In this document: positions 1 through 64,000 of the stretch, one piece after another | How positions within the stretch are numbered: the stretch's first letter is position 1 | Layout: each line of letters starts with the position of its first letter | From: an uncultured Actinomycetota bacterium | Lineage (GTDB): Bacteria; Actinomycetota; Actinomycetes; JAHEKZ01 | Reading direction: 5' to 3' | Assembly: GCA_963718235.1 (NCBI GenBank) | Contig: CAVQYR010000002.1 | Span: 832,001-896,000, forward strand | Length of the DNA stretch: 64,000 nucleotides | The notes under the pieces: model-generated | What the model was told of the DNA's origin: nothing | Seen by the model: the letters and a program-made list of their open reading frames with translations, nothing else | The model's database searches: none | Position numbers and translations under genes: made by a program

Positions 1-2
1 AG

Positions 3-422
3 CAGGAAGTCGTCGATGCGGTCGCCTCCTTCGCCCGTGAGACCTTCGCGGCGGCGTCGGTGACGGTCAACCACATGGACCACGTGCGCGGCCACTATCG
101 GTCAGTGGTCAACCTCGGTCACCTCGGACCGGGTGAGTCGCTGCACCCGGCCGACGAGACCCACGGGTTCGCCGACTACCCGTGGACCACGATGGCGCTG
201 CTCGCCGGCCGCGGCTACCGCTCCCACCTGTCGGACCCCGACTGCCCGGTGGAGTACCAGCAGCTGCTGCGCAGGCTGGGCAAGCCGGCGTGCCTCGGCG
301 CGCCCATCCGCAGACAGGGAACGGTGATGGGTGAGCTGTGGCTCAGCCGGGACGACCCGTTCGCCGACCGCGACGTCGACCTGCTGACGGCGCTCGGGGC
401 AGCGACCGCCCGCTACCTGTGA
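3..422 (+). CDS. GAF-domain protein (5' end outside the window)
   Basis: Frame open from the window edge; GAF-like C-terminus (CLGAPIRRQGTVMGELWLSRDDPFADRD). Confidence 0.65.
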   Translation, partial: QEVVDAVASFARETFAAASVTVNHMDHVRGHYRSVVNLGHLGPGESLHPADETHGFADYPWTTMALLAGRGYRSHLSDPDCPVEYQQLLRRLGKPACLGAPIRRQGTVMGELWLSRDDPFADRDVDLLTALGAATARYL

Positions 423-514
423 AAGGCCCTGCCGCGGGGGCGGTCAGGGACCTGCGGGGGCCGGCTTCGGTGTCCGGGTCTCGCCGGTGAGGTCGGGTCA
501 GTAGGCTCGTCCTC

Positions 515-1543
515 GTGACGCGATACGGACCCATGTTCGGCCCAGACATCACCTTCCTCGGCGTGCCGCGCTGCACCGTCGACGAGCCGGACACCTACGC
601 CGATGCCGACGTCGTCATCGTCGGGGCGCCCTTCGACGGCGGCACCTCGCACCGACCTGGGACGAGGTTCGGTCCGATGGCCATGCGGGGCACCGACTAC
701 CTCCCCCACGACGGCTCGCGCCCGCACATGGCGATGCGGGTCGATGCGCTCACCGACGACCTGACCGTCGTCGACGCCGGTGACCTCGAGGTGTACTCCG
801 GCGACGTCGTCCGCAGCTGCGCCACGATCGAGCAGGCCGTGAGCACGATCGCCGCAGCCGGCAAGGTGCCCCTCGTCCTGGGTGGTGACCACACGATCAC
901 CTGGCCCGACGTCACCGGTGTGGCGCATGCGTACGGTTTCGGCCGGGTCGCGGTCATCCACTTCGACGCCCACGCCGACACCGGCGACATCGAGTTCGGG
1001 TCGCTGTACGGACACGGTCAGCCGATGCGCAGGCTGATCGAGTCCGGGGCGGCGCGAGGGGACCGGTTCCTGCAGATCGGGTTGCGCGGCTACTGGCCCG
1101 GCCCGGAGACCCTCGACTGGATGGCCGACGAGGGCATGCGGTCGTTCCACATGAGCGAGATCGTCGAGCGCGGTCTCGACGCAGTGCTCGACGAGGCCTT
1201 CTCGATCGCGACCGACGACTGCGACGCGGTGTTCTTGTCCGTGGACATCGACGTCTGCGACCCCGGGCACGCGCCCGGAACCGGCACGCCAGAGCCCGGA
1301 GGGCTCACGGCCCGCCAGCTGCTCGACGCGGTGTCCCGGATCTGCTACGAGCTGCCGGTGGCGGGGATTGACGTGGTCGAGGTCTCCCCGCCGTACGACC
1401 ACGCCGAGATCACCGTGCTGCTCGGCAACCGGGTCGTGCTGGAGTCCTTGGCCGGGCTGGCCCGCCGGGCCCGCGACGCGGAGTCCGGGACCGTGTGGAA
1501 CCGGGCCACGCCCCTGCTGGACGGTCGCGGCACCGCGCGCTGA
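515..1543 (+). CDS. speB: Agmatinase (ureohydrolase family)
   Basis: GGDH, DAHAD and SVDIDVCDPGHAPGTGTP metal-binding motifs; TAGGCT -10 element 7 nt before the GTG. Confidence 0.9.
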   Translation: MTRYGPMFGPDITFLGVPRCTVDEPDTYADADVVIVGAPFDGGTSHRPGTRFGPMAMRGTDYLPHDGSRPHMAMRVDALTDDLTVVDAGDLEVYSGDVVRSCATIEQAVSTIAAAGKVPLVLGGDHTITWPDVTGVAHAYGFGRVAVIHFDAHADTGDIEFGSLYGHGQPMRRLIESGAARGDRFLQIGLRGYWPGPETLDWMADEGMRSFHMSEIVERGLDAVLDEAFSIATDDCDAVFLSVDIDVCDPGHAPGTGTPEPGGLTARQLLDAVSRICYELPVAGIDVVEVSPPYDHAEITVLLGNRVVLESLAGLARRARDAESGTVWNRATPLLDGRGTAR

Positions 1544-1584
1544 GGCCCCCGCGAGGCAGGTCGGCCCCGCGGCTGATCGCACTG

Positions 1585-1599
1585 ATTACTCTGCGTGAC
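1585..1599. promoter_or_regulatory. Candidate BldD-(c-di-GMP) binding box
   Basis: ATTACTCTGCGTGAC matches the consensus NTNACNC(A/T)GNGTNAN at every defined position; intergenic, upstream of a GGDEF-EAL operon. Confidence 0.65.
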
Positions 1600-1731
1600 G
1601 ATGCCTGACCCCTCGTGTCCACCCGTTCGGGCGACCAACTCCGGCCCCCGCGATGGCGACAACTAGTCCCAGGGGGGACCGAGCTACCGGCCGTTCCCAC
1701 CCGTTCGTCGCAACGCAAGGGAAGGGGAGCG

Positions 1732-1836
1732 ATGAAGAAGATCGACAAGGGGACCCTGGTGCGCGGCTCTGCCGCACTCGCAGGTCTCGTCGCCCTGGTC
1801 TCCACGGTCGGAGCCGGGACCAAGTGGATGCACTGA
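1732..1836 (+). CDS. Small signal-peptide-like precursor 1 (34 aa, MKKIDKGTLVRGSAALAGLVALVSTVGAGTKWMH)
   Basis: Purine-rich SD (GAAGGGGAG) before the ATG; paralogous to the next ORF. Confidence 0.8.
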   Translation: MKKIDKGTLVRGSAALAGLVALVSTVGAGTKWMH

Positions 1837-1848
1837 GAGGGGGATGAC

Positions 1849-1953
1849 ATGGAAGACATCAAGACCGCAGTCATCTCTCGGGTCTTGATCAGCGCCGGCA
1901 CGGTCGTGACTCTCGTCTCGGTCGTCGGTGCAGGTCGGAAATGGTGTCACTGA
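1849..1953 (+). CDS. Small signal-peptide-like precursor 2 (34 aa, MEDIKTAVISRVLISAGTVVTLVSVVGAGRKWCH)
   Basis: Translated by hand; SD GAGGGGG at 1837-1843; same length and C-terminal motif as precursor 1; overlaps the start of the next gene. Confidence 0.8.
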   Translation: MEDIKTAVISRVLISAGTVVTLVSVVGAGRKWCH

Positions 1954-4079
1954 CACCACGCCGTGGAGGGGTCGCCGGCTCGCCGGCGGCCCCTCGTCGT
2001 CATGACACGTTGCCGCTCGAGGTCTACATCGCCACGGTGTCGGTCATCGGTGTCTCCCTGCTCGCCCTGACCTGGTGGTTGGTCCCACCTGCCTTGATGT
2101 TCAGCGCCGCGACCTGGACCGATGCCACGTCGCCGGTGACCGTCGTCCTGCTGCTCGGCATCGCGCTCGTGCTCGGTGAGCTGCGCCCGATCCCGATCTC
2201 GCGCGGAGGCGACCTCACCGACTGGATCTCCATCTCGACCACGTTCGCTGTGGCCCTGATCGTCCTGGGGCCGGTCAGTGTCGCCGTCGTCGCGCAGGCC
2301 GCGGCCGTCCTGATCGACGACGTGCGGATGCGCCGCGCGTTCAGCAAGGTGGCGTTCAACGTCGGCCAGTACGTCATCACGATCATCGCGGCCCGGGTGG
2401 TCTACAGCCTGGTCTCGGGCACCCCCTTCGCGGCGCCGGCCACCACCTTCGAACCGACACCGGCAGCACTGCTCGGTGCGATCGCGGCGGGAGCCATGTT
2501 CGTGCTCGTCAACCACGGGCTCGTGTCGACCGTGGTCGCACTCCAGAGCCGGCAGCCGATCCTGGTGATCATGAGCGGTGACATCCGCTTCCAGTCCATG
2601 ACCAACGGGGTCCTGGCGGCGCTCGGTCCCATCGCCGCGGTCGCCGTGCAGCAGCAACCGCTCATGCTGCCCCTCCTCATCGCACCGGTCCTGGCGGTGT
2701 ACCGCAGCGCCGACCTGGCGATCCAGAAGGAGCGACAGGCGCACCACGACACCCTGACCGAGCTGCCGAACCGCGAGCTCTTCCGCGACAAGGCGGAGCG
2801 GGCGCTGGCCGAGTCCCAGCGGTCGGGCGTGCCGCTCGCGGTGATGATGATCGACCTGGACCACTTCAAGGAGATCAACGACACCCTGGGCCACCACATC
2901 GGCGACGACCTGATCCGAGAGGTCGCCACCAGGCTGGACCAGGCGCGTCCCATCGGCTCCACGGTGGCCCGCCTGGGCGGTGACGAGTTCGCCGTCCTGC
3001 TGCCCGACGTACCAGACCTCTCGGTGGCCGAGGAGGTCGCCACGTACATGCTCTCGGTGCTCGGCAAGTCGCTGTCCGCCGGCGGGGTGCGGCTCGTCGT
3101 CCAGGCCAGCATCGGGATCTCGCTGGCGCCCGACCACGGGCACGACGTGCACACCCTGATGAAGAACGCCGACATCGCGTTGTACGAGGCCAAGCGGGAG
3201 CGAGCCAGGTTCTGCGCCTACCAGCCCGACGAGGACGTCCACACGCCGCAGCGGCTCGCGATCCTGGCCGACCTGCGCACCGCCGTGGACGAGGGGCAGC
3301 TCTTCCTGGAGTTCCAGCCCAAGATCGACCTGGCGACCGACACCGTGATGGGTGCGGAGGCCCTGGTGCGGTGGAACCACCCCACGCGGGGCATCATCAG
3401 GCCGGACGACTTCATCCCCCTCGCCGAGAACACCGGGCTGATCACCCCGATCACCTGGTTCGTCATCGAGCGGTCCCTGCAGCAGTGCCGCTACTGGCGT
3501 GACCAGGGCCTGCCCCTCGGGGTGGCGGTGAACCTCTCGGTGCGCCACCTCAGTGACATGAGCCTGCCCGACCGGATCGGCGTCGCCCTCGAACGCTGGG
3601 GTGTGCCGGCGTCGGAGCTCACCGTCGAGGTCACCGAGAGCAGCATCATGACCGACCCCCAGCGCGCGATGGGGGTCATCCGACACCTGCGCCAGGTGGG
3701 GATCGGTGTCGCGATCGACGACTACGGGACCGGCCACGCGTCGTTGACGTACCTCAAGCGTCTCGAGATCGACGAGCTGAAGATCGACAAGTCGTTCATC
3801 ATGCACATGTCCGCCGAGGGCAACGACCCGATCATCGTCCGGTCGACCATCGAGCTGGGGCACAACCTCGGACTCCGGATCGTGGCCGAGGGCGTCGAGG
3901 ACGCCGACACGTTGGGCTGGCTGCGCGAGGTGGGCTGTGACGTCGCCCAGGGCTACCACATGGCCCGACCGATGGCCCCGGAGGCCGTCGAGGAGCTGGC
4001 CCGACGCCGGCTGGGCGAGCCGACGGAGACGCCCGTGCTGTCCAGCGGCGGACGACTGCGCCTGGTGGGAACGGCATGA
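1941..4079 (+). CDS. Membrane-sensor (MASE-like) diguanylate cyclase/phosphodiesterase, GGDEF-EAL
   Basis: ~250-aa multi-TM N-terminus (KVAFNVGQ); DLDHFKEINDTLGH, RLGGDEF, EALVRW, DDYGTG, KIDKSF, AEGVE and QGY intact. Confidence 0.93.
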   Translation: MVSLTPRRGGVAGSPAAPRRHDTLPLEVYIATVSVIGVSLLALTWWLVPPALMFSAATWTDATSPVTVVLLLGIALVLGELRPIPISRGGDLTDWISISTTFAVALIVLGPVSVAVVAQAAAVLIDDVRMRRAFSKVAFNVGQYVITIIAARVVYSLVSGTPFAAPATTFEPTPAALLGAIAAGAMFVLVNHGLVSTVVALQSRQPILVIMSGDIRFQSMTNGVLAALGPIAAVAVQQQPLMLPLLIAPVLAVYRSADLAIQKERQAHHDTLTELPNRELFRDKAERALAESQRSGVPLAVMMIDLDHFKEINDTLGHHIGDDLIREVATRLDQARPIGSTVARLGGDEFAVLLPDVPDLSVAEEVATYMLSVLGKSLSAGGVRLVVQASIGISLAPDHGHDVHTLMKNADIALYEAKRERARFCAYQPDEDVHTPQRLAILADLRTAVDEGQLFLEFQPKIDLATDTVMGAEALVRWNHPTRGIIRPDDFIPLAENTGLITPITWFVIERSLQQCRYWRDQGLPLGVAVNLSVRHLSDMSLPDRIGVALERWGVPASELTVEVTESSIMTDPQRAMGVIRHLRQVGIGVAIDDYGTGHASLTYLKRLEIDELKIDKSFIMHMSAEGNDPIIVRSTIELGHNLGLRIVAEGVEDADTLGWLREVGCDVAQGYHMARPMAPEAVEELARRRLGEPTETPVLSSGGRLRLVGTA

Positions 4080-4089
4080 GGGGGACGAC

Positions 4090-4737
4090 ATGCTGATCCT
4101 CGTGCTGGCGGTTGCGGCTCTCGTGTCGCCCTTCCTGTTCGGTGGCCGGCTGAGTCGGCTGGCGCAGATCCACCTCACTGCCGTGTGGATCCCGGTCGCC
4201 GCGCTGCTGGCTCAGATCGTGATCATCGAGGTCGTTCCGGACGCCTCACGCGTGGTCCTCGAGGCGGTGCACCTGGCCACCTACGTGGCGGCCGGGGTGT
4301 TCGTGGTGCTCAACCGTCGGGTTCCCGGACTCTTGATCATCGCGGTCGGCGCTGCCCTGAACGGGGTGACGATCGCCCTGAACGGCGGAACCCTTCCGGC
4401 CAGTGAGGCCGCCCAGCGACTGGCGGGCATCGAGTCGACCCCCGGTGAGTTCATCAACTCCGCCGCGCTGACCGACCCGGTGCTTCCGATGTTCGGCGAC
4501 ATCTTCGCCTGGCCGGCGCCGCTGCCGCTGGCGAACGTGTTCAGCCTGGGCGATGTGGTCATCGTGTTCGGAGCGTTCTACGGCGCGCAGAAGATCTGCG
4601 GGTCCCGCCTGGTCAAGCCCTGGCAGGAACGGGCAACCGACGAGGCTTCGGCCAGCGGCTCCGACAGCGTTCGCAGCGTGTCGCAGGAGAGCAGTGCGGC
4701 TCCTCACGCTCCAACGGAGTCGACTCCTCTAGTCTGA
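4090..4737 (+). CDS. DUF5317-family membrane protein
   Basis: GGRLSRL...ALNGGTLP...FGDIF...NVFSLGD pattern; SD GAGGGGG; 10 nt after the GGDEF-EAL stop. Confidence 0.8.
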   Translation: MLILVLAVAALVSPFLFGGRLSRLAQIHLTAVWIPVAALLAQIVIIEVVPDASRVVLEAVHLATYVAAGVFVVLNRRVPGLLIIAVGAALNGVTIALNGGTLPASEAAQRLAGIESTPGEFINSAALTDPVLPMFGDIFAWPAPLPLANVFSLGDVVIVFGAFYGAQKICGSRLVKPWQERATDEASASGSDSVRSVSQESSAAPHAPTESTPLV

Positions 4738-4803
4738 CCGGATCGTTGGTCGTCACCTGGGCGGCGGCCAGGCTGCCGGCGTCCCGAAAGGACCCTCAAC
4801 TCC

Positions 4804-6024
4804 ATGCGAATCCTGCTCATCGGAGCCGGCGGCGTCGGCTCGGCCGTGGTTCCGATCGCGGCCCGGCGGTCGTTCTTCGAGACGATGGTGGTCGCCGACT
4901 ACGACCGCGCGCGAGCCGATCGGGCCGTGGCGCAGGTCGGGGACCCGCGGTTCGTGGCCGACCAGGTGGACGCGTCGAACGCCGAGTCCGTGGCGGACCT
5001 CGTCCGTTCGCACCGGATCACCCATGTGCTGAACGCGGTCGACCCGCGCTTCGTGCTGCCGATCTTCAACGGCGCACTCGCCGGAGGTTCCGACTACCTC
5101 GACCTGGCCATGTCGCTCTCCTTCCCGCACGCCGACGACCCCTACCACCAGACGGGGGTGAAGCTGGGTGACGAACAGTTCGCCGCCGCCAAGGAGTGGG
5201 AGCAGCACGGCCGCCTCGCGCTCGTCGGCATCGGCGTCGAGCCCGGGCTGTCCGACGTCTTCGCCCGATACGCGGCCGACGAGCTGTTCAGCGAGATCGA
5301 CGAGGCAGGGGTGCGTGACGGCTCCAATCTCGAGGTCGACGGGTACACGTTCGCGCCGTCCTTCTCGATCTGGACGACGATCGAGGAGTGCCTGAACCCA
5401 CCGGTGATCTGGGAGAAGGGCAGGGGATGGTTCACCACCGCCCCCTTCTCCGAGCCGGAGGTGTTCGACTTCCCCGACGGGATCGGACCGGTGGAGTGCG
5501 TGAACGTCGAGCACGAGGAGGTTCTGCTCATCCCACGATGGGTCGACTGCAAGCGGGCGACCTTCAAGTACGGGCTGGGCGAGGACTTCATCAACGTGCT
5601 GCAGGTGCTGCACAAGCTCGGGCTGGACCGCACCCAACCGCTGGCCGTCGGGTCGGTGGAGGTGAGCCCCCGTGACGTGGTGGCTGCCCTCCTGCCCGAC
5701 CCGGCCTCGCTCGGCGACCGGATGAGAGGCAAGACGTGTGCCGGCACGTGGGTCACCGGAACGGGCAAGGACGGGCGGCCGCGCCAGGTGTACCTGTACC
5801 ACGTCGTCGACAACGAGTGGTCGATGCGGGAGTACGGGTCGCAGGCCGTGGTGTGGCAGACAGCAGTGAACCCGGTGATCGCTCTGGAGCTGTTGTCCAA
5901 CGGGTCATGGTCGGGGGCCGGGGTCCTCGGACCGGAGGCCTTCCCGCCCGTCCCGTTCCTGGACGCCCTGGTCGACTACGGCTCACCGTGGGCGATCCGC
6001 GAGGAGACCCCGGCCGCCGAGTAG
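4804..6024 (+). CDS. Saccharopine dehydrogenase / carboxy(nor)spermidine dehydrogenase family oxidoreductase
   Basis: N-terminal GAGGVG Rossmann motif; GIGVEPGLSDVF and HEEV motifs. Confidence 0.85.
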   Translation: MRILLIGAGGVGSAVVPIAARRSFFETMVVADYDRARADRAVAQVGDPRFVADQVDASNAESVADLVRSHRITHVLNAVDPRFVLPIFNGALAGGSDYLDLAMSLSFPHADDPYHQTGVKLGDEQFAAAKEWEQHGRLALVGIGVEPGLSDVFARYAADELFSEIDEAGVRDGSNLEVDGYTFAPSFSIWTTIEECLNPPVIWEKGRGWFTTAPFSEPEVFDFPDGIGPVECVNVEHEEVLLIPRWVDCKRATFKYGLGEDFINVLQVLHKLGLDRTQPLAVGSVEVSPRDVVAALLPDPASLGDRMRGKTCAGTWVTGTGKDGRPRQVYLYHVVDNEWSMREYGSQAVVWQTAVNPVIALELLSNGSWSGAGVLGPEAFPPVPFLDALVDYGSPWAIREETPAAE

Positions 6025-6035
6025 CCGCGCGGCGG

Positions 6036-7394
6036 TCAGCTGCGGGGAGCCGAGCCCTGGTCAGAGAGCAGGTTGTCCAGGACGGGGCCGAGCACCGAGG
6101 CGATGGCCCGCGCCTTGCGCACCTGCTGGCGGGTCCAGGCCGTCTCCTCGGAGTGCGAGCACTCCAGCAGCCCGACTGCGCGGCCCGCGCTGGCCGCGGG
6201 CACCATCATCAGACTGCGCCAGCCGTGGGTGCCCATCCAGGCGATCTCGGCCGGGTCGGCCTCAGGGGCGCTCGCCAGGACCTGCGCCATCTGCATGCTC
6301 GAGAGCACGGCTCGGCTCGTGGCGTAGTCGGCGAGGGGGTAGCGGACCCCTTCGGGCTTCCATCGACCCGGTTCGACCGCCTCGAGCCACTGGCCGGTCG
6401 GGTCGACGAACGACAGGTCCGCCTGGTCGCAGCCGAGCACGTCGGCGACCATGACCATGAGTCGGGCGAGGGTGTCCAGGTCGGCGGCGTCGGACAGCCG
6501 GCCGATGAGGTGCTCCAGCGTGGGCGTGCCGTTGACCTCGGAACCGCGACCACCCACGGCCATGGCCCGTGCGAACGAGGACTCGCACGTGAGCCGCGCC
6601 GCCTCGCTCGCCTCCTCGAACTGCGCGACCGGCATGCCGATCACCCAGCCCTGCGCCTCGGCGACGTCCAGCTCGGCCAGGACGTAGAGGTCCTCCAGGC
6701 TCTCGACGCCCTCGGCGCACACCGCGGCGCCCACCTGGGCCGCGTAGCGCACGATCGCCTCGACCATGGCGGCCTTTCCGGGCTCGGACTCGACCCCGGT
6801 GACCAGCGAGCGGTCGAGCTTGAGCAGGTCGGGCGAGAGCGCCATGACGCGCTGGAGCCCCGCGTACCCCTCGCCGACGTCGTCGACGGCGATCCGGGCA
6901 CCGCGCCCGCGAAGGGCCTCCAGCACGAGGTGGACCCGGTCGGGGTCTTCGACCGCCTCAGTCTCGGTGATCTCGAACTGCAGCCCGGTGAGGTCGAACG
7001 GCAAGACGTTCTGCAACTCGTTGGAGCCGAGGACCGAGGGGCTGACGTTGACCGACAGGAGCACGCCGTCGGGTCGGTTCGCGCCGAGCTGGAGTGCTCG
7101 GTCGACGGCTCGCGCCTCGAGCATGGGTCCGAGCCCGACGCTGTGCGCCATGGTGAACCAACGGTCAGGGGTGAGCGAGGGGCCGCCATGGGTGAACCGG
7201 GCCAGCGCCTCGTAGGACAGGACCCGCCCGGTCGCCAGGCCGAGGATGGGTTGGACGACGATGCTCGGCGAACCGGCGTGCAGGGCCGTGACGACCAGCG
7301 AACGCACCTCGTCGCTGCCCAGGTCGACCGCCGGGTTCGAAGGGGGAGGTGTGGGCAGCGAGGAGCCGGACGTGCTCGTCGTGGTCATCGACAT
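6036..7394 (-). CDS. EAL-GAF c-di-GMP phosphodiesterase
   Basis: YEALARF, SVNVSP, FEITE, VDDVGEGY, KLDRS, AEGVE and QGW motifs; C-terminal GAF-like domain; start chosen by SD (GAGGA). Confidence 0.85.
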   Translation of the reverse strand: MSMTTTSTSGSSLPTPPPSNPAVDLGSDEVRSLVVTALHAGSPSIVVQPILGLATGRVLSYEALARFTHGGPSLTPDRWFTMAHSVGLGPMLEARAVDRALQLGANRPDGVLLSVNVSPSVLGSNELQNVLPFDLTGLQFEITETEAVEDPDRVHLVLEALRGRGARIAVDDVGEGYAGLQRVMALSPDLLKLDRSLVTGVESEPGKAAMVEAIVRYAAQVGAAVCAEGVESLEDLYVLAELDVAEAQGWVIGMPVAQFEEASEAARLTCESSFARAMAVGGRGSEVNGTPTLEHLIGRLSDAADLDTLARLMVMVADVLGCDQADLSFVDPTGQWLEAVEPGRWKPEGVRYPLADYATSRAVLSSMQMAQVLASAPEADPAEIAWMGTHGWRSLMMVPAASAGRAVGLLECSHSEETAWTRQQVRKARAIASVLGPVLDNLLSDQGSAPRS

Positions 7395-7676
7395 CCGCTC
7401 GTCCTCACCCCTCACTGCGCTGGTCTCTGCTCACGCTCTGCCCGGCCCGTGTGCAGCGCCGAGCGCTGACCCGGTCCGGATGCGGAGGTGAGGGCCCCGC
7501 GGGACCCTCATGGGCCTTGGAGTCGGCAGGTGCACGGCCGCGATGTAGCGCCCGACGGGGGAGTGTGCCAGAGGTTACGCCGATCGGGTGAGGCCCGCAC
7601 GACCCTGGACAGGAGCGGTGCCGGGCCCTACCGTGGCGTCGCCCTGCGCCGGACGGCGCGGCGAACGGAGGCAGTG

Positions 7677-9230
7677 ATGGCCACCCAGTCCGAGGCGCCG
7701 ACCAGCGGCGGAGCCGGCGAGAAGGGGCTCAAGAGCGGGGCGATCGGGTTCGTCTCCGGGGTCGTGATCGGGGTGGCGTCGACCGCTCCGGGCTACAGCC
7801 TGGCGGCCGTGCTGGGCCTGGTCGTCTTCGCGGTGGGGTTCCAGGCGCCGGCGATCATGCTCCTGGCGTTCGTGCCCATGCTGTTCATCGCGGCGTCCTA
7901 CTACTACCTGAACCGGGCCGACCCCGACTGCGGAACGACCTTCGCCTGGGTCACCCGGGCCATGGGGCCGTACTGGGGCTGGATGGGTGGCTGGGGGATC
8001 ATCGTCGCCGACATCATCGTCATGGCGAACCTGGCCGAAGTCGCCTCGATCTACACGTTCGACCTGTTCGGCATCGACAGCGAGAGCAAGTGGCTCGTCG
8101 TCGGGCTCGGCGTGGTCTGGATCGCCGTGATGACCTGGATCACCTGGCGCGGCATCGAGCTCTCAGCGCGCACCCAGCTCTTCCTGCTGGGGGCCGAGAT
8201 CGCTGCGCTGGTCCTCTTCGCCGCTGTCGCCTTGTTCCGGGTCTACTTCGGTGACGTCGCCGGGTCGGTCGATCCGTCCTTGTCGTGGCTGAACCCGTTC
8301 GCGATCGAGGGCACCGATGGCCAGAGCGCCCTTCAGGCGATGACGGCTGGGCTGCTGCTGGCCCTGTTCATCTACTGGGGCTGGGACTCCACGGTAACCG
8401 TCAACGAGGAGACCGAGGACTCCGCGGAGGCCCCGGGGCGGGCCGCGATCTGGTCGACCATCATCCTCCTCGGGATCTACGTGATCGTCTCCGTCGCCGC
8501 GATCGCCTATGCGGGACCGGCGTTCCTCGCCCTGGAGGAGAACCAGGGCGACGCCCTGGGGGTGCTGGCCGCCGACGTCTTGGGTCCGCTCAGCTGGGTG
8601 CTGATCATCGCGGTGCTCACCAGTGCGGCCGCTTCTACCCAGACCACGATCCTGCCGACGGCCCGCACGATGCTCTCGATGGGGGCCAAGGGAGCGGTGC
8701 CCAAGTACTGGGCGAGGATCCACCCGCGCTACCTGACGCCCGGACCAGCGACGCTGTGGATGGGTGCCCTGAGCATCATCTGGTACGTCGGCTTGAAGAT
8801 GGTCTCGGAGAACATCCTCTACGACGCAATCGCGGCCCTCGGCCTGATGATCGCTTTCTACTACGGCCTGACCGGGTACGCCGCGGTCATCTACTACCGC
8901 CGTCACCTGTTCGACAGCGTCAAGGCGTTCGTCATGGTCGGGGTCGCGCCGCTGGTCGGGGCGCTGATCCTCACCTGGGCGCTCGTCCGGTCGGCGATCG
9001 ACCTGGCCGACCCGGCCAACTCCGAGTCCGGGACCTCGTGGTTCGGCTACGGTCCGCCGCTGGTCATCGCGGTGGGCTTCATGGTGCTCGGGCTGATCTT
9101 GATGATCGTCATGCGGGTCACGAGCCCGGAGTTCTTCCGGCGCAAGCCCGAGGTCGTGCCCGAGGAGATCGGTCTGTCGGTGTCGAGCCGGGCCGGCGCC
9201 ACCGCTGACCGCAAGGGAGAGGAGTCCTGA
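7677..9230 (+). CDS. APC-family amino acid/polyamine permease
   Basis: GVASTAPGYSLA and FIYWGWD motifs; about 12 TM segments; SD GGAGG. Confidence 0.9.
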   Translation: MATQSEAPTSGGAGEKGLKSGAIGFVSGVVIGVASTAPGYSLAAVLGLVVFAVGFQAPAIMLLAFVPMLFIAASYYYLNRADPDCGTTFAWVTRAMGPYWGWMGGWGIIVADIIVMANLAEVASIYTFDLFGIDSESKWLVVGLGVVWIAVMTWITWRGIELSARTQLFLLGAEIAALVLFAAVALFRVYFGDVAGSVDPSLSWLNPFAIEGTDGQSALQAMTAGLLLALFIYWGWDSTVTVNEETEDSAEAPGRAAIWSTIILLGIYVIVSVAAIAYAGPAFLALEENQGDALGVLAADVLGPLSWVLIIAVLTSAAASTQTTILPTARTMLSMGAKGAVPKYWARIHPRYLTPGPATLWMGALSIIWYVGLKMVSENILYDAIAALGLMIAFYYGLTGYAAVIYYRRHLFDSVKAFVMVGVAPLVGALILTWALVRSAIDLADPANSESGTSWFGYGPPLVIAVGFMVLGLILMIVMRVTSPEFFRRKPEVVPEEIGLSVSSRAGATADRKGEES

Positions 9231-9640
9231 TGGGCACCATCGTGCTCGGCTACGACGGCAGCGAGGGCGCCAAGGAGGCGCTGCGGGTGGCCACCGACCT
9301 CGCGAAGGGGCTGGGGGACACGGTCCTCGCCATCTTCGGCTACGCGCAGTTCGCCCCGGGTGGTGAGAACCGCGACCACGAGCTCGCCGTGGCCGACCTG
9401 GCCCAGGGTCGGCTCGACGAGGCCACGGAGGCGCTCACCGCAGCCGGTGTCTCCTGCGAGGAGCTGCTCGTGCACCGCCACGCGGCCGAGGCGCTGCTCG
9501 AGGTGGCCGCCGAGCGACAGGCCCGGATGATCGTCGTCGGTTCGGCGGCTGAGCACCCGCTCGTGGGGGCGCTGCTCGGCTCCACGGCCTACAAGCTCGT
9601 CAACCGGTCGGACATCCCCGTGCTCGTCGTCCCCGTGTGA
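9230..9640 (+). CDS. Universal stress protein
   Basis: IVLGYDGS start; IVVGS...LLGSTAYKLV...PVLVVP end. Confidence 0.9.
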   Translation: MGTIVLGYDGSEGAKEALRVATDLAKGLGDTVLAIFGYAQFAPGGENRDHELAVADLAQGRLDEATEALTAAGVSCEELLVHRHAAEALLEVAAERQARMIVVGSAAEHPLVGALLGSTAYKLVNRSDIPVLVVPV

Positions 9641-9720
9641 CCCCACCCCCCGCCCAAGTTGATCTTGGACATCATCTGCCAGGTCAAGCGCTCAGAGGAC
9701 CATCTTCTGCCTGCTCAACA
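9641..9720. repeat. Dispersed MITE/REP-like element, copy 1 (degenerate)
   Basis: CCCAAGTTGATCTTGGAC-N30-CATCTTCTGC shared with 27863-27920. Confidence 0.65.
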
Positions 9721-9743
9721 GGGCAGAGACCGGTGCGGTCGGG

Positions 9744-11135
9744 TCAGGAGGCAGCGGCGAACGCCTTGTCGAGCACGGTCAGGGCCTCCTCGAGCAGGTG
9801 GTCGGGCATGACCAGGGGCGGCAGGAAGCGCAGCACGTTCCCGTAGGTGCCCGCGGTCAGCACGAGCACACCCTCGGCGTGGCAGTACTTCGTCACCGCG
9901 GCGATCACCTCGGTGTTCGGTGTGGTCGTGCCGGGCTGCACGAGCTCGACGGCGAGCATGGCCCCACGCCCACGGACGTCGCCGATGACCGGGTACTTGG
10001 CCTGCATCTCCTTCAGCCGCGGAACCATGATGTCGTTGATGTGCTGCGCGCGTCCGACCAGGTCGAGCTCCTCGATCGTGCGGATCGCACCGAGCGCACC
10101 TGCGCACGCCACCGGGTTGCCGCCGTAGGTGCCGCCGAGCCCGCCCGGGTGGACGGCGTCCATGAGCTCGGCCCGGCCGGTGACCGCCGCGAGCGGCATG
10201 CCGCCTGCGATGCCCTTGGCCGTGGTGATGATGTCGGGCACGACGGAGTCCCAGTCGCAGGCGAACATCTTGCCGGTGCGGGCGAACCCGGTCTGCACCT
10301 CGTCGGCGATGAACACGATGCCGTTGGCCTTGGCGAACTCGGCCAGCCCGGAGAGGAACCCCTCGCCGGGAACGATGAACCCGCCCTCACCGGCGATCGG
10401 CTCGATCAGGATGGCGGCCACCTGGTCGGCCCCGATCTCCTTCTCGATCTTGCTGATGGTCTGGGCGAGCGCCTCGTGGCCGGAGTTCTCCGCGCCACCG
10501 GGCCAGCGGAACGGGTAGGCCAGGGGCATCCGGTAGATCTCGCCGGCGAACGGGCCGAACCCGTACTTGTAGGGCATCGACTTGGCGGTGAGGGCCATGG
10601 TCAGGTTGGTGCGGCCGTGGTAGCCGTGCTCGAACACGACGACGGCCTGTCGCTTGGTCGCGTACCGGGCGATCTTCACCGCGTTCTCCACGGCCTCGGC
10701 GCCGGAGTTGAACAGCGCCGTCTTCTTGGCGTGGTCGCCGGGGGTCAGCCGGTTGAGCTGCTCGGCCACGGCGACGTAGCCCTCGTACGGAGTGACCATG
10801 AAGCAGGTGTGGGTGAACTGGGCGACCTGCTGCTGCACGCCCTCGACCACCGCGGGTGCGGCGTTGCCGACGCTGGTGACGGCGATGCCGGAGCCGAGGT
10901 CGATCAGGGAGTTGCCGTCGACGTCGACGACGACGCCCCCACCGGCGGCCGTGACGAAGATGGGCAGGATCGTTCCGACCCCGTCGGCCACGGCACCGGT
11001 CTTGCGGCCGAGTAGCTCCACAGACCTCGGGCCGGGGATCGCGGTGACGACGCGGCGCTCCTGGGGCAGGTCGGGCCCGCCGAGGGGTGCGCTGGGCGCG
11101 CCGGCGATGGCACTGCCGGTGGTGGTGTCGCTCAT
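9744..11135 (-). CDS. gabT: 4-aminobutyrate--2-oxoglutarate transaminase
   Basis: Class III PLP aminotransferase: FNSGAEAVENAVK, EPIAGEGG, DEVQTGFARTG, TAKGIAGG. Confidence 0.92.
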   Translation of the reverse strand: MSDTTTGSAIAGAPSAPLGGPDLPQERRVVTAIPGPRSVELLGRKTGAVADGVGTILPIFVTAAGGGVVVDVDGNSLIDLGSGIAVTSVGNAAPAVVEGVQQQVAQFTHTCFMVTPYEGYVAVAEQLNRLTPGDHAKKTALFNSGAEAVENAVKIARYATKRQAVVVFEHGYHGRTNLTMALTAKSMPYKYGFGPFAGEIYRMPLAYPFRWPGGAENSGHEALAQTISKIEKEIGADQVAAILIEPIAGEGGFIVPGEGFLSGLAEFAKANGIVFIADEVQTGFARTGKMFACDWDSVVPDIITTAKGIAGGMPLAAVTGRAELMDAVHPGGLGGTYGGNPVACAGALGAIRTIEELDLVGRAQHINDIMVPRLKEMQAKYPVIGDVRGRGAMLAVELVQPGTTTPNTEVIAAVTKYCHAEGVLVLTAGTYGNVLRFLPPLVMPDHLLEEALTVLDKAFAAAS

Positions 11136-11239
11136 GGGAATCGCCGTCCTTGGTTGCGAGGGTGCGGCCAGGGTAAGCACAGGGCCGCCAACTCGTCGCC
11201 CTGACCCGATGGACAATCAGTCCGCTACGCTTGGCCGCC

Positions 11240-12844
11240 ATGTCCACCTCCGGGTCCACCTCCAGGTCGGACGCACCACCGACCCCGACCGGCCGCCTTC
11301 GGGCTCCCACGCTGCGCACCGTGCTCGGCATGCCGGGGCTCTCGGTCGTGCTGCGGTGCGGGCGCGACGCGCTCGACCGGCCGGTGCGCTGGGTCGCGGT
11401 CAGCGAGCTGGAGGACCCCACCCCCTATCTCGAGGGCGGTGAGCTGCTGCTGACGACCGGCCTGCGGCTCACCGACGACAACGCAGCCGAGTACGTCTCG
11501 CGACTGGTGGACGTCGGTGTCACCGGGCTCGGGCTCGGGGTTGGACTCACCCACGACGTCGTGCCCGAGCCGTTGCTGGACGCTGCCGAGCGGGCGGGTC
11601 TCCCGGTCCTGGAGGTGCCGGAGCCCACCTCGTTCATCGCGATCAGCCAGGCCGTCTCGGACCTGCTGGCCGCGGCGGAGTACGAGGCGGTGTCCCGGGC
11701 GGTCGGGGCCCAGCGCGACCTGACCCGTGCGGCGCTCGCCCCCGATGGTGCGGGCGCGGTCGTTGCCCGGCTGGCCAAGGAGCTGGCTGCCCAGGTGGTC
11801 CTGCTCGACGCCGCAGGTCGGATGGTCCACGCGGCACCGCGCGAGGCCGAGGCCCTGCTGGCGTCCCTCGGCCCGCAGGTCGAGCGGCTGCGCGGTCACG
11901 GGGCCAATTCGTCGGCGGCCTTCGACCACGAGGGGCGGTTCGTCGTCCTGCAACCCCTGGCTGCGGCAGGTCGGGTCCGTGGTTACCTGGCGCTGGCCCG
12001 ACCGGCGCCGTTCACCGTGCCCGACCACCAGCTCATCGGGGTGGGGGTGGCCCTGGTCGGGCTGGCACTCGAGCGACCTCAAGGCACCGACACCGCTCGT
12101 CGCGACCTGCGGGATGCCGTCTTTGCGCTCCTGGCCGACGGTTCACCCGCGACGACACTGCCGATGGCCGCGGTGGGTTGGCACGAGCTGATGGCCGGAC
12201 CGATCCGGGTGCTGGTCACCGAAGGGCCGGGCGCGCGACTGCTGGAGCTGCTGGAGGCGGTGGAGGACTCCGCGGCCGACCCCGGGTGGAGGGGCGCCGC
12301 GCGCGACGAGGACCGCCTTGTCGTGCTGGTCGCCTCGGTGACACCCGACGAGCCCGAGGGCGGGACCACCTCACTCGACCCATCGGTGCCGCCCGAGGTG
12401 GCCGAGGTCGTGTCGCTCGGTCCAGACCTGGCGTGGGGCGTGAGCGACGTCGTGGTGGCCGACCATGGGCTGGCCGACGGGCTCCGGCAGGCCCGCCGGG
12501 CGTGGGCAGCGTCCGAGCCCGGCGCGGTGCGGGTGTTCGGGGAGCTGGGGCGAGGCGGCGTGGTCGGCCTGATCGACCCCGAGGCCGGTCGCGGCTTCGC
12601 CGACCGCCTGCTGGCTCCGCTGGAGTCGCGCGACCGGGGCGACCTCGTGGCCTCGGTGCGGGCCTGGCTGGCCCACCTGGGGCAGTGGGACGCCGCCGCG
12701 ACCAGCCTCGGGGTCCACCGGCACACCCTGCGCTACCGGATGCGGCGGGTCGAAGAGCTGTTGGGCCGAAGCCTCGACGACGCGGGCCTGCGCGCCGACC
12801 TGTGGGTCGCCCTGGCGATCCGCGACCGGGACGCTGCCGACTGA
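11240..12844 (+). CDS. PucR-family transcriptional regulator
   Basis: N-terminal VRWVAVSELEDPTPYLEGGELLLTTG; C-terminal HTH LGVHRHTLRYR; divergent from gabT. Confidence 0.92.
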   Translation: MSTSGSTSRSDAPPTPTGRLRAPTLRTVLGMPGLSVVLRCGRDALDRPVRWVAVSELEDPTPYLEGGELLLTTGLRLTDDNAAEYVSRLVDVGVTGLGLGVGLTHDVVPEPLLDAAERAGLPVLEVPEPTSFIAISQAVSDLLAAAEYEAVSRAVGAQRDLTRAALAPDGAGAVVARLAKELAAQVVLLDAAGRMVHAAPREAEALLASLGPQVERLRGHGANSSAAFDHEGRFVVLQPLAAAGRVRGYLALARPAPFTVPDHQLIGVGVALVGLALERPQGTDTARRDLRDAVFALLADGSPATTLPMAAVGWHELMAGPIRVLVTEGPGARLLELLEAVEDSAADPGWRGAARDEDRLVVLVASVTPDEPEGGTTSLDPSVPPEVAEVVSLGPDLAWGVSDVVVADHGLADGLRQARRAWAASEPGAVRVFGELGRGGVVGLIDPEAGRGFADRLLAPLESRDRGDLVASVRAWLAHLGQWDAAATSLGVHRHTLRYRMRRVEELLGRSLDDAGLRADLWVALAIRDRDAAD

Positions 12845-12931
12845 GCACTTGTCCATGATGGCGGCACGAGTGCCTCCTTCTGGACGCGGCGGCCATCAGG
12901 TCCTCGAGACCACTCGACCTAACGTCGGCCC

Positions 12932-14374
12932 ATGACCGACATCCATCCGTTCTGGCTCGCCGGCCGCCCAGCCACCAGCGAGGCGACCCTCGACGTCTTC
13001 AACCCCCACACCGGTGCGGTCGTCGGCGCCGTGTTCGTCCCCACCCCGGCCCAGGTCGAAGCGGCCGTCGCTGCGGCGCACGACAGCGCGGAGGCGGCGC
13101 AGCGGCTGACCCTGGCCCAGCGCGCCGACGCCCTGGCCCACGTCTCGCGGCGGATCACCGAGCGGGCCGAGGAGATCGCCACCCTGATCACCGCCGAGAA
13201 CGGCAAGCCGATCACCTGGGCCCGGGTCGAGGCGACCCGGGCCGCCAGCGTGTTCCGCTGGGCCGCCGAGGAGACCCGTCGCTGGAACGGTGACGTGCAG
13301 CGCCTGGACACCGAAGCCGCCAGCGCGGGGCGGATGGCGCTGGTCCGGCGGGTCCCCAAGGGTGCAATCCTCGGGATCGCGCCGTTCAACTTCCCGTTGA
13401 ACCTGGTGGCCCACAAGGTGGCGCCGGCGATCGCCGTCGGTGCACCGATCCTGGTCAAGCCCGCTCCGGCGACCCCGCTGTCGGCGCTGCTGCTGGGAGA
13501 GCTGCTCGCCGAGACCGACCTGCCCGAGGGCATGTGGTCGGTGCTGCCCGTGCCGAACGACGCCATGCCTGACCTCGTCGCCGACCCGCGGCTGCCGATC
13601 ATCTCGTTCACCGGCTCCGCGCCGGTCGGCTATGCGATCCAGGCCTCGGTGCCCCGCAAGCACGTCGTCCTCGAGCTGGGCGGCAACGCCGCTGCCGTCG
13701 TCCTGGCCGACTACTCCAGCGACGCCGACCTGGAGTGGGCGTCCTCTCGCATCGCGACCTTCGCCAACTACCAGGCGGGGCAGTCGTGCATCTCGGTGCA
13801 GCGGGTGCTGGTCGACCGTTCGCTGTACGACACGCTGGTCCCGATGGTGGTCGAGAAGGTCCAGGCCCTGCCGACGGGTGACCCCACCGACGACGCCACG
13901 GTCGTCGGCCCGCTCGTCGACGAGAACGCCGCCCGCCGGGTGGAGCAGTGGATCGACGAGGCCGTGACGGCCGGAGCGATCGTGCTGACCGGGGGACAGC
14001 GGGACGGGGCGCATGTCGCACCCGCCGTCCTGGTCGACGTGCCCGCAGACGCCAAGGTCGCCTGCGAGGAGGTCTTCGGACCGGTGGTCATCCTGAGTCC
14101 GGTCGACGGCGTCGACGACGCGGTCGCCACGGTCAACGCCTCGCGCTTCGGTCTGCAGGCCGGGGTGTTCACCCACGACCTGCAGACTGCGTTCCGGCTG
14201 CACCGTGACCTGCACGTCGGCGGCGTGGTGATCGGTGACGTGCCGAGCTTCCGGGCCGACCAGATGCCCTACGGCGGGGTGAAGGAGTCCGGCGTGGGCC
14301 GCGAGGGCGTGCGCTACGCGATGGAGGACTTCACCGAGGAGCGGGTCCTGGTGCTCACCGGCCTCGACCTCTGA
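12932..14374 (+). CDS. Aldehyde dehydrogenase
   Basis: PFNFP, SFTGS, LELGGN, GQSC, EEVFGP and YGGVKESG motifs. Confidence 0.93.
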   Translation: MTDIHPFWLAGRPATSEATLDVFNPHTGAVVGAVFVPTPAQVEAAVAAAHDSAEAAQRLTLAQRADALAHVSRRITERAEEIATLITAENGKPITWARVEATRAASVFRWAAEETRRWNGDVQRLDTEAASAGRMALVRRVPKGAILGIAPFNFPLNLVAHKVAPAIAVGAPILVKPAPATPLSALLLGELLAETDLPEGMWSVLPVPNDAMPDLVADPRLPIISFTGSAPVGYAIQASVPRKHVVLELGGNAAAVVLADYSSDADLEWASSRIATFANYQAGQSCISVQRVLVDRSLYDTLVPMVVEKVQALPTGDPTDDATVVGPLVDENAARRVEQWIDEAVTAGAIVLTGGQRDGAHVAPAVLVDVPADAKVACEEVFGPVVILSPVDGVDDAVATVNASRFGLQAGVFTHDLQTAFRLHRDLHVGGVVIGDVPSFRADQMPYGGVKESGVGREGVRYAMEDFTEERVLVLTGLDL

Positions 14375-14423
14375 CGCACTCCCCGGCAGCCCAGAAGCAC
14401 AGCACCGCCCCGTTCCGGAGTCA

Positions 14424-14453
14424 TGGCTGGAATCGTGGCCCGGATTCCAGCCA
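14424..14453 (+). terminator. Stem-loop downstream of the ALDH gene
   Basis: TGGCTGGAATC-N8-GATTCCAGCCA, perfect 11-bp stem. Confidence 0.5.
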
Positions 14454-14631
14454 CAGCTGCGGAATGCAGACCTGTGTCGTGAACCGAAGAGCACGCCGGG
14501 TGCGACAGGGAGGGTGACTGCCACCTTTGGAGGCTACCGATGACCCGTCGCGCTCACCACCATGGTGGTCACCGGCGGCCAGGTTCTGCGGGCGCTGGTC
14601 GTTGGGGCCGGTGAGGGGCACAGTGACGGAC

Positions 14632-15210
14632 ATGGCGTCGGCCGGGCACGCACATGGCACCGGGTACGGGAGCGAACCGCGCCCGGACGGCCGCAGCGAC
14701 GCCGATCTGCTGCTGGCGCTCGGCGGCGGTGACCGCAGTGCGCTCGAGCCGCTGTACGAGCGGCACGCGCCGTGGCTGTTGCTCCGGCTGCAGCGTCGCT
14801 GCGCGGACGCCGGTCTCGTCGACGAGGTGGTGCAGGACACGTTCGTCGCTGTCTGGCGATCAGCGCGGCGCTACGACGGGCGTGGTGAGGTCGCCGCGTG
14901 GATCTGGGGGATCGGCGTTCGACGACTCGTCGACGCCGTGCGACGTCGCCCCCGGGGAGTACCGGTGGCGGAGGTTTCGGGCGACGGCGTTGAGCTGTCG
15001 GCCGAGGAACGGGTGCTGCTCGGCGTGGAGTACGGCGACTTGGCGGGCGCACTCGATCGCCTGTCACCTGAGCTGCGGGCCGTGGTCCAGGCGACGGTCC
15101 TCGACGGGCTGACCACCAACGAGGCGGCGCGTCTGCTCGGCATCCCCCAGGGGACGGTGAAGACCCGCATGTCGCGCGCGCGGGTGCAGCTAAGGGAGGA
15201 ACTGGCATGA
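14632..15210 (+). CDS. ECF RNA polymerase sigma factor
   Basis: Region 2 (DEVVQDTFVAVW, AAWIWGIG) and region 4 (LGIPQGTVKTRMSRAR); start could be the GTG at 14623. Confidence 0.9.
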   Translation: MASAGHAHGTGYGSEPRPDGRSDADLLLALGGGDRSALEPLYERHAPWLLLRLQRRCADAGLVDEVVQDTFVAVWRSARRYDGRGEVAAWIWGIGVRRLVDAVRRRPRGVPVAEVSGDGVELSAEERVLLGVEYGDLAGALDRLSPELRAVVQATVLDGLTTNEAARLLGIPQGTVKTRMSRARVQLREELA

Positions 15211-16031
15211 CTTGGCATCTCAGCGACGGTCTCGTGGACCAGTACGTGACAGGCACTCTCGCGGGAGCCCGAGCGGCGTCGGTCGAGGCCCACACGATGG
15301 CCTGCGACCAGTGCCGGGCGGAGCTGGTCGAGTCCGCCCGACAGGCGGTTCCTTCCGCCCGGCTCAGTGCGGTCTGGGCCGAGGTCCAGGCGGAGGTCGA
15401 CGCGCCGCGTCCCACCTGGGGGGAGCGCCTGGCGCTTAGGCTCGGAGTGGACGCCGACGAGGCTCGGCTGGTCGCGACCGCACCGTCACTGCGGGCTTCC
15501 TGGTTGGCGGCGCTGGTGTTGGTCCTGGGGTTCGCCGGCTTGGCGCCGGCGATGCGCGACGGGACGCCGCTGCTCCTGCTCGTCGTCGCACCGTTGGTCC
15601 CGGTGCTGGCGGTTGCCGGCGCCTACGGACGACTGGTCGACTCGTCATTCGAGGTGGCGCAGGCGACGCCCTACCCCGCAGGTCGGCTTCTGCTGCTGCG
15701 GGTGCTTGCCGTGCTCGTCGTGTCACTCGCCATCACCGCCATGTTCACCCTTGCCTTCTCGCAGGGCTGGCGGCCCTTGGTGTGGCTGCTCCCGGCCTTG
15801 GCGATGGTGTCGTTGTCGTTGGTGTTGGCGCGGTGGCTGCCGCTCGCCCTCGCCGCGGCGGGAGTGTCAACCACCTACCTGCTGGTCGTCGCGACCAGCA
15901 TTGTTGAAGGCCCGGACGTCACCGTCGTCTTCGAAGGCACCGCAGGCTGGGCCTGGGCGGCGGTCCTCGTCGGCTGTCTCGCGATCCTGGCCTCCCCACC
16001 CCATCGGCGCGCCATCAGGAGGTTGTCGTGA
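15207..16031 (+). CDS. zf-HC2 zinc anti-sigma factor with multi-TM C-terminus
   Basis: HxxxCxxC (HTMACDQC); ATGA overlap with the sigma gene. Confidence 0.85.
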   Translation: MTWHLSDGLVDQYVTGTLAGARAASVEAHTMACDQCRAELVESARQAVPSARLSAVWAEVQAEVDAPRPTWGERLALRLGVDADEARLVATAPSLRASWLAALVLVLGFAGLAPAMRDGTPLLLLVVAPLVPVLAVAGAYGRLVDSSFEVAQATPYPAGRLLLLRVLAVLVVSLAITAMFTLAFSQGWRPLVWLLPALAMVSLSLVLARWLPLALAAAGVSTTYLLVVATSIVEGPDVTVVFEGTAGWAWAAVLVGCLAILASPPHRRAIRRLS

Positions 16032-16885
16032 ACGATTCCATCGTGGTGCAGGACCTGGCCAAGCGGTTCGCCCGCACCCGGGCGCTGGAGGACGTCTCCT
16101 TCTCACTGTCGCGCGGCGTCACCGGCCTGCTCGGGCCCAATGGTGCGGGCAAGACCACGCTGCTTCGCATCCTGGCGACCGTCCTTGCTCCCGACGCCGG
16201 CCGGCTGTCGGTGTGCGGTCACGACCCCGCGCACCTCGACGGCCGCACCGAGATCCGTCGCCAGCTCGGCTACCTGCCGCAGGACCCCGGGTTCCAGCGC
16301 GGTTTCAGTGCGTTCGAGTTCGTCGACTACCTGGCGATCCTCAAGGAGCTCGGCCCGGCGCGGGCGCGCCACGACGAGGTCCGCCGCGTCCTCGAGCTCG
16401 TCGACCTCACCGCCGTCAGCGGCAAGCGCATCCGTGCCCTGTCCGGGGGGATGCGCCGTCGAGTCGCCTTGGCCGCGGCGCTGCTCGGCGACCCCGCACT
16501 CCTGGTCCTGGACGAGCCCACTGCCGGGCTCGACCCGGAGCAGCGGCTTCGCTTCCGCGAGCTCGTGTCCCGTGCCGGAGAGGGGCGCACGGTGGTGCTG
16601 TCCACCCACCAGACCGAGGACGTCGCGGCGTTGTGCCACGACGTCGTGGTGCTGCACCACGGTCGGGTGCACTTCCAGGGAGGGCCGGCCGAGCTGGCGT
16701 CGGTGGCCAACGGGCGGGTGTGGTTCGGGCCAGAGCGCGACCCCCAGGCCCGGATCGCCTGGCGCGGGGGCGACGGGCAGTTCCGGCACCTGGGCGAGCC
16801 GCCCGCGGGGGTCATTGTCAGCAGCCCGACGCTGGAAGACGGGTACCTGTGGCTGGTCGGGGACTCCGAGGCGGCAGCGGCATGA
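16028..16885 (+). CDS. ABC transporter ATP-binding protein
   Basis: GPNGAGKT, LSGGM, LVLDEP and LSTH motifs. Confidence 0.95.
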   Translation: MNDSIVVQDLAKRFARTRALEDVSFSLSRGVTGLLGPNGAGKTTLLRILATVLAPDAGRLSVCGHDPAHLDGRTEIRRQLGYLPQDPGFQRGFSAFEFVDYLAILKELGPARARHDEVRRVLELVDLTAVSGKRIRALSGGMRRRVALAAALLGDPALLVLDEPTAGLDPEQRLRFRELVSRAGEGRTVVLSTHQTEDVAALCHDVVVLHHGRVHFQGGPAELASVANGRVWFGPERDPQARIAWRGGDGQFRHLGEPPAGVIVSSPTLEDGYLWLVGDSEAAAA

Positions 16886-17730
16886 CGGCCGAGGCCCTCA
16901 CCGCGGGTCCTGTGGTCGACCGCGGTAGTCGTTCGCTGCGCAGCCGGTGGGCGCTGGGCCGCGTCGAGGCCCGGCGCATGCTCACCAACCCCGCCTACGC
17001 CGTGCTCCTGGCGTTCATCCTGCTGAGCACCGGCGGGCTCACCGTGAGTGGTGACCAGCGTGGCTGGGTGCCGACGAGGCCGGAGGCGTACGACCGGCTG
17101 CAGGGCCTGCTCGTCCTCTACGCCGGGCTGGCGACCTACGTCGTCGCCCACCTGGTGTCGACGTCGGCCCGGCGCAGCGGTGCGCAGGCACAGCTGGCGT
17201 CGGCGCCCGGGGGGGAGCGGACCCGGATCCTGGGCCTGGTGCTGGGGATCGTCAGGGGACCGCTCGTCGTGGCAGCTGCGCTGCTGGCCGTGCTCGCGTG
17301 GCTGGGCAACGACGTCCGGCTGGCGTCCGGCCAGGCCCCGCTGAGCGGGCTCCAGCTGGTCCAGCTCGCCCTCATGGTGCTGGGCGGTGGCGTGTTCGGG
17401 GTCATGGTTGCCACCTGGCTGCGCTTCCCGGGGTCCTTGCTCCTCGGCCTGTTCACCCTCGTGTTCGTCACCGGCTGGTTGGCGGGTGACGCGGCGGCCT
17501 ACGCAGGGTGGTTGCCCCCGCTGGTGCCGTTCCTCACGGCTACCGACTGGTTCGACGCGGTGCCGCTCACCGGAGCGGTTCACGCCTGGCACACGGTGTA
17601 CATGGTCGGTCTCTGCGGGCTCGGCGTGGTGGCGGCAGCGCTGCACGATCCGGCGCGCCGGGTGCCGTGGGTCATCACCGGGGCCGTCGTCCTCGCCGTG
17701 ACCGCCGCCGCAGCGACGGCGCAGGCATGA
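16882..17730 (+). CDS. ABC transporter permease-like membrane protein
   Basis: Hydrophobic C-terminal part of ORF 15367..17730; ATGA overlap with the ATPase stop. Confidence 0.75.
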   Translation: MTAEALTAGPVVDRGSRSLRSRWALGRVEARRMLTNPAYAVLLAFILLSTGGLTVSGDQRGWVPTRPEAYDRLQGLLVLYAGLATYVVAHLVSTSARRSGAQAQLASAPGGERTRILGLVLGIVRGPLVVAAALLAVLAWLGNDVRLASGQAPLSGLQLVQLALMVLGGGVFGVMVATWLRFPGSLLLGLFTLVFVTGWLAGDAAAYAGWLPPLVPFLTATDWFDAVPLTGAVHAWHTVYMVGLCGLGVVAAALHDPARRVPWVITGAVVLAVTAAAATAQA

Positions 17731-18446
17731 CCCGAGCCACGCCGGCGCCTGGCCGGTGGGACGCCCCGACCCGCGCGAGCTTCGCGGAGCTGCTGAGCTG
17801 GCTGCCGCGTGCGGCGAACCCGGTTCCGGCGCTCGTAGCCGTCGCAGGCGCCCTCGCGCTGGTGTGGTGGCAGTGGCAGTACCTGGAGTCGTTGGACCGT
17901 CGGCTCTGGCTGGTGCGAGAGGGCAGCGTCATGGTCGTGCTGGGTGTGCTGTACCTGCTCGATGACCCCGCGCGTCGCTCGACGGCGGCGGCCGTCACGA
18001 CGCTGCGGCGCCGGACGACCGTGACTCTTGCGGTGGCGGCCGCCGTCATCGCCGGGGCGTTCGCGGTGCTGGTCGCCGTGGCGAGCCTGCGGGGTGACAT
18101 GGGTGCCGCGGTGGGTGGCCTGGCCGTCGAGGTCGCCACCGTGGCAACGGCCGGGGCGGCCATCACCCTGCTGCTGCAGCGCACCCAGGACCTCGACGAG
18201 CCGGCGACCGCGGGGGCGATGACCGTGCTCGCCCTGCTCGCGGTGGTGCCGGTCGTCGCCCTGCGTTGGCCGCTCCTGGTCGCCCCTGGACCGGAGTGGG
18301 CGGCCGCTCACATGCGGTGGGCCGTCGTCACCGGCGCCGCCGTCCTGACGCTGGTCTGGGTCACGCGGGACCCGGCCACCACGCTCCGGGGCATTGTCCG
18401 GGCAGCCGGGTCGAGACCGGTGGCGGTAGGTGCGGTGAGTCGATGA
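17727..18446 (+). CDS. Second ABC permease-like membrane protein
   Basis: About 6 TM segments; LDDPA motif; ATGA overlap. Confidence 0.7.
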   Translation: MTRATPAPGRWDAPTRASFAELLSWLPRAANPVPALVAVAGALALVWWQWQYLESLDRRLWLVREGSVMVVLGVLYLLDDPARRSTAAAVTTLRRRTTVTLAVAAAVIAGAFAVLVAVASLRGDMGAAVGGLAVEVATVATAGAAITLLLQRTQDLDEPATAGAMTVLALLAVVPVVALRWPLLVAPGPEWAAAHMRWAVVTGAAVLTLVWVTRDPATTLRGIVRAAGSRPVAVGAVSR

Positions 18447-19372
18447 GCGACGGTCGTGACGCGGCGCTGCCTCCCCTGCAGTACCTCGAGACGGCTCTCG
18501 ACGTCATGCAGCAGCACGCATTGATGTCGCCCTCGGTGGACTGGGACGGGCTTCGCGGCGAGGCGATGGCGCGCAGCGGGGGTGCCTCGAGCACAGCCGA
18601 CTGCTACCCGGCGATCGAGTGGGCCCTGGTGCAGCTGGGCGACCACCACAGCTTCTTCGAACCGCCCGATCGCGGCAGCGGGGCGATCCGTGACGGCACC
18701 TATCGGGACGAGCTGAGTCTGCCCTCGTTCGAACGCGGCGACGGGGACACCGCGACCCTCGTGGTGCCGGCGTTCCGGGGCTCACCGACCGCCGCCCGTA
18801 CCTACGCCGACACACTGCGCGGGCTGGTGCACGAAGCGTCGGCCGACGGCGTGACGAGCTGGGTCGTCGACGTCGCCCAGAACGGTGGGGGCAGCATGCT
18901 TCCCATGATCGCGGGGCTTGCACCGCTGCTCGGCGCCGGGACCGTGGGCGGGTTCTTGTCGGCTGACGGTGCCGTGACGCCATGGACGCTCGACCCCGCG
19001 GGTGCGCTGTTCATCGGGGACGAGGCGATCGTTCCCGGCTGGCACCATCCGTTGGACCCCGCACTGGCCAAGGCGCCGGTGGGTGTGGTGACCGGACCGG
19101 TGACTGCGAGCTCCGGTGAAGCCGTTGTTCTCAGTCTTCGGGGCCGCCCCCGAACCCGAAGCTTCGGAGCGGCCACTCGGGGGCTGGCGACCTCCAACGA
19201 GGTGTTCGACCTGGCCGACGGTGCCTCTCTCATGGTCATGACGGCCTGGATGGTGGATCGTCAGGGGGCCAAGTACCCCGGGGCGGTCGTTCCGGACGTC
19301 GTCGTATCGAGTGGCGAAGACCCGCCACGGGCCCAGGCTGCTCGCTGGGCTGCTGGCACGAGCCGACTCTAG
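18443..19372 (+). CDS. S41-family (tail-specific) peptidase
   Basis: DVAQNGGG and TASSGE catalytic motif; no obvious signal peptide. Confidence 0.85.
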   Translation: MSDGRDAALPPLQYLETALDVMQQHALMSPSVDWDGLRGEAMARSGGASSTADCYPAIEWALVQLGDHHSFFEPPDRGSGAIRDGTYRDELSLPSFERGDGDTATLVVPAFRGSPTAARTYADTLRGLVHEASADGVTSWVVDVAQNGGGSMLPMIAGLAPLLGAGTVGGFLSADGAVTPWTLDPAGALFIGDEAIVPGWHHPLDPALAKAPVGVVTGPVTASSGEAVVLSLRGRPRTRSFGAATRGLATSNEVFDLADGASLMVMTAWMVDRQGAKYPGAVVPDVVVSSGEDPPRAQAARWAAGTSRL

Positions 19373-19380
19373 GAGCGCCC

Positions 19381-19986
19381 ATGTTCCTCGCCGACCCGCC
19401 GCTGGACCCGCAGGTGCGTGCGATGTACGACCGCGACCTCGTCGACGACGGGTACGTCGCCAACAGCACGCGGATGTGGGCCTGGCGCCCCGACGTGTTC
19501 GACGCCTTCAAACACACGCGGGTGGTCACCGGCGAGGCCATGACGTTGTCCGACCGAGAGTTCGCCCTGCTGCTGGCGTCGACGGTCTCGGCGGAGCGCG
19601 ACGGCTACTGCTCCCTCGCTTGGGGGTCGGCACTGGCTCTGCAGACCAGCGACGAGGTGGCCGCGGCCGTGCTGTCGGGTGAGACACCGGCCGAGCTGAC
19701 GCGGCGGGAGGTCACCCTCGTCAACTGGTGCCGAGCGGTCGTCCGCGACGCCGCGGCGACCACCGCGACCGATGTGGACGAGCTGCGCGCCGTGGGCTTC
19801 GGCGACCGCGACATCTTCGAGGTGACCGCGATCGTCGCGTTCCGGATCGCCTTCTCGACGGTTCGGCTCGCGCTGGGTGTGCAACCCGACGTCCAGCTCG
19901 CCCAGGGTGCCAGCAGTGCCGTCCGGGAGGTGGTCGACTTCGGGCGACCGGTGGCCGACGAGCCCTCCGCCACGGTGGTCGGCTGA
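19381..19986 (+). CDS. Carboxymuconolactone decarboxylase/AhpD-like protein
   Basis: LSDRE...DGYCSLAWG and DVDELRAVGFGDRDIFE pattern. Confidence 0.75.
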   Translation: MFLADPPLDPQVRAMYDRDLVDDGYVANSTRMWAWRPDVFDAFKHTRVVTGEAMTLSDREFALLLASTVSAERDGYCSLAWGSALALQTSDEVAAAVLSGETPAELTRREVTLVNWCRAVVRDAAATTATDVDELRAVGFGDRDIFEVTAIVAFRIAFSTVRLALGVQPDVQLAQGASSAVREVVDFGRPVADEPSATVVG

Positions 19987-20013
19987 GGACGACCCGGCGA
20001 ACGGGACGACGGC

Positions 20014-20775
20014 CTACCGGGGCAGGGGTGGCCGGTAGCTGTCGGCGTGACCGATCGACTCGGCGAGGCTGAGCATGATCTGCTCGAACATCGGCTCGCC
20101 GTCGGGCATCGCCCAGTTCAGGTGGCCGAAGGTCTCCATGGCGACGCAGCCGTAGATGCGCACCCAGCCCTCGAGGAACCGCACGACCGCACCGAGCGGC
20201 ATCCCGGGGGCGAGCGTGTCGGTGAGCCAGGTCCAGTACTGGAGCAGGCCCTCCTCGATCCCCGGGACGAGCGCGTCGCCCTCGGGCACCTCGAACGGCG
20301 CGACGGCCCACATCTGCATGAACGCCGCCGCGAACAGACTGCCGAAGCGGCTGCTGGCCTCCTGGCATGCGTTGCTGGGGGTCTCGCCGAACGCGGTGGG
20401 CGGGGTGGCGAACATGAGCGCGAACTCGTGGGGGTGCGCCATGGCCCACCGCCGGAACGCCCGGCCGAGCTCGAGGATCTGGCCGAACGGGTCGTCGTCG
20501 GGCACCCCCTCGCGCGCCGCCTCGAGCTGGTCGCACAGCTCGCCGTACAGGTCGACCGTGACCGCCTCGACGAGGTCCTCGAGGCTGGGGAAGTAGCGGT
20601 ACAGGGCGGGAGCAGTCAGGCCGACCTCGCGGGCGACCGCCCGCAGCTGGATCCCGCTGGGTCCGTGCGCCACGAGCTCCTGGCGGGCCGCCGCCTTGAT
20701 CTCCTGGACCGTCTGGGCCCGCACCCGGTCACGGCGCGGCTGCAGCGGCGTGGGGGTGGTGGCCGCGGTGCTCAT
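20014..20775 (-). CDS. TetR/AcrR-family regulator (WHG-type C-terminus)
   Basis: HTH LRAVAREVGLTAPALYRYF; divergent from the MMPL gene. Confidence 0.92.
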   Translation of the reverse strand: MSTAATTPTPLQPRRDRVRAQTVQEIKAAARQELVAHGPSGIQLRAVAREVGLTAPALYRYFPSLEDLVEAVTVDLYGELCDQLEAAREGVPDDDPFGQILELGRAFRRWAMAHPHEFALMFATPPTAFGETPSNACQEASSRFGSLFAAAFMQMWAVAPFEVPEGDALVPGIEEGLLQYWTWLTDTLAPGMPLGAVVRFLEGWVRIYGCVAMETFGHLNWAMPDGEPMFEQIMLSLAESIGHADSYRPPLPR

Positions 20776-20806
20776 CAGACCTCCGGAGAAACGTTCGTGA
20801 ACGGGC

Positions 20807-20862
20807 TTGACAACTGTGAACGACGTTAGCATAGTGAACGCCGTTAAGTAAACGTCGTTCAC
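20807..20862 (+). promoter_or_regulatory. Sigma-70-type promoter with overlapping TetR operators
   Basis: TTGACA-N17-CATAGT; GTGAACGACGTT/AACGTCGTTCAC inverted repeat plus a middle copy GTGAACGCCGTT. Confidence 0.7.
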
Positions 20863-20918
20863 CGATCGTCCGCCTCTCAGGGTAGACCCGGTGGCCCGCC
20901 CGGAAGGTCCTCCACGCC

Positions 20919-23180
20919 ATGTCCCTGCTCCTCTCCCGCTCCGGCCCTACCCCGCAGCGCGACCTCACCCCCTCCGACCCCGCCATCGACCGGGGCCTGT
21001 TCCCCCGGCTGGGCCGGGTCATCTACCGGCACCGGCGCCTCACCCTCGGGCTCACCGGCCTGCTCCTCGTCGTGGCCGGCGTCTGGGGCACGAGTGTGTT
21101 CGGCGCCCTCGGTGGGGGTGGCTTCGAGGACCCGGGCAGCGAGTCGTCGAGGGCCGCGGCCGTGATCGACAACCGGTTCGGCCACCTGGGGGCCGACGTG
21201 ATCGTGGTCTACAGCGCTCCTCAGGGGAGCACATTGACCGTCGAGGACCCGGCCTTTCGGTCATCGGTGGAGGACGCGCTCGCGACGGTTCCGCCGTCGG
21301 ACCTCACCAGCGTGAGCACCTACTGGTCGTCGGGTCGTTCACCCACGTTCGTCACTGCCGACGGCCGCACCACCTACGCGGTGCTGCAGCTGGCGGGTGA
21401 CGACGCCCAGGCCCGCGAGGACGCCTACACGGCCGTGGCCGACGGTCTCGTGGCCGACGGTCTGACCACGCTGCGTGGGGGACCGGTCCCGGTGTTCGTC
21501 GCGATGAACACCCAGGTCGAGGAGGACATTGCGCGAGCCGAGTCGTTGTCGTTCCCGCTGCTCCTGGTGCTGCTCGTGGTCGTGTTCGGCTCACTCGTGG
21601 CGGCCAGCCTCCCGTTGGCGGTCGGCGCAGTAGCGATCCTTGGTGCGTTCACCGTCCTCAAGCTGCTCACCCTGTTCACCGACGTCAGCATCTTTGCGGT
21701 CAACATCGTCACCATGCTGGGCCTGGGCCTGGCGATCGACTACGCCTTGTTCATCGTCGGCCGGTTCCGTGAGCAGCTGGCGGCGGGGGACAGTGTCGAG
21801 GACGCCGTCGTGCACACCGTGGCCACCGCAGGGCGCACCGTCGCGTTCTCGGGGCTCACCGTGGCGGTGGCCCTGGGCGCCCTGCTCCTGTTCCCGATGA
21901 ACTTCCTGCAGTCGATGGGCTACGGAGGTATAGCCGCGGTGCTCGTGGCCATGCTGGCCGCGCTCACCATGCTGCCCGCGCTGCTCGGAGTGCTCGGCCC
22001 GCGCGTCAACAAGCTGGCCATGCCCTGGGCCCGTTCGCGCGTCACCTCGGAAGCCGACCCCTCGCAGGGGATGTGGGCCCGGGTTGCGCGCGTCGTCATG
22101 CGCCGTCCGCTGATCGTGGCCGGGGGCACGGTGGCCCTGCTCGCCGTCCTGGGCCTGCCGTTCTTCTCCGTCGCCTTCGGTGGGGTCGACCAGCGCGCGC
22201 TGCCTGAAGGCACCGAGTCACGGGTGGCCATGGAGACCCTTCAGCGGGAGTTCCCCGCCACGTCAGCGCAGCCGATCCAGGTCGTCGTTCGCGGTGCGGA
22301 CGAGTCGGCCGTCGCCGGGTATGTCGACGAGCTCGGCGCACTGCCGGGCGCGACGTCGGCCCAGGTCGTGGCGGTCGACGGAGACGCAACGCTCGTCGAC
22401 GTGACGTTCGACGGGATCGCGACGTCGGACAGTGCACGAGCCCTGGTCGACGACGTGCGCGCGACGCCCACTCCGGCCGGTGCATCGTCGGAGGTCGCGG
22501 GTGAGTCGGCGCGGTTGACCGACCTGCTGTCCAGCCTCGGCGACCGGCTGCCGTGGGCAGGGCTGTACCTGTTCGTGACGACGTTCGTGCTGCTGTTCAT
22601 GGCGTTCGGGTCGGTCGTGCTGCCGATCAAGGCGATGGTCATGAACGTGCTCTCCCTGTCGGCCACGTTCGGCGTGCTGGTGTGGGGCTTCCAGGACGGA
22701 AACCTGTCCGGACTCCTCGGGTTCACCTCGACCGGCACGCTCGAGGCCACCCAGCCGGTGCTGATCCTGGCCATGGCGTTCGGCCTGTCCATGGACTACG
22801 AGGTGTTCCTGCTCAGTCGGATCCGCGAGGAGTGGGACCGCACCGGCGACAACTCCCTGGCCGTCGAGCGCGGCCTGCAGAAGACCGGGCGGATCATCAC
22901 CAGCGCCGCGCTGCTGTTCGTCGTGGTCGTCGGGGCGTTCGCCACGAGCGGGATCACCTTCATCCAGATGATCGGGGTCGGACTGGCGGTCGCCGTGCTC
23001 ATCGACGCCACCGTCGTCCGGGCGCTGCTCGTGCCGGCCACGATGCAGCTGCTGGGTCGCTGGAACTGGTGGGCGCCGGCCCCGCTCGCGCGCTTCTGGG
23101 AGCGGTTCGGCGTCCGCGAGTCCGACCAGGTCGCCCTTCCCGCGCAGTCACCGGAGGTGCCGCAGCCCAGCACCGCCTGA
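20919..23180 (+). CDS. MMPL/RND-family transporter
   Basis: GLAIDYALF and [16 protein letters not shown] motifs; two TM bundles. Confidence 0.93.
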
Positions 23181-23271
23181 CCCATGCGTCGACTCCGGAG
23201 CCGTGGCGGCTACGAGCACCTCCGAACCCGCCACAGCTCCGGAGTCGCGTCGATGGGGGACACTGGTCGGC

Positions 23272-24480
23272 ATGCGTGACGTCGTGCTCCTCGGGTCGAC
23301 CGGGTCGATCGGGACCCAGGCCGTCGACGTCGTGCGGGCCAACCCCGACCGGTTCCGGGTCGTGGGCCTCGCCGCCGGCGGGGCGAACGTCGAGCTGCTG
23401 GCCCGACAGGCCCTCGAGCTCGACGTCGACGTCGTTGCCGTGGCCCGGGCCACCGCCGCCCAGGACCTCCAGCTCGCCCTCAACGCCGAGGCCCAGCGGC
23501 GTGGATACGAGACGGGCGACGCTGCCCTGCCGAAGGTGCTCGCCGGGCCCGACTCCGCGGCCGAGGTGGCGGCCTGGCCCTGTGACGTCGTGCTCAACGG
23601 CATGACCGGCTCGATCGGGCTCGCCCCCACGCTGGCCGCGCTGCGGGCGGGGAGCACGCTGGCGCTGGCCAACAAGGAGTCGCTGATCGTCGGTGGCCCG
23701 CTGGTGAAGGCCGCCGCTCAGCCCGGTCAGATCGTCCCGGTCGACTCCGAGCACTCGGCGTTGGCCCAGGCGCTGCGCGGCGGCTCGGCCCAGGAGGTCC
23801 GGCGGCTGGTGCTCACCGCCAGTGGTGGCCCCTTCAGGGGGCGCCCGGCCGAGGGCCTGGCCGACGTCACCCCCGAGCAGGCCCTGGCGCACCCCACGTG
23901 GGACATGGGTCCGGTCGTCACCGTGAACTCGGCCACCCTGATGAACAAGGGGCTGGAGCTCATCGAGGCGCACCTGCTGTTCGACGTGGCGTACGAGCGG
24001 ATCGCGGTCGTCGTCCACCCGCAGTCGGTCGTGCACTCGATGGTCGAGTTCATCGACGGGTCGACGCTGGCCCAGGCCAGCCCGCCCGACATGAAGCTGC
24101 CGATCGCTCTTGGCCTGGGCTGGCCCGACCGGGTGCCCGACGCTGCTGCCGCCTGCGACTGGACGACGCCCGCCACCTGGCAGTTCGCCCCGCTGGACGA
24201 CGAGGCGTTCCCGGCAGTGGGGCTGGCCCGCCGGGCCGGTGAGGCAGGCGGAACCACCCCCGCGGTGCTCAATGCGGCCAACGAGCAAGCGGTGTCGGCC
24301 TTCCTGGAGGGGAACCTGGCGTTCCCCCGGATCGTCGCAACCGTGGAACAGGTCGTTCGCGAGCACCTGACCACCCGATCGGGTGAGCCGCTTGAGGTCG
24401 AGCTGTCCGTGGCCGACGTCTTGAAGGCCGAGACCTGGGCCAGGACCAGGGCCGACCAGCTGCTCGAGGGAGTCCGATGA
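23272..24480 (+). CDS. dxr: 1-deoxy-D-xylulose-5-phosphate reductoisomerase
   Basis: [27 protein letters not shown] and NKGLE motifs. Confidence 0.97.
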
Positions 24481-25772
24481 ACGTGGCCGCACTGCTCGGT
24501 GTGCTGTTCTTTGCCGTGGGCGTGGCCGCCTCGATCGCCCTGCACGAGGTGGGACATCTGCTGCCCGCCAAGCGGTTCGGGGTCAAGGTCACCCAGTACA
24601 TGGTGGGGTTCGGCCCGACGATGTGGTCGCGTCACAGGGGCGAGACGGAGTACGGCCTCAAGGCGGTGCCGCTGGGTGGTTACATCCGGATGATCGGCAT
24701 GTTCCCGCCCAGGCGCAACGCCGAGGGCCAGCTGGTGCACAGCACGGCGACCACCGGCCCGATCCAGTCGATGATGGAGAGCGCCCGCAGCCAGAGCGCC
24801 AGCGAGGTGCAGCCCGGTGACGAGGACCGGGTCTTCTACAAGCTCAAGACCCGCCAGAAGCTCGTCGTCATGCTCGGCGGGCCCACCATGAACCTGTTCA
24901 TCGCCGCAGTCCTGTTCACCATCGCCATGAGCGGGCTCGGCACACCCCAGCTCACCCCCACTGTCGACGCCGTCGTGCCGTGCGTGCCAGCGGTCGGTGC
25001 CACCGACTGCGCCGACACCGACCCGCAGAGCCCGGCGCAGGCGGCCGGCGTCCAGGCCGGCGACGTGGTGGTGGCCATCGACGGCGAGCCGGTCTCGGAC
25101 TGGACGACAGCGTCCGACGTCATCCGGGCCTCCGGTGGCCAGCAGGTGACGCTGACCGTGCTGCGCGACGGCTCCGAGCAGGACCTCACCGTCGACGTCG
25201 TCGCCACCAAACGACCGAGCGTGGACGACCCGGACACCTACGTCGACGCCGGCTTCGTGGGCATCCGCCCCACCATCGAGCAGGTGCGCCAGCCGTTGAC
25301 CGCGGTGCCGGCCCAGATGTGGGACTTCGGCGTCAAGTCCGGCCAGGCCGTGCTGAGCATCCCGGCGAAGATGGTCGGTGTGTGGCAGGCCGCCTTCGGT
25401 GACGCCGAGCGCGACATCAACGGACCGGTCAGCGTGGTCGGCGTGGGGCGGTTCAGCGCCGAGGTGGCGGCCGACCAGGCCAGCATCTCGTGGCGCATGT
25501 CGAACCTGCTCATGCTCCTCGCAGCGCTCAACATGGCGCTGTTCCTCTTCAACCTCATCCCGCTGCTGCCGCTGGACGGCGGTCACGTGGCCGGCGCGCT
25601 GTACGAGGGAGCCAAGCGTGAGGTCGCCAAGTGGCGTCATCGCCCCGACCCCGGCCCGGTCGACGTCGCCAGGGCGCTCCCGCTGGCCTACGGGGTGGCG
25701 TTCCTGCTGATCGGCATGTCCGCGCTGCTGATCTACGCCGACGTCGTGAACCCGATCCGGCTGAGTGGCTGA
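24477..25772 (+). CDS. rip1: RseP/Rip1 M50 intramembrane zinc metalloprotease with PDZ domain
   Basis: HEVGH and [11 protein letters not shown] motifs; dxr-rip1-ispG synteny. Confidence 0.92.
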
Positions 25773-25825
25773 CCCTCGCCGAGATCGGCTGCGCGCCCGG
25801 GGATCGGCCAGGGGATACTGGCTCC

Positions 25826-27007
25826 ATGACGTCGACGCCCATCGCTCTCGGCATCCCAGCCACACCGCCGAAGCCGCTGGCCCCCCGGCGCCACACCCGA
25901 CAGCTCGTTCTGCGCCACCCGACGCACCCGGTCGCGGTCGGCGGCGACGCCCCGATCTCGGTGCAGTCGATGACGACCACGGTCACCGCCGACGTCAACG
26001 CCACCCTGCAGCAGATCGCCGAGCTGACTACCTCGGGCTGCCAGATCGTGCGGGTCGCGTGTCCCAGCCAGGACGACGCCGAGGCGCTCTCCGCGATCGC
26101 CACGAAGTCGCAGATCCCGGTGATCGCCGACATCCACTTCCAGCCCAAGTACGTGTTCGCGGCGATCGACGCCGGGTGCGCCGGCGTGCGGGTGAACCCC
26201 GGCAACATCAAGCAGTTCGACGACAAGGTCGGTGAGATCGCCCGAGCCGCCGGCGACGCCGGAGTGCCGATCCGGATCGGCGTCAACGCCGGGTCGCTCG
26301 ACCCGCGGCTGCTCGCCAAGTACGGCAAGGCCACGCCCGAGGCGTTGGTCGAGTCGGCCCTGTGGGAGTGCTCGCTGTTCGAGGAGCACGGCTTCCGCGA
26401 CATCAAGATCTCGGTGAAGCACAACGACCCGGTGGTCATGGTCGCGGCGTACCGGCAGCTGGCCGAGCAGTGCGACTACCCGCTGCACCTGGGGGTCACC
26501 GAGGCCGGCCCCACCTTCCAGGGGACGATCAAGTCCGCCGTCGCCTTCGGGGCGCTGCTGTCCGAGGGGATCGGCGACACGATCCGCGTGTCGCTGTCGG
26601 CACCCCCGGTCGAGGAGGTCAAGGTCGGTTCGGCGATCCTCGAGTCGCTCGGCCTGCGCGAGCGCGGGCTCGAGATCGTGTCCTGCCCGTCCTGCGGACG
26701 GGCCCAGGTCGACGTCTACACACTGGCCGAGCAGGTGACCGCAGGTCTCGAAGGACTCACCGTTCCGCTGCGCGTCGCCGTCATGGGCTGCGTGGTGAAC
26801 GGGCCGGGGGAGGCGCGTGAGGCCGATCTGGGCGTTGCTAGCGGAAACGGCAAGGGCCAGATCTTCGTCAAGGGTGAGGTGATCAAGACGGTGCCCGAGG
26901 CGGCGATCGTGGAGACCCTGATCGAGGAGGCCCTCAAGCTCGCCGAGCAGATGGGCTTCGACCCGGATGCGACAGCCGACGGGTCGCCGCAGGTCGTCGT
27001 CGGCTGA
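25826..27007 (+). CDS. ispG: (E)-4-hydroxy-3-methylbut-2-enyl-diphosphate synthase
   Basis: SVQSMT, RVNPGNI, SCPSCGR and [10 protein letters not shown] motifs. Confidence 0.97.
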
Positions 27008-27011
27008 CCCG

Positions 27012-27854
27012 ATGCTCACGACGTCCACCCTTCGGCTGCTCGGCGAGCGCGACCTGGACGCAGCGCTCGCGATCTTGGCCCAGGACCCGGTGTCCAACGT
27101 GTTCGTCGAGTCACGCGTGCGCGCCTGCGACGGGCGGGCCTGGCGGCTGGGCGGTGAGCTGTGGGGCTACATCGACCGTGGACAGGTCCGGTCGTTGTGC
27201 TACGCCGGCGCGAACGTCGTGCCGGTGCAGGCCGACGACGCGGCGATCGTCGCCTTCGCCGACCGGCTCCTGCGCCAGGGCCGGCGCTGCTCGTCGATCG
27301 TGGGTGACGCCTGGCAGGTCGCATCGCTGTGGAGCCTGCTCGAGCCGGCCTGGGGTCCTGGCCGGGAGGTCCGAGGCGACCAGCCGCTGCTCGCCATCGA
27401 CCACGACCCCCTGGTGGCGCCGGACCCGCTGGTCCGGCCCGTGCGGCCCGACGAGCTCGACGTGCTGCTCCCGGCCAGCATCGCGATGTTCACCGAGGAG
27501 GTCGGCGTCTCACCGCTGGCCCACGACGGCGGCGGGCTGTACCGGGCCCGGGTGAGCGAGCTGATCACCACCGGTCGCGCGTTCGCCCGGATCGAGGACG
27601 GCCGGGTCGTGTTCAAGGCCGAGGTGGGTGCGGTGTCGCCGTCCGCGTGCCAGGTGCAGGGGGTGTGGGTGGAGCCGAGCCGTCGCGGTGAGGGTCTGTC
27701 GACGCCGGGCATGGCTGCGGTGGTCGCCCTGGCCCGGGCGTCGCTCGCGCCGACGGTGAGCCTCTACGTCAACGGGTTCAACGCGCCCGCGCGGCGCGCG
27801 TACGACCGGGTCGGCTTCACCCAGGTCGGCACCTTCACCACCGTCCTCTTCTGA
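27012..27854 (+). CDS. GNAT-family N-acetyltransferase
   Basis: QVQGVWV..RRGEG and SLYVNGFN; usual position after ispG. Confidence 0.85.
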   Translation: MLTTSTLRLLGERDLDAALAILAQDPVSNVFVESRVRACDGRAWRLGGELWGYIDRGQVRSLCYAGANVVPVQADDAAIVAFADRLLRQGRRCSSIVGDAWQVASLWSLLEPAWGPGREVRGDQPLLAIDHDPLVAPDPLVRPVRPDELDVLLPASIAMFTEEVGVSPLAHDGGGLYRARVSELITTGRAFARIEDGRVVFKAEVGAVSPSACQVQGVWVEPSRRGEGLSTPGMAAVVALARASLAPTVSLYVNGFNAPARRAYDRVGFTQVGTFTTVLF

Positions 27855-27948
27855 CCCCCACCCCCAAGTTGATCTTGGACTTGATGTGCAGGTTCGACGG
27901 TGCTGGGCAGCATCTTCTGCATGATCAACTTTGTTCTGGGGGGTTGGG
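27855..27948. repeat. Dispersed MITE/REP-like element, copy 2
   Basis: Inverted ends AAGTTGATC...GATCAACTT flanked by C-rich and G-rich tracts; lies between convergent genes. Confidence 0.7.
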
Positions 27949-28446
27949 CTAGCGGTAGTGGATGGTGGCGAACGGCCAGGCGTCGTCCAACCACTGCTGG
28001 ACGACGGCCGCCAGCTCGGCGTCGAGGGGAGCCCGAGACACCCGGACCCAGGACCGCACCAGCGCGTCGACGTCCGCGTCCTCGCTGGGGTACACGTACA
28101 CGCACCCGATGACGTCGTCGTCAGCCAGCGCGCGCACCGTGTAGGTGAAGCCCAGCCGTTGCTCGAAGTGCCGGGCGTGCATCTCCAGGTCGCCGAGGTT
28201 CTCCGCCAAGGACATGGGGTGCGGCCATCGCCGGTGCTCGAAGCCCGGGGTCGCGTGGATGTGCTCCACCGACGACGTCCAGGCGGCGTAGTCGGCCTCG
28301 TTGTGCTGGGGGCCCAACGGCTCCAGCCAGAACTGGTCGGTGCGCGGCGGGCCGGGCAGGACGAACGAGTCGGGCACGAACGGCCCGCCGTGCCCCGGCT
28401 GCGGCTCGTCGAGCTCGTCGATATCCGGTAGGTCGGGGTCGGCCAT
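27949..28446 (-). CDS. RimJ/RimL-like N-acetyltransferase-fold protein
   Basis: LEPLGPQHNEADYAAW and FTYTV...VIGCVYVYP...SWVR. Confidence 0.7.
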   Translation of the reverse strand: MADPDLPDIDELDEPQPGHGGPFVPDSFVLPGPPRTDQFWLEPLGPQHNEADYAAWTSSVEHIHATPGFEHRRWPHPMSLAENLGDLEMHARHFEQRLGFTYTVRALADDDVIGCVYVYPSEDADVDALVRSWVRVSRAPLDAELAAVVQQWLDDAWPFATIHYR

Positions 28447-28528
28447 GGGTGGGACAGTAGTGCGACGTCGATAGTCTCGGCGCGAGCCACACCCACGTCA
28501 GAACGACCTTCGGACCGAGGAGCACCCG

Positions 28529-30298
28529 GTGCTGCAACGCATGTCGACCCTGTTCCTTCGCACCCTGCGCGAGGACCCGGCCGACGCCGAGGTGCCCAGC
28601 CACCGGCTGCTGGTGCGGGCCGGCTACGTGCGCCGGGTCGCGCCGGGCATCTACAGCTGGCTGCCGCTGGGTTACGAGGTGCTGCGCAACATCGAGCGGA
28701 TCGTCCGCGAGGAGATGAACGCGATCGGGGCCCAGGAGGTCCACTTCCCGGCGCTGCTGCCGCGTGAGCCGTACGAGATCAGCAACCGCTGGACCGAGTA
28801 CGGCGACAACATCTTCCGGCTGAAGGACCGAAAGGACGGCGACTACCTGCTCGGCCCCACCCACGAGGAGCTCTTCACGCTTCTGGTCAAGGACCTCTAC
28901 TCCTCGTACAAGGACCTCCCCGTCTGGCTGTACCAGATCCAGACGAAGTACCGCGACGAGACCGCGCCCGCGCGCCGGCATCCTGCGAGGCCGGGAGTTC
29001 GTCATGAAGGACTCCTACTCCTTCGACGTCGGCGACGAGGGGCTGCAGAAGTCCTACGACGCCCACCGCGACGCCTACATCCGGATCTTCGACCGGTTCG
29101 GCTTTGACTACGTGATCGTCGAGGCGATGTCCGGGGCGATGGGCGGCTCGGCCAGCGAGGAGTTCCTCGCGTCCGCCGAGCACGGCGAGGACACCTACGT
29201 GCGCTGCACTTCGTGCGACTACTCGGCCAACGTCGAGGCCGTGCGGGTGCGCGGTGCCCGACCCCATCGCGTGGGACGAACCTGCCTGCCGCGCACGTCG
29301 AGGACACTCCCGACACCCCGACCATCGACACGCTCGTGGCCCACCTCGACGTGGCGTTTCCCCGCGACGACCGTCCGTGGCATGCGGCCGACACGCTCAA
29401 GAACGTCATCGTGATGCTGCTGCACCCCGACGGCACGCGCGAGCCGCTGGCGATCGGCGTCCCGGGCGACCGCGAGGTCGACGAGAAGCGCCTGCAGGCC
29501 CAGGTCGAGCCGGCCGAGCTGGCCGCGTTCACCGAGGACGACTTCGCCGCCAACCCGGCCCTGCGCAAGGGGTACATCGGCCCGGCGGCGCTCGGGGCGA
29601 ACAACCCGTCCGGCATCCGCTACCTCGTCGACCCCAGGGTCGTCGACGGCACCCAGTGGGTCACCGGTGCCGACCAGGACGGCCGCCACGTGCTCGGCCT
29701 GGTCGCCGGGCGCGACTTCACCGCCGACGGGCTGATCGAGGCCGCCGAGGTGCGCGAGGACGACGAGTGCCCGCGGTGCGGCGAGGCGCTGTCGATCGCG
29801 CGTGGCATCGAGATCGGCCACATCTTCCAGCTCGGCCGCCGGTTCGCCGAGGCGCTCGACCTTCGCGTGCTCGACGAGAACGGCAAGCTGGTCACGGTCA
29901 CCATGGGCTCGTACGGCATCGGCATCTCGCGCGCCGTTGCAGCCATCGTGGAGAACTCCCACGACGAGCAGGGCATCGTGTGGCCGCGTGAGGTGGCCCC
30001 CGCCGACGTCCACCTGGTCGCCACCGGAAAGGACGAGGCGATCTTCTCCGCCGCCGAGGCGCTCGCGGTTGACCTCGACCGGGCCGGGGTGCGGGTCATC
30101 TACGACGACCGGCCCAAGGTGTCGCCCGGTGTGAAGTTCAAGGACGCCGAGCTGATCGGTGTTCCGACCATCGTGGTGGTGGGCAAGGGCCTCGCCGACG
30201 GCGAGATCGAGGTGCGCGACCGGGCCACCGACCTGCGCACGACGGTGCCGGCCGACGAAGCCGCAGCGCGCATCGTCGAGGCCATCCGGGAGAGCTGA
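28529..30298 (+). CDS. proS: Prolyl-tRNA synthetase, interrupted by three +1 frameshifts (likely sequencing errors)
   Basis: [30 protein letters not shown] and MGSYGIG motifs spread over three frames. Confidence 0.93.
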
Positions 30299-30300
30299 GC

Positions 30301-31011
30301 GTGCCGGTCGAGGCGGTCATCTTCGACTGGGGCGGCGTGCTGACACCGTGGCACACGATCGACCTGCGCGAGCAGTGGCACGCCTACAGCGCCGTCCACG
30401 AGCCGGCACGCGCCGACGAGCTCGCGGTGCTGCTGCTCGAGGCCGAGGACGCGTGCTGGCGAGCTGGCCGCCAGCACCAGCGGTCGGCGACGCTCGACGA
30501 GGTGTTCAGGGGGGTTGGGATCGAGCCAACGGGGCCACGGCACGAGGCGGCGCTGGCCGCGTACCACGCATTCTGGATGCCACACACCATGGCCGACCCC
30601 GACGCGACAGCGACCCTGACGGCGCTGCGGGAGCGTGGCATCAAGGTGGGCGTGCTCTCCAACACGTTGTGGAGCCGGGAGTTCCACGAGGCCGTGTTCG
30701 AACGGGACGGTCTGCTGCCGCTCATCGACGGTGCCGTCTACTCCAGCGAGATTCCCTACACCAAGCCCCACCCTGGGGCCTTCACCTCCGCGATGGCGGT
30801 CGTGGGGGTCAGCGACCCGGCCGTGGCCGTGTTCGTCGGTGACCGTCCCTTCGAGGACATCCATGGCAGCAAGTCGGTGGGCATGCGCGGGGTGCTGGTT
30901 CCTCACAGCGACATCCCGACCAGCCAGCGCGGGCACGTCGAGGGCGAGCCGGACGCCGTGATCCACCGGCTGCTCGACCTGCTCCCGCTGGTAGACGCGT
31001 GGTCAGCCTGA
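30301..31011 (+). CDS. HAD-superfamily hydrolase
   Basis: DWGGVL, LSN, KPHP and VGDR motifs. Confidence 0.88.
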   Translation: MPVEAVIFDWGGVLTPWHTIDLREQWHAYSAVHEPARADELAVLLLEAEDACWRAGRQHQRSATLDEVFRGVGIEPTGPRHEAALAAYHAFWMPHTMADPDATATLTALRERGIKVGVLSNTLWSREFHEAVFERDGLLPLIDGAVYSSEIPYTKPHPGAFTSAMAVVGVSDPAVAVFVGDRPFEDIHGSKSVGMRGVLVPHSDIPTSQRGHVEGEPDAVIHRLLDLLPLVDAWSA

Positions 31012-31413
31012 CGCCAGGCCGGGCAGGGCAGGTACCTCGCCGCTCCAGCGGTAGGAGCGGACGGCGGAGTCGCGCAGCCAAGCGGCCGCCGTCCGTCGCC
31101 ACAGCTCGTCGCCGGTCGCGACGAGCTGGGCGTAGGCGGTCGCGGACGCCGCCTCGATCTGGGCGGCCAGCGCGCGTGCCTGGGCGGCCGCGACGACGGG
31201 GGAGTCCGGCTCGTACGCCGGTGCGGCTGGGGTGGGCGTCGCTGACGCCTCGACCAGGGCTGCGGTCAGGAGGTCGCGACGCTGCCGGTGCACGTCGTAG
31301 GACTCGCGCGCCAGCTGGTCGTCCGGCCCGAGCCGACCTCCGACGATGCCGTACCCGAACACCGCCGAGTGCTCGACGGCGAGCGCGCCCTGCAGCGACG
31401 CGAGGTCAGCCAC
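31003..31413 (-). CDS. Ferritin-like DUF4439-family protein
   Basis: LQGALAVEHSAVFGYG...HRQRRD...ALPGL; usual position before rimP. Confidence 0.8.
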   Translation of the reverse strand: MADLASLQGALAVEHSAVFGYGIVGGRLGPDDQLARESYDVHRQRRDLLTAALVEASATPTPAAPAYEPDSPVVAAAQARALAAQIEAASATAYAQLVATGDELWRRTAAAWLRDSAVRSYRWSGEVPALPGLASG

Positions 31414-31891
31414 GCGTGCCTCGCAACGACGCAGCCAGGGCCGCATCGCTCGCCGCGATCGAGGCGAGCAGGGCGGCGTCGGACCCGGACTCCGGTTCGG
31501 TGACCGCGCGCTGCGTCTGGTCGGCGGCCAGGTCCAGGGCCCGGACGAACGCCGCGGCGGTGCGGGGACCGGTCGGAGCACCGTCCAGCGCACCCAGCGC
31601 ACCAGCCGCGCGCAGGGCGTCGACATGCGCGCCCAGCACCCGCTGCGCCTCGCTGAGGGTCAACGACTCGGCCCAGTCGAGCAGGGCCAGCTCGCGCAGC
31701 AGCACCGCGTCCAGCTCCGGCCGCCGGACCGCGCTCGTCGTCGAGTCCGGAGCGGTCGAGGACGCGTCGGGTCCTTCGGCCTCCGTGCACCCGACCAGCG
31801 CGACTGCACCGGCCAGCCACGGCACCGCGAGCACGGTCCGACGGGAGAGGGCGGGAACACCGCCGGTGTCGGGGCGGTCGGGCTCGGTCAC
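31406..31891 (-). CDS. Putative Tat-exported lipoprotein
   Basis: SRRTVL twin-arginine motif and LVGC lipobox. Confidence 0.65.
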   Translation of the reverse strand: MTEPDRPDTGGVPALSRRTVLAVPWLAGAVALVGCTEAEGPDASSTAPDSTTSAVRRPELDAVLLRELALLDWAESLTLSEAQRVLGAHVDALRAAGALGALDGAPTGPRTAAAFVRALDLAADQTQRAVTEPESGSDAALLASIAASDAALAASLRGTRG

Positions 31892-31977
31892 CGCGGCAGC
31901 ATCGCACGAGCGGTCCCTCCCCGGACCGTTAGGCTGGCCGGACAACCGATCACACAACTGGACCCCTCGGAGGCACC

Positions 31978-32451
31978 ATGAGCGCCGTCGCCGACCGCGT
32001 CGAACGCGTGCTCACTCCGGTGGTGTCCGCGGCCGGCTACGACCTCGAGGCACTGGAGGTCCAGCCCGCCGGACGCCGACGTCTGCTGCGCGTGATCGTC
32101 GACCGTGACGGCGGGATCGACCTCGACGCCGTGGCCGGGCTCTCCCGCGACCTGTCGGCCGCCCTGGACGCCTCCGACGCGATGGGCGACCAGGCCTACG
32201 TGCTCGAGGTCACCTCTCCCGGCGTCGACCGCCCGCTGACCGAACCGCGGCACTGGCGACGCAACAAGGACCGTCTGGTCACGGTCACCCTCAAGGACCA
32301 CAGCACCGTGAAGGGGCGGATCGGCGACTCCGACGAGACGACCACCACCCTGCTGACCGACGACGGCGTGCGCACCCTGACCTACGACGGCGTCCAGCGC
32401 GCCCACGTCGAGGTGGAGTTCCGCCGTCCCGACCCGACCGAAGGAGAGTGA
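31978..32451 (+). CDS. rimP: Ribosome maturation factor RimP
   Basis: [14 protein letters not shown]; precedes nusA. Confidence 0.95.
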
Positions 32452-32452
32452 C

Positions 32453-33451
32453 GTGGACATCGACATGGCCGCCTTGCGCGGACTCGTGAGCGAACGGGAC
32501 ATCTCCTTCGACCTGGTGGTCGGTGCGATCGAGAAGGCCCTGGAGACCGCGTACCACCACAGCCCCGGTGCCCAGCCGGTCGCCCGGGTGGAGCTCGACC
32601 GGTCCAGCGGCCACGTCACGGTCTGGGCGGCTGAGACCGACGAAGAGGGCACCGTGCTGCGCGAGTACGACGACACCCCGGAGGGGTTCGGACGGGTAGC
32701 GGCGACCACCGCCCGTCAGGTGATCCTGCAGCGCCTGCGTGACGCCGAGGACGAAGCGGTCTACGGCACCTGGTCCGGGCGGGAGGGCGACATCGTGTCC
32801 GGGGTCGTGCAGCAGGGCCCCGACCGTGACGTCGTGCTGGTCGACCTCGGCGGTGTCGAGGCGGTGCTGCCGGTCGGTGAGCAGGTGCCCGGGGAGATCT
32901 ACGAGCACGGACTGCGGCTGCGCTGCTACGTCGTGGCCGTCCGCAAAGGGGCCCGCGGTCCGCAGATCACCGTGTCGCGCACCCACCCGAACCTGGTCAA
33001 GCGGCTGTTCGCCCGCGAGGTGCCCGAGATCGCCGACGGCAGCGTGGAGATCATGGGGATCGCCCGGGAGTCCGGGCACCGCAGCAAGCTGGCCGTGGCC
33101 TCCCACACGCCGGGGGTGAACGCCAAAGGGGCCTGCATCGGTCCGATGGGGCAGCGGGTGCGGGCGGTGATGGCCGAGCTGCACGGCGAGAAGATCGACA
33201 TCGTCGACTGGTCGGAGGACCCGGCCGAGTACGTGGGCCACGCGCTCAGCCCGGCGCGGGTCAGCTCGGTGCGGGTGGTCGACCTGGACACCAAGCAGGT
33301 CAGGGCGGTCGTGCCGGACTACCAGCTGAGCCTGGCCATCGGCAAGGAGGGCCAGAACGCGCGGCTGGCGGCCCGGCTCACCGGCTGGCGGATCGACATC
33401 CGACCGGACACCGCACCGGAGCCGATCGCCGAGGCTGGCCGGCCGGAGTGA
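32453..33451 (+). CDS. nusA: Transcription termination/antitermination factor NusA
   Basis: FGRVAA, VSRTHP, GACIG and [15 protein letters not shown] motifs. Confidence 0.97.
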
Positions 33452-33852
33452 CCGACGGGGTAGACTGCCCGGTGTCCGGTCGTCCGGGCCCGGTCCGCAC
33501 GTGCGTGGGGTGCCGGGAGCGGGCGGCCAAGGCTGATCTGCTGCGTGTGGTGGTCTCGTCGGACACCGACCCTCCTCGGGTCGTGCCCGACCCCACCAAC
33601 CGGCGGCCCGGTCGGGGAGCCTCGTTGCATCCCCGGCGGGCCTGCCTCGACCTCGCTGTGCGTCGCCGGGCGTTCGCGCGGGCCCTCCGGCTCGTCGGGC
33701 CGGTCGACGTCGACGAGGTCAGGCAGTATCTGTCCCGACACCCAGCACCACCCACCAGCACGACCACCAGCACGACCACCAGCACGACCCCTACACCCGC
33801 AACCGAAGGCGGCGACGACAGCGATGAGCGCTCGATGAGCCAGCAGCGATGA
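33448..33852 (+). CDS. ylxR: YlxR/DUF448 RNA-binding protein
   Basis: PVRTCVGCR...GRGASLHP...C; lies between nusA and infB. Confidence 0.85.
33752..33787 (+). repeat. Tandem repeat, 3 x CCACCAGCACGA
   Basis: Three exact 12-bp units in the ylxR tail. Confidence 0.9.
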
Positions 33853-33912
33853 GCATGCGCATCAACTAGGGGTCCGCACCCGACAGGGGTCCGGACCGAA
33901 GACAGGAGAGCA

Positions 33913-36612
33913 GTGGCAAAGGTCCGGGTCTACGAGCTCGCAAAGGAGCTCGGTGTCGAGAGCAAGGTCGTCTTGGCCAAGCTCAGTGAGATGGGTGAGT
34001 TCGTCCGGTCGGCGTCGTCGACCGTCGAGGCACCCGTCGTCCGAAGGCTGCGCGAGGCGATGCCAGCAGCGCCGGCAGCGCCGGCCGCCGAGAAGCCCGC
34101 CAAGAAGGCCGCCGCGAAACCGGCCGCCAAGAAGGCTGCGCCCGCTCCCGAGCCGCTGCCCGACGAGCTGGTGGCTGCCGCCACCGCCGCCGTGGCGGCC
34201 CAGGCGCAGCCCGCCCCGGCGGCGTCGGCACCCGCAGCAGTCGCAGCCGAGGCCGCCGCCCCGGCGCCGGCCCGTCCCGCGGGTCCGCGTCCGGGCAACA
34301 ACCCGTTCACGTCCCGTGAGCCGGCCCCGCCACGTCCCGCGGGTCCGCGTCCGGGCAACAACCCGTACACCTCCCGCGAGCCGGCCCCGCCGCGCCCGGC
34401 GGGGATGCCCCCACGTCCGGGTGGCGGGGCTCCTAACCCCGGCATGATGCCTCCGCGCCCGCAGCCGGGCGCCGGTCGTACCGGAGCCCCCGGCCGACCG
34501 GGAGCACCCGGTCGCCCCGGAACCGGCGGCGCCCGTCCGGGCACCGGCGGAGCCCGACCCGGTGGCGGTGGTGGCTACGCCGGCCGTCCCGGTGGTGGCG
34601 GTGCGCCCAGCGGTGGTGGCGGCTACGCCGGTCGTCCCGGTGGTGGCGGTGGCCGACCCGGTGGTCCCGGTGGTCGCGGCGGCACCCAGGGTGCGTTCGG
34701 TCGCGGCGGCGGCAAGCCGCGTGGGCGCAAGTCGCGCAAGCAGCGGCGTCAGGAGTTCGACAACCTGCAGGCCCCGACCATCGGTGGGGTCTCGGTCCCG
34801 CGCGGACAGGGGCAAACCGTTCGGCTGCCCCGAGGCGCGTCGCTGACCGACTTCGCCGACAAGATCGGCGCCAACCCGGCGTCGCTGGTGCAGGTGCTGT
34901 TCACCCTCGGCGAGATGGCCACGGCCACGCAGTCCCTCGACGAGGACACGTTCGCGCTGCTGGGCTCCGAGCTCGGCTACGACGTCGAGGTGGTCAGTCC
35001 CGACGACGAGGACCGCGAGCTGCTGGAGTCCTTCGACATCGACCTCGACGCCGAGGTGGCCGAGCAGGACGACGACGATCTCCTGCCGCGACCGCCGGTC
35101 GTCACGGTCATGGGCCACGTCGACCACGGCAAGACCAAGCTGCTCGACGCCATCCGCTCGACCGACGTCGTCGCCGACGAGGCCGGCGGGATCACCCAGC
35201 ACATCGGCGCCTACCAGGTGCACGTGCCGCACGACGGACGCGACCGCGCCCTGACCTTCATCGACACCCCCGGCCACGAGGCGTTCACCGCCATGCGTGC
35301 CCGCGGGGCGAAGGTCACTGACATCGCGGTGCTCGTGGTGGCTGCCGACGACGGCGTGATGCCGCAGACGATCGAGGCGCTGAACCACGCGCAGGCGGCC
35401 GAGGTGCCGATCGTGGTGGCGGTCAACAAGGTCGACAAGGAGGACGCCAACCCGGCCAAGGTGCGCCAGCAGCTGACCGAGTACGGACTGGTGGCCGAGG
35501 AGTACGGCGGCGAGACGATGTTCGTCGACGTCTCCGCCAAGAGCCGGCTCAACATCGACAGCCTGCTCGAGGCCGTACTGCTCACCGCAGACGCGGCGCT
35601 CGACCTCCGGGCCAACCCCAACACCGAGGCCCGAGGTGTCGCCATCGAGGCCCACCTCGACCGCGGCCGCGGTCCGGTGGCCACGGTGCTGGTCCAGCGG
35701 GGCACGCTGCACGTCGGTGAGGCCATCGTGGCCGGCGACGCGTTCGGCCGGGTCCGGGCCATGCTCGACGAGCACGGTGACCCGGTCGAGCAGGCCGGCC
35801 CGTCGCGACCGGTGCAGGTGCTGGGCTTCAGCTCGGTGCCCGGCGCCGGTGACCGGTTCATCGTTGCCGAGGAGGAGCGCGTCGCTCGCCAGATCGCCGA
35901 GAAGCGACAGGCGATGGAGCGCAACGCCGCCCTGGCCAAGGCCCGCAAGAAGGTCAGCCTGGAGGACCTCCAGAAGATCCTCGAGCAGGGCAAGATCGAG
36001 ACGCTGAACCTGATCCTCAAGGGCGACGTGTCGGGTTCGGTCGAGGCCCTCGAGGACGCCTTGCTGAAGATCGACGTCGGCGAGGAGGTGTCGATGCGGA
36101 TCATCCACCGCGGGGTCGGCGCCATCACCCAGCACGACGTCACCTTGGCGTCGGCGTCCGACGCGGTCATCATCGGCTTCAACGTCCGACCGGAGGGTCG
36201 GGCTCGTGAGCTCGCCGAGCGCGAGGGCATCGACATCCGGTACTACTCGGTCATCTACCAGGCGATCGACGAGATCGAGCAGGCCCTCAAGGGAATGCTC
36301 AAGCCGGAGTTCGAGGAGGTCGAGCTGGGTACCGCCGAGGTCCGCGAGGTCTTCCGGTCCAGCAAGTTCGGCACCATCGCCGGCTCGCTGGTCCGCTCCG
36401 GGGAGCTCAAGCGCGGCACCAAGGCGCGCGTGGTCCGAGATGGCGCGGTCGTGGCCGAGAACGTCGAGATCACCGGGCTGCGACGGTTCAAGGACGACGT
36501 CACCGAGGTTCGCGAGGGTTTCGAGTGCGGCATCAACCTGGGGTCGTTCAACGACGTCAAGGTCGACGACGTCATCGAGACGTTCGAGATGCGCGAGAAG
36601 CCTCGCGCCTGA
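33913..36612 (+). CDS. infB: Translation initiation factor IF-2
   Basis: [25 protein letters not shown] and NKVD motifs. Confidence 0.98.
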
Positions 36613-36654
36613 TCGAGGTCGCGAGCAGGTCCGGTTTCGACCCAGGGATGGCGG

Positions 36655-36951
36655 ATGGTCATCGGCACGCTGAGACTGGACCTGCTGCTCGGCGACGTCT
36701 CGTCGCTGAAGCAGAAGCGGTCGGTCGTGCGACCAGTGGTCGCCGAGCTGCGACGGGTGTTCGCCGTCGCCGTCGCGGAGACGGGCGACCAAGAGCTGTA
36801 CCGAAGGGCCGAGATCGGCGTGGCGTGCGTCTCGGCCGACTTCGCGCACTGCCGTGACGTTCTCGACGCGTGTGAGCGCGCCGTGGCCGAACGGCCTGAG
36901 CTGGAGCTGCTGTCGGCGCGACAGCGGCTCTTCGACGAGGAGGACCTGTGA
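36655..36951 (+). CDS. DUF503 (YlxP-like) protein
   Basis: SLKQKRSVVRP; lies between infB and rbfA. Confidence 0.88.
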   Translation: MVIGTLRLDLLLGDVSSLKQKRSVVRPVVAELRRVFAVAVAETGDQELYRRAEIGVACVSADFAHCRDVLDACERAVAERPELELLSARQRLFDEEDL

Positions 36952-37388
36952 CCGAGATGGACGCCCGCGCTCGCAAGCTGGCCGACCGCATCCGCGAGAT
37001 CGTGGCCGAGACGCTCGAGCGCAGGGTCAAGGACCCTCGGCTGGGGTTCGTGACGATCACCGACGCGCGGATCACCAACGACCTTCGCGACGCCACGGTC
37101 TTCTACACCGTCTACGGCGACGAGACCGAGCGCGTGGACACCGGGGTCGCTCTGGACAGCGCCAAGGGCATGCTGCGCAGTGAGGTCGGCAAGCAGACGG
37201 GAGTCCGGTTCACCCCGACGCTGGCCTTCATGCTGGACGGTGTGCAGGAGAACGCTCGGCACATCGAGGACCTGCTGCAGCAGGCCCGCGAGGCCGACGC
37301 CCAGGTGCACCGGCAGGCGGCAGCGGCCCAGTACGCGGCCGGCGCCGACGCCTATCGCACCGACGAGCCCGAGGCCGACGCCCAGTGA
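36948..37388 (+). CDS. rbfA: Ribosome-binding factor A
   Basis: KDPRLGFVTIT and RFTPTL motifs. Confidence 0.96.
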   Translation: MTEMDARARKLADRIREIVAETLERRVKDPRLGFVTITDARITNDLRDATVFYTVYGDETERVDTGVALDSAKGMLRSEVGKQTGVRFTPTLAFMLDGVQENARHIEDLLQQAREADAQVHRQAAAAQYAAGADAYRTDEPEADAQ

Positions 37389-38416
37389 CCGACACTCTCC
37401 CTTGCCCCGGGGTCGACGACTCCACCTGGGACACCATCGTCGCGGTGATCCTCGGCGCCCCGCGCGTCCTCCTGCTCGGGCACGTGTCACCCGACGGTGA
37501 TGCGCTGGGGTCTGCGCTGGCCGTCGGACTCGCGCTGAGGCAGCTGCCCGGCGCCCGCCAGGTGCAGGTGTCGTTCGGCGACGAGCCGTTCGTCGTCCCG
37601 GCCAACCTCGCCGGGCTGCCGGGGCTGTCGCTGCTGGTCGAGCCCTCGCAGGTGGCCGCCCCCGACGTCACCGTCACCTTCGACGCCAGCAGCGCCGACC
37701 GGCTCGGCGTGCTCAGGCCGCTCGCCGAGGCCGGCCAGCACCTCGTCGTGGTCGACCACCACGCCTCCTACGACGGGTTCGGCACCCTGGCCGCCGTCGA
37801 CGTGCGCGCACCGGCCACCGCGGTGCTGGCCGACGAGCTGATCCGTCGGCTGGGCGCCACCGTCGACCACGACGTGGCGGCGAACCTCTACACCGGCCTG
37901 GTCACCGACACCGGGTCGTTCCGCTACGCCGGCACGACGCCAGACACCCACGCACTGGCGGGCCGGCTCCTGGAGACGGGGATCCGGTTCGACGTCATTG
38001 CCCGTGAGCTGTTCGACAACGTGCCGTTCGGCTACCTCGGCCTGCTGGGACGCGCACTCGACCGCGCCGTGCTGGAGCGTGACGCCGCGGGCGGGCTCGG
38101 CCTGGTCTGGACGGTCGTCCCGGCGCTGGAGCGCCAGCAGCTCGGGCTCCCGTTCGACCTCGTCGAACCGATCATCGACAGCGTGCGCAAGGCCGAGGAG
38201 GCGGAGGTCGCCTGTGTGGTCAAGGAGGACGACTTCGGCCAGCTGCGGGTCTCGATGCGCAGCAAGGGTCGGCTCGACGTGAGCCTGGCAGCGATCGCCC
38301 TGGGCGGCGGCGGCCACCGCTACGCAGCCGGGTTCACCGCGGACACCCACGACCTGGATGCGGTGATCCGCGGCGTCCGCGAGCAGCTGGACGAAGCCCC
38401 GCACCTGCAGCCGTGA
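37385..38416 (+). CDS. nrnA: DHH-family oligoribonuclease/PAP phosphatase
   Basis: HVSPDGDALGS, DHH, TDTGSF and GGGH motifs. Confidence 0.9.
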   Translation: MTDTLPCPGVDDSTWDTIVAVILGAPRVLLLGHVSPDGDALGSALAVGLALRQLPGARQVQVSFGDEPFVVPANLAGLPGLSLLVEPSQVAAPDVTVTFDASSADRLGVLRPLAEAGQHLVVVDHHASYDGFGTLAAVDVRAPATAVLADELIRRLGATVDHDVAANLYTGLVTDTGSFRYAGTTPDTHALAGRLLETGIRFDVIARELFDNVPFGYLGLLGRALDRAVLERDAAGGLGLVWTVVPALERQQLGLPFDLVEPIIDSVRKAEEAEVACVVKEDDFGQLRVSMRSKGRLDVSLAAIALGGGGHRYAAGFTADTHDLDAVIRGVREQLDEAPHLQP

Positions 38417-39288
38417 GCGGTCCCGACGGGCTCCTCGTCGTCGACAAGCCCAAAGGGCTGACGTCGCACGACGTCGTCGCCCGGGTGCGTCGTCTGGCCG
38501 GCACGCGCAAGGTGGGGCACGCCGGAACGCTCGACCCCATGGCCACCGGTGTGCTCGTCGTCGGGCTGGGCCGGGCCACCCGGCTGCTGGGGCACCTGGC
38601 CGCCACCGACAAGGAGTACACGGCCACGATCCGGCTGGGCGAGTCGACGCTCACCGACGACGCCGAAGGTGAGGTCGTCACCAGGGCTGACGCCTCGGCG
38701 ACCGTCGACGCAGACGTGCTGGCCGCGATCGGTGACCTGACCGGCGACCTCGAGCAGGTGCCGTCGTCGGTCAGCGCGGTGAAGGTCGACGGCGAGCGGG
38801 CTTACCGCCGGGTGCGTGAGGGCGAGACGGTGCAGCTGAGGCCGAGGCGGGTGACGGTGTCCCGGTTCGACGTCCTCCAGACCCGGCGGCCGACGCCTGA
38901 GCTGCTCGACGTCGACGTCGTCGTGCAGTGCTCGACCGGCACCTACGTGCGCGCACTGGCCCGCGACCTCGGCGCCGCTCTGGGCACCGGTGGGCATCTG
39001 ACCGCGTTGCGCCGCACGCGCGTGGGTGGGTTCGACCTCGGCTCGGCGCACACGCTCGACGCTCTCGCCGAGTCGTTCTCCGTGCTCGGCCTCGACGACT
39101 CGATCGCCGCAGCCTTCCCGAGGCGTGACCTGAGTGCGGAGGAGGCCGTCGACGTCTCGCACGGTCGGCCGTTGCCGCTGCACGAGGAGGCCGGCCCAAC
39201 CGGTGCCTTCGACCCGGACGGACACGTCGTGGCGCTGATGGCCCCCGACGGCGAGCAGCTGCGGGTCCTCGTCGGGCTCGTCGGGTAG
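38413..39288 (+). CDS. truB: tRNA pseudouridine(55) synthase
   Basis: DKPKGLTSHD, GHAGTLDP and GTYVRAL motifs. Confidence 0.96.
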   Translation: MSGPDGLLVVDKPKGLTSHDVVARVRRLAGTRKVGHAGTLDPMATGVLVVGLGRATRLLGHLAATDKEYTATIRLGESTLTDDAEGEVVTRADASATVDADVLAAIGDLTGDLEQVPSSVSAVKVDGERAYRRVREGETVQLRPRRVTVSRFDVLQTRRPTPELLDVDVVVQCSTGTYVRALARDLGAALGTGGHLTALRRTRVGGFDLGSAHTLDALAESFSVLGLDDSIAAAFPRRDLSAEEAVDVSHGRPLPLHEEAGPTGAFDPDGHVVALMAPDGEQLRVLVGLVG

Positions 39289-39292
39289 GACC

Positions 39293-40303
39293 ATGACGAT
39301 CTGGCAGGGTGACCGGGTGCGCTCACCGGAGGCTCGGCCGCTGCGGTTCGACGGGATCACCGCCGTCCCCGCCGACTGGCCGCGTTCGGTCGTCACGATC
39401 GGGGTCTTCGACGGTGTGCATGTCGGGCACCGGTCGATCCTGGCCCAGGCCCACCGCCACGCGGTGGCGCTGGGCGGCGTGCCGGTCGTGGCGGTCACCT
39501 TCGACCCGCACCCCAGCGAGGTGGTGCGACCCGGCAGCAGTCCGCGGCAGGTCTCCACCCTCGACCACCGGGTCGAGCTGTTGGGGGAGGCCGGCGCCGA
39601 CGCCGTGCTCGTGCTGCCCTTCACCCGTGAGCTGGCGTCGCTGTCGCCGCAGGATTTCGTCGAGCAGGTCCTCACCGGTCGGCTGCACGCGGTGGCGGTG
39701 GTCGTCGGCGCCAACTTCCGGTTCGGCCACCGGGCTGCCGGGACGGTCGAGACGCTGGCCGGGCTCGGCGAGCAGCTCGGCTTCACCGTCGAGGGCGTGA
39801 CCCTCGTCGCAGGCACCGACGGCGCGGCGACCGCCGCGTCGTCCAGCTACGTGCGTCAGTGCGTGCTCGAGGGTGACGTCGTGGAGGCGTCCCTGGTGCT
39901 GGGGCGACCGCACCGAGTCGAGGGCCCGGTCGTGCACGGCGACCACCGCGGCCGCGACCTCGGCTACCCGACGGCGAACGTCGCGGTCGACCCGGGCGCC
40001 GCGGTGCCCGACGACGGCGTCTACGCCGGCTGGCTCCTCGTCGACCCGCACGCGGGCGACCCCAAGCATCGGTACCCGGCGGCGATCTCGATCGGCACGA
40101 ACCCGACCTTCGACGGCGCCGAGCGGCGGGTGGAGGCCTACGTCCTGGACCGCGACGACCTCGACCTGTACGGGAAGACCGTGGCCGTGGAGTTCCGTTC
40201 CCGGCTGCGACCCACCCTGAGGTTCGACTCGGTGGACGACCTGCTCGTCCAGATGGCCGACGACGTCGAGCAGACCCGTCACCTCACCGCGACTCCGGAG
40301 TAG
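39293..40303 (+). CDS. ribF: Bifunctional riboflavin kinase/FAD synthetase
   Basis: GVFDGVHVGH, GYPTAN and GTNPTF motifs. Confidence 0.96.
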   Translation: MTIWQGDRVRSPEARPLRFDGITAVPADWPRSVVTIGVFDGVHVGHRSILAQAHRHAVALGGVPVVAVTFDPHPSEVVRPGSSPRQVSTLDHRVELLGEAGADAVLVLPFTRELASLSPQDFVEQVLTGRLHAVAVVVGANFRFGHRAAGTVETLAGLGEQLGFTVEGVTLVAGTDGAATAASSSYVRQCVLEGDVVEASLVLGRPHRVEGPVVHGDHRGRDLGYPTANVAVDPGAAVPDDGVYAGWLLVDPHAGDPKHRYPAAISIGTNPTFDGAERRVEAYVLDRDDLDLYGKTVAVEFRSRLRPTLRFDSVDDLLVQMADDVEQTRHLTATPE

Positions 40304-40406
40304 CGGCGCCCACCGGGGCCGACGAAGGCGCCGTCCTCTCGTCGGCCACTCGTAACGGCCTCGTAACGGACGCCTGCCCAGGCTGGGGCATAGGAGGTGG
40401 TCGACG

Positions 40407-41600
40407 GTGTCGTGGCTCGGCCGACTGCGCGGCGTCGTCATCTGGGCGTTGGCCCTGGCTGTGCCGGTCCTCTCGGTCTTCGCCTGGGTGGGGAGTCTCG
40501 GCGCCACCACGGTGTTCGCGCCGGCCACACAACGGGTCGTTCCCGCGGGGATCGGACTCGTCGGGATGACCGCGACGACCTTCGCCCTGGTCGGCGGGCT
40601 TATCGCTGTGCGAACCAGGCACAACGTCGTCGGCGGGCTGCTGCTCGGTATCGGCGGTTGGATCTCGATCACGCTGGCAGGCATGACGGCGGTTGCGTTG
40701 GACCTGCCGGGGGGCCAGTGGATGGAGTGGCTGACCAACTTCGCCTTGGTGTTTCCCCTGATTGCGTACCTGCTGCTGCTCTATCCGGACGGGCACCTGC
40801 TCAGTCGTCGATGGCGGCCGGCTCTGTGGCTCACCCATGTCTCGATGGTCGCAGCCGTCATCGGCGTCTTCGCAACTGCCTACGTGGCGGACGATGTGTA
40901 CGCCTACGACAACCCGCTGCTGGTTCGTGCCCTGTCCGGCTCGGTGCTCGACAATTCGCTGCTTGCCTTCATTCTCTTCCCGTGTGCTCTCGTGCTTGGT
41001 ACGGCGTCGTTCTTCGTTCGCTTCCGTGCAGCGCGCGACGTCGAACGAGCACAGGTGAAGTGGTTCGCGTTCGCTGCTGTGATCGTCCTCGCTGGGTATC
41101 TGTTCCAGATGGCAACCTGGCTGCTCACCGGCGCACTCGACGTAGATATCGCTGGACTTGGGCTCGTCGTCCTGGCCCTTTCCTTCAACGCCGTGCCGAT
41201 CGCCTGCGGCTTCGCGATCTTGCGCTACCGGCTCTACGACATCGACCGAGTGGTCAGCCGCTCGGTCGCCTACGTGCTCGTCACCGGCGTCGTGCTGGCC
41301 GTCTATGCCCTCGTCATCGGGGTGACCACGACCTTCGTGTCCGCGGACTCCAACCTGGTCGTGGCGGGTGCCACGCTCGTGGCCGCGCTGGCCTTGGAGC
41401 CGACCCGGCGACGGGTCCAGACGCTCGTGGACCGACGGTTCAACCGGGCTCACTACGACGCGATGCGGATCCTCGACGGCTTCGGCACGCGGCTGACGCG
41501 CGAGATCGACCCGACCACGGTCCGCGCGGACCTCCTCGACACGGTCACGCTCACGCTCCAACCACAGTCGGTGGCGGTGTGGACACACCGGCCGACGTGA
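40407..41600 (+). CDS. Multi-TM membrane protein resembling a histidine-kinase sensor N-terminus, without a kinase domain
   Basis: YPDGHLLSRRWR, RAQVKW, ILRYRLYDID and VDRRFNR; SD AGGAGG. Confidence 0.7.
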   Translation: MSWLGRLRGVVIWALALAVPVLSVFAWVGSLGATTVFAPATQRVVPAGIGLVGMTATTFALVGGLIAVRTRHNVVGGLLLGIGGWISITLAGMTAVALDLPGGQWMEWLTNFALVFPLIAYLLLLYPDGHLLSRRWRPALWLTHVSMVAAVIGVFATAYVADDVYAYDNPLLVRALSGSVLDNSLLAFILFPCALVLGTASFFVRFRAARDVERAQVKWFAFAAVIVLAGYLFQMATWLLTGALDVDIAGLGLVVLALSFNAVPIACGFAILRYRLYDIDRVVSRSVAYVLVTGVVLAVYALVIGVTTTFVSADSNLVVAGATLVAALALEPTRRRVQTLVDRRFNRAHYDAMRILDGFGTRLTREIDPTTVRADLLDTVTLTLQPQSVAVWTHRPT

Positions 41601-41657
41601 ACTGACGAGCCAGGCTCGAGACTTCACACCACTCTGGGAGCCCGGACGTGCGACGCG

Positions 41658-43730
41658 TCAACGCAGGTTGCGGACCCAGGTGCCGCCACGGTGGCCGGCA
41701 TCGCGGACCCACTCCCAGCGCGCCCCAGCTGCGACGAGGACGCCACCGGCGACGGCGAACGAGACCCACTGCGGCAGGAAGCGGCCCAGCTCGACCAGCT
41801 GCACGGCGGTGACGATGAGGACCGCGAGGGCGGCCGGGGCCAGGACACCGGCCAGCCGCTGCCAGGCTCCCACCACGACCAGCCCTGTCCCGACGACGAA
41901 CAGGCCGACGACGCGCACCTGGTACGCGGTACCTGGGTCCTCGCCCGCCCACCACTGGCTGGTGGCGGCGTCGAGCATGGCCAGCGTGGTGGGTGCGAGC
42001 AGCAGGGTGACTGCAGGACCGACGGTCACGAGGGTCGGAGTGGGTGTCGGACGGCGCACCCACCAGCAGAGGACACCGGCCACGGCCGCGACGGCGGCGA
42101 GGGCGAGCCCGTAGACCTCGGGCGCGATCGCCGGGTCGAGCGTGGTCACGCCGCCCAGGAGTGCCATCGACGCCGACCCGGCGAGGGCCCCGAGCCACAC
42201 GCTCCACGCAGGCAGGTGACGACGAAGGGCCTCGAACCAGACGGCCAGCGCCAGAAGAGCCAGGGTGGCGGCGATACCGACCTGCACGTCGACGGGTGCC
42301 ACCTGGTAGTCGCTGAGCACCGAGACGAGCCACACACCCAGTCCGGCCACCGCCGCTGCGAGGGCTGGGATCCCGCGCAGCCTGAGGGCGTGCGCGGTGA
42401 ACCGATGGACCTCGGCCAGCACCACCAGCAAGCCGCCGATCGCCAGTCCGGCTACCAGGCCCCGCCACAGGTTCCAGGTGTCGGTCCAGGGAGCGACCAG
42501 GAAGCCCACGGCTGCGCCGAGAGGAATCGAGGCGACCAGCGCGACCTCGTCCCGCCGGGCGCTGGCCACATGGACGCGGGCCCAGAGCACGAGGCCGGTG
42601 GCCGCCGCCAGGGCAAGCGCCGAACCCGGCCGGCTGGCCGGTTCGGCGACACCGGACACGAAGGCGCTCACGGCTGCGAACACGGTGATCACTGCCGCGA
42701 CATAGCCGGGTTCGGGCCGGTGTCCGGGAAGCAGCCGCACCAGGAGCGCCTCGGCCGGAGCGAGGACGAGCAGCACCCCCGCGAAGAAGAGGGGGCGGAC
42801 GGTGTCGTCGACCGTAGCCCGGTCGGCCACGAAGCCGGCGAGCACGAGAGACCCGACGAGCAGGGAGAGCCCGGCCAGTGCCGGCCAGGTCACCACGGTC
42901 CACCGGTGGGCCAGCAGGAGCAGGACGAGGCTGCCGACCAGCAAGATGGCAGCGGGCCACCAGGCCCAGTGGTCGCCGAGCGGGAGGGCGTCGTCGACCG
43001 GCGCCGACGCCAGCACCCCCAGGGTGAGGGCGGCACCCACCAGTGCCCCCACCTCGCCGACGGCCTGCAGGCGGCTGCGGAGGACGACCCCCACCACCGT
43101 CAGCACCACTGCGGCCGTGAGGCTGGCGACCAGTGCTGCCGTCTCGCCGAGGGGGTCAGCGGCCAGCAGCCGGGTCGCGACGGCGCTCACGGCGACCAGC
43201 AGGGTGCCGACCATGCCGAGCGTCGTCGCGGTGCCGGGGAGACGGTGGCGCAGTCGGACCCCGGCGACCAGGGCCAGCCCGCCGAGGAGGTAGAGGGTGA
43301 GCAGCTGCCCGGTCGGCCCCAGGGCGTCCCAGGCGAAGGCGACGAACGCGATGCCGGCCAGCACCAGCAGGGTCGCGCCGCCGGCGAGCAGCAGGCTCCC
43401 GACACTGGGTGCGACCCGTTCCGGCCGCGCTGCGCGGGGCGAAGTCGTGGCGACCCCGAGGGTGCGCGGGAACTGCTTCTCCGCCAGCGCCGACCAGTGG
43501 TCGGCCGGCAGGTCCCCGGCCGAGAGCCGGTCGGTCAGCCACGTGGCGCGGTCCCTGGCCCAGTCCGACCACTCGGTCAGCTGCTGCCGCTCCACCAACG
43601 CGGCCACCGGCATCTCCCGGCCGCAGCTCGGGCAGGTGACCTGCGGACCCTCGGGCGGGGTGGCCAGAGCGGCGCCGCAGCCTGGGCACGACCACTGGGT
43701 GGTCGTGGAGGTGAGCTGGGCGGTCTCCAC
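41658..43730 (-). CDS. Large polytopic membrane protein with N-terminal zinc ribbon (SCO7613/DUF2157-like)
   Basis: CPGC...CPSC followed by many TM segments; GARWE C-terminus; start approximate. Confidence 0.7.
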   Translation of the reverse strand: METAQLTSTTTQWSCPGCGAALATPPEGPQVTCPSCGREMPVAALVERQQLTEWSDWARDRATWLTDRLSAGDLPADHWSALAEKQFPRTLGVATTSPRAARPERVAPSVGSLLLAGGATLLVLAGIAFVAFAWDALGPTGQLLTLYLLGGLALVAGVRLRHRLPGTATTLGMVGTLLVAVSAVATRLLAADPLGETAALVASLTAAVVLTVVGVVLRSRLQAVGEVGALVGAALTLGVLASAPVDDALPLGDHWAWWPAAILLVGSLVLLLLAHRWTVVTWPALAGLSLLVGSLVLAGFVADRATVDDTVRPLFFAGVLLVLAPAEALLVRLLPGHRPEPGYVAAVITVFAAVSAFVSGVAEPASRPGSALALAAATGLVLWARVHVASARRDEVALVASIPLGAAVGFLVAPWTDTWNLWRGLVAGLAIGGLLVVLAEVHRFTAHALRLRGIPALAAAVAGLGVWLVSVLSDYQVAPVDVQVGIAATLALLALAVWFEALRRHLPAWSVWLGALAGSASMALLGGVTTLDPAIAPEVYGLALAAVAAVAGVLCWWVRRPTPTPTLVTVGPAVTLLLAPTTLAMLDAATSQWWAGEDPGTAYQVRVVGLFVVGTGLVVVGAWQRLAGVLAPAALAVLIVTAVQLVELGRFLPQWVSFAVAGGVLVAAGARWEWVRDAGHRGGTWVRNLR

Positions 43731-43879
43731 CCCTTCAGGCTGGCACGGTCGGCGGCGTGGGATTAGGGCCGAATGCCCCCCACTGGTAGCCTGAGCAGGC
43801 CGTTTGATCGGCCGCGGACGTCGAAGTGCCCGGGTGGACCTGCCCCGGAGCGCCGCGCAACGAGACACCGAGGAGATTC

Positions 43880-44149
43880 GTGTCGCTCGACACTGCCACC
43901 AAGAAGCAGATCATGACCGACTACGCCGTGCATGAGGGCGACACCGGTTCCCCCGAGGTCCAGGTTGCCATTCTGAGCCGCCGCATCGCCGACCTGACCG
44001 AGCACCTCAAGAGCCACAAGCACGACCACCACAGCCGGCGCGGCCTGCTGCTCATGGTCGGTCAGCGCCGTCGGCTGTTGAACTACCTGTCCGACATCGA
44101 CGTCGAGCGCTACCGCAGCCTCATCGCGCGGCTCGGTCTGCGCCGGTGA
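43880..44149 (+). CDS. rpsO: 30S ribosomal protein S15
   Basis: GDTGSPEVQ and DHHSRRGLL motifs; SD AGGAG. Confidence 0.98.
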
Positions 44150-44154
44150 CCATC

Positions 44155-44193
44155 GAAGGGGAGTGACCCACAGGGCGCTCCCCTTCTGCTTTT
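44155..44193 (+). terminator. Intrinsic terminator after rpsO
   Basis: GAAGGGGAG...CTCCCCTTC stem followed by TGCTTTT. Confidence 0.8.
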
Positions 44194-44273
44194 CCGCTCC
44201 ACCTCAGCTCAGCATCATCAACTGAACAAACCGCCCTCGGGGTGGCACGTAGACGGGTTCGCCGTCGTCGTCG

Positions 44274-44335
44274 CCGGTCCTCGGTAGTGGCGCCCCGGGC
44301 CACCAGGTGTCCCGGGAGCCTCGATCGAAGACCGG
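44274..44335 (+). ncRNA. Actino-pnp leader RNA motif
   Basis: CCGGTCCTCGGTAGTGGC...CTCGATCGAAGACCGG in the pnp 5' UTR; recognised from memory of the motif. Confidence 0.7.
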
Positions 44336-44390
44336 ACGCTCGACCCGGACTCCTTGGCGTGCCTCCCCTTGACACCCAAGGAGGAGACCC

Positions 44391-46607
44391 ATGGAGGGTC
44401 CCGACGTGCAGTACAGCGAAGCCGTGATCGACAACGGGTCGTTCGGCAAGCGCATCATCAAGTTCGAAACCGGGCGTCTCGCCCGCCAGGCGGCCGGCTC
44501 GGCCGTCGCCTACCTCGACGACGACACCATGGTGCTGTCGGCGACCACCGCGTCCAAGCGACCCAAGGACCAGCTGGACTTCTTCCCGCTGACCGTCGAC
44601 GTCGAAGAGCGCATGTACGCGATCGGCAAGATCCCCGGCTCGTTCTTCCGCCGTGAGGGTCGGCCCAGCGAGGAGGCCATCCTCACCTGTCGGCTGATCG
44701 ACCGGCCGCTGCGTCCCTCGTTCGCCAAGGGCCTGCGCAACGAGATCCAGATCGTCGAGACGATCATGTCGCTGAACCCCAACGACCTCTACGACGTCGT
44801 GGCGATCAACGCTGCCTCGATGTCGACCATGATCGCCGGGCTGCCGTTCAGCGGCCCGATCGGCGGGGTCCGGGTGGCCCTGATCGAGGGGCAGTGGGTG
44901 GCCTTCCCGACCCACGCCGACCTCGAGCAGGCCGTGTTCGACATGGTCGTCGCCGGTCGCGTGGTCGGAGACGACGTCGCGATCATGATGGTCGAGGCCG
45001 AGGCCACCGACCAGACCGTGGCGCTCGTCGCCGATGGCGCCCTCGCGCCGACTGAGGAGGTCGTCGCCGCCGGACTCGAGGCGGCCAAGCCCTTCATCCG
45101 GGCGCTGTGCGACGCGCAGAGCGAGCTCGCCGCCAAGAACTCGAAGCCGGTGGGCGAGTTCCCTCGGTTCCTCGACTACCAGGACGACGTCTACGTCGCG
45201 GTCGAGTCGGCGGCCTCAGCCCCGCTCGCCGAGGCGCTGACGATCGCCGGCAAGCAGGAGCGGGAGTCCACCCTCGACGCCGTCAAGGCGCAGGCCGTCG
45301 AGGACGTCGCGCCGAAGTTCGAGGGTCGCGAGAAGGAGATCAGCGCGGCGTTCCGTGCGCTGACCAAGAAGCTGGTCCGCCAGCGGATCCTGCGCGACAA
45401 GGTCCGGATCGACGGGCGCACGCCCACCGACATCCGCAGCCTGTCCGCCGAGGTCGGCGTCGTCCCACTGGCTCACGGCTCGGCCCTGTTCGAGCGCGGC
45501 GAGACCCAGATCCTGGGCGTCACCACGCTGAACATGCTGCGCATGGAGCAGATGCTCGACACGCTGTCGCCGGAGAACCGCAAGCGCTACATGCACAACT
45601 ACAACTTCCCGCCCTACTCGACCGGTGAGACCGGCCGGGTCGGTTCGCCCAAGCGCCGCGAGATCGGTCACGGCGCCCTGGCGGAGCGGGCGCTCAAGCC
45701 GGTGCTGCCCAGCCGCGAGGAGTTCCCCTACGCGCTTCGTCAGGTGTCGGAGGCACTCGGGTCCAACGGCTCGACGTCCATGGGCTCGGTGTGCGCCTCC
45801 ACCTTGTCGCTGCTGAACGCCGGTGTGCCGCTCAGGGCGCCGGTGGCCGGCATCGCCATGGGCCTGGTGTCCGACGAGGTAGACGGGAAGACCGAGTACG
45901 TCGCACTGACCGACATCCTGGGTGCCGAGGACGCCTTCGGTGACATGGACTTCAAGGTCGCCGGTACCAAGGACTTCGTGACGGCGCTGCAGCTGGACAC
46001 CAAGCTCGACGGCATCCCGGCGTCAGTGCTCGCTGGTGCGCTGACCCAGGCGAAGGACGCCCGGCTGACCATCCTCGCCGTGATGGCCGAGGCCATCGAC
46101 GCACCCGACGAGATGGCTCCGAACGCCCCGCGCGTGATCAGCGTGAAGATCCCCGTCGACAAGATCGGTGAGGTCATCGGGCCGAAGGGCAAGATGATCA
46201 ACTCCATCCAGGAGGACACCGGCGCCGACATCACGATCGAGGACGACGGCACGATCTACATCGGTGCGGTCGACGGCCCCTCGGCCGAGGCCGCCCGGGT
46301 TGCCATCAACTCGATCGCGAACCCGACCATGCCGGAGATCGGCGAGCGCTACCTGGGCACCGTGGTCAAGACCACGACGTTCGGTGCGTTCATCTCGCTG
46401 ATCCCGGGCAAGGACGGCCTCCTGCACATCTCCGAGGTCAAGAAGCTGGCCGGCAAGCCCCGGATCGACTCCGTCGACGAGGTGCTCAAGGTGGGCGACA
46501 AGGTCCGGGTCGAGATCAAGGACATCGACGACCGCGGCAAGCTGTCGCTCGCCCCCGTGCTGGAGGAGGCGGCCGACGCCGCAGCCCCCGCCGAGGTCCC
46601 TTCCTGA
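44391..46607 (+). CDS. pnp: Polyribonucleotide nucleotidyltransferase
   Basis: [23 protein letters not shown] and GDMDFKVAG motifs; KH and S1 domains. Confidence 0.98.
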
Positions 46608-46609
46608 CC

Positions 46610-47956
46610 GTGGGTCGCCAGCGAACCGCCGCCGAGCAGCGCCCCGGCAGCACGCTGACCTTGCACCACGGGAACGACGGCTCCGTGGTCAAGCGAACGG
46701 TGCTGCCGGGTGGGCTGCGGGTGGTCACCGAGTCGGTGCCTGCCGTGCGGTCGGTCTCGTTCGGGCTGTGGGTGGGGGTCGGCTCCCGCGACGAGCGCCC
46801 GTCGCAGGCCGGTGCCACGCACTACCTGGAGCACCTGCTGTTCAAGGGCACCAAGCGCCGGTCGGCGTTGGACATCTCGGCGTCGATCGACGCACTGGGC
46901 GGCGAGATGAACGCCTTCACCGCCAAGGAGTACACCTGCTACTACGCGCGGGTGCTCGACGCCGACCTGCCCGTCGCCGTCGACGTCGTCACCGACATGG
47001 TCACCTCCTCGACGCTGATCGGTGGCGACATCGAGTCCGAGCGCGGTGTCATCTGCGAAGAGATCGCGATGCACGAGGACGACCCCGGCGGCGCCGTGCA
47101 CGACACGTTTGCCGCGACCGTGTTCGGACCCAGTCCGCTCGGTCGACCGATCCTCGGCAGCGTGGAGTCCATCGAGACCCTCTCGGCGGAGTCGATCCGT
47201 CGCTACTACCGCCGCTGGTACCGACCTGAGCATGTCGTGGTCGCTGCGGCGGGCAACCTCGACCACGCCACGGTGGTCCGCCTGGTGCGCAAGGCCTTCC
47301 GCGAGGCTGGGGTCGACCTCGCGGGCGACACCCGCCCCGCCGCCCCGAGGCTGGGTGGTCGCAAGCCTGCCTACGGCCCCACGGTGCAGCTGGAGCCACG
47401 CACGAGCGAGCAGGCCAACCTGGTCCTGGGCATGCCGGGGATCAGCCGCACCGACGACCGGCGGTTCGCCCTCGGCGTGCTGAACGCGGCGCTCGGTGGC
47501 GGCATGAGCAGCCGACTGTTCCAGGAGGTGCGCGAGAAGCGTGGCCTGGCGTACTCGGTGTACTCCTACAGCTCCCAGTTCGCCGACACCGGGCTGTTCG
47601 GCGTCTACGCGGGATGTCTCCCGCAGAAGCTCGACGAGGTGCTGGACCTCTGTCTGGGCGAGCTGGTCGAGGTGGCCGAGCACGGCATCACCGACGACGA
47701 GCTGGCCCGGGGCCAGGGTCAGCTGCGTGGTGGGCTCGTCCTGGGCCTGGAGGACACCGGTTCGCGGATGACCCGGATCGGCAAGAGCGAGCTCGTGCAC
47801 GGCGAGCTGCTCGGCGTCGACGAGCTGCTCGACCGGATCGACGCCGTCACCCTCGACGACGTGCGCGCTGTGGCCGCCGACGTCCTGGGTGCCGCCCCGT
47901 CGTTGGCCGTGATCGGACCCTTCGAGCCCGACCGGGTGTTCGCCGCCGTCGGATGA
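46610..47956 (+). CDS. M16 (pitrilysin-family) zinc peptidase
   Basis: HYLEHLLFKGT and GGGMSSRLF motifs. Confidence 0.93.
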   Translation: MGRQRTAAEQRPGSTLTLHHGNDGSVVKRTVLPGGLRVVTESVPAVRSVSFGLWVGVGSRDERPSQAGATHYLEHLLFKGTKRRSALDISASIDALGGEMNAFTAKEYTCYYARVLDADLPVAVDVVTDMVTSSTLIGGDIESERGVICEEIAMHEDDPGGAVHDTFAATVFGPSPLGRPILGSVESIETLSAESIRRYYRRWYRPEHVVVAAAGNLDHATVVRLVRKAFREAGVDLAGDTRPAAPRLGGRKPAYGPTVQLEPRTSEQANLVLGMPGISRTDDRRFALGVLNAALGGGMSSRLFQEVREKRGLAYSVYSYSSQFADTGLFGVYAGCLPQKLDEVLDLCLGELVEVAEHGITDDELARGQGQLRGGLVLGLEDTGSRMTRIGKSELVHGELLGVDELLDRIDAVTLDDVRAVAADVLGAAPSLAVIGPFEPDRVFAAVG

Positions 47957-48723
47957 CCGACCGCCAGGGAGGCGCTGTGGTACGCGTGGCCGTGATCGGC
48001 GCAGCCGGTCGCATGGGACGAGCGGTCTGCGGCGCTGTGCGCGAGGCCGACGGTCTCGAGCTCGTCGCGTCGATCGACCGCTCCGGGTCGGTCGACGACG
48101 CCGTGGCGGCAGGCGCGGAGGTCCTCGTCGACTTCACCACACCGGCGACCAGCCCCGCTCTCGTGAGCGAGGCGGTCTCCCGTGGCCTGAACGTTGTCGT
48201 CGGAACGAGCGGCTACGACGAGACCCGGCTGCAGCAGGTGCGCGACACCCTGGCCCAGCACACCGCCGTTGGTGTGGTCGTGGCCCCCAACTTTGCCCTC
48301 GGCGCAGTGCTGCTCATGAGGTTCGCCCGCGAGGCCGCCCCATGGTTCGAGTCGGTCGAGATCGTCGAGCTGCACCACCCCGACAAGCTCGACGCACCGT
48401 CCGGAACCGCGAGCCACACCGCCCACGAGATCGCTGCGGCACGCCGTGGCGCGGGACTTCCGCCGGCTCCCGACGCCACGACGACCACTCTGCCGGGCGC
48501 CCGCGGCGCCGACGTCGAGGGCATCCCGGTCCACTCGGTCCGGCTGCGTGGTCTCGTGGCCCACGAGGAGGTCCTCCTCGGCAACGCCGGCGAGGCCCTG
48601 ACCGTGCGCCACGACTCCTTCGACCGCGCGTCGTTCATGCCCGGGGTGCTGCTGGCGGTGCGCGAGGTGCCGTCGCGTCCCGGACTGACGGTCGGACTGG
48701 AACCGCTCCTCCAGCTCGGCTGA
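47953..48723 (+). CDS. dapB: 4-hydroxy-tetrahydrodipicolinate reductase
   Basis: GAAGRMG, ELHHPDKLDAPSGTA and HSVRL motifs; start may be the GTG at 47977. Confidence 0.96.
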   Translation: MTDRQGGAVVRVAVIGAAGRMGRAVCGAVREADGLELVASIDRSGSVDDAVAAGAEVLVDFTTPATSPALVSEAVSRGLNVVVGTSGYDETRLQQVRDTLAQHTAVGVVVAPNFALGAVLLMRFAREAAPWFESVEIVELHHPDKLDAPSGTASHTAHEIAAARRGAGLPPAPDATTTTLPGARGADVEGIPVHSVRLRGLVAHEEVLLGNAGEALTVRHDSFDRASFMPGVLLAVREVPSRPGLTVGLEPLLQLG

Positions 48724-48727
48724 CCCC

Positions 48728-49177
48728 GTGACCGCCCGCCGCGTCGTCTTCGTCCTGCTGCTGGCCACCGCGGTGTACCTGCTGCTGCTCGGCCAACGCG
48801 CCTGGCTGCTGCTCACCTCCGGTGAGCCTCTGGGTGTCGGGCTCGGGGTCGGCGTCTTGCTGGTCCCCGTCGTGGGCACGGTGCTGGTGGTCAAGGAGGT
48901 GCAGTTCGGTCTCGCCACGCAGCGCCTTGCTCGTCGGCTCGGCGCCGAGGGCGGGCTGCCGGTCGACGACCTGCCGCGCAGGGCCAGCGGTCGGGTCGAC
49001 CGGGCGGCTGCCGACCAGGCGTTCGAGCGCTGCCGGGTCGACGTCGAGGCGCACCCGGACGACTGGGGCTCGTGGTACCGCCTCGGCGTCGCGTACGACG
49101 ATGCCGGCGACCGACGTCGGGCCCGCTCGTCGATGCGCCAGGCGATCGCTCTGGAGCAGGCGCAGTCCGGCAGCTGA
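48728..49177 (+). CDS. Conserved membrane protein with TPR-like C-terminus
   Basis: Two TM segments, then PDDWGSWYRLGVAYDDAGDRRRAR; usual position after dapB. Confidence 0.8.
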   Translation: MTARRVVFVLLLATAVYLLLLGQRAWLLLTSGEPLGVGLGVGVLLVPVVGTVLVVKEVQFGLATQRLARRLGAEGGLPVDDLPRRASGRVDRAAADQAFERCRVDVEAHPDDWGSWYRLGVAYDDAGDRRRARSSMRQAIALEQAQSGS

Positions 49178-49198
49178 CCGTGCCCAGGCTCGGTGCCG

Positions 49199-49501
49199 TC
49201 AGCCGGCGACGGCGCGAAGCCCCGCGGCCACAGCAGCAGCGCCCACGACCACCACCAGGAACGGTGCTCGCAGCAGCAGGGCGACGACAGCGAAGGCGAG
49301 ACCGGCCGCTCGGGCGTCGAGGACCAGGGTGGTGCCGGAGACGAAGACCTGGACGGCGGTGAGCGCAGCCAGCAGCGCGACCGGGACCAAGGTGGCGATC
49401 CGACGCACCCGGGGACGGTCCAGCGTCTGCTGGGAGACCGAGAGCCCGAGCAGCTTCAACAGGTACGCGCCCAGCGAGGTGGCCAGGACCGCGGGCCACA
49501 T
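49199..49501 (-). CDS. azlD: AzlD-family small membrane protein
   Basis: MWPAVL...LLKLLG...PVALLAAL; coupled to azlC. Confidence 0.8.
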   Translation of the reverse strand: MWPAVLATSLGAYLLKLLGLSVSQQTLDRPRVRRIATLVPVALLAALTAVQVFVSGTTLVLDARAAGLAFAVVALLLRAPFLVVVVGAAAVAAGLRAVAG

Positions 49502-50220
49502 CAGCCGCTCCCCGCCGGTGCGCGGTCCGGGTCTCCTCGGCGCGGCGCCGGCCAGGCGACGACGACCGCTACGGCAGCGGCCAGCAGCACCGGGACGCCC
49601 GGGGGGAGGAGTGGGGTCAGCGCGAGCGCCACGGCGGCGCCGAGGGCGGCGGTGACCCGGGCGTTGCGTTCGCCCAGCCGGGGCCACAGCAGGGCCAGGA
49701 AGGCGGCCCCGACCGCGGCGTCGAGCCCGAACGTCTGCGGGTCCCCGATCGCCTCGGCGCCGAGCGCGCCCAGGGCGGTGGCGGTGTTCCAGCACACGAA
49801 GACCGCCACTCCCGTCGACCAGAAGCCCAACCGCGCAGCGCGGGGACCGGGCTGGCTGATCGTCATGGCGGTGGACTCGTCGATGACGAGGTGTGCAGCG
49901 AGCAGCCGACGGGCGCCATGGACCTGCAGGAGAGGTGCCAGTGACAGCCCGTAGAGCGAGTTGCGGACTCCGAGGAACAGGGCTGCGAGCACACCGGCCA
50001 ACGCGGAGCCGCCCGCTCCGATCACCCCGACGAGTGCGAACTGGCTGGCCCCGGTGAAGGTCAGGCTCGACAGGGCCATCGTCTGGCCGAGGCTGAACCC
50101 CGAGGTGACGGCGAGCGCCCCGAACGACAACCCGTAGGTGCCGACCGCGACGCCGATGCTGGTCGCGTCGACGAGGATCCGCCGGTGCTCCTGCCGCCGA
50201 GCCGATGCCTCGTCGGTCAC
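49501..50220 (-). CDS. azlC: AzlC-family branched-chain amino acid exporter
   Basis: YGLSFGAL, FTGASQF and IDES motifs. Confidence 0.87.
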   Translation of the reverse strand: MTDEASARRQEHRRILVDATSIGVAVGTYGLSFGALAVTSGFSLGQTMALSSLTFTGASQFALVGVIGAGGSALAGVLAALFLGVRNSLYGLSLAPLLQVHGARRLLAAHLVIDESTAMTISQPGPRAARLGFWSTGVAVFVCWNTATALGALGAEAIGDPQTFGLDAAVGAAFLALLWPRLGERNARVTAALGAAVALALTPLLPPGVPVLLAAAVAVVVAWPAPRRGDPDRAPAGSG

Positions 50221-50783
50221 GCAGGGTCCTGGCGCACGTCGGTGGCGAACCTCAGCTCGCGCACGACGTGACCGTCGAGCTCGACCGTCCGGTGCGCACC
50301 GTCGGGCGCCCATCCGGAGTCGACGAGCCAGGTGCGTGCGTCGTCGTCGGACGCCGGGACCCACGTCACGAGCGTGGGCACGCCGCCCGCGCGGACGAGA
50401 TCGACCACGGCTGCCATCAGCCGGGAGCCGTGGCCGCTTCCTCGGTGCTCCGGGTCGACCACCAGGAGGGCCAGCTCGTCGGCCAGCGACTCGTCGGAGT
50501 CGTCCGCGGCCACGGTCTCGGACAGGTCCGGGTCGTCGGCGGGGGTGGTCGCCGCGCCCCCGACCACGGTGTCGCCGTCCAGCGCGACGAGCAGCCGGTG
50601 GCGTGGGGTGGGCGGAAGCAGCACCGCGCGCTCCCAGCTGCGCCGCATCGCGTCCGGGTCGAGGTCCTCGACGTCGGGGACGGCCCAGAGACCGGTCGGC
50701 AGCGACTGCCAGGTCCGTCGCTGCACCTCGACGAGGGCCGACACGTCGACCAGCCGCCCGCGCCGCACGCTCAAGTCAGCCAT
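50217..50783 (-). CDS. GNAT-family acetyltransferase
   Basis: VDPEHRGSGHGSRL acetyl-CoA-binding motif. Confidence 0.85.
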   Translation of the reverse strand: MADLSVRRGRLVDVSALVEVQRRTWQSLPTGLWAVPDVEDLDPDAMRRSWERAVLLPPTPRHRLLVALDGDTVVGGAATTPADDPDLSETVAADDSDESLADELALLVVDPEHRGSGHGSRLMAAVVDLVRAGGVPTLVTWVPASDDDARTWLVDSGWAPDGAHRTVELDGHVVRELRFATDVRQDPA

Positions 50784-50832
50784 GGCCGCATCCTCTCAAC
50801 CGCCCACAGGTGCGGGGCTAGGGTGACCCGCC

Positions 50833-51927
50833 ATGCGGGTCGTCGTCGTCGGAACCGGGGCCATGGGCCTGGCCGCGGCCCGCGTGCTCGCCGAGCGAGG
50901 CCACGACGTCGTGGCCGTCGACCAGTTCGGGGTGGGCAACCGGCTGGCATCGTCGTCTGGGGCGACCCGGGTCTGGCGGCTGGCCGATCCCGACCGGTCG
51001 ATCGTTCGGCTGTCACAGCGCGGCGTCAGCCTGTGGCGTGACCTCGAGCGGCGATCCGGCCGCACGGTGCTGCTCGAGCCCGGTCTGCTGTGGCGCGGTG
51101 GGCACGCACCGGAGGTGCACACCGCGCTGACCGCGGAGGGAGAACCAGCCGAGGTCGTCGGGCTCGCCGAGCAGCAGCGGCTCTTCCCCGAGCTGCGGCC
51201 CGACGCCGACCACCCGGTCACCTGGACGCCGCGGGCCGGCGTCCTGCTCGCCGCCGAGTCGCTGGCCATGCAGGCCGAGCTCTTGGTGCGGGCCGGGGGG
51301 ATGCTCGTGGCCGGCGAGCGGATCCAGTCGGTGCAGCCCGTGCCCGGTGGGGGTGTCCAGGTAGTGGGCGGCCGGGCCACCTACGCCGCCGACGTCGCGG
51401 TCGTCGCGGCCGGACCCTGGGCCTCGGACTTCATGGGTCCGCTGGGGGTCGATCTTGCGCTCGAGCCGGTCCTCGAGCAGGTCGGCTACGTGCATGGACC
51501 GGAAGGGCCACCGCATCGTCCGTGCGTCGTCCAGGACGCGGCGTCCCCCAGCGCGCACCCGCTGTACGCGATGCCCAGCCCGGGCAGCGGGTACAAGGTC
51601 GGTCTCGACCGTCCACTGCGCGACTGGAGTGCCGCCGACCTCGAGCGGGCACCGGTCGCCGAGCGCGAACGGGCGATCGAGGAGCTGGTGCGCACGGTCT
51701 TCCCTGGCCTGGAGCCACGCCTCACCCGCTCGGAGGTCTGCAGCTGGACGGGCTCACCGGACGATCGGTTCGTCCTCGACCGGGTCGGCGACGTCGTGAT
51801 CGGTGCTGGCGACGCGGGTGTCGCGTTCAAGCACAGCCCACTGATCGGGGAGATCCTGGCAGACCTGGTCACCGGTGTCCGGCTCGACGCCGACGCCCAG
51901 CAGTTCACCCTCGCCCGGTTCGGCTGA
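50833..51927 (+). CDS. FAD-dependent oxidoreductase (monomeric sarcosine oxidase-like)
   Basis: GTGAMG, SSSGATR, AAGPW and FKHSPLIG motifs. Confidence 0.85.
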   Translation: MRVVVVGTGAMGLAAARVLAERGHDVVAVDQFGVGNRLASSSGATRVWRLADPDRSIVRLSQRGVSLWRDLERRSGRTVLLEPGLLWRGGHAPEVHTALTAEGEPAEVVGLAEQQRLFPELRPDADHPVTWTPRAGVLLAAESLAMQAELLVRAGGMLVAGERIQSVQPVPGGGVQVVGGRATYAADVAVVAAGPWASDFMGPLGVDLALEPVLEQVGYVHGPEGPPHRPCVVQDAASPSAHPLYAMPSPGSGYKVGLDRPLRDWSAADLERAPVAERERAIEELVRTVFPGLEPRLTRSEVCSWTGSPDDRFVLDRVGDVVIGAGDAGVAFKHSPLIGEILADLVTGVRLDADAQQFTLARFG

Positions 51928-51988
51928 CCGTCGGCCGCCGTCGCTAGGGTGAGGACGTCCCTTCGAAGCGACCTGTAGGAGCTGTGCC

Positions 51989-52717
51989 GTGCCCGACGAG
52001 GCGATGCCGATCGAGTTCCGCAGCGACGTCACCGTCGAGCTCGTGCGAGCGTCGGCGCAGGACGCCGATGTGCTCTTCGCGGCGCGTGTTTCCACCCAGG
52101 GCGAGCAGTCGCTCGACGACGTCGGCGCAGACGCCAGCCGCTCCCAGGGGCTGATCAACTACCTGATGCGGGACCGGCACGGCTCGCCCTTCGAGCACAA
52201 CTCGATGACGTTCTACGTGCAGGCGCCGATCTTCGTCTTCCGCGAGTTCATGCGACACAGGGTGGCCAGTTACAATGAGGAGTCAGGCCGTTACCGTGAG
52301 TTAAGGCCGGTGTTCTACGTCCCCGGCCCCGAACGCTTGCTGGTGCAAGAGGGCAAGCCGGGTCACTACGTGTTCGTCGAGGGCAGCGACGAGCAGCACG
52401 CCACGGTCGACCGGGAGACGCGGCGTGCCTGCACCGAGGCATACCGGGCTTACCAGGCCATGCTCGATGCCGGCGTCGCCCGCGAGGTTGCCCGCGGTGT
52501 GCTCCCAGTGGCGACGTACTCGTCGATGTACGTGACGATGAACGCACGGTCGTTGATGAACTTCCTGTCGCTGCGCACCAAACGCGAAGACTCTCGGTTC
52601 CCCTCCTACCCCCAGCGGGAGATCGAGATGGTGGCCGAGAAGATGGAAGCGGTGTGGGCTGAGCTCATGCCGCTGACCTACGCCGCCTTCGACTCCGGCG
52701 GTCGCGTCGCACCTTGA
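51989..52717 (+). CDS. thyX: FAD-dependent thymidylate synthase
   Basis: HGSPFEH and RHRVASYNEESGRY motifs. Confidence 0.96.
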   Translation: MPDEAMPIEFRSDVTVELVRASAQDADVLFAARVSTQGEQSLDDVGADASRSQGLINYLMRDRHGSPFEHNSMTFYVQAPIFVFREFMRHRVASYNEESGRYRELRPVFYVPGPERLLVQEGKPGHYVFVEGSDEQHATVDRETRRACTEAYRAYQAMLDAGVAREVARGVLPVATYSSMYVTMNARSLMNFLSLRTKREDSRFPSYPQREIEMVAEKMEAVWAELMPLTYAAFDSGGRVAP

Positions 52718-52777
52718 CCTGCTGCCCCCTTGGGTGGCGAAGGCGTGACCTCGCCTGCGGGGGATAGCCTGACGACC

Positions 52778-53683
52778 ATGACGCGCACCGCCATGGAGCC
52801 CTTCGGTCGGGTGGTGACGGCCATGGTCACTCCCATGCACCCGGACCTGTCCATCGACCTCGACGGGGCTCAGCGGCTGGCGGTGCACCTGGTCGACGCC
52901 GGCAACGACGCCCTGGTCGTCAACGGCACCACGGGGGAGTCGGCAACGACCACCGACCACGAGCAAGAGCTGCTCGTCCGAGCCGTGGTCGAAGCGGTGG
53001 GTGACCGGGCGCTGGTGATCGGCGGCGCATCCAGCAACGACACCGTGCATGCGGTCGAACGCGCCCGGATCGCCTACAAGGCCGGGGCCCACGGGCTGCT
53101 CGTCGTCACGCCCTACTACAACCGGCCACAGCAGGCGGGGGTCCAGGCGCACCTCGCATCCGTCGCGGAGGCTACGCCGCTGCCGGTCATGCTCTACGAC
53201 ATCCCCGGTCGCACCGGTGTCGCGATCGAGGTCGAGACCGTCGTCCGACTGTCGCAGTCGCACCGCCAGATCGTCGCGGTCAAGGACGCCAAGGCCGACT
53301 TCGAGTCCGCGTCCTGGGCGATCGCCCGCACCGACCTGGCCTGGTACTCCGGCGACGACGGACTCACCCTGCCGTTCCTGAGCATCGGGGCTGTGGGTGT
53401 GGTCAGCGTCGTGTCCCATGTCGCCACGCGGCCGCTGGTCGCCATGGTCGAGGCGTTCCGGGCCGGTCGGGTCGACGAGGCGTCGGAGATCCACCGTCGG
53501 CTGATGCCCGTGTTCTCGGGCATGTTCTCCATCCCCGGTGTCGTGAGCACCAAAGCCGCCCTGGCCCAGCTCGGGTTGCCGTCCGGTCCGGTACGTCCGC
53601 CCATGGTCGACGCCACCGAGGTCGAGCTCGCCCAGCTCGTCATCGACCTGGCCGACGGTCAGATCGAAGGGTTCCGCGCGTGA
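52778..53683 (+). CDS. dapA: 4-hydroxy-tetrahydrodipicolinate synthase
   Basis: GTTGES, TPYYNRP, LYDIPGRTG and VKDA motifs. Confidence 0.96.
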   Translation: MTRTAMEPFGRVVTAMVTPMHPDLSIDLDGAQRLAVHLVDAGNDALVVNGTTGESATTTDHEQELLVRAVVEAVGDRALVIGGASSNDTVHAVERARIAYKAGAHGLLVVTPYYNRPQQAGVQAHLASVAEATPLPVMLYDIPGRTGVAIEVETVVRLSQSHRQIVAVKDAKADFESASWAIARTDLAWYSGDDGLTLPFLSIGAVGVVSVVSHVATRPLVAMVEAFRAGRVDEASEIHRRLMPVFSGMFSIPGVVSTKAALAQLGLPSGPVRPPMVDATEVELAQLVIDLADGQIEGFRA

Positions 53684-54281
53684 GCCATCCGCACCCCGAG
53701 CTCGAAGGTCCGCCTCCACTCGCCGCCGGTGCGCTGCGCGTCGTGCCTCTCGGGGGGCTGGGCGAGATCGGTCGCAACATGACGGTCTTCGAGCTCGGGC
53801 TCGACGGGTCGGCCACTGACGGTCATCCGCTGCTCATCGTCGACGTCGGGGTTCTCTTTCCTGAGGACCACCAGCCCGGAGTCGACCTGATACTTCCCCG
53901 ACTTCGACTACCTGCGAGGTCGCCTCGACGACGTCGTCGCCATCGTGCTGACCCACGGCCACGAGGACCACATCGGGGGTCTCCCCTTCCTCCTGCGGGA
54001 GCGGGAGGACATCCCCGTCTACGGGTCGAAGCTGACGCTGGCGCTGGTCGCCGCGAAGCTGCGTGAGCACCGGCTGAAACCACCGCTCATCGAGGTGGCG
54101 GCCGACGAGCGGGTCACCGCCGGTCCCTACGGCCTGGAGTTCGTCGCGGTCAACCACTCGATCCCCGACGCACTGGCCGTGGCCATCCGCACCCCGACCG
54201 GCCAGCTCGTGGTGCACACCGGTGACTTCAAGATGGACCAGCTGCCGCTCGACCGCCGCCTCACCGACCTGAGGGCGTTCG
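53680..54281 (+). CDS. rnj: Ribonuclease J, 5' part only (one frameshift near 53898; truncated at the chimeric junction)
   Basis: PLGGLGEIGRNM, THGHEDHIG, NHSIPD and HTGDFK; sequence breaks after DLRAF. Confidence 0.92.
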
Positions 54282-54290
54282 TCACGGTAT
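54281..54290. other. Probable chimeric junction, Actinobacteria | Methanothrix-like archaeon
   Basis: Both flanking genes are cut mid-CDS; abrupt GC and codon-usage shift; no mobile-element hallmarks. Confidence 0.88.
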
Positions 54291-55767
54291 CTCCATAGAA
54301 GGCTCTGAGCATGGAAGGCCAGGGAGTATTGCTGACGATGTTGCCTCCTGTGCCGGGCATAACTGGGTTGGCATCTTCATCGAGGATATCGACGTGAATC
54401 CGGGCAGTGGGAATGTCGGCGAGCCAGGCTTGAGCGGGGTTATGGGCAGGGGAGACACCAGGAATGTTCCGGTCTCGGTCTGCCACCAGGTGTCCATGAT
54501 CTGGCATTTGTCGGCGCCGAAATGCTTTCTATACCACATCCAGGCCTCCGGATTAATGGGCTCGCCACAGATCCACAGCCTTATGCTGGAGATGTCGTAT
54601 TCCTTGGTCCATTTCTCGCCGGCCTTCATGAACATCCTGATGGCCGTCGGCGCTGTGTAGAAGACGGACACCTTGTTATCCTGGATGATCTTGAACCACC
54701 GACCAAAGTCCGGGAAGTCGGGAGCGCCCTCGTACATCATGCTGGTTGCGCCTAGACAGAGTGGGCCGTAAACTATGTAGGAATGGCCTGTGATCCATCC
54801 GATATCAGCCGTGCACCACCATACATCGTTATCCTTTATTCGAAGACCCAATGCAAAGTCTGAGCCGGTCCCACGCAGTATCCGCCATGGACGTGCTCGA
54901 TGCCCTTAGGCTTGCCGTGGTGCCCCAAGTGTACAGAATGAAAAGCCTGTCCTCAGGGTCCATCTTCTCATTCGCACTCCTCAGACTTTCCAGCCACAAG
55001 GTCGTGCCAGTAGATATCTCTGCCCTGCTTCATGGGCACTTCAATTCCTGTCCTCTTGACCACTATTACGTTCTGCACCGATGGAGTATTGGCTGTGGCC
55101 TCGTCAACATTGGGCTTGAGGGGGATAGGCTTGCCGCGCCTGTACAGACCATCCGTTGTTATTACCGCTTTGGCCTCGGCATCCAGGATCCTGCTGTTCA
55201 AGCCACCGGAGGAAAATCCGGAGAACACAATGCAGTGAATAGCACCGATCTTGGCGATGGCTAGCATTGCAATGGGCAGCTGGGGGATCATAGGCATGTA
55301 CAACATGACTCTGTCTCCCTTCTTCACGCCCAAGCTCTTCAGGCCGTTGGCGAACTTGTTGACCTCCTTGTAGAGCTGTAGATAAGTGATCTTTTGAGTG
55401 GGCTGATCGGTGGGTTCAGGCACGAAAATGTAGGCTACCTTGTCCTTCTTAGCGCCCAATGCGTGTCTATCTACTGAGTTATAGGCCACGTTGCACTTGC
55501 CGCCCAAGAACCACTTGGCATATGGCGGTATCCATTCCAGGGTTGATCCCCAGGGCTCAAACCAATCGGCATAGGTCTTGGCCATCTCGCCCCAGAACTG
55601 GACGTAGTTAGCAGAACACCACAAGCGCAACTCTCTCTCTGTTTTGAACCCTTTCTCCTTCATCCACTTCATGACATTGGAGTTCTCGACGAGTTCCTTG
55701 CTCGGCTCGAATACTCTGTCTCTTCATATAGAACTGATGTTTTTGCCGTTGCTTTTTGCTCAGCCAT
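54282..55767 (-). CDS. acs: Acetyl-CoA synthetase (AMP-forming), frameshifted and 3'-truncated
   Basis: [40 protein letters not shown] and PWPSML motifs; SD AAGGAGGA; MKWMKEKG N-terminus resembles Methanothrix Acs. Confidence 0.9.
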
Positions 55768-56083
55768 TTTAATCCTCCTTCATAAAATGATGTTTCCAGA
55801 TTCCCCTCCCCTGTCATTTATGCAGATTTTTGTGGCTAATAGATTAAGGACTGGGCCCTAACACACAGGGGGTCTCAGAAACATCATCACGATTGATAAT
55901 TTTCATCATTAATAAGCTTGGTGGTTTGCAAAACCTTATATAAAATCAATATTAACAATCAGGAGAGTTTATTTTTAATCGAAGCCTACGTATTTTGGCT
56001 GGCCACCTACGGTAATCGAATATCCTTAAAAAATTTATTGATTTTTTTCTATATTTTACATTAATATACTCAATACGAAGAAC

Positions 56084-57381
56084 CTAGTCGCGATTAAGCG
56101 GGGGGGCTGCTCGTGCCGATATATAGAATGGGTTTGATCCCGTTACCTCGGCTTTAATGGAGGATCCGAGCTTGGGATTGCCCTCAACTACTATTCCCAG
56201 ATAGTTGGTGGCCCTGGCCTTCATGGTACCTCTCCTGCCGCACTCGGTGACCACTGCATCCAGAACCCTGTCCATGTATTCCCTGTTCCTCTTAGCGGCT
56301 ATCTCCAGCCAGAGCCGGGTCAGCTCTCTCGATCTATCCTTCTTGATGCGGTCAGGCATGTCATAAAGAAGGGCCGCGGCCGTGCCCGGCCGCCTAGAGA
56401 ATTTAGTGACATTTACCTTATCCGGTTGCAGGAACTTAATGAAATCCAATGTCTCGATGAAATCGAGGTCCGTTTCACCCGGAAATCCTACAATGATATC
56501 TGTGACTATTGTGATCTCTGGATAAGCAGATCGAAAGGCATCCACAATCTCTGTAAAATCCTTTGCCGAATATCCCCGGCCCATGCTCTTGAGAATTCTG
56601 TCCGATCCCGATTGGACAGGGATATGCAAAAATTTGTATATTTTCGGGCTATGAAATGCTTTTATCAGTTCCTCCTGAAAGGATAGAGCGCTATTAGGAT
56701 TCATCATGCCCACTCGCAACATGAAGTTTCCCGGGACCTGAACCAACCTCTCCAGAAGTTCGGCCAGATTTGTTCCCTGGTCCGATCCGTACGCCGCCGT
56801 ATCCTGGGCAGAGATTTGCACTTCCACTATCCCACTGGCGGCCAGCTTTTCCACGTCCTTTATCACTTCATCGGGCTTGCGGCTGACCAGCCTGCCCGGG
56901 CCTTTCGAACTATGCAATAGCTGCAGCCTCCGTTGCATCCTTCAGCCACATTGACAATGCTGCAGAGATCCGGGGCAGGGGAGCGGACGGGGGAAGTAAC
57001 AGGTGAAGAGACCGGGGAAGAAGGAGTAAGATGCCTGGCGGCATGAGAGAAGGAAGGTGAATCCCCAAAGAGATCTGAGATCTTTGCGGCCGCAGATCCA
57101 TTTAGCGGTCCCAGCCGCTCACGGCATCTTATCTGGCGGATCGATTCCGGGAGCGCGGCAGGCAGGCATCCCGCCACCACCAGTCTCTCACTCTGCAGCA
57201 ATTGAAGTCTTTTCCGGATCTTTCGTTCCGTCCTTTCCGTCACAATGCAGGTATTCAGTATAACAACATCCGCCTCTTCCAGAGATGAAGGGATATGGCC
57301 CAACTTTTGCAGAGCCTCGGACGTATCCTGCGAGTTGCCGAAATTCGCGGTGCAGCCGTAAGTCTCAATATGGAATTTCAT
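56084..57381 (-). CDS. tRNA methylthiotransferase (MiaB-like/e-MtaB radical SAM), one frameshift
   Basis: ETYGCTAN, CNGGCSYC, HIPVQSGS and TDIIVGFPGET motifs; TRAM-like tail. Confidence 0.88.
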
Positions 57382-57395
57382 TCTAGAACTCGACG

Positions 57396-58484
57396 CTACT
57401 TATTGGCATTGGGATCTTTGCTGCTTTTCACCATGCTCTTCCCATATTTGGCCTCAGCTATCTCTTCCTTTCTCACCTGGTAGATTCCTACTATTACCCC
57501 CATGATCGCAGGGGCCAGGAAGAAGCCGCCTATACCTGCCACGAGGGCGCCTCCCAAAAAGGAGAGCAACACCAGCAAAGGATGCAAAGAGGATTTGGCG
57601 GAGACCAGATACGGCCTGATGAGCAGCTCTGAAGGTAGGAAGATAAGAGCTGAAGCCAGCACAAAGAAGGTCAATGCTTCCCCTAACCCCATTGTGAAAT
57701 ACCTATACGCGGTCACAGGGATGATAACCATCCAGGAGGTGAGAACTGGGACCATACCGGCCACGAAGACTATGCTTGCCAGGGCAAAAGGCCTGGGCAG
57801 TCCAAAGGCATAGAATATGAAAGCCGCGATTAAACTGCCCACGATTGAAGTATAGATCGTGCCTATGTAGATCCCGCTCAGGATCCGATCGATGCGATCT
57901 ATGTACTTTCTATAGGCTTTCATCTCTTCATCCGGAAGCAGAGATATTATCGCCTCCACAAACCCTTTGCCATCCATCAGCACAAAGTAGCAGATAGGGA
58001 TCGAGATGAGGAAGTTCATTATTCCCAAAAAAAACGTTCTTCCAATTTGAATGACTGGGATTGATGAGGCAAAGGGGGTGATTAAGCCCGCGGCATTCTC
58101 CAGGCCGGCGGTCAACAAATCCCTCATCCATGAAGGTAGATCTATTGCTGTCTGCTGCATCAGGATGCCAAGCCCTGATCTCATTGCCTCCTGACTGCGG
58201 GCCAGAATTGCGATCTGGTTGGCGAGTTCCAGAGTTCCCAGCCCCAGGATAAGAAATATAGGGACGACTATGCAGATGGCGGCTACCAGTGACCCCAGCC
58301 TTCGATGTGAGCCGAATTTATCCCGGATGGGTCTGCCAACATAAGCGAAGACCGTGCCGAGGATGATGCCGTCCAGGAAAGGAAAGATGAAATAGACAAT
58401 CATGAGCACTGCAGCCAGGGCTAGGATCAATATCCATCTGTGCTCCGAACACCATCCACCCAGATCAGAATCTTTATATCGCAC
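57396..58484 (-). CDS. AI-2E-family transporter
   Basis: Polytopic; RPYL...LHPLLVLLSFLGG...GFFLAP pattern. Confidence 0.85.
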   Translation of the reverse strand: MRYKDSDLGGWCSEHRWILILALAAVLMIVYFIFPFLDGIILGTVFAYVGRPIRDKFGSHRRLGSLVAAICIVVPIFLILGLGTLELANQIAILARSQEAMRSGLGILMQQTAIDLPSWMRDLLTAGLENAAGLITPFASSIPVIQIGRTFFLGIMNFLISIPICYFVLMDGKGFVEAIISLLPDEEMKAYRKYIDRIDRILSGIYIGTIYTSIVGSLIAAFIFYAFGLPRPFALASIVFVAGMVPVLTSWMVIIPVTAYRYFTMGLGEALTFFVLASALIFLPSELLIRPYLVSAKSSLHPLLVLLSFLGGALVAGIGGFFLAPAIMGVIVGIYQVRKEEIAEAKYGKSMVKSSKDPNANK

Positions 58485-58589
58485 CAGAAGAGTCCTAGCT
58501 TTTCTGATAGATATGAGTAACGCTTATTAAGTCTTGATTAAGTTTCAAGTATGTTTGGCTCCGTAAGACTGTATGCGCGGAAAGCTAAC

Positions 58590-59702
58590 TTAGCTGCCTG
58601 CCAGTGCGATCATCTCCTCCAGTTTCTCCCGGGCCAAACTCGGGTCCCTGTTTTGCTCCGCCACCCAGGCTTTTAGCTTCTCTATGGGTTTACCACTGTC
58701 AATGATGTCCGCAGCCTTATCCATGCCCTCCCTCAGGTCAAGGGCACGATCCGTGATACAGAGCAATGGAGAGGCATTCAGACATACGATCTCTCTCCTC
58801 TGGCCCCTATCAACGCCTGAGAGGATCTGGAGAAGCCTTATCGCTTCCTCAAATCTATCGCCCTGGTGAAGGATGGAAGGCTCGTCTGCCTTTGCCACAC
58901 CCAGATCTTTAAGAGTGATGGCATATTCTCTGATCATTCCGTCTTCGGTCAGCTCTGCCATATGAGTCAGGCCGAGGGTCGAGAGCTCATCCATGCCCCT
59001 GGCATCGTCTTCGCTCCGGCCGTGCACGACAAAAGCTTTTTTGTAGCCTATTTCTCTCATGGCCTGGGCAATCGGCAGGACCATATCTCGGCTATAGACG
59101 CCCCGTACTCCATAGACAGGCAGAGCCGGATTGGCGAGAGATCCGGCGATGTTGAGGATGGTTCCAAATCTGATCTGAGAGAAGATCCTGTAAAGGGCAG
59201 AAGGGTGCACTTTTCCGCTCATGCCGTTGAAGATGCCGATGCCCGCTTTTTCGATGCTTCTCTTAACCAGGCTGACATCGCATTCTACATCGACCCCAAG
59301 CGTCTCCAGAATGTCCACTGCGCCGCATCTGGAGGTTATGGCCCGAGCCCCGTGCTTGGCCATATTTATGCCGTCGGCGGCAGCCACAATCGAGGCGGCG
59401 GTGCTGATGTTGAAGGTCTTGATGGTGTCCATGCCTGTGCCGCAGTTCTCCACCAATGGGCCGTTGACATCAGGGTGAACCTGCACCGTGTCGATTTCGT
59501 AGATCGCTTCCCAGATGCCGGCAATCTCCTCGGCGGTAGCACCTTTGGCGGTTATAGCTGCCAGGAATGCGCCCTGCTGCAGGTCTGGCTGCTCATTATT
59601 CAGGATCTGCTTGAACAGATCGTTGGCTTCGCCTCTGGTCAGGCTCTGGCCTTTTATCAGCGCGTCCACCTTGCTTCCGAAGTACCTCAAATTCTCTTCC
59701 AT
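58590..59702 (-). CDS. trpD: Anthranilate phosphoribosyltransferase-like protein
   Basis: CGTGMD, TFNISTA, KHGAR and GMDEL motifs. Confidence 0.8.
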   Translation of the reverse strand: MEENLRYFGSKVDALIKGQSLTRGEANDLFKQILNNEQPDLQQGAFLAAITAKGATAEEIAGIWEAIYEIDTVQVHPDVNGPLVENCGTGMDTIKTFNISTAASIVAAADGINMAKHGARAITSRCGAVDILETLGVDVECDVSLVKRSIEKAGIGIFNGMSGKVHPSALYRIFSQIRFGTILNIAGSLANPALPVYGVRGVYSRDMVLPIAQAMREIGYKKAFVVHGRSEDDARGMDELSTLGLTHMAELTEDGMIREYAITLKDLGVAKADEPSILHQGDRFEEAIRLLQILSGVDRGQRREIVCLNASPLLCITDRALDLREGMDKAADIIDSGKPIEKLKAWVAEQNRDPSLAREKLEEMIALAGS

Positions 59703-60777
59703 CTTCTAATCTCCCTAAACCCCAAATAATAGATTTCAGACCATGTCTCTGAGAAGAATGACGAAATGCATCCTCAATGCTGGAAAGGGTCGTCCTTTTG
59801 GTGATGATCCAGTCCGCCTTTACCTTTCCTGATGTCAGAAATTCCACTGCCTGTCTATTCTGGCGGCTGCTGCAGCCGTAGGCACCCACAATCATCTGCT
59901 CACGGTAGTGCATTGATCGAAGATCTATCGGCTCTTCGTAGTTTCCCGGACGCGGTCCGAGAAGATGCAGATTCTTCCGCCGGGAGCCAGCAGCTTGATA
60001 GGCTGCCGTCCACCTTGACCTCTGGAGTCGCGGTCAGGATGACATCGACTCCCGCTCCGACGATTTCGTTTTGAATTATACTTTCCAGATTATTCGATCG
60101 ATCCGTCGACTGGTCAATCGACTGGTTAGTAGATTGGTCAATCACTCTGGCGCTGGTGTGCTTTTCGATCGCTCGAATGCGTCCTGGCAATTTTTCTACT
60201 ACCATGACCGACGCGGCTCCCCGAAGTTCTGCCAGGAGGGCGTGCATAGCGCCAATTGGTCCGCCGCCATAGATCAGGACGACATCTTCTTCTGAGACCC
60301 TTGTCAGCTCCTGGCCGTTTATGCAGCAGGCCAGGGGTTCGCTCAGCGCGGCGAGCGCCGGGTCGACATTTTCAGGCAGCAAGTTCGTGCCTCTGGTCAG
60401 GTTAACCCCCGTGCAGGGGCAGTATTCGGCGAAGCCTCCGTCGCAGTTGAATCCCATGATCTTCATATTCCGGCAGCGGTTGTCTGCCCCTCGCAGGCAG
60501 GAGCCGCAGCGTGCGCAGGCGATCCCCGGCCAGACCTGGCACAGATCGCCTTCTCTAAGCGCAGTCACTATCGATCTCGACAATCCTGCCTACAATCTCG
60601 TGCCCCAGGATGCGGGGATAAGCGAGGTCTCTGTGACCCTGCTGCAGCATCTTGACGTCCGTTCCGCAGACGGCGCAGGCTTCCAGCTTCAGCAGGGCTC
60701 CGCCCGGGGGGCACTCTGGGCCCGGGCAGATCCTCCAGCTCCATGACTCCCGGGCTCTTCAGAACGGCGGCTTTCAT
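59703..60777 (-). CDS. Zinc-dependent alcohol/threonine dehydrogenase-like protein, frameshifted
   Basis: CGTD, ILGHE, CARCGSC...C, EPLAC and GGGPIG across several frames; 3' end approximate. Confidence 0.8.
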
Positions 60778-60798
60778 GCTGATAAATTCATATCCTGA

Positions 60799-61839
60799 CT
60801 ATTTCCCGGGCAGCTCTACCGTCATCAGCACGCGGTCCGTCTCCTCGACGAGCTGCTTTTGCGTGAACCCGTAAAGGCCCGCCAGAAGGCTGGCTCCGCC
60901 CATGCCCACGCCCTCTTTGACATAGCCCTGGGCATAGATCTGCACCCCCGGGATCTTGGATCTCTCCAGGCCCGGATCGGCATAGTAGTAGGGCCTGCCC
61001 ACGGATTCCACTATCTCCCGGAAGCTGGCGGTCTTGTCGTCCATGATATATTTCGTGGTGGCAATGGAGATATCGCCCTCCACTCCCAGGGCCTTGCCAA
61101 GAGCCAGCACGGCAGCCATCTGCGTTCCGCCCGCCAGGACGACCTTGCAGCTTTTCAGGCCGCTCATCAGGCCGAGCGCGGCAGGCATCATGGGGTCGCC
61201 CAGCTCCTTGATCGCATTGAAGGGTTCATCCTTCGAGGCTGCCCAGGGAAACACCCGCTCTTGTCATTGCTTCTTTGACTACCTGCTCTTTCAGCTCACT
61301 GGGGTTGGAGGCAAAGCTGCTGCTCACATTTCCGCTGTAGCCCAGGGCCCGGAGGACTGCCAGGGCGGTCGTTGTGCCTCCGGCTATGGATTCGCCAATA
61401 AAGACGCAGTCAGAGAGCCTGGCGAGCTTCTTCCCAGGAGTTCGGCTCTTTCATACATTCCACGAGGACCGTCGACGGCACTCTGCTTTCGGATGTCGTT
61501 TCCGGCCTGGCCGCCCAGCTCGACGTAAGGAATGGCCGGCTTCTTGCGCAGGCCCGAGGCCACGAAGAGAGAGGGAATGCCGGTCAGGTTCAGGGCCGCC
61601 TTGGTGACGATGGCGGGGGTCGGCGAGCCGCCCGGAGCCTCGGGCAGCTCGGGCATGGTGATGATCTTGTTGGTCTCCACCAGTTCCGCGTCTGCGCCGG
61701 GAGTGTAGTCGGTCAGTTCAGGCGATGTTCCCGCGGCGGAAAGGCCCGGTATCTTGCCGGTATCCGAGTTGGAGATGATGCAGAGGAATAGAGGCCGCTG
61801 GGGACGCGGACCGAAATCGGGGTAGATCCAGTTTGGCAT
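60799..61839 (-). CDS. cobT: Archaeal-type nicotinate-nucleotide-dependent phosphoribosyltransferase CobT, frameshifted
   Basis: IPGLSAAG, PTPA, GDPMMP, LAGGTQM and VKEGVGMGG motifs. Confidence 0.85.
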
Positions 61840-62224
61840 GAGATGTACTGCGTGAGGTTCCTGTATATTAAATCAACGCAACATTATTTAATTCAAGTGG
61901 GATTGTCTGGCGAGAAAGTGGCGTTGAGCGTGGGTGGGCTGGAGGGCTCCTGCGAAATGTGGGATCAAGGTTATGATCTTGCCGGATGGAGAGAGGATCG
62001 CAACTGAGATAACCTAGAGACAGCGCAAAATCATGGATGCCTCCAGGACTTGCTTGGGAGGGATAGATCTTACCGTTCATGACATGAAGGTGTCTTCCTG
62101 CGCCGTCCAAATGTTCTGTTATTGGCATCAAGAGCTAGGCAAGAACTGAAAATTTCGATCCAATTTACTGGTAATTGATCTAGGAAGTTTGCTCTATAAA
62201 TCGCTACGCTGCGAACATATATTA

Positions 62225-62309
62225 TGCGGGGAAAGGGATTCGAACCCTTGAACTCCTGCGAGAATAGATCTTGAGTCTATCACCGTTGGCCTGGCTTGGT
62301 TATCCCCGC
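62225..62309 (-). tRNA. tRNA-Leu(CAA)
   Basis: GCGGGGA/TCCCCGC acceptor stem; ATAGA-CTCAAGA-TCTAT anticodon arm; long variable arm; GGTTCGAATCC T-arm; CCA not encoded. Confidence 0.95.
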
Positions 62310-62835
62310 ATCTGCTATTGTTTCTATGTACCTGTACATGTGCGCACACCTAGCTGCTGCACAGTACCACTCTAGCAGAGATATATTTCATGCATAAAAA
62401 GATATCCTTTGATCTGTCCAGATCGTATGACAGGCTGAATTGAAGCCTGGCGTTATTCGTTATAATGGATGCTTGTGACGATTGGATTGAAATCAATGTG
62501 GAGCGACTCCGAGTAGTTAACGAGCTAAGCAACATCAACTATTGCCTATATCGCAAATCCGGCCATTGCCTCTTGCAGATGGCATTCAAACAAATCAAGC
62601 GAACCCATTTACAGATATAGAGGCAGAATATTGAACGAATCATTACATTTAGTTCCGATCTGCCATCTTCTCAATGATGCCACATCAGCAAAGCAATTTA
62701 TAAATTTATTTTTTTACTGAAATAAGATTGTACCTCAGGATCATTGTTTACTGAAGGCAAAATAGGAACCAATCCTTGAACTCATCCTTACAGGAAAAAG
62801 TCAGCCCGCGCCCCTAGGCCCGCTCCCTCAGCCGC

Positions 62836-62991
62836 TCACGCATCCACATGATTCACGCAGATCCAGTGATAGTACCCGTGAATCCCCGTGCCCGTGACCT
62901 CATCGAACTCCTCCAGCTCCTGGCCGCAGATCTCGCATACCTCGCCATCCGGAACCTCGATCTCGGCATCATTGCATAGTACAATTACCAT
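62836..62991 (-). CDS. Small acidic zinc-finger protein (51 aa)
   Basis: Translated by hand: MVIVLCNDAEIEVPDGEVCEICGQELEEFDEVTGTGIHGYYHWICVNHVDA; CxxC...HxxC. Confidence 0.7.
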   Translation of the reverse strand: MVIVLCNDAEIEVPDGEVCEICGQELEEFDEVTGTGIHGYYHWICVNHVDA

Positions 62992-63092
62992 ATTCAGGCT
63001 CTATATCTGTTCGCGAGAAGCCATGAACCTTTCGGCGTTTTTGAGCTTAATTATAGAAAATTTTTTAACTGTAGAGCGACCAAGTTGCTTTA

Positions 63093-63847
63093 ATGGATTT
63101 GATCTATGCTTCTTTGGCGCAGACTGCAGCAACTGCCATCACCAAGAGACTAGATTCTACAGGCAGAGTCACCGTGGGCGATATAGAGATTTACTACGAG
63201 GTCCGCGGCCAGGTAGAGCCATTGCTCCCTATTATGGGCCTGGGAGGCCACTCTCTTGATTGGGGATGTATCTTGCCTCAAAGATTGGCGGATGATCGCT
63301 ATAAGGTGATTATGTTTGATAATCGCGGCGCCGGACGGAGCGATCGGCGTCCTGGCCTCTGCACCATTACGCAGATGGCCGGAGATACCGTTGGCCTGAT
63401 GGATACATTAGGAATTGACCATGCCCATTTATTCGGAGGAAGTATGGCAGGTATGATTGCCCTGCAAATGGCATTGGATCACCCAAAGCGCATCGATAAG
63501 CTGGTGCTCGGGGCCACAACTGCCGGCGGGAGATCCAGGACCTTTCCGCTGCCAATCTTGCTTACCCGAGCACGCTTGCGTCCTACGAAGCCCAGCTTGA
63601 GGCCTTTATGGCTTTCGATGTGGATGGGCGCTTGGATACGATTCGTGCGCCTACAATGGTGATAATCGGGAATCAGGACGTACTGATTCCGCCGCCAAAT
63701 AGCTTCCTGATAGCCAGGAGAATCCCGGGGGCACAAATACGGGAGATTGAGGGAGCTGGGCATATCTTCTGGATCAGCCATTGCGAGGAGACCGTATCGA
63801 TAGTGACGGACCTCATTTCATGGAGGTGCTTTAAAATAGCTTTTTGA
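63093..63847 (+). CDS. Alpha/beta hydrolase, frameshifted and possibly internally deleted
   Basis: FDNRGAGRS, GGSMAG nucleophile elbow, GNQD and GAGH. Confidence 0.8.
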
Positions 63848-63912
63848 CGGCCACGGTCTTGTGAATTCAGGTAATCGCTAAAGGCATCGGAGAGAAGAAC
63901 ATTATAGCTCAT
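63812..63912 (-). pseudogene. RelE/ParE-like toxin N-terminal fragment
   Basis: MSYNVLLSDAFSDYLNSQDRGRQKAILKHLHE, then runs antisense into the hydrolase. Confidence 0.5.
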
Positions 63913-64000
63913 CCTCTTCGAACCCCAGATCAATCATGAGCTTACTTAAGGGTATAGCCTTTCCCTCTTTATATTGCCTGTCTGCAGATTCGAGCATCTT
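63902..64000 (-). CDS. Putative antitoxin C-terminus (5' end outside the window)
   Basis: ...ADRQYKEGKAIPLSKLMIDLGFEEDEL*; overlaps the toxin start. Confidence 0.5.
   Translation of the reverse strand, partial: KMLESADRQYKEGKAIPLSKLMIDLGFEEDEL

What the first reader, a model, noticed from the sequence alone, without database searches (positions are those of the whole stretch)
1732..1953. Two tandem 34-aa micro-genes with a conserved C-terminal core, one missing from the ORF track
Seen: MKKIDKGTLVRGSAALAGLVALVSTVGAGTKWMH and MEDIKTAVISRVLISAGTVVTLVSVVGAGRKWCH have identical length, R at position 11, and 10 of the last 13 residues identical (LVSxVGAGxKWxH). Their DNA differs at many synonymous positions (ctg/ctc, tcc/tcg, gga/ggt, gcc/gca, aag/aaa), which points to selection on the peptide sequence. 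Each has its own SD. The layout is charged N-region, hydrophobic core, small-residue GAG and a short polar tail, so a signal peptide with almost no cargo. Inference: the mature products are about 5-7 aa ((AG)TKWMH and (AG)RKWCH) and may be two signal variants or an agonist/antagonist pair.
Basis: partly seen in the sequence, partly recalled or inferred. Interest (0 to 1): 0.87.

Follow-up and report, generated by a model that had tools for sequence, protein, structure and literature searches.

The report
Paired micro-proteins of a c-di-GMP membrane module
Two real, unannotated 34-residue membrane micro-protein genes head a conserved actinobacterial operon for a membrane-bound c-di-GMP enzyme and a protein of unknown function, and probably tune that enzyme rather than act as signal peptides for a tiny secreted cargo.

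Summary
Two 34-codon genes sit at 1732-1836 (A) and 1849-1953 (B), each with its own Shine-Dalgarno site. They belong to a family with no Pfam or NCBIfam model.

- **Distribution:** found in 18 of 19 genomes of the window's family and patchily across the class Actinomycetes (63 of 401 genomes).
- **Selection:** purifying, with median dN/dS 0.12 at dS about 1.
- **Conserved core:** L22, G27-A28-G29, K31 and W32 are invariant. The 0-4 residues after W vary freely.
- **Operon:** micro-gene(s), then a GC hairpin, then a MASE9-like TM-GGDEF-EAL gene, then DUF5317. Of 49 enzyme loci, all 36 with DUF5317 downstream carry a micro-gene. Only 1 of the 13 without it does.

Best reading (about 0.58): A and B are single-pass membrane micro-proteins that act as accessory or regulatory subunits of this c-di-GMP module.

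- the tail after W is not conserved;
- the hydrophobic core is sequence-constrained;
- B has two basic residues just after the putative cleavage site;
- four divergent homologues have Pro at +1.

No binding, topology or processing was shown. Expression evidence is one RNA-library contig.

The parts
1544..1731 (+). Intergenic leader and promoter region upstream of micro-gene A. It holds a block conserved within the family (GTGACAC..TGTGTTCACCC-like, imperfectly palindromic) and a small hairpin.
   Evidence: Alignment A3 of 12 orthologous leaders; consensus fold with weak covariation. No Rfam family and no sigma-70 consensus match. An RNA-library contig covers 1588-1841.
1722..1729 (+). Shine-Dalgarno-like site of micro-gene A (AAGGGGAG)
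   Evidence: AAGGGGAGCG-ATG is identical in 14 of the 18 main-locus A copies used; the exceptions are G001, G003, G005 and G010.
1732..1836 (+). Micro-gene A: 34 aa, A-type (..VGAGTKW..). N flank more positive than C flank.
1837..1844 (+). Shine-Dalgarno-like site of micro-gene B (GAGGGGGA)
1849..1953 (+). Micro-gene B: 34 aa, B-type (..VVGAG[R/K]KW..). C flank as positive as, or more positive than, the N flank.
1966..1995 (+). GC-rich stem-loop of 13 bp with a tetraloop, directly after B. Terminator- or attenuator-like, without a U tract.
   Evidence: z = -3.3 for 1936-2020. A stem of 11-17 bp after the last micro-gene is seen in 17 of 17 module loci with different sequences and in 12 of 13 unlinked paralogue pairs. 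The simple terminator scan did not call it.
2010..4079 (+). MASE9-like membrane domain (about 240 aa) fused to GGDEF and EAL. The start is uncertain: the frame opens at ATG 1941, which overlaps B's end, but conservation begins near TTG 2010.
   Evidence: Pfam GGDEF 159 bits, EAL 245 bits, MASE9 15.4 bits (below the 24.3 cut-off). hhalign against MASE9 domains of HD-GYP proteins gives 98.3% probability, E 1.5e-14, 203 columns. GGDEF, EAL(VR), DDYGTG, KIDKSF and EGVE motifs are read.
4087..4737 (+). DUF5317 membrane protein, about 5 TM helices plus a structured loop. Invariant residues include D138 and D156.
   Evidence: Pfam PF17248 80.8 bits against a cut-off of 25. Alignment A2. AF2 model with pLDDT 89.1 and pTM 0.78. 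No known fold.

Best explanation
A and B are translated, single-pass membrane micro-proteins of a previously unnamed family. The family hallmark is a small-residue-rich transmembrane helix capped by an invariant C-terminal VVGAGxKW. They are the first genes of a conserved operon: micro-gene(s), a terminator-like hairpin, a MASE9-like TM-GGDEF-EAL c-di-GMP enzyme, then DUF5317. Proposed mechanism, by inference: the peptides are made in excess, because they have strong SD sites and the hairpin lets only part of the transcripts run on into the enzyme genes. They insert into the membrane. They then pack, helix against helix and through the interfacial GAGxKW cap, onto the DUF5317 / MASE9 membrane assembly. 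This sets the enzyme's phosphodiesterase or cyclase output. In other words they would be intramembrane accessory or regulatory subunits, comparable in kind to MgrB or SafA on PhoQ. The unlinked extra A/B pairs in some relatives would be additional, separately regulated inputs to the same module. What is shown: the genes, their selection, the operon architecture and the co-occurrence. What is inferred: membrane insertion, binding and any effect on c-di-GMP.
For: Gene reality:
- Intact ORFs with SD sites in all 71 copies extracted (65 distinct; 70 ATG, 1 GTG).
- dN/dS median 0.116 for A (141 usable of 153 pairs, none above 1) and 0.121 for B (103 usable of 120, none above 1).
- All four synonymous codons are used at the invariant V26, G27, A28 and G29 of B.

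Family:
- 18 of 19 genomes of the same family.
- 63 of 401 genomes of the class.
- 79 representatives at E<=1e-3.
- 34 loci in named records, including Kineosporia and Aquipuribacter.

Operon link:
- In f1 the order GAF, agmatinase, A, B, TM-GGDEF-EAL, DUF5317 is syntenic.
- By my reading, the best peptide hit lies within about 400 nt upstream of the TM-domain gene in 33 of 44 non-f1 genomes with a profile hit.
- Among 49 unique enzyme loci, 36 of 36 with DUF5317 downstream carry at least one micro-gene (11 carry two), against 1 of 13 without it. That one has DUF5317 divergently adjacent.
- Of the 20 loci fetched through the enzyme's TM domain alone, the split is 9 of 9 against 0 of 11.
- In G208 the module is split, and the micro-gene stays with DUF5317.

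Other support:
- Hairpin present in 17 of 17 module loci.
- The hydrophobic core is sequence-conserved and rich in G, A, S and T.
- The MASE9 paper (passages read) suggests that MASE9 binds its ligand within the membrane.
- An RNA-library contig of 258 nt lies on 1588-1841 with 1 differing letter.
Against: - No experiment or model shows binding, membrane insertion or any effect on c-di-GMP.
- MASE9 enzymes work without such peptides elsewhere. The TM domain is found in 159 of 401 genomes and the micro-gene in only 63.
- DUF5317 next to MASE9-HD-GYP genes has no micro-gene (0 of 12 loci).
- Extra A/B pairs in f1 sit in unrelated contexts. The peptides may therefore have a function of their own.
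- The n-h-c layout with V at -3 and A at -1 also fits a cleavable signal peptide.
- The co-occurrence counts rest on a motif pattern that I widened after seeing divergent copies, on related genomes that are not independent, and partly on loci that were chosen through the peptide.
- The RNA contig may come from DNA carried over in the library.
Confidence: 0.58

Rival explanations
1. Exported pro-peptides. The 28 N-terminal residues are a Sec-type signal peptide cleaved after VGA. This releases GxKW(+0-4 aa) peptides that act as extracellular signals sensed by the MASE9 or DUF5317 membrane proteins.
For: - Canonical positive n-region, hydrophobic h-region and a small-residue c-region, with V/I at -3 and an invariant A at -1.
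- K31 and W32 are invariant in the would-be product.
- The genes sit next to a membrane sensor.
- By recall, Phr-type pentapeptides derive from the C-termini of precursors of about 40 aa.
Against: - The tail after W varies from 0 to 4 residues, and many members end at W.
- The h-region is under strong sequence constraint.
- B has K/R-K at +2/+3, and its C flank is at least as positive as its N flank (N<C in 18 of 21, never N>C).
- Pro at +1 in four divergent homologues (L144, L150, L151, L152).
- No processing or export genes are conserved nearby.
Confidence: 0.13
2. A membrane-active two-peptide toxin or leaderless bacteriocin-like pair, or a type I-like toxin. The nearby membrane proteins, for example DUF5317, would give self-protection.
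For: - Two adjacent cationic hydrophobic peptides without a leader.
- Tandem amplification in some genomes: three A-B pairs within 1.3 kb in G011, and 12 matches in that genome.
- Each pair ends with its own terminator-like hairpin.
Against: - The pair sits at a syntenic core location in 18 of 19 family genomes under purifying selection.
- An uninterrupted apolar stretch of about 20 residues suits a TM anchor better than an amphipathic bacteriocin.
- Among the ORFs I listed by eye, no transporter or immunity gene recurred beside the unlinked pairs (not searched against Pfam).
- The link to a c-di-GMP enzyme is strict.
Confidence: 0.08
3. Cis-acting leader ORFs. Their translation only controls formation of the downstream hairpin and so the expression of the GGDEF-EAL gene. 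The peptides themselves have no function.
For: The micro-genes lie directly upstream of the enzyme gene and are followed by a strong conserved hairpin. The enzyme frame's first ATG (1941) overlaps B's end.
Against: - The amino-acid sequence, not just the ORF, is conserved across families at saturated dS.
- Unlinked paralogue pairs keep the same peptide motifs without any enzyme gene downstream.
- The hairpin starts 13 nt after B's stop, and no alternative pairing with the ORF was seen.
Confidence: 0.05

Closest known systems
Small single-pass membrane regulators of membrane sensors (MgrB and SafA on PhoQ, MzrA on EnvZ; recalled, not searched here)
   Same: Under 50 aa, one TM helix, encoded as separate genes with their own SD. 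The proposed action is helix-to-helix contact with a larger membrane signalling protein.
   Different: No sequence similarity was tested or expected. The target would be a c-di-GMP enzyme with a MASE9-like domain plus DUF5317, not a histidine kinase. The hallmark is a C-terminal VVGAGxKW. Often present as an ordered A/B pair. Binding is not shown.
MASE9-HD-GYP phosphodiesterases with an adjacent DUF5317 (seen here in L157, L159, L161 and L165; MASE9 defined in bioRxiv 10.1101/2021.11.05.467447, passages read)
   Same: Homologous membrane sensor domain (hhalign 98.3%) and a DUF5317 neighbour.
   Different: The output is HD-GYP, not GGDEF-EAL. The DUF5317 belongs to a more distant subgroup (30-38% identity over partial matches in 6 of 12 loci). 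No micro-gene was found in any of the 12 loci.
RmdB of Streptomyces venezuelae (membrane-bound GGDEF-EAL phosphodiesterase; bioRxiv 10.1101/2020.04.24.060822, passages read)
   Same: Same architecture and size: N-terminal membrane region of about 240 aa, then GGDEF and EAL. RmdB is 704 aa; the protein here is about 690-712 aa.
   Different: Orthology was not tested, because no RmdB sequence was available. TM-GGDEF-EAL genes at 30-39% identity in large-genome family f3 (22 of 22 genomes) have neither DUF5317 (0 of 22) nor a micro-gene.
Phr / SHP / XIP-type peptide pheromone precursors of Firmicutes (recalled)
   Same: Short precursors with a positive N-terminus, a hydrophobic stretch and a conserved C-terminal part. 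XIP-type peptides contain Trp.
   Different: Those have cytoplasmic RRNPP or Rgg receptors and dedicated export and processing. Here the neighbours are membrane proteins, the tail is not conserved, and the hydrophobic core is constrained.
Paired small membrane proteins with opposite charge bias (SMR pairs such as EbrAB; recalled)
   Same: Within family f1, A has the more positive N flank (19 of 22) and B the more positive C flank (18 of 21). This is the signature of antiparallel partners.
   Different: These are single-span peptides, not four-helix transporters. Outside f1, B is charge-balanced or N-positive (read), so the signal is weak.

Membership tests
Small single-pass membrane regulatory proteins (functional kind, not a sequence family) | Translated ORF under 50 aa with one hydrophobic span long enough to cross the membrane | tested here: met
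   33-36 aa with an apolar stretch of 18-22 residues. Purifying selection. Translation itself was not measured.
Small single-pass membrane regulatory proteins (functional kind, not a sequence family) | Physical binding to, and modulation of, a larger membrane protein | not testable with these tools
   Only genomic linkage is shown. This needs two-hybrid, co-purification and activity assays.
Sec-type cleavable signal peptide / exported pro-peptide | n-h-c layout with small residues at -3 and -1 | tested here: met
   V/I at -3 in at least 90% of rows and A at -1 invariant in alignment A1.
Sec-type cleavable signal peptide / exported pro-peptide | A site compatible with type I signal peptidase and export: no Pro at +1 and no cluster of positive charges just after the site (rule recalled) | tested here: not met
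   B-type has K/R-K at +2/+3 in all 21 B rows of A1. Pro at +1 in L144, L150, L151 and L152. A-type alone would pass.
Sec-type cleavable signal peptide / exported pro-peptide | A conserved mature product | tested here: not met
   Only G-x-K-W is kept. 0-4 variable residues follow.
Any curated protein family (Pfam-A, NCBIfam) | Match to a family model | tested here: not met
   0 families for either peptide at E<=1. The Atlas returns only unnamed clusters of 32-34 aa.
MASE9 (PF20972), for the neighbouring enzyme's membrane domain | Score above Pfam's gathering threshold | tested here: not met
   15.4 bits against a cut-off of 24.3, E 0.018.
MASE9 (PF20972), for the neighbouring enzyme's membrane domain | Profile-level homology to bona fide MASE9 domains | tested here: met
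   hhalign of A4 against A5 gives probability 98.3%, E 1.5e-14 over 203 columns. A5 holds 4 HD-GYP proteins, 2 of them above the MASE9 cut-off.
DUF5317 (PF17248), for the downstream gene | Score above Pfam's gathering threshold | tested here: met
   80.8 bits against a cut-off of 25.
Two-peptide / leaderless bacteriocins | Adjacent peptide genes plus dedicated immunity or transport genes, with sporadic strain-level distribution | tested here: inconclusive
   Adjacent cationic peptides: yes. Among the ORFs listed beside the 12 unlinked pair loci, no transporter or immunity gene recurred by eye (not searched against Pfam). The distribution is syntenic and family-wide, not sporadic.

The most novel reading that the evidence does not exclude
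The micro-proteins are the intramembrane ligands or substrates of the module. DUF5317 would be a previously unrecognised intramembrane enzyme: it has two invariant Asp in LGD and xGD motifs, invariant Asn, His and Ser, and no known fold. It would bind the peptides, or cleave them at the invariant GAG, and the product would switch the MASE9 sensor and so c-di-GMP turnover. The A/B pair, with opposite charge bias in this family, would present the motif on both faces of the membrane.
Probability: 0.08. Interest if true: 0.85.

Novelty: new variant of a known kind. Interest (0 to 1): 0.62.

Why it matters
MASE-type membrane sensor domains of c-di-GMP enzymes have no known ligands, and DUF5317 has no known function. 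A search for 'DUF5317' found 0 papers.

A strictly co-occurring micro-protein gives both a concrete, testable partner. It can be studied in culturable carriers such as Kineosporia and Aquipuribacter. It also adds a conserved family to the few small membrane proteins tied to second-messenger signalling.

It is a clear case of real genes that standard annotation and family libraries miss. My searches for small membrane proteins linked to c-di-GMP enzymes listed nothing on such a system, judging from titles and abstract starts.

Tried and rejected
- **Complex prediction** (collected), with three chains: the MASE9-like domain (A4), DUF5317 residues 1-195 (A2) and peptide A (A1) as partner. Verdict 'no answer'. 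Scores 0.20 and 0.11 against a mark of 0.32; controls were not run. This is neither support nor evidence against binding.
- **Fold of DUF5317.** Foldseek against the PDB found no match at E<=1e-3. VIA-align wide gave a best Z of 7.0 on a 47-residue helical hairpin only. A PDB sequence profile gave 0 hits at E<=1. The idea that DUF5317 is a known type of intramembrane aspartyl protease therefore has no support, but it is not excluded.
- **Rfam on 1450-2150.** Only two sub-threshold matches (CRISPR-DR20 19.5 bits, BjrC68 19 bits), so no known riboswitch or sRNA.
- **Promoter and terminator consensus scan of 1400-2300.** 0 and 0. The hairpin lacks a U tract.
- **Protein Atlas**. Only unnamed clusters, with scores of 0.89-0.90.
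- **Literature.** 'DUF5317' found 0 papers. 'MASE9' found 2 papers, one relevant. The small-membrane-protein / c-di-GMP term sets listed 6 and 10 papers, none on this system by title or abstract start. Paper supplements were not opened; Figure S5 of the MASE9 preprint, which I could not see, might show neighbouring genes.
- **Split-gene idea.** I considered that the micro-protein replaces a missing helix of MASE9 or DUF5317. The hhalign match starts at the domain's N-terminus, and DUF5317 lengths are similar in both subgroups, so I dropped it.
- **BldD box.** A BldD-box reading of the leader palindrome rests on a recalled consensus with 2 mismatches, so I dropped it.
- **Sequencing runs.** The best holders share at most 0.36 of the words. 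DNA contigs of X1 and X2 cover parts of 1845-2600 at 99-100% identity. Uncovered parts mean nothing.
- **A correction.** In one search the A-gene of G010 was taken one codon out of register, which gave 7 spurious pairs above 1. One search repeats the count correctly.

**Unpublished genomes.** The tallies include G025, G033, G042, G048, G050, G054, G060, G270, G308 and G372. No alignment or sequence claim uses them. In my 33-of-44 adjacency count, G054 is among the 11 counted as not adjacent. The other ten are:
- six hits inside long frames (G031, G071, G098, G120, G168, G262);
- G043, where the hit is at a contig end;
- G208, where the module is split;
- G236, where the hit is on another contig;
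- G326, where the TM hit was not listed.

Full report
**What is there.** The window is high-GC actinobacterial DNA. It lies in G000, a genome of 3.17 Mb in 2 contigs. The closest named records are uncultured Actinomycetes genomes assembled from metagenomes. At the stated place there are two 34-codon ORFs on the + strand: A at 1732-1836 and B at 1849-1953.
- Each is preceded by a purine-rich SD-like site: AAGGGGAG before A and GAGGGGGA before B.
The lengths are equal, both have R11, and 10 of the last 13 residues are identical.
- A and B share 14 of 34 residues but only 50 of 102 bases, and 8 of the 14 shared residues use different codons.
- Neither peptide matches any Pfam or NCBIfam model at E<=1.
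- The genome holds only these two copies.

**They are real genes of a conserved family.**
- A search with peptide A found matches in 18 of 19 other genomes of the same family (f1), usually as a tandem pair.
- From those loci I extracted 71 copies (65 distinct). All are 33-36 aa, 70 start with ATG and 1 with GTG, and they have SD-like sites. Where paired, they are always ordered A-type (..VVGAG[T/V/Q/I]KW..) then B-type (..VVGAG[K/R]KW..).
- An alignment of 43 copies has M1, L22, G27, A28, G29, K31 and W32 invariant and V26 in at least 90% of rows.
- Orthologue comparisons give a median dN/dS of 0.116 for A (141 usable of 153 pairs, dS 1.14, none above 1). For B the median is 0.121 (103 usable of 120 pairs, dS 1.0, none above 1).
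- At the invariant V26, G27, A28 and G29 of B, all four synonymous codons occur.
- A profile of the alignment finds the family in 63 of 401 genomes sampled across the class (f1 18 of 19, f17 13 of 22, f25 8 of 12).
- It finds 79 cluster representatives at E<=1e-3 among 1.84 billion proteins. All of them end in ..GAGxKW plus 0-3 residues, or a near variant.
- It finds 34 loci in named genome records. These are mostly uncultured Actinomycetes, Nanopelagicales and Sporichthyaceae. They also include two Kineosporia strains, an Aquipuribacter strain and a record titled Jannaschia sp. R86511.

**The context is the main result.** In f1 the locus is syntenic: GAF protein, agmatinase, A, B, TM-GGDEF-EAL, DUF5317, saccharopine-dehydrogenase-family protein, EAL-GAF protein. 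In other families the flanks change, but a core stays: micro-gene(s), TM-GGDEF-EAL, DUF5317.
- The core is present in 13 of 18 loci from named records and in 18 of 20 loci from other genera.
- By my reading together, the best peptide hit lies within about 400 nt upstream of the enzyme's membrane domain in 33 of the 44 non-f1 genomes with a profile hit. The other 11 are listed under Tried and rejected.
- The enzyme's membrane domain alone is commoner, at 159 of 401 genomes. So is DUF5317, at 183 of 401.
- I therefore fetched 20 loci through the membrane domain alone. Divergent micro-genes that the profile had missed appeared upstream (..VGGAGWKF..LGAPVKWR..AAPGKWH) exactly where DUF5317 follows the enzyme gene.
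- Counting all 49 unique enzyme loci, 36 of 36 with DUF5317 downstream have at least one micro-gene, and 11 have two. Of the 13 without DUF5317 downstream, 1 has a micro-gene, and in that locus DUF5317 lies divergently next door.
- Within the 20 loci fetched through the enzyme, the split is 9 of 9 against 0 of 11.
- In G208 the module is split, and the micro-gene stays with DUF5317.

There are caveats on these counts. My detector is a motif pattern that I widened after seeing the divergent copies. Many loci were chosen through the peptide. Related genomes are not independent. As a control, the same pattern matched 3 ORF ends, none of them hydrophobic, in 12 other loci of 9 kb each.

**The neighbours.**
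- *The enzyme.* Its GGDEF and EAL domains carry the usual catalytic motifs (GGDEF, EALVR, DDYGTG, EGVE; read; Pfam). Its membrane domain scores below Pfam's MASE9 cut-off (15.4 against 24.3 bits). It is nevertheless homologous at profile level to MASE9 domains of HD-GYP proteins (98.3% probability, E 1.5e-14).
- *Where those HD-GYP proteins came from.* I found them next to a second subgroup of DUF5317. DUF5317 therefore looks like a general companion of MASE9-type c-di-GMP phosphodiesterases. None of those 12 loci had a micro-gene.
- *MASE9 in the literature.* The preprint that defined MASE9 suggests that its ligand binds within the membrane (passages read).
- *DUF5317.* It folds confidently (pLDDT 89.1) into about five TM helices plus a structured loop. 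Q43, H62, Y66, N76, N92, N99, N124, S125, D138, S153 and D156 are invariant. It matches no solved fold, and no paper mentions it.

**Expression architecture.**
- A 13-bp GC stem with a tetraloop follows B at 1966-1995.
- A comparable stem, built from different sequences, follows the last micro-gene in 17 of 17 module loci. It also follows 12 of 13 unlinked paralogue pairs.
- It has no U tract and was not called by the simple scan.
- I read it as a terminator or attenuator that makes the micro-genes a largely self-contained, highly expressed unit with limited read-through into the enzyme genes. This is an inference.
- Protein conservation of the enzyme begins near TTG 2010, just after the hairpin, although the frame opens at ATG 1941, which overlaps B.
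- The leader upstream of A is conserved within f1 but matches no Rfam family.
- One 258-nt contig from a sediment metatranscriptome library lies on 1588-1841, covering the leader and all of A, with a single differing letter. This is a weak hint of transcription, because such libraries can contain DNA.

**Signal peptide or membrane protein?** The n-h-c layout with V at -3 and A at -1 is real. Five things speak against a tiny secreted cargo.
- Only G-x-K-W is conserved after the putative site, and the tail varies from 0 to 4 residues.
- The hydrophobic core is nearly invariant among orthologues at saturated dS. It is rich in G, A, S and T, as in helices that pack tightly.
- B has K/R-K at +2/+3.
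- B's C flank is never less positive than its N flank (N<C in 18 of 21 rows, equal in 3). A is the reverse, with N>C in 19 of 22 rows and equal in 3.
- Four divergent homologues have Pro at +1.

The rules on positive charges and on Pro at +1 are recalled textbook knowledge, not tested here. The opposite charge bias of A and B within f1 hints at opposite orientations. Outside f1, B is merely balanced or N-positive (read), so I give this little weight.

**Verdict.** These are members of an unnamed micro-protein family that is tied to a MASE9-like GGDEF-EAL enzyme and DUF5317. The A/B duplication recurs in several families, and in 10 of the 11 two-gene module loci the second peptide has K or R at position x.

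The most likely function is an intramembrane accessory or regulatory subunit of this c-di-GMP module (about 0.58). The rivals are an exported GxKW peptide (0.13), a membrane-active toxin-like pair (0.08) and purely cis-acting leader ORFs (0.05). Binding, topology, processing and any effect on c-di-GMP remain untested. The single complex prediction gave no answer and is reported only under Tried and rejected.

Noticed in passing
L157, L159, L161 and L165; window 4087-4737: DUF5317 (PF17248) appears to be a general genomic companion of MASE9-type c-di-GMP phosphodiesterases. A second DUF5317 subgroup lies next to pairs of HD-GYP (HD_5) genes. The first gene of each pair carries a MASE9 domain. 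The family also 'rings' in Thermotoga maritima and Thermus thermophilus among the control genomes.
   Followed up: partly
window 515-1543, 4804-6024, 7677-9230; also 3-422 and 6036-7415 (- strand): In family f1 the c-di-GMP module is embedded among an agmatinase, a saccharopine-dehydrogenase-family protein and an amino-acid / polyamine-type permease. A GAF protein and an EAL-GAF protein are also present. A link between polyamine metabolism and c-di-GMP signalling is conceivable. The agmatinase is not kept outside f1.
   Followed up: partly
window about 1600-1660 (alignment A3, columns 80-110): The leader of micro-gene A holds a block conserved in f1 (consensus GTGACACT.TGTGTTCACCC). It looks like an imperfect palindrome and could be a regulator binding site. 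Further downstream, a CGTCGC stretch can pair with the GCGATG start region.
   Followed up: no
G011:C70:16095-17350 (L034); G017:C8:43358-44140 (L035): Some relatives carry tandem arrays of the micro-genes. G011 has three A-B pairs within 1.3 kb and 12 matches in all, in contexts unrelated to c-di-GMP genes. Each pair has its own terminator-like hairpin. One paralogue B copy (G013:C115, L045) is truncated.
   Followed up: partly
L108 (NZ_JAXHCD010000001.1, 4.68 Mb contig): A record titled 'Jannaschia sp. R86511' carries the complete actinobacterial module. Its micro-protein is nearly the same as that of Aquipuribacter sp. MA13-6. Jannaschia is, by recall, an alphaproteobacterial genus, so the organism name of that record may be wrong.
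   Followed up: no
G010:C1:762644-770000 (L051): In G010 the orthologous enzyme, DUF5317 and saccharopine-dehydrogenase genes are each broken into several tblastn pieces, and B runs into a 108-aa frame. This looks like frequent frameshift errors in that assembly rather than gene decay.
   Followed up: no

Follow-up and report, generated by a model that had tools for sequence, protein, structure and literature searches.

DUF5317, co-encoded mini-peptides and a MASE9-type membrane sensor form one gene module in Actinomycetota

Our analysis of a 64,000-nucleotide stretch of DNA from an uncultured Actinomycetota bacterium (the window) shows that a gene for a DUF5317 membrane protein, unannotated mini-peptide genes and a gene for a sensor with a MASE9-type membrane domain form one module, as the window and 80 related loci together show. 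The link between DUF5317 and the adjacent peptides is strongly supported, and DUF5317 probably handles these co-encoded peptides. Our best explanation, which we hold with slightly less than even confidence, is that DUF5317 is the membrane partner of the mini-peptides, likely trimming them near a GAG motif, and that it belongs to the input side of a MASE9-type sensor that here controls c-di-GMP. DUF5317 is a family without assigned function, for which our literature search (DUF5317, PF17248 or IPR035168) found no paper.

In the window, whose DNA has a high GC content (about 0.69), the module is laid out as a tight string on the plus strand. The first two genes encode mini-peptides of 34 residues each: pep1 (1732-1836), whose product ends in VGAGTKWMH and which is supported by an ATG start, a purine-rich Shine-Dalgarno-like stretch upstream and the related loci, and, after a gap of 12 nt, pep2 (1849-1953), whose product ends in VGAGRKWCH and whose own end overlaps the start of the sensor ORF. 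These two real ORFs are the adjacent precursors with VGAG of which the preliminary description had spoken. The sensor gene (1941-4079) encodes 712 residues, and 10 nt past its stop codon begins the DUF5317 gene (4090-4737, 215 residues; protein P0001), the last gene of the string and, according to a genome search, the only DUF5317 gene of this genome. The cassette is flanked by an arginase-family gene (515-1543, plus strand) and a saccharopine-dehydrogenase-family gene (4804-6024, plus strand). A second c-di-GMP gene, with EAL and GAF domains (6036-7415, minus strand), lies two genes downstream, and 12 close relatives (L031-L040, L042 and L058) likewise show an EAL match on the minus strand, about +2.5 to +3.8 kb away from DUF5317.

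An Rfam search of window positions 1-8000 gave no match at E<=1, and so no riboswitch or leader family. In positions 1400-5000, scans for promoters and terminators turned up nothing promoter-like and a single terminator-like site, which lies within the DUF5317 gene, a yield that shuffled sequences match. One metatranscriptome run held a small share of the window's words. A 258-nt contig from a sediment metatranscriptome covers positions 1588-1841 with one mismatch, taking in the leader and the whole of pep1 and ending 5 nt past its stop codon, and a 159-nt RNA-library contig covers positions 3899-4051; the rest derive from other organisms and match the conserved GGDEF part at 90-95%. These contigs are weak evidence of transcription because DNA carry-over is possible, and the 258-nt contig hints at a short pep1 transcript with the same proviso and the further one that contigs cannot show transcript ends.

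The sensor combines an N-terminal multi-helix membrane domain with GGDEF and EAL domains (Pfam, E = 1.1e-46 and 9.8e-73, respectively). Against the Pfam MASE9 model (PF20972) the window's sensor reaches 15.4 bits, below the cut-off of 24.3. Neighbouring sensors of 63 related loci have an N-terminal domain homologous to its own, and of the 64 such domains aligned, 51 match MASE9 at E<=0.01, which suggests that the membrane domain belongs to MASE9 or lies close to it. MASE9 was defined in a preprint on HD-GYP proteins, which gives HD-GYP and GGDEF-EAL as its outputs and proposes that its ligand binds within the membrane (10.1101/2021.11.05.467447). DUF5317 does not occur in the available part of the text of that preprint (10.1101/2021.11.05.467447).

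Both mini-peptides have a basic N-terminus and one hydrophobic helix, and the pep2 type, with GAG-K/R-KW, is kept in close relatives. With pooled pN/pS values of 0.33 for pep1 (7 sequences) and 0.23 for pep2 (6 sequences), the mini-peptides are under purifying selection. In the related loci the peptides have the same build of basic N-terminus and single hydrophobic helix, are 28-43 residues long, are encoded by one to three genes per locus and end in GA(G/P/S)-x-K-aromatic followed by 0-5 residues; three genes are found, for example, at L043:2699-3255. The most conserved part of the peptides is the C-terminal GAGxK-aromatic segment (alignment A4), where the search pattern itself accounts for part of the invariance of K and W. 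In 67 peptides the residue that follows GA(G/P) is T, R, V, K, L, S, W, Y, F, Q, M or H, and in none of the 67 is it Cys, so that VGAG, which the preliminary description had called lipobox-like, falls short of a lipobox in the residue that defines one. A search of NCBIfam returned nothing for the mini-peptides and only noise for the DUF5317 protein.

Evidence for a common function comes from the related loci, which number 80, with one genome per species, all but one being labelled Actinomycetota or unclassified. Searching them by tblastn with three parts of the window's sensor, we found that a sensor gene adjoins DUF5317 in 74 of the 80, co-directional in 67 and divergent in 7. Six loci have too little upstream DNA for the peptides to be assessed, and mini-peptide genes are present in all of the remaining 74. 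The pattern [AGS][AGP]x[KR]W plus 0-3 residues accounts for 63 loci (87 ORFs, almost all of which have an ATG and a stretch like a Shine-Dalgarno sequence); five more carry K-F variants, four sensor-less loci (L088, L089, L104 and L109) carry divergent peptides with K-F or K-V, and two (L075 and L100) carry peptides with tails of 4-5 residues. These last 11 loci rest on relaxed patterns or on reading by eye, and the relaxed pattern gives one spurious match in the whole 64-kb window. In two loci (L061 and L065) no sensor gene intervenes, and a peptide gene lies immediately before DUF5317.

In two other loci the MASE9-type domain is fused to HisKA-HATPase instead of GGDEF-EAL (L075:1256-2809 and L100:4051-5919, both on the minus strand; MASE9 scores of 28.9 and 29.2 bits). 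This shows that the output domain of the sensor can change while the MASE9-like membrane domain stays. DUF5317 is therefore tied to the membrane domain and not to the output, and the module can feed a two-component kinase. Altogether, the linkage shows that DUF5317, the peptide and the MASE9-type domain work together. Other arrangements were also seen: in three sensor-less loci (L089, L104 and L109; 3.9-5.7 kb) LuxR-type (GerE) regulators lie upstream of the divergent peptide-DUF5317 pair, preceded in L104 by a gene for an AAA_16/STAND-like ATPase, and at L092:1502-4600 two tandem sensor genes lie upstream of DUF5317.

In a phylum-wide sample, DUF5317 was found in 77 of 201 genomes, and Pfam MASE9 within 5 kb of 39 of the 114 DUF5317 matches, tallies that take in seven unpublished genomes from which 5 of the 39 pairs come. 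The proportion of 39 in 114 is a lower bound, since the Pfam MASE9 model misses the window's own sensor. Among 14 control genomes, both families match in two only, those of Thermus thermophilus and Thermotoga maritima.

The protein itself matches Pfam DUF5317 (PF17248) over residues 27-164 (E = 1.4e-22, 80.8 bits, cut-off 25). We aligned 27 of its close relatives (A1) and, more broadly, 118 representatives of 50%-identity clusters that are 34-55% identical to it (A3), drawn from 117 of the best 150 among 3352 matches at E<=0.001, selected for a length of 170-300 residues; PF17248 is matched by all 118. In A3, residue D137 is Asp in 118 of 118 sequences and D155 in all 117 that have a residue there, one being truncated. 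N75, G87, N91, N98, G100, P103, G136 and P142 are likewise invariant, and Q42, H61 (115 of 118), Y65, N123, S124, N149, S152, and G154 nearly so. Five polar positions are thus invariant and seven near-invariant, with no invariant Lys or Arg anywhere in DUF5317, and polar-residue conservation of this kind looks enzyme-like.

Two stretches of the gene, both on the plus strand, stand out. The first is the helix-4 motif G87..N91..N98-G-G (GAALNGVTIALNGG, residues 87-100, positions 4348-4389), in which G87, N91, N98 and G100 are the same in all 118 relatives, and the second is the block from F135 to G161 (FGDIFAWPAPLPLANVFSLGDVVIVFG, residues 135-161, positions 4492-4572), which contains D137 (GAC, 4498-4500) and D155 (GAT, 4552-4554). 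The separation of 18 residues between these two Asp is kept in 115 of 117 DUF5317 relatives. The two strings that the preliminary description had quoted are both seen in the translation of 4090-4737, and the pair of Asp 18 residues apart to which it had drawn attention is no chance feature, being conserved in the relatives. On the other hand, the Trp of the WP that it had quoted (W141) is not conserved, being W in only 9 of the 118.

Other identities for the protein did not hold. A Ser-His-Asp type site (S152 or S124, with H61) was dropped because H61 is replaced in 3 of 118 sequences, and a likeness to TraQ, OPT or DUF2269 was dropped as noise, each appearing in 2-4 of the 118 members. GxGD is the motif of the prepilin peptidase and presenilin type intramembrane aspartyl peptidases; the motifs of DUF5317, L-G-D137 and S152-x-G-D155, do not match it, and the Pfam families of GxGD-type peptidases are absent from the weak matches of the 118 members.

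An AlphaFold2 model built on A1 (mean pLDDT 81.1) predicts five transmembrane helices (2-16, 33-48, 54-74, 81-97 and 153-170), a loop of 55 residues with short strands and helices (98-152) and a disordered tail. The numbers of K+R per sequence in A3 put loop 17-32 (3.36), loop 75-80 (1.47) and the tail (3.17) inside, and loop 49-53 (0.10) and the acidic loop 98-152 outside. Because of these counts and the positive-inside rule, D137, D155, N98, N149 and S152 are predicted to lie on the outer face of the membrane, so that both Asp would be exposed there, with the tail in the cytoplasm.

In our searches the DUF5317 model resembled neither a protease nor anything else among the solved folds. With the whole model, Foldseek listed neither LspA nor any protease (best E 5.7), and the wide VIA search peaked at a Z of 6.9 with a match limited to the helical hairpin 28-78, again with no LspA listed; a second fold comparison returned only 10 chains, LspA not among them. 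With the fragment 76-178, predicted separately from an alignment of 59 sequences (A5, pLDDT 90.6), Foldseek found nothing and VIA gave a best Z of 4.5, none reaching 5 and no LspA listed. The LspA fold that the preliminary description had expected was hence not recovered from either the whole model or the fragment, although absence from such a list excludes no fold. A features search of the ESM Atlas, from which DUF5317 clusters were excluded, gave no usable match, and the Atlas has no model of P0001. We also predicted a complex of DUF5317 residues 1-178 (A3) with peptide 1 (A4), which scored 0.19 against a mark of 0.32 and is evidence neither way.

The preliminary description had taken DUF5317 for a divergent LspA-fold peptidase. 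We consider it very improbable that the two are truly homologous at a great distance, with DUF5317 having the fold of LspA (peptidase A8) and cleaving the peptides at a lipobox that lacks Cys. P0001 has no match to Pfam A8 (PF01252) at E<=1, and profiles of A1 and A3 found no LspA chain among PDB sequences at E<=10. As a positive control, the profile of 29 actinobacterial LspA domains (A2) found 6ryo, 9emz and 5dir at E values of 1e-35 to 3e-38, the solved LspA chains found being 5dir, 6fms, 6ryo, 6ryp and 9emz.

A short and consistent likeness to LspA does exist. Comparison by hhalign of A1 with A2 gave 16 columns with a probability of 5.6%, and that of A3 with A2 gave 26 columns with a probability of 11.1% and a score of 26.3, setting residues 139-167 on LspA columns 106-131 and D155 on the second invariant Asp of LspA. 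None of 150 column-shuffled LspA alignments reached this score (mean 14.0, maximum 24.2), but the reversed LspA alignment came to 22.7. Applied without filters to 298 family proteins, the A2 HMM gave at least 5 bits for 38 of them and for none of the 298 reversed sequences, and 21 of its 25 best matches placed LspA positions 108-131 onto DUF5317 residues of about 145-168. Pfam A8 itself appeared weakly in 2 of the 118 members (best E 0.029), no more commonly than several unrelated families. Furthermore, the catalytic Asp of LspA face outward, as those of DUF5317 are predicted to do.

All this likeness, however, is confined to some 20-26 residues and to 8.6 bits at the most. The invariants of A2 are D9, K13, N40, G42, F45, N92 and R96; D9, K13, N40, G42, F45 and R96 have no aligned counterpart in DUF5317, which has no invariant Lys or Arg to offer, and its G87-N91 pair resembles G..N but is not aligned to G88-N92 of LspA. 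DUF5317 has five helices with a large outer loop between helices 4 and 5, whereas the long loop of LspA follows helix 1. No peptide has Cys at +1, and the genome already has its own canonical LspA gene on another contig (126.7 bits). Contrary to the figure of about 18-19 residues given for LspA in the preliminary description, the spacing of its two Asp in the 29 actinobacterial sequences is 14 in 27, 16 in one and 19 in one; a spacing of 18 is therefore not diagnostic of LspA and carries no evidential weight. As far as sequences can tell, DUF5317 and LspA truly have in common the block P..VF(S/N)x(G/A)DxxIxxG, where the last helix starts, and nothing else. DUF5317 has a local LspA-like motif; homology and a common fold with LspA are not supported, and the label 'LspA-like peptidase', being unsupported, should stay out of annotation.

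Domain fusions of DUF5317 bear on its role as well. Among long relatives, an efflux-type transporter domain (MFS_1 or MFS_3) follows DUF5317 in 25 of 33, and in 7 of 10 in another set; in the fusions found among proteins P0271-P0298, DUF5317 is N-terminal. P0129, P0130, P0134 and P0283, together with the genes of L061 and L065, have long tails without a Pfam domain, and two long relatives are GGDEF-EAL-DUF5317 read-throughs on cut contigs. By analogy, the MFS fusions recall peptidase-transporter fusions. They would also suit a DUF5317 related to transport, an accessory or gate of an export route, with the peptides as secreted signals that signal peptidase I cuts and DUF5317 leaves chemically untouched. 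Indeed, with their GAG end of small residues the peptides resemble signal peptides, and GAG also satisfies the preference of ordinary signal peptidase I for small residues, so that another enzyme could do any cutting. We nevertheless find a transport role improbable: there is no transporter in the string of this window or in most related loci, a peptide inserted with its N-terminus in and its C-terminus out exposes its tail without an exporter, and the polar invariants cluster in the outer half of the protein with no full path across the membrane.

To return to our preferred explanation, DUF5317 and the mini-peptides would constitute the input side of a MASE9-type membrane sensor whose c-di-GMP output passes through GGDEF-EAL. 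Once inserted, the peptides would have the N-terminus inside and the C-terminus outside, and GAG-x-K-(W/F) would thus lie at the outer membrane surface, beside a polar pocket of DUF5317 for which we propose D137, D155, N91, N98, N149, S152, H61 and Q42, H61 being short of full invariance (115/118). From this topology we infer that the GAGxK-aromatic end of the peptide meets the Asp pocket on the outer face, and most likely DUF5317 acts on this outward end or binds it, as input to the sensor. Putative proteolysis by DUF5317 is plausible. It would most likely trim the peptide at or near GAG, with the two Gly-Asp residues as an aspartyl dyad, and either the cut or uncut helix or a freed tail of 3-8 residues would set the state of the sensor's membrane domain. 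Enzyme-like conservation, the local LspA-like motif and the transporter fusions are what suggest cutting. As for the AgrB-like role that the preliminary description had assigned to DUF5317, it is a reasonable hypothesis because every related locus that could be assessed pairs the gene with small peptide genes (74 of 74); the two Asp are invariant and predicted to be on the outer face.

The same linkage data also serve a reading without catalysis, in which DUF5317 and an uncut peptide would belong to the MASE9 sensor complex as stable subunits or would modulate it, and the Asp/Asn pocket would bind the Lys of the peptide, the head group of a lipid or an ion. The conserved Lys and aromatic residue are at the usual position of a membrane-interface anchor, and the tail past the proposed cut would count only 3-8 residues; both features fit an uncut structural peptide equally well. 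An invariant Lys-aromatic pair at the outer end of the peptide suits such an anchor or a salt bridge to Asp, only 0-5 residues follow the aromatic one, and the searches described above gave no protease-like fold. However, 12 invariant or near-invariant polar residues in a membrane core of 170 residues are more than a scaffold usually has, and a pure sensor subunit would not readily account for recurrent MFS fusions. Taken by itself, a non-catalytic complex is rather unlikely in our estimation, if nearly as likely as the cutting reading.

Cutting by DUF5317 has a bolder version, which we regard as unlikely to a somewhat greater degree: DUF5317 would found a new family of outward-facing membrane aspartyl peptidases, with a fold unlike the solved ones, cutting at GAG|x-K-(W/F), and the product would be the long-sought in-membrane ligand of MASE9. 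If true, this would mean that peptides control an entry into c-di-GMP (and kinase) signalling, in Actinomycetota and, to go by the control genomes, also in Thermus and Thermotoga. MASE9 is a widespread membrane sensor domain without known signal, and DUF5317 is without known function; the module turns these two unknowns into a testable three-part system, consisting of a peptide, a protein that is a candidate for processing or binding it and offers D137 and D155 as mutational targets, and a c-di-GMP read-out.

How does this module compare with known systems? The window's sensor agrees with the MASE9 preprint in its MASE9-type domain and in its GGDEF-EAL output, which is among those recorded there, and differs in its peptide-DUF5317 partnership, of which the available part of the preprint has none (10.1101/2021.11.05.467447). 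By analogy, DUF5317 may work somewhat like AgrB or LspA while being a member of neither family. With LspA it shares the character of a small polytopic membrane protein with two invariant Asp, the second at the predicted outer start of the last helix, and its presumed substrate is likewise a short hydrophobic helix followed by small residues. LspA, however, folds into four helices with an outer sheet domain, whereas five helices and a differently placed outer domain are predicted for DUF5317, which is also without a family-level sequence match, a listed fold match or the other invariants of LspA; moreover, LspA substrates have a lipobox with Cys at +1, a residue that the DUF5317-linked peptides never have there. 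In AgrB-AgrD-AgrC, the staphylococcal quorum-sensing system, a multi-helix membrane sensor is joined by a small precursor peptide and by a polytopic membrane protein encoded with that peptide; AgrB is a cysteine peptidase that makes a thiolactone ring. The gene logic of peptide, DUF5317 and sensor is the same, but the DUF5317 module has no conserved Cys, it acts through c-di-GMP turnover or through a different kinase, and its processing step is hypothetical. Finally, MgrB is a small membrane protein that modulates the sensor PhoQ. Like it, the mini-peptides are single-pass peptides of about 30 residues encoded with a sensor, on which they presumably act in the membrane; unlike it, they carry a strict C-terminal motif and are always accompanied by DUF5317 as a third conserved protein.
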